This document shows, one piece after another, positions 1 to 12,063 of a stretch of DNA of 12,063 nt (its first letter is position 1; the number at the start of each line of letters is the position of its first letter). Source of the stretch: a bacterium (GTDB taxonomy: Bacteria; Zhuqueibacterota; Zhuqueibacteria; Oceanimicrobiales; Oceanimicrobiaceae); contig JBHHXT010000149.1 in the NCBI GenBank assembly GCA_046757165.1, forward strand, positions 1-12,063. The letters run 5' to 3'. The position numbers and the translations under genes were made by a program. The notes under the pieces are model-generated. The model was not told the origin of the DNA, made no database searches, and saw only the letters and a list, made by a program, of their open reading frames with translations.

Positions 1-1
1 T

Positions 2-892
2 ATGTTAATCAATTTAAGTGCGTTGAATGGCAGCGCAGGTTATGCTTTCGATAGCCTACCCTATCCCGCGGAAATCTATGGCGATTTTCAGCTATCTCCG
101 GACGGCCAGCGCTTAGCTGTGACCATTCTTCAAGGCGATAAGCGGAATATCTGGCTCTACAATCTCACACGGCAATCGCGTTTCAAGCTGACGCTGAAAG
201 GCGGCAATTTTCGCCCGGCCTGGGCGCCAGACGGAAAAGCCATCGCGTTCTACTCTAACCGGACCGGACAGCCGGCTATTTTCGTGAAATCAACTGACCG
301 TAAGGGAGATGCAAAACTTGTTAGGGAGAACGAAAGCGGTGAGTTCTATTTTCCGAATTCCTGGTCGCCCGACGGCAAGGTGTTAACTATGGACGGTGGT
401 GGCGGGAATATTTGGTCGCTGCAGATGGATGGTACAGGAGCCCTGCAACGGCTCATGGAAAGTCCTTTTCAAGAATGGGCAGCAGCGTTCTCACCCGACG
501 GTCATTGGCTCGCCTATACGTCCGATGAGCAGGGACAGTTTGATGTTTACGTTCAACCCTACCCCCCGACCGGAGAAAGCGTGCAAGTTTCGACGGAAGG
601 TGGCGAAGTGCCGGTTTGGTCGCAGAACTCTAACGAATTGTTCTATCGAAATGGCCGCAAGTGGATGGCGGCCTCGTTCACAACCTCGCCAACCCTGTCA
701 TTCGAAGTACCGCACCTACTGTTTGAAGGCAATTACCTGAACATAAATGGTGTGGATTATGATGTGTCGTCTGACGCCCAGCGTTTTCTGCTCCTGAAGC
801 CAATTGCAAAATCATCTTCGCGTACCCACCTTAATGTTGTGACAAACTGGTTTGAGGAATTGAAACGGAAGGTTTCCGGGGGCAAACCATGA
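2..892 (+). CDS. TolB-like (PD40/WD40-like repeat) beta-propeller, 5'-truncated; probably the C-terminal part of a Ser/Thr kinase-TolB propeller type protein
   Basis: Repeated SPDG-type blades: FQLSPDGQRLAV, PAWAPDGKAIAFYSNR, NSWSPDGKVL, AAFSPDGHWLAYTSDEQGQFDVYVQPYP, PVWSQNSNELFY, YDVSSDAQRFL. The C-terminal LNVVTNWFEELKR is typical of kinase-propeller proteins. The frame is open from the window edge and stops at TGA 890-892. The kinase domain itself is not in the window, so that part is inference. Confidence 0.8.
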   Translation: MLINLSALNGSAGYAFDSLPYPAEIYGDFQLSPDGQRLAVTILQGDKRNIWLYNLTRQSRFKLTLKGGNFRPAWAPDGKAIAFYSNRTGQPAIFVKSTDRKGDAKLVRENESGEFYFPNSWSPDGKVLTMDGGGGNIWSLQMDGTGALQRLMESPFQEWAAAFSPDGHWLAYTSDEQGQFDVYVQPYPPTGESVQVSTEGGEVPVWSQNSNELFYRNGRKWMAASFTTSPTLSFEVPHLLFEGNYLNINGVDYDVSSDAQRFLLLKPIAKSSSRTHLNVVTNWFEELKRKVSGGKP

Positions 893-1037
893 CTGGAAAG
901 ACGAACTCACACTATCTTTTTGCCAAAACATATCGCTTCGATAAATATCCCTATATTCAGGAACACCTTTTGAATGACATTCCGTCATAATACTTGCTGA
1001 ATTGCAACTCAATTGTCCACACACAAAACTTATTGCC

Positions 1038-4000
1038 ATGAAAAAGCTGGCCATCTTCACCTTGTTTTCCATTCTGAACGTTTGCGGCACAGGCGTAGCC
1101 GGTAATCTGCAAGACAAGATTTCTTTCCGGCACCTCACCATCGACGACGGCCTGTCGCAAAGCGCGGTCTACGCCCTGTTGCAGGACCGGCAGGGGTTTG
1201 TCTGGATCGGGACCAAGGATGGCCTGAACCGGTATGACGGCTACGACTTTACCATCTACAAAAACGTCCCATCTGACAGCAACAGCCTCTCCAACAATTA
1301 TATCACCGCGCTGTTCGAGGACAGCCGCGGCTATCTCTGGGCCGGCACCCTGGAGGGCGGACTGAACCGCCTCGACCCCACCAGTGGGCATTTCCAGCGC
1401 TATTCAACGTCAGTTTCTGATCCCGGCAGTCTCAGCAGCAACCGCATCACAGCACTTTCCGAGGACAGCAGCGGCGCCTTGTGGATTGGCACCAGCAACG
1501 GGCTCAACCGGTTGACAGCCGATGAAATAGAGCGTCCGGACCCGACGTTTGACAAATTCTTCCACCATCCGGAAAATCCCCGCACGCTCAGCCACAATGT
1601 CATTGCAGCCTTGCTCGTCGATCAGCAGGACAACTTGTGGGTCGGGACGACAAATGGACTGAATCGTTTGACCCGGCATGATACCCTCCAATCTGGTGTA
1701 TTTGTCCACTATTTTTCAGAGGAGGGTGGTGATGAAGGGTTGATGGATTCGCGCATCTATTCTCTGTATCAGGGCCAGGACGGCAGCATTTGGGCAGGTA
1801 CCGCATCCGGTTTGAACCGGGTGCAGCCTGAGACCGGAGCCATCCAACCCTTCCCGCATCATTTTCGTACGTACCGCCGTGGCTGGGGCAACGTTGTGGA
1901 CATCGCCGAGGACGAAAACGGCCACTTGTGGCTCGCCACCCCCGATGAGCTGATGATTTTTGATCCATTGCGACAACACTACCAGTCCGTTCGCAGCCAA
2001 AAGATGAACCCTCGTGCGCTGAACAGCAATCACCTCACCCGTCTTTTTCGAGACCGCTCCGGGGTGTTCTGGATTGGCACCAATGGCTACGGTTTGAACC
2101 TGTACGATCCCAGGGCCGATCGCTTTCTTACCTATCGCCGGCCGCTGGATTTCCCCTCACGCATCAACCGTTTCAGCATTTCTGCATTGCTGGAGGATCG
2201 GCAAGGGAACCTTTGGATCAGCGCCGACGTCCTGTACCGCTGGAATCGCAGCACCGGAGAACTGACCAGTTTTGAAACCGATTCCGAACATCCGGAAGAT
2301 TTTGGCAACACCGGTTCCTGGTCCATGCTGCAGGATCGCCGTGGCTTTATCTGGCTTGCCGGGTTCGAGGGGCTTTACCGCTACAATCCGGAAACCCGCA
2401 ACTACCGCCATTTTACTCACGGCAGGGGTTTGCAGGAAAAGGTGGCTTTTCAGGTTTACCTGGACAGGGATGAGCGCATCTGGGTTGCCACAGAGAACTA
2501 TCTTAGCTGTTATGATTCCGAAGCGGATCGATTTAGCCATTACCGTTACCGTCAAAACCCGGCCACACGTTTCGTGTCCCTGACCGCAGTCTATCAGGAT
2601 GGCAGCGGCATTTTTTGGCTGGCCACAGACGATGGCCTGGCGAGTTTTGATCCCCAAACCGAAACCTTTCGCTATCGCAGAAATGATCCGCGCGATGCCA
2701 ACACGCTCTCGAACAACGTGGTGCTGTCCATCACCCCCGCTCCCACCCGCTCCGGTATTTTGTGGTTGGGAACCGCCGGCGGCGGACTGAACCGTTTCAA
2801 CCGTGAAACGGAAACCTTTCGCGCCATCACCGCAGCCGATGGCCTGCCCAATGATGTGGTCTATGCCGCACTGCCCGATAAGGCCGGCAATCTCTGGTTG
2901 AGCACCAACAAGGGCTTGTCGTGCTTTACCCCGGCCACCACGGCGTTCCGCAACTTTGATGTCAGCGATGGATTGCAAAGCAATGAGTTCAACACCGGCG
3001 CTTATTTCCTGAGTCCGTCAGGTGAGATGTTTTTTGGCGGCATCAAGGGACTCAATCATTTTTATCCCGAAAACATTGTCGACAATCCCCACATTCCAAA
3101 TGTCGTATTCACGGGGTTGCGTCTCTTCAACCAGGTGATTTCGCCGCAAACCCATCCGCAAATCCTGGACACGCTGATCACGTATGAAAAGCAAGTGAAT
3201 CTTTCCCACCGGGATAATGTGATCGCCTTTGAATTCTCCGCGTTGGATTTCTCGGCGCCATCACGAAACCAATTCGCATATCGCATGGTGGGATTTGATG
3301 AGCGCTGGATTCCGTCGGGCACAGGCCGTCTGGCGACCTACACCCACTTGCCGGCCGGTGACTATCTCTTTCAGGTAAAGGGGAGCAATAATGACGGGGT
3401 TTGGAATGAACAGGGCGCTACGCTCGCCATCCATATCAGTGCACCGCCCTGGAAAACCTGGTGGGCATATTCCCTTTACCTCCTGGCGGTCGTCACCCTG
3501 CTCTACGGCCTCCGCCGCTATGAGATGAACCGCCTGCAGTTGAAAAACCGCCTGCAGATGGAACGGGTGGACGGGGAGAAACTGCGCGAGCTGGATCAGC
3601 TCAAGACCCGTTTTTTTGCCAACATTTCCCATGAGTTCCGTACCCCGCTGACGTTGATCGTCGGGCCGTTGCAGCAGTTGATGGACAAAGTGCCGGATGA
3701 GGAGTCGCAGCGCATGCTCGGCATGATGCAGCGCAATACCCGGCGTTTGTTGCAGCTCATCAACCAGTTGCTCGATCTCTCGAAACTCGACGCCGGAAAA
3801 ATGGAATTGTACCTGCGCCAGGGCGATCTCGTCTCTTTCCTGCGCGGGGCTCTGAGATCCTACGACGCGCTTGCGGAGACAAAGAAGATCGACGTTCGCT
3901 TCAGCACAGAACGCGAGTCTTTCATCATGCTGTTCGACCACGACAAAATGGAAAATATTTTCCACAACCTGCTCGCCAACGCCTTCAAGTTCACACCCGA

Positions 4001-5138
4001 CGGCGGCGAGGTCAGCCTCTCCCTCGGTTTTTCCCAAAGCGCTGGCAAGCCTGCCTCCGTCGTGGTCACGGTCGCCGACAACGGCACCGGCATCCCGGCT
4101 CAACGGATGGCTCGAATATTCGACCGGTTTTTTCAGGCGGATGAGAACGGCGGCGAAAAGGGCGGCAGCGGTATCGGACTGGCGCTGGTGAAAGAGCTGG
4201 TGGCGCTGCAGCGCGGCGAAATCTCGGTGCAGAGCCAGGTCGGCGAGGGCACGACATTTACCGTGACCCTGCCGGTGGAAAATGCAGAGATTGTCATGTC
4301 GGAGGCCCGTGCGAAGGAAGCACCCGCCAAATCAGACCGGAAAACGCCGGCGCAACTCTCTGCCGGCAGGGAAAATGGCGAGGAGAACCGGGGCATCGTG
4401 CTGGTGATCGAAGACAACCGCGATATGCGCGCCTTCATCCGAACCGTCCTGCGCGTCGACTACGAGGTGCTCGAGGCGCCGGACGGCAGGGCAGGTATCG
4501 AACAGGCGGCGCAAGCGACCCCGGATCTCATCATCAGCGACCTGATGATGCCGAAGATGGACGGCTATGAATTGTGCCGGGAGCTCAAAAATGACCAGAA
4601 AACCAGCCACATTCCCATCATCCTCCTCACGGCCCGCGCTGCCGCGGAGGACAAGATCACTGGCTTGCAAGCCGGCGTGGATGACTATCTCATCAAACCG
4701 TTCCAGCCAGAGGAGCTGCTGGCGCGGGTGCACAACCTCATCGCAGTGCGCAAAAATCTAATCGCCACCTTGGGCAAAAAAGCGCTGCTGTCTCCCTCGG
4801 AATTGGCGGTAACCCCGGTGGACCAGGCTTTTCTCGAAAAGGTGCGCGAGGTCATCGAACGCGAGATGGGCGATGAAACCTTCGGCGTGGAAACCCTGTG
4901 CGCGGAAATCGCCCTGAGCGAGCGCCAGTTTCGCCGCAAGCTCAAAGCCCTCACCGGGCAGACGCCCAACCAGGTCATCCGCACCATGCGCCTGCAGCGC
5001 GCCCGGCAGATGCTGGAACAGAACGCCGCCACCATTGCCGAGATTGCCTTCCTGGTGGGTTTCGGCAGCCCGGCGTATTTTACCAAAATGTTTCGGGAGG
5101 AGTTCGGGAGGTTGCCATCGGAGGTGGGGGATGGGTAA
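1038..5138 (+). CDS. Hybrid two-component system sensor histidine kinase/response regulator, AraC family (HTCS)
   Basis: The likely start is ATG 1038 (MKKLAIFTLFSIL, signal-peptide-like), although the ORF track begins at TTG 1002. Many Reg_prop repeats (GLSQSAVYALLQDRQGFVWIGTKDGLNRYDG; SLSNNYITALFEDSRGYLWAGT). Y_Y_Y domain (FAYRMVGFDERW...YTHLPAGDYLFQVKGSN). TM helix WWAYSLYLLAVVTLLYGL. H-box FFANISHEFRTPLTLI (His codon 3630). N/G1/F/G2 boxes NLLANAFKF, DNGTGI, IFDRFFQ, GSGIGLAL. Receiver VLVIEDN...LIISDLMMPKMDG...LLTA...KPF. AraC HTH SERQFRRKLKALTG...IAEIAFLVGFGSPAYFTKMFREEFG. Confidence 0.96.
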   Translation: MKKLAIFTLFSILNVCGTGVAGNLQDKISFRHLTIDDGLSQSAVYALLQDRQGFVWIGTKDGLNRYDGYDFTIYKNVPSDSNSLSNNYITALFEDSRGYLWAGTLEGGLNRLDPTSGHFQRYSTSVSDPGSLSSNRITALSEDSSGALWIGTSNGLNRLTADEIERPDPTFDKFFHHPENPRTLSHNVIAALLVDQQDNLWVGTTNGLNRLTRHDTLQSGVFVHYFSEEGGDEGLMDSRIYSLYQGQDGSIWAGTASGLNRVQPETGAIQPFPHHFRTYRRGWGNVVDIAEDENGHLWLATPDELMIFDPLRQHYQSVRSQKMNPRALNSNHLTRLFRDRSGVFWIGTNGYGLNLYDPRADRFLTYRRPLDFPSRINRFSISALLEDRQGNLWISADVLYRWNRSTGELTSFETDSEHPEDFGNTGSWSMLQDRRGFIWLAGFEGLYRYNPETRNYRHFTHGRGLQEKVAFQVYLDRDERIWVATENYLSCYDSEADRFSHYRYRQNPATRFVSLTAVYQDGSGIFWLATDDGLASFDPQTETFRYRRNDPRDANTLSNNVVLSITPAPTRSGILWLGTAGGGLNRFNRETETFRAITAADGLPNDVVYAALPDKAGNLWLSTNKGLSCFTPATTAFRNFDVSDGLQSNEFNTGAYFLSPSGEMFFGGIKGLNHFYPENIVDNPHIPNVVFTGLRLFNQVISPQTHPQILDTLITYEKQVNLSHRDNVIAFEFSALDFSAPSRNQFAYRMVGFDERWIPSGTGRLATYTHLPAGDYLFQVKGSNNDGVWNEQGATLAIHISAPPWKTWWAYSLYLLAVVTLLYGLRRYEMNRLQLKNRLQMERVDGEKLRELDQLKTRFFANISHEFRTPLTLIVGPLQQLMDKVPDEESQRMLGMMQRNTRRLLQLINQLLDLSKLDAGKMELYLRQGDLVSFLRGALRSYDALAETKKIDVRFSTERESFIMLFDHDKMENIFHNLLANAFKFTPDGGEVSLSLGFSQSAGKPASVVVTVADNGTGIPAQRMARIFDRFFQADENGGEKGGSGIGLALVKELVALQRGEISVQSQVGEGTTFTVTLPVENAEIVMSEARAKEAPAKSDRKTPAQLSAGRENGEENRGIVLVIEDNRDMRAFIRTVLRVDYEVLEAPDGRAGIEQAAQATPDLIISDLMMPKMDGYELCRELKNDQKTSHIPIILLTARAAAEDKITGLQAGVDDYLIKPFQPEELLARVHNLIAVRKNLIATLGKKALLSPSELAVTPVDQAFLEKVREVIEREMGDETFGVETLCAEIALSERQFRRKLKALTGQTPNQVIRTMRLQRARQMLEQNAATIAEIAFLVGFGSPAYFTKMFREEFGRLPSEVGDG

Positions 5139-5160
5139 ATAATCGTTCATAAATAGCGAG

Positions 5161-5248
5161 CGTAAAAGTTCGTAGGGCATTCGTCTTTAGTTTTTTTTAC
5201 GTCCTTAGTTTTGGCTTGATTTTTCTCAGCTAAATTTGTACTTATGCT
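5161..5248 (+). promoter_or_regulatory. AT-rich putative promoter/operator region of the downstream operon, with an imperfect 13-bp direct repeat
   Basis: CGTCTTTAGTTTT (5182-5194) and CGTCCTTAGTTTT (5200-5212) match at 12/13 with an 18-bp period. A -35-like TTGATT lies at 5216-5221 and a -10-like TATGCT at 5243-5248, but the 21-bp spacing is non-canonical, so the promoter assignment is weak. Confidence 0.3.
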
Positions 5249-5292
5249 TTGATACCTCCAAGAAAATTCCGTCATTAGAATTGATGATCAGA

Positions 5293-7014
5293 ATGGACTA
5301 CCGCTCGAAACTTTCGACAACCCCTCGAAGGGCCGAGTTGATGTCCCGGGTACGGCAAACTGCAACGCCTCCAGAATTGAAGGTAAGGAAGGTTTTACAC
5401 GAACACGGGTATCGATTTCGAGTAAAAGCAAAGGGCTTGCCGGGCACGCCTGACATCGTCAATCGCTCTGCAAAATGGGTCGTTTTTATTCATGGCTGTT
5501 TTTGGCATGCACATGAAGGGTGTTATCGGTGGAAAATCCCGAAGAACAATCGAGAATTCTGGGTAGAAAAATTCAACGCGAATCGGGAAAGGGATAAAAG
5601 GAAAACAAGAGAACTCGAACAATTGGGCTTCTCGGTACTGGTTGTATGGCAATGTGAACTCGAACGCGAAAGACAAGTCGAGAAAAAACTGTTGCGCTTC
5701 ATGAAGAAAGTCGAGTCGAAAAACGAAGGCTGGATCAACGGCAAGGTTTCTGCAAACGATATTGAATTCGCTTTGCCTCCGGGCCCCAGAGAATCATACC
5801 ACTTTTCATCATCGGGAAAGCATGTATCACGTGTGGTGGAGTTTCCGGGTGGACCCAAGACGGTTTCGAAGTTGTCGAACGACTGCCATCGCACTTCTTA
5901 CGATGATCCCGGATCTGATTTCGATTGGCTGTACTTGAGGTTGAAACACCGGTCCCCGGGCGAGAATTCAACGGAACCTATTCGATGCGTCGATCTCTTC
6001 TCGGGTTGTGGCGGACTTTCGTTAGGGGCGAAAGAAGCGTGCATGGCCGCTGATTTGGACTTTCAGCCGATCCTCGCACTGGACAACGACGCGGCAGCCC
6101 TGGCCGTTTATGTCAGAAATTTTTCTCCAATCCGCGCCCACAATTGTGACATCGAACATATCGTGAATGGCAAAAATGGAGGACGTATTACCGCTGCAGA
6201 GCGCGAGCTCCTAAATGAAATAAAAACCGTCGATTTATTGCTCGCGGGTCCCCCCTGTCAAGGACACTCCGATCTGAACAATCATACTCGGCGGAAAGAC
6301 AAACGAAATACGTTGTACGAAAGAGTCGGACGGTTTGCCGAGATCATGGAACCCGAGAGTATTTTAATCGAGAACGTCCCGACCATCATCCACTCCCATG
6401 ACCGTGTGCTTTTCGAAACCATAGAACTTCTGCAAAGACGTGGCTACCAGGTGGACAGCGGTATTGTCGATCTATCGGAGGTCGGCGTGCCCCAGAAACG
6501 CAAGCGTCATGTCCTGGTGGCCTCTTTGGACAATTATGTAAAGATTGAAGAAGTCGTCGAGAAATATCGCGTGTCCCTAAGAACGGTTCGGTGGGCTATT
6601 GAGGATTTGGAGCAGGAAAAATCGAATGGTATTTTTGCGGCACCTTCCTGCCACACGACGGAAAATCTGAAACGCATCGATTATCTATTCGAAAACGAGC
6701 TTTATGATTTGCCCGACGCTATGCGCCCAGCCTGCCATCGCAATGGGCATTCCTACAAATCCATGTACGGCCGGATTCACTACGATGAGCCTGCACAGAC
6801 GATTACAAGCGGCTATGGTTGCCCGGGCCAAGGGCGATTCATCCATCCAACCCAGAGACGTGCGCTCACGCCCCACGAAGCTGCGCGTTTGCAATTCTTT
6901 CCCGATTTTTTCGATTTTTCAAATGTTGAAAGGCGAACAGCTCTGGCCAACATGATCGGAAATGCCGTGCCCATGAAGCTTTCTTATGTTTTCACTTTGG
7001 AGCTATTAGGATGA
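5293..7014 (+). CDS. vsr-dcm: Very-short-patch-repair endonuclease (Vsr) fused to a DNA (cytosine-5)-methyltransferase
   Basis: N-terminal Vsr (about 5293-5710): MSRVRQTATPPELKVRKVL, LPGTPDIV, FIHGCFWHAH, FWVEKFNANRERD, LGFSVLVVWQCEL. C-terminal C5-MTase (about 5980-7014): motif I VDLFSGCGGLSLG, motif IV GPPCQGHS (catalytic Cys codon 6256), motif VI IENV (6370), motif VIII GVPQKRKR, motif IX RALTPHEAARLQFFPD, motif X IGNAVP. There is no stop between the two domains. The start was placed at ATG 5293 (MD..., typical of Vsr); ATG 5284 and TTG 5236 are alternatives. Confidence 0.93.
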   Translation: MDYRSKLSTTPRRAELMSRVRQTATPPELKVRKVLHEHGYRFRVKAKGLPGTPDIVNRSAKWVVFIHGCFWHAHEGCYRWKIPKNNREFWVEKFNANRERDKRKTRELEQLGFSVLVVWQCELERERQVEKKLLRFMKKVESKNEGWINGKVSANDIEFALPPGPRESYHFSSSGKHVSRVVEFPGGPKTVSKLSNDCHRTSYDDPGSDFDWLYLRLKHRSPGENSTEPIRCVDLFSGCGGLSLGAKEACMAADLDFQPILALDNDAAALAVYVRNFSPIRAHNCDIEHIVNGKNGGRITAAERELLNEIKTVDLLLAGPPCQGHSDLNNHTRRKDKRNTLYERVGRFAEIMEPESILIENVPTIIHSHDRVLFETIELLQRRGYQVDSGIVDLSEVGVPQKRKRHVLVASLDNYVKIEEVVEKYRVSLRTVRWAIEDLEQEKSNGIFAAPSCHTTENLKRIDYLFENELYDLPDAMRPACHRNGHSYKSMYGRIHYDEPAQTITSGYGCPGQGRFIHPTQRRALTPHEAARLQFFPDFFDFSNVERRTALANMIGNAVPMKLSYVFTLELLG

Positions 7015-9239
7015 ATCGACCAACCTCCAATAGTTCCGCCGTTGTCGATAATCAATTCCGACCAGGAACCATTCCATTCAGCGTCGATTCGGCTCTTCTG
7101 CGGGAGTTGGGAGAGCGGCTGGTCGGAAAGCCACACATTGCACTCGCCGAGCTGGTGAAGAACAGTTACGATGCCGACGCACGAAAAGTCATCATTCGTG
7201 TCCGGCCGGATGCGATCGAAATCCACGATAATGGTCACGGTATGAATTTCGATGAATTCGAGCATTTCTGGATGCGCATCGGCACTCCTCACAAGCAAGC
7301 CAAGCGCTATTCTCGCAATCTCGGCCGGCCGATGACGGGCTCGAAAGGCGTCGGTAGGCTTGCCGTCCAATTCTTAGCCGATAAAATCGAATTGCGCACC
7401 GTTTCCGAATATGACCCGGATATAGAGTTGATTGCCCGAGTCGACTGGAATGAAGCCGTACAGGCGGGTGAATTGACCAGGGCGGAAGCAAAATATGAAC
7501 AAATAGTAGGCGAAACGACTTTCCCTGATGCAAGCCCCCATGGCACGATTCTTTATTTATCCGGTTTGAAGCAAAACTGGTCAACTGATAACCTCATCGA
7601 TTTGGCAAGAGAGATCTGGTGGCTGCAGCCTCCTTTCAAGAATAGCACTTCGGATTCCTCAACGTCGTTTGTCGTAGAACTGGATTGTCAGGAAGAAGCT
7701 GCTGTACGCAATTTTGAAAAGCAGATGCGAGCATACCTCGATCTTTGGTACGCCCGAATTGTCGGTAGGCTGGTCAAAACGTCCGATGGTTCCACCGACT
7801 CCCATATTGTCCGCCTTTCTTTGCAGTTCGTGGATGAGTCCCCTATTACAATCGAGTATCCGGCGCCGAAATGTCAATTACACCAGGTTGATTTCGAGAT
7901 TAGAATCTTTCACTTGAAGCACCGGCAGAAGCACGGCATCAGGGTAGATGAAGCCAGAGAGTATCTGAATCAATATGGAGGAGTCCATGTCTACGATGCT
8001 GGCTTCCATTTGCCTTATTACGGCCCGGACACCGATTGGCTTGGGATCGAGCAGGACCATGCTCACCGTCTGTCGAGATCGAAGCTTTTGCCCGACAAGC
8101 TTCAAGTTCCCAAAGGGATGCAGTATCTCCCTACCCAGTCGCGAATTCTTGGAGTAGTCCACGTTGATACGCCAGGTGAACAGAAAAGTACATCGGCAAT
8201 GCGTGATCACGAAAGCGACCACTTAAGAATAGCGGTTACAAGGGACAGGCTCGTTAACAGCACTGCATTTCAGCAATTGCACGATATCGTTCGTTGGGCA
8301 ATAGATTTCTATGCGATGCAAGAAGCCGCTCGGGCCCACGAACGGGCGGAGCAAAAGAAGGAAGTCGAGCCCCTGACAGCGAAGTTCGAACGTGTTGAAG
8401 AAGTTTTGGAATACTATGCCAACAATATTCCACAGCCTGTTTATCAAGAGATCCGCAATCAAGTACAGGATGCTATCAAAGCTAGTGAAACCGAGGCAGA
8501 AGAGCTCGTACGACAGGCGGGATTGCTCGGCACGCTGGCCACGGCCGGTATCTCTGCTCTAGCTTTCGAGCACGAATTCAAGAAGCAGTTCACGATTTTG
8601 CAAAACCTGGTAAGCCGAATCGAAGCAATCGAAGTCCGGGAACCGGCGGCCAAAGATGCCATCAGCGAGATTACTCTGCAATTGAGCGACTGGATAGAAA
8701 AAGCAAGAGCAACTCGGACATTGTTTTCACCCTTTATGAACGAACAAGATCGGCAGCAACGAGCACGTTTCAAAGCCAAAGCCCTGATCGATCAAATTCG
8801 GAAACAGGTCGAGGTCTTGCTTCGCGGAATTCCCATTTCGACGGAGGGCATCGCGCAGGACGTACGCCTACCGGAAGGAACGAATGCGGAATGGAGCGCG
8901 CTTTTTCAGAATATTTTCATCAATGCCGTCAATGCCCTGCTCGATTCCAATCAGAGGCGTATGGCGGTCTCCTCGCGAATTCGTGGAAGAGCTCATGCGA
9001 TCATCGTTCAAGATACCGGTTGCGGCGTCAATCTGTCGAAGGCAGATGAGTTGTTCAAGCCATTCGTCCGGCGGCTCGAGATTTCGCCGGAACGCAGGCA
9101 ACTCGGTTATGGCGGCAGCGGGCTCGGTCTCACAATCGTTCGTATGATTGCTGAAAATCTGCACTGCAAAGTCGCATTCGTCGAACCGGACAAGACGTTC
9201 AGTACGGCTTTTCAACTTTCCTGGAGTGAAAAGAAATGA
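7011..9239 (+). CDS. MORC/MutL-type GHKL ATPase fused to a C-terminal soluble histidine kinase
   Basis: N-terminal GHKL: FSVDSALLRELGERLV, ALAELVKNSYDADA (7149-7175), IHDNGHGM (7227), WMRIGTPHK, GSKGVGRLAVQFLA (7338), HGTILYLSGL. Coiled-coil-like middle region. C-terminal kinase: H-box-like SALAFEHEFKKQ (His521, codon 8571), N-box LFQNIFINAVNAL, G1 VQDTGCGV, F-box LFKPF, G2 GGSGLGLTIVR. No TM segment or signal peptide is seen. ATGA overlap with the MTase stop, and GGAG at 6999-7002. Confidence 0.9.
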   Translation: MNRPTSNSSAVVDNQFRPGTIPFSVDSALLRELGERLVGKPHIALAELVKNSYDADARKVIIRVRPDAIEIHDNGHGMNFDEFEHFWMRIGTPHKQAKRYSRNLGRPMTGSKGVGRLAVQFLADKIELRTVSEYDPDIELIARVDWNEAVQAGELTRAEAKYEQIVGETTFPDASPHGTILYLSGLKQNWSTDNLIDLAREIWWLQPPFKNSTSDSSTSFVVELDCQEEAAVRNFEKQMRAYLDLWYARIVGRLVKTSDGSTDSHIVRLSLQFVDESPITIEYPAPKCQLHQVDFEIRIFHLKHRQKHGIRVDEAREYLNQYGGVHVYDAGFHLPYYGPDTDWLGIEQDHAHRLSRSKLLPDKLQVPKGMQYLPTQSRILGVVHVDTPGEQKSTSAMRDHESDHLRIAVTRDRLVNSTAFQQLHDIVRWAIDFYAMQEAARAHERAEQKKEVEPLTAKFERVEEVLEYYANNIPQPVYQEIRNQVQDAIKASETEAEELVRQAGLLGTLATAGISALAFEHEFKKQFTILQNLVSRIEAIEVREPAAKDAISEITLQLSDWIEKARATRTLFSPFMNEQDRQQRARFKAKALIDQIRKQVEVLLRGIPISTEGIAQDVRLPEGTNAEWSALFQNIFINAVNALLDSNQRRMAVSSRIRGRAHAIIVQDTGCGVNLSKADELFKPFVRRLEISPERRQLGYGGSGLGLTIVRMIAENLHCKVAFVEPDKTFSTAFQLSWSEKK

Positions 9240-10456
9240 GCAAAAAAAGAATTCTTGTCTATGACGACAATTCAGTTGTCGCGAAAGGATGGGCGGATAA
9301 ACTCGATAGAGCGCTCACGCCTTTGCGGGATTCTTTTGAAGTCACACACATATCCGTCAAAGCATTCGAAAGTTGTATTGCTGAACTTGAAAGACGCCGG
9401 AAACTCGCCAGAAAACAAGGCGAATACACCCGACAAGCGATCGAATTCGACAAGTCAGATATCCTCGTTCTCGACTACGATTTGCTGAATCCTGAAGCAG
9501 CTAACGAAGACGTCGAATATTCCATATCTGGAGAGGAGGTTGCCTATCTTGCTCGCTGTTATTCCCACTGCAGATTGATAGCCGGGCTGAATCGATTTGG
9601 CCAAAACACCTTCGACCTCACCCTAAAAGGACATCCGGAGTCCTATGCGGATCTGAACATCGGCGAAGATCACGTCGACAACAAGGGGCTTTGGTTCGAC
9701 GCGCCGTGGCACGAATTTCGACCCTGGTATTGGCCGGTCTTGCCACATACACTGGATGCATTCGAGAAGCGCGTCGACGAATTGAAAGCCAACGGCAATC
9801 TGGACAAACCGATACTCGGCTTCTTGGAGTTTCCCGAAGAAATCGTGCAAATCCTGCCGCGCTCCAGCCTGGAATTTATTTCCGTTCCAGATAGAAGGCC
9901 AGAAGAAACTACCTTTCATGAGTTCGTGCGGGCAACCGGGAACGGCTTGAAGCGAAAAGACCAACCTTGCGACGATGACTCGGTCGCCCGTATCGCCGCA
10001 GCGCGCATCGCGAAATGGCTGGAACGGCTGGTTTTGCCGGGACAGGACATTCTCGTCGACGCGCCGCACTTGCTGCTGCGTTATCCGAGTCTGCTGAAAG
10101 GTGACAGGAACAAACCCGAAACGTGGGACGCGATCGTTTCGATAACAGAACTCGATAAATTGAAACCGAAAATCGAAGATGAGAAAATCGAAGAATTCCG
10201 GTTCAAGAAGGATAATTGGCTTTCACGTCCGGCCTGGTTCTGGCATCAGGTGAGCAATTCGGACCAAATTGACGAAGTAAGGAATCCTTGGGCGACGGAG
10301 CGGCCCGATTTGGTATTCTGCGAGGACATATCGAAGTTCATGCAAAAGAGCGAAACGCAAGAATTTGTTGCTGAATTGCCATCACCTTTCGTGCGACGAT
10401 TTGTGAAAATTGAAAGGGCAGTCAGTTACAAACCTGGCGTTAGGTTTTCACTCTGA
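9236..10456 (+). CDS. Atypical response-regulator receiver domain protein with a large uncharacterised C-terminal region
   Basis: RILVYDDNS matches receiver beta1 plus the acidic pair. DILVLDYDL matches beta3 with a candidate phospho-acceptor Asp80 (codon 9473), and SGEEVAYLAR matches the G-x-E helix 3 pattern. ATGA overlap with the kinase gene, and GGAG at 9223-9226. About 280 remaining residues are not recognisable. Confidence 0.75.
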   Translation: MSKKRILVYDDNSVVAKGWADKLDRALTPLRDSFEVTHISVKAFESCIAELERRRKLARKQGEYTRQAIEFDKSDILVLDYDLLNPEAANEDVEYSISGEEVAYLARCYSHCRLIAGLNRFGQNTFDLTLKGHPESYADLNIGEDHVDNKGLWFDAPWHEFRPWYWPVLPHTLDAFEKRVDELKANGNLDKPILGFLEFPEEIVQILPRSSLEFISVPDRRPEETTFHEFVRATGNGLKRKDQPCDDDSVARIAAARIAKWLERLVLPGQDILVDAPHLLLRYPSLLKGDRNKPETWDAIVSITELDKLKPKIEDEKIEEFRFKKDNWLSRPAWFWHQVSNSDQIDEVRNPWATERPDLVFCEDISKFMQKSETQEFVAELPSPFVRRFVKIERAVSYKPGVRFSL

Positions 10457-10473
10457 GGCAATCGGGGGATGGG

Positions 10474-11337
10474 ATGCAAAGTGAAGTGACAGTCTTTCGG
10501 AAGTTGTTTTTGTGGCTTTGGGATTCCTGCAAGAAACCCTGGGAATTAAACGGAACTGCGCAGAAAATTTATGAACTCACTCCTACAAGAAATGCTCTGA
10601 TTGGTAAAGCCGAAGAACTCGAGGGATTATTGCCGCGTGAAGGTAAGGTTCAGTCGGATATGAGAAACCGTTTTCTCTATCTAGAACCACCTGAAGAAGG
10701 GCTGACTTTTGTTCCTGTATTGTCTATGAAATGTGACTTCGGGCGTAATGTTCCAGAGGTTCGCATTAAGATGGCTTTGTTTTTTCTCGATCAATGGGGA
10801 GCTTTACAAACGGTAGGTTTTCGCTATGAATCTCCAGAGGGCGCCGGAAGCACTCGTACGCATCATTACTATCACGTCCAACTCATAACCGGTTTTCACA
10901 AAAATGGAACATTTACACCCAATCAAGCGGGTTACCAAAACGAAATGAAACAAATTTTTTGGTCTACCGATATTCTCCCCACAAAACACCCCGCATTCCC
11001 TCTGGACGCAAATGATCCTGTCAAACTCCTCCTCTGTTTGCTGGTCAGCCTTTACGGATTGTCTTATATTGGGAGTTTGCGTAGTGAGAGCGGGTTAGGG
11101 GACGACTTGGAGGACTACTTGAAGGGCATGAACTTGGAAAAATTCGATCCAATCATGTGGTATTGGAAAGTCTCACCAGAAGATTCTTCAAGAAAGGGCT
11201 ACACAATTTACGATACCCAGAAAACTCCAGAAGAATTCAGAAAGATCATGCAAAGACAGCATCCAGGCCACAACATTGCGGGAATTACAAGAGAGGAATA
11301 CGAAAAAGAGCCTGAGAGAAAGCGCAAGACGTGCTGA
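10474..11337 (+). CDS. Hypothetical protein, last gene of the operon; candidate effector
   Basis: A 287-aa ORF starting 17 nt after the previous stop, preceded by G-rich RBS-like GGGGGATGGG. Contains GFRYESPEG (10816-10842), HHYYHVQ (10861-10881) and PAFPLDANDPVKLLLCLLVSLYG. No family is recognised with confidence. Confidence 0.75.
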   Translation: MQSEVTVFRKLFLWLWDSCKKPWELNGTAQKIYELTPTRNALIGKAEELEGLLPREGKVQSDMRNRFLYLEPPEEGLTFVPVLSMKCDFGRNVPEVRIKMALFFLDQWGALQTVGFRYESPEGAGSTRTHHYYHVQLITGFHKNGTFTPNQAGYQNEMKQIFWSTDILPTKHPAFPLDANDPVKLLLCLLVSLYGLSYIGSLRSESGLGDDLEDYLKGMNLEKFDPIMWYWKVSPEDSSRKGYTIYDTQKTPEEFRKIMQRQHPGHNIAGITREEYEKEPERKRKTC

Positions 11338-11461
11338 TTCGATACAACCCCACTGTTTTTCCATAATGCTCGTCATGCTTGATTAGTACTCTGTCTCACG
11401 CACAATAATACCACAGATAGATGAATAGCACACTACCATCCCGTCCCAAAGTCCTCTTAGT

Positions 11462-12063
11462 TTAACTAAGCCATTCTTTGAACGCTGTTTCTTTGTTCGT
11501 CTTGAAGCTTGAATATGCGAGAGCCACAGCTTGCCAAGTGTTTAGATTTCTATCACCACGCAGCGTCTTCACTCTGTTGAGGAGCTCAATGGCTTCATCA
11601 TATCTTTTTACTCCAATAAGACTGTACGCCAAAAAAGCCAGAACGTTAGGGTACTTGTGAATAGGTTGGCGGAACATGTCCCTCAAGATACTTGAAACAC
11701 TCGAGACTGCTTTTGTAGTGTCCTATTTTTAGAGGCGCTTTGCTCAAATGGATTGCTGCATCAATTTCATCACTCGAAACCAGCTTTTGGAGCATGTGAA
11801 GAATCTCTTTGATCGACCCTCTTGGGTCTACTTGAGCAGCCTCTTGCCTTAAGTCTAACCGTTCAACTTTTTTTCTTATTAGACTCAAGAAACTTGTATC
11901 TTCTCTAAAGTCGGACGGGCTATACAACCCTTCACGCTTAAACCACAATGTTATGAAGAAAAGAATGGCAATTGTGGATGGAAAAAGAATGACGAACCAG
12001 ACAAAATAGACTGTATATTGAGAATCATTCTCCAACATGAACTCAATGATATCGTAGAAATGG
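11462..12063 (-). pseudogene. Membrane-anchored TPR-like protein, apparently split by a frameshift (pseudogene or sequencing error), 5' end outside the window
   Basis: Frame A (open from the window edge through 12038 to a stop at 11646) gives the TM segment VYFVWFVILFPSTIAILFFITLWF, then LYSPSDFREDTSFL, then a TPR-like DAAIHLSKAPLKIGHYKSSLECFKYL. Overlapping frame B (11686-11462) gives a second TPR-like YPNVLAFLAYSLIGVKRYDEAIELLNRVK. A single-base shift in about 11646-11722 would join the two frames. Confidence 0.55.

Follow-up and report, generated by a model that had tools for sequence, protein, structure and literature searches.

Gene organization and upstream region

Four co-oriented genes occupy the forward strand of the window, i.e., the whole 12,063 nt stretch of DNA analyzed: ORF1 (5293-7014, 573 aa from the ATG at 5293), ORF2 (7011-9239, 742 aa), ORF3 (9236-10456, 406 aa) and ORF4 (10474-11337, 287 aa). 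The layout given by the initial annotation was recovered in full, with ATGA overlaps between ORF1 and ORF2 (7011-7014) and between ORF2 and ORF3 (9236-9239) and a 17 nt spacing before ORF4 (10457-10473), and the functional residues it had singled out in the first three genes are correctly placed. GC3 is 0.45-0.55 within the cassette versus 0.71 in the upstream gene.

ORF1 is a Vsr-C5 cytosine methyltransferase fusion and, as shown below, an exchangeable partner of the core formed by the other three genes. Its frame is opened by a TTG at 5236 and holds another ATG at 5284. The N-terminal very-short-patch nuclease domain (5293-5742, forward strand; Pfam Vsr E 1.9e-21) scores 124.7 bits against TIGR00632 (cut-off 97.85), and the methylase domain matches PF00145 (DNA_methylase, E 2e-48) and, over cut-off, TIGR00675, with the catalytic Cys322 at position 6256. 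Druantia type II consists of DruM together with DruE, DruF and DruG. ORF1 does match DruM2 (4e-104), but ORF2-4 match no Druantia model, and the ORF list and domain search of the window returned no druE/druF/druG-type genes alongside it; this assignment was rejected.

The intergenic region 5139-5292 is the presumed promoter. No sigma-70 promoter was found upstream of ORF1, no Rfam family was found at the cassette and the window holds neither an ORF nor space for an XRE regulator 5′ of ORF1; in relatives, HTH_3 occurs in only 3 of 90 small flanking ORFs (ATG starts, 55-125 aa). Six relatives of the same gene order show neither conservation of this region nor a shared operator. A 13 nt direct repeat lies within it, at 5182 and 5200.

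A MORC-like kinase and an atypical receiver

ORF2 runs from a paraMORC-like GHKL+S5 ATPase through a DHp helix to a kinase CA domain, with matches to HATPase_c_3 (E 5.7e-21) and HATPase_c (E 9.8e-18). Both the double-GHKL protein and the Vsr-C5 fusion of the initial annotation are borne out by their domains. The DHp helix carries His521-Glu-Phe (His521 codon 8571-8573). In all 65 aligned sequences this motif is kept along with Asn634/638, Asp668, the GHKL ATP-binding residues Glu47, Asn51 (7149 and 7161), Asp73, Gly75 and Gly77, and the S5 basic residue Arg411. The MORC S5 motif GhXhhpXXRhl departs at its Arg position, which is Phe332 in 65/65; the residue after it is Arg (38 sequences) or His (27). 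Against HEF_HK (PF19191) ORF2 reaches 12.6 bits (E 0.21), under the cut-off of 24.1.

ORF3, with 949 homologues, has no Pfam, NCBIfam or PADLOC match; its alignment returned nothing significant in a profile search of PDB sequences, and its Atlas matches are unnamed clusters only. The model of residues 1-180 (pLDDT 88.2) is nonetheless a receiver fold that aligns with the DrrB receiver (Z 9.1, rmsd 3.0, 113 aligned; the fold searches covered residues 1-183). Asp10, Asp11 and Asp80 (codon 9473-9475) are invariant in 185/185 sequences. The receiver-like character proposed for ORF3 is thus upheld, but the receiver is atypical: Asn119 (179/185) stands where canonical receivers have Thr/Ser, and the Lys after strand 5 is missing, with Gly143 in 142/185. 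Because two of the five canonical residues are lacking, phosphotransfer from ORF2 to the ORF3 receiver, as judged from conservation, is likely but not certain; the relay from His521 to Asp80 put forward earlier keeps its invariant residues at both ends and loses its certainty at the receiver.

C-terminal to the receiver, on the forward strand, lies an output domain of about 225 aa with near-invariant Asp275 (183 of 185 sequences), His278 (184), Glu363 (184), Asp364 (184), Ser366 (183) and Arg388 (183). None of 39 ORF3 family members matches PF19192, and hhalign against three PF19192 proteins gives E 0.36. An excisionase-like HTH or transcription-factor wHTH was considered for this domain and is unsupported (HTH_17 profile E 0.2).

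ORF4 as a candidate effector

ORF4 has a core of about 220 aa (beta-sheet plus helices) and an optional C-terminal extension of about 60 aa, present in 11 of 67 locus copies. Its family counts 999 cluster representatives at E ≤ 0.001 and is without a name. It is the most divergent member of the cassette (median identity 24% versus 41% for ORF3) and keeps, at about 10822-10881 on the forward strand, a cluster of invariant Arg117, His134 and Gln136 (174/174) and near-invariant His130 (173/174) and Glu119 (169/174). Such an Arg/Glu/His/His/Gln cluster at this level of divergence would suit a catalytic site. Two histidines of the His-rich motif described earlier, His130 and His134, are therefore conserved; His131 is found in just 13 of 68.

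ORF4 has no match in Pfam, NCBIfam or PADLOC, and sequence, profile and fold searches gave no significant nuclease or toxin relative. Among 107 family members, none matches an HNH family at E ≤ 0.1 and none matches TumE (PF20126) or DUF2290 (PF10053) in Pfam; a PDB-sequence profile search with the ORF4 alignment returned nothing significant. No clear fold emerged from the PDB, where the top match (Z 5.0, rmsd 2.5 over 56 aligned residues) was confined to the C-terminal part, from Foldseek (all E > 0.2) or from BFVD; this is no proof of a new fold. An E2/ubiquitin-conjugating-like fold (Atg10, Z 3.8) was set aside as too weak; ORF4 also has no conserved Cys. As weak evidence, no fusion of ORF4 into larger proteins appeared among candidates of 577-2000 aa.

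The nearest resemblance is to TumE, a toxin, and DUF2290, part of the Helicase+DUF2290 anti-phage system. In the ESM Atlas, the leads are a feature match (0.90) to a cluster of which 15% is DUF2290 and a structural match to a TumE-domain cluster (TM 0.53 by target, 0.29 by query, 111 residues). By eye, ORF4 and these families have similar strand-loop-strand motifs in which two His precede a Pro and a hydrophobic helix, although TumE is only half as large as ORF4. Profile comparison by hhalign gives E 0.23-0.35 for TumE and E 0.18-0.48 for TumE/DUF2290 overall, the profiles being shallow (7 and 8 sequences), and in a ranking of about 12,250 sequences the best DUF2290 stands at 94 and the best TumE at 251. 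We take this link as only a lead. The earlier view of the fourth protein as a nuclease or toxin accordingly retains a catalytic-looking motif and gains no significant match.

A conserved trio with an exchangeable methylase

A survey of 73 genome loci found via the receiver, 20 of them from Poribacteria and not independent of one another, places the MORC-like kinase directly 5′ of the receiver in 70/70 evaluable loci and ORF4 directly 3′ of it in 67/68. This co-occurrence is far beyond chance. The conserved core is an inseparable trio, kinase-receiver-ORF4, with invariant residues at the ATPase, phospho-His and phospho-Asp sites and within ORF4; the C5 methylase, here paired with a T:G repair enzyme, is exchangeable and repositioned. 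Of the 51 loci with complete flanks, 44 have a C5 methyltransferase no more than 3.5 kb away and 7 have none nearby; in one locus (L007) the labelled or scanned genes include no methylase. Vsr accompanies 27 of the 51, and five others without Vsr have an HhH-GPD glycosylase. Of the conserved four-gene order expected at the outset, the joint travel of the trio stands, but the exact order with a Vsr-methylase fusion occurs in only 8/73. No nuclease family or cognate restriction enzyme recurs across the surveyed loci, in agreement with the earlier reading of the window. Pairwise identities in 42 loci covary among core genes with Spearman 0.71-0.82 and between core and methylase with 0.41-0.53.

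Searches from other anchors gave the same picture: a kinase-anchored search found the trio with C5 methyltransferase and Vsr in 3/3 new genomes, and an ORF4-anchored metagenome search found kinase and receiver in 3/4 loci, the fourth contig being too short. The trio is spread over more than ten phyla plus three archaeal records; in the host phylum the ORF4 family occurs in 1/167 genomes, the host's own. In the same phylum sample PF19192 (0/167) and PF10053 (0/151) gave no matches, and the controls were silent too. The nearest outside neighbor has an RM- or defence-type domain in 21 of 69 loci (a manual count, without background control), and seven Poribacteria loci, probably reflecting one event, have the cassette inside a type I RM locus. 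The viral collection held no ORF4 locus and a single receiver locus (L105: receiver and kinase fragment, ORF4 not detected), and phage records gave partial ATPase matches only.

Relation to known systems

The closest counterpart is Ambrosia (AbrR-AbrA-AbrB-AbrC-AbrD) of Pseudomonas aeruginosa, validated in 2025, which blocks phages, requires every gene and the receiver Asp60, and shows that two-component signaling can gate phage defence (bioRxiv 10.1101/2025.09.30.679545). The initial annotation's remark that such systems have little experimental characterization does not hold in view of this work. Taken from the described architecture, for AbrB as for the rest, the comparison shows a common order of methylase, HSP90-like ATPase/histidine kinase, receiver and last gene with no classical cognate restriction enzyme: ORF2 corresponds to AbrB in domain architecture and invariant residues, and ORF3 to AbrC in receiver fold and invariant phospho-Asp. 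The differences, as far as the preprint's description goes, are an N6-adenine methylase (AbrA) versus a Vsr-fused C5 cytosine one, an XRE gene (AbrR) versus none, an HNH nuclease (AbrD) versus a non-HNH ORF4, a wHTH receiver output versus an ORF3 output with an insignificant HTH profile match (E 0.2), and a range in Gammaproteobacteria versus many phyla. A search for Ambrosia-like sequences via plasmids found none.

A system of this kind was predicted in 2021 from HEF_HK (PF19191)/Response_reg_2 (PF19192) pairs beside C5 methylases, with a proposed regulatory role and induction in planta (PMC8011034). Shared features are a soluble HATPase_c_3, His-Glu-Phe helix and HATPase_c, a receiver gene directly 3′ of the kinase and C5 methyltransferase and Vsr neighbors. 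Unlike those pairs as there outlined, the cassette scores under the PF19191 cut-off, leaves PF19192 unmatched and has a fixed third gene after the receiver; ORF3 has about 400 aa versus about 560-600 for Response_reg_2 and lacks two residues reported as conserved there, the Thr that follows strand 4 and the Lys that follows strand 5. With the prokaryotic MORC/paraMORC proteins of RM operons (Iyer 2008; PMC2292703) ORF2 shares GHKL+S5, intact ATP-binding motifs, the invariant basic residue and C5 methyltransferase and Vsr neighbors; unlike those there described, it deviates from the defining S5 motif, ends in a kinase instead of a nuclease and has no recurrent helicase partner.

The cassette falls outside both Ambrosia and HEF_HK/Response_reg_2 as defined, being C5 not N6 and having no XRE, HNH or PF19192, and by analogy it looks like an Ambrosia variant with a different last gene. 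Literature searches, largely outside subscription journals, yielded no recognized description of the trio. The suggestion of an undescribed variant is consequently sustained insofar as no named system matches in full, its kind being already known.

Proposed mechanism and alternatives

We favor, with a probability of roughly 0.55, a horizontally spread, methylation-linked anti-phage/anti-plasmid cassette working like Ambrosia, i.e., phosphorelay-gated defence with ORF4 as effector. The methylase would modify host DNA; the MutL/MORC-like clamp of ORF2, probably with the methylase, would sense foreign DNA or tampering and turn on its own kinase; phosphate would pass from His521 to Asp80; activated ORF3 would switch on ORF4, via binding or expression; and ORF4 would act as a His-dependent nuclease or toxin in place of the HNH nuclease. 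Sensing, ORF4 activation and ORF4 activity are the least certain steps. That the methylase marks self, as first proposed, is doubtful, because in Ambrosia this idea failed when tested, methylation giving phage no protection in the preprint's account.

A more specific version can be offered only tentatively: ORF4 may found a widespread His-dependent nuclease/RNase family, distant kin of TumE/DUF2290, that also fills the fourth slot in distant adenine-methylase MORC-kinase cassettes. A receiver of non-canonical type, with Asn in the Thr position and the Lys missing, would switch it on after translation; the methylase under guard by the MORC clamp would be interchangeable, so that a phosphorelay instead of a restriction enzyme would time the attack. 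In a related form, overlapping with the defence reading and a special case of it, the trio would monitor the neighboring methylase/RM complex and not DNA methylation, a phage inhibitor disturbing that complex would release ORF4 as a translation-blocking RNase-type toxin, and the cell would stop. The logic would resemble that of PrrC. We hold this to be unlikely: the free swapping of methylases beside a conserved trio without a recognized specificity domain, the type I RM setting in Poribacteria and the structural likeness of ORF4 to TumE, which inhibits translation (PMC10584680), speak for it, but that likeness is insignificant by sequence and low by query, and Ambrosia defends without host toxicity, as described in the preprint.

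The effector could instead be the ORF3 output domain, a nuclease or other enzyme, with ORF4 as cofactor, adaptor or immunity protein. This counts against our preferred reading, since the near-invariant acidic and His residues of that domain could be catalytic; the greater divergence of ORF4 and the unsupported wHTH point the same way. We consider it distinctly unlikely given that ORF4 keeps its residue cluster despite that divergence, and that sister cassettes have a recognizable enzyme as fourth gene, an MBL hydrolase in other MORC-kinase cassettes and the HNH nuclease in Ambrosia. The predicted complex of ORF3 with ORF4 residues 1-225 (score 0.00, mark 0.32) counts neither for nor against. 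Improbable in our view is a role apart from defence, as a mobile signaling module regulating a solitary methylase and repair enzymes or as a stress or DNA-damage response; the lack of a recurrent restriction enzyme, the frequent Vsr or glycosylase and the regulatory role and in planta induction in PMC8011034 would fit it, but the patchy cross-phylum spread, the RM neighbors, the constancy of the third gene and the precedent of Ambrosia speak against it.

Under the phosphorelay-gated defence reading, the cassette is a compact four-gene version without XRE regulator, with invariant, mutable residues at every step, an atypical receiver and, in its exchangeable methylase, a natural swap experiment. 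Either the ORF3 output domain or ORF4 is probably a new catalytic family. The class is extended far past Gammaproteobacteria, into many uncultured phyla and archaea.

Gene order and co-inheritance

The four co-oriented genes reported by the initial annotation are all present, the two ATGA overlaps and the gap of 17 nt included, and every residue that it had named was found at its position. ORF1 (5293-7014) scores above curated cut-offs as a Vsr-C5 methylase fusion, HATPase_c_3 and HATPase_c are both detected in ORF2 (7011-9239), and ORF3 (9236-10456) and ORF4 (10474-11337; all four on the + strand) gave zero matches in Pfam, PADLOC or NCBIfam.

The kinase (ORF2), the receiver (ORF3) and ORF4 form a trio that is inherited together. 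Alignment of ORF3 retrieved 73 genome loci from more than 10 bacterial phyla plus three archaeal records, 20 of the 73 being Poribacteria and hence not independent. The kinase lies immediately upstream of the receiver in 70/70 loci with sufficient sequence and ORF4 immediately downstream in 67/68, one ORF intervening in the exception (L034). A kinase-anchored search found loci in 4 of 401 Pseudomonadota genomes, one known before, and all three new ones carry trio, methylase and Vsr; an ORF4-anchored search gave four metagenome loci, three with kinase and receiver and one too short. The trio also occurs on two plasmids (fragmented in one), and a viral-collection locus (L105) holds the receiver and a kinase fragment, with ORF4 undetectable. 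The cassette, trio plus methylase, is real, widespread and mobile. Frameshifts break up its genes in L031, L042, L068 and L075, through either decay or sequencing error.

Of the 51 loci with complete flanks, 44 have a C5 methylase at a distance of up to 3.5 kb and 27 have Vsr, up- or downstream and on either strand; the fusion seen here occurs in 8/73 loci. Across the 42 loci with all four genes, pairwise-identity covariation is 0.71-0.82 within the trio vs 0.41-0.53 with the methylase (0.69-0.83 vs 0.30-0.41 when a single Poribacteria locus is kept), all values being inflated by shared ancestry. This contrast shows an exchange of the methylase.

Conserved residues of ORF2 and ORF3

All 65 of the ORF2 sequences compared share, in the ATPase, Glu47, Asn51, Arg411 and the glycine motifs, and in the kinase His521-Glu522, Asn634, Asn638 and Asp668. 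Since the MORC-defining S5 motif is not matched exactly, we call it paraMORC-like. ORF3 has a confident structure model (pLDDT 88.2) in which residues 1-180 take the receiver fold (Z 9.1, rmsd 3.0, 113 aligned). No fold is assigned to its output domain, the fold searches having covered almost exclusively residues 1-183. Asp10, Asp11 and Asp80 are present in 185/185 sequences, but the receiver is atypical, with Asn at the Thr/Ser position in 179/185 and without the Lys after strand 5, for which position 131 (Lys or Arg in 160/185) might stand in.

The ORF4 family

ORF4 belongs to an unnamed family of 999 cluster representatives (E<=0.001) with a median pairwise identity of 24%. Of 174 sequences, all have Arg117, His134 and Gln136, 173 have His130 and 169 have Glu119. 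Fold searches with its model (pLDDT 78.6, low near residues 124-176) gave no clear structural match. An optional small C-terminal domain (residues 226-287; 11149-11337, + strand), present in 11/67 locus copies, bears a weak, non-significant likeness to AcrIC9 (Z 5.0) and the antitoxin ATfaRel2 (Z 4.2).

Two distant plasmid cassettes (L076:6575-11978 and L077:6030-13038) encode a methylase annotated as non-C5, a much more distant MORC-kinase, a receiver-like protein of ~360 aa and a fourth protein of ~230 aa bearing an ORF4-like two-His motif. The ORF4 profile matches these fourth proteins at E 0.002 (probability 13%) and E 0.04, respectively; in a search of ~12,250 sequences they come out at ranks 7 and 22, though the E-values there are 2.3 and 12. 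In a midpoint-rooted tree the kinases of both cassettes fall, on long branches, with those of the trio (100/97) and against those of an MBL-type variant (L078:6607-11776, L079:6616-11750) composed of adenine methylase, MORC-kinase, short receiver and MBL-fold hydrolase. A GIY-YIG nuclease follows the L077 cassette.

An ESM Atlas search with ORF4 leads to DUF2290 and TumE; as direct profile comparison was not significant, this link is only a lead. With the DUF2290 profile, the L076 and L077 fourth proteins exceed the 99th percentile of decoy scores, which ORF4 members themselves do not (1% above).

Neighbouring nucleases, restriction-modification and repair genes

No nuclease recurs on clustering all ORFs of at least 80 aa, and in a Pfam scan of the 125 nearest outside neighbours nuclease domains are scattered over one or two loci each, in agreement with the early remark that no restriction enzyme was recognisable. 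Restriction-modification (RM) or defence-type domains occur in 21/69 loci in that scan, a manual count with no background control.

An HhH-GPD DNA glycosylase adjoins the cassette in five loci (L021, L022, L041, L045, L060), none of which shows Vsr, and it may replace Vsr there for T:G repair. The pairing of the methylase with Vsr, given the established role of that enzyme in T:G repair, or with this glycosylase in those five loci, suggests that it does modify host DNA. In seven Poribacteria loci (L006, L027, L028, L030, L032, L035, L051) the cassette sits amid type I RM genes, most of which it faces from the other strand; a nearby C5 methylase is missing from three of the seven.

Proposed mechanism and relation to known systems

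A kinase-receiver-methylase design was predicted in PMC8011034, building on PMC2292703, and validated as Ambrosia (bioRxiv 10.1101/2025.09.30.679545). The cassette would work like Ambrosia and HEF_HK/Response_reg_2 but is a member of neither. Ambrosia has an N6 methylase, an XRE gene and an HNH nuclease, whereas the present cassette has a C5 methylase and neither XRE nor HNH; its kinase falls below the HEF_HK (PF19191) cut-off and Response_reg_2 (PF19192) is unmatched in 39/39 receiver family members. Among the papers listed by literature searches, we recognised none describing the kinase-receiver-ORF4 trio. The overall design is already known; what is new about this cassette is ORF4, together with the atypical receiver and the output domain of ORF3.

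Our preferred reading (probability 0.55) is a defence cassette linked to methylation, with the ATPase clamp of ORF2 as the presumed sensor; phosphate would pass from His521 to Asp80, and ORF3 would activate ORF4 as effector. Related systems support this by analogy: the fourth gene is an MBL hydrolase in other MORC-kinase cassettes and an HNH nuclease in Ambrosia, where every gene and the receiver Asp are required. Catalysis might instead lie in the ORF3 output domain, whose Asp275, His278, Glu363 and Asp364 are near-invariant; we consider this improbable. Regulation unrelated to defence appears less probable still.

The initial annotation had the methylase mark self DNA, which is doubtful: Ambrosia's own methylase failed to protect phage, and the methylase is freely exchanged here. 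Because of this exchange, and because the conserved trio has no recognised specificity domain, a role as specificity subunit or guarded bait would fit. Under a guard model the trio would watch the methylase and ORF4 would act as a translation toxin; the TumE lead, not significant by profile comparison, points that way. We consider this model unlikely, though the foremost of the alternatives to the preferred reading.

Genomic setting

Each cassette gene is single-copy in the 6.09 Mb host genome, of which the window is one entire contig, and among 167 genomes of the phylum the ORF4 family occurs in the host alone. GC3 is 0.45-0.55 in the cassette vs 0.71 in the upstream gene (1002-5138, + strand), a 1378-aa hybrid two-component sensor with beta-propeller repeats, Y_Y_Y, HisKA, HATPase, receiver and AraC HTH, which is an ordinary neighbour outside the cassette. 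Before it lies a PD40 beta-propeller protein (2-892, + strand), whose gene the contig start has probably truncated, leaving the C-terminal part. Convergent with the cassette, two overlapping low-GC ORFs in different frames (11646-12062 and 11462-11686, - strand; span 11462-12062) may together be a single gene, broken by a frameshift, that encodes a membrane-anchored helical-repeat protein. Upstream of ORF1, a 13-nt direct repeat with 18-nt spacing (5182-5212) is unconserved in six relatives and may be chance. Over all contigs of the host, the palindromes CAGCTG (observed/expected 0.17) and CTAG (0.29) are strongly avoided.
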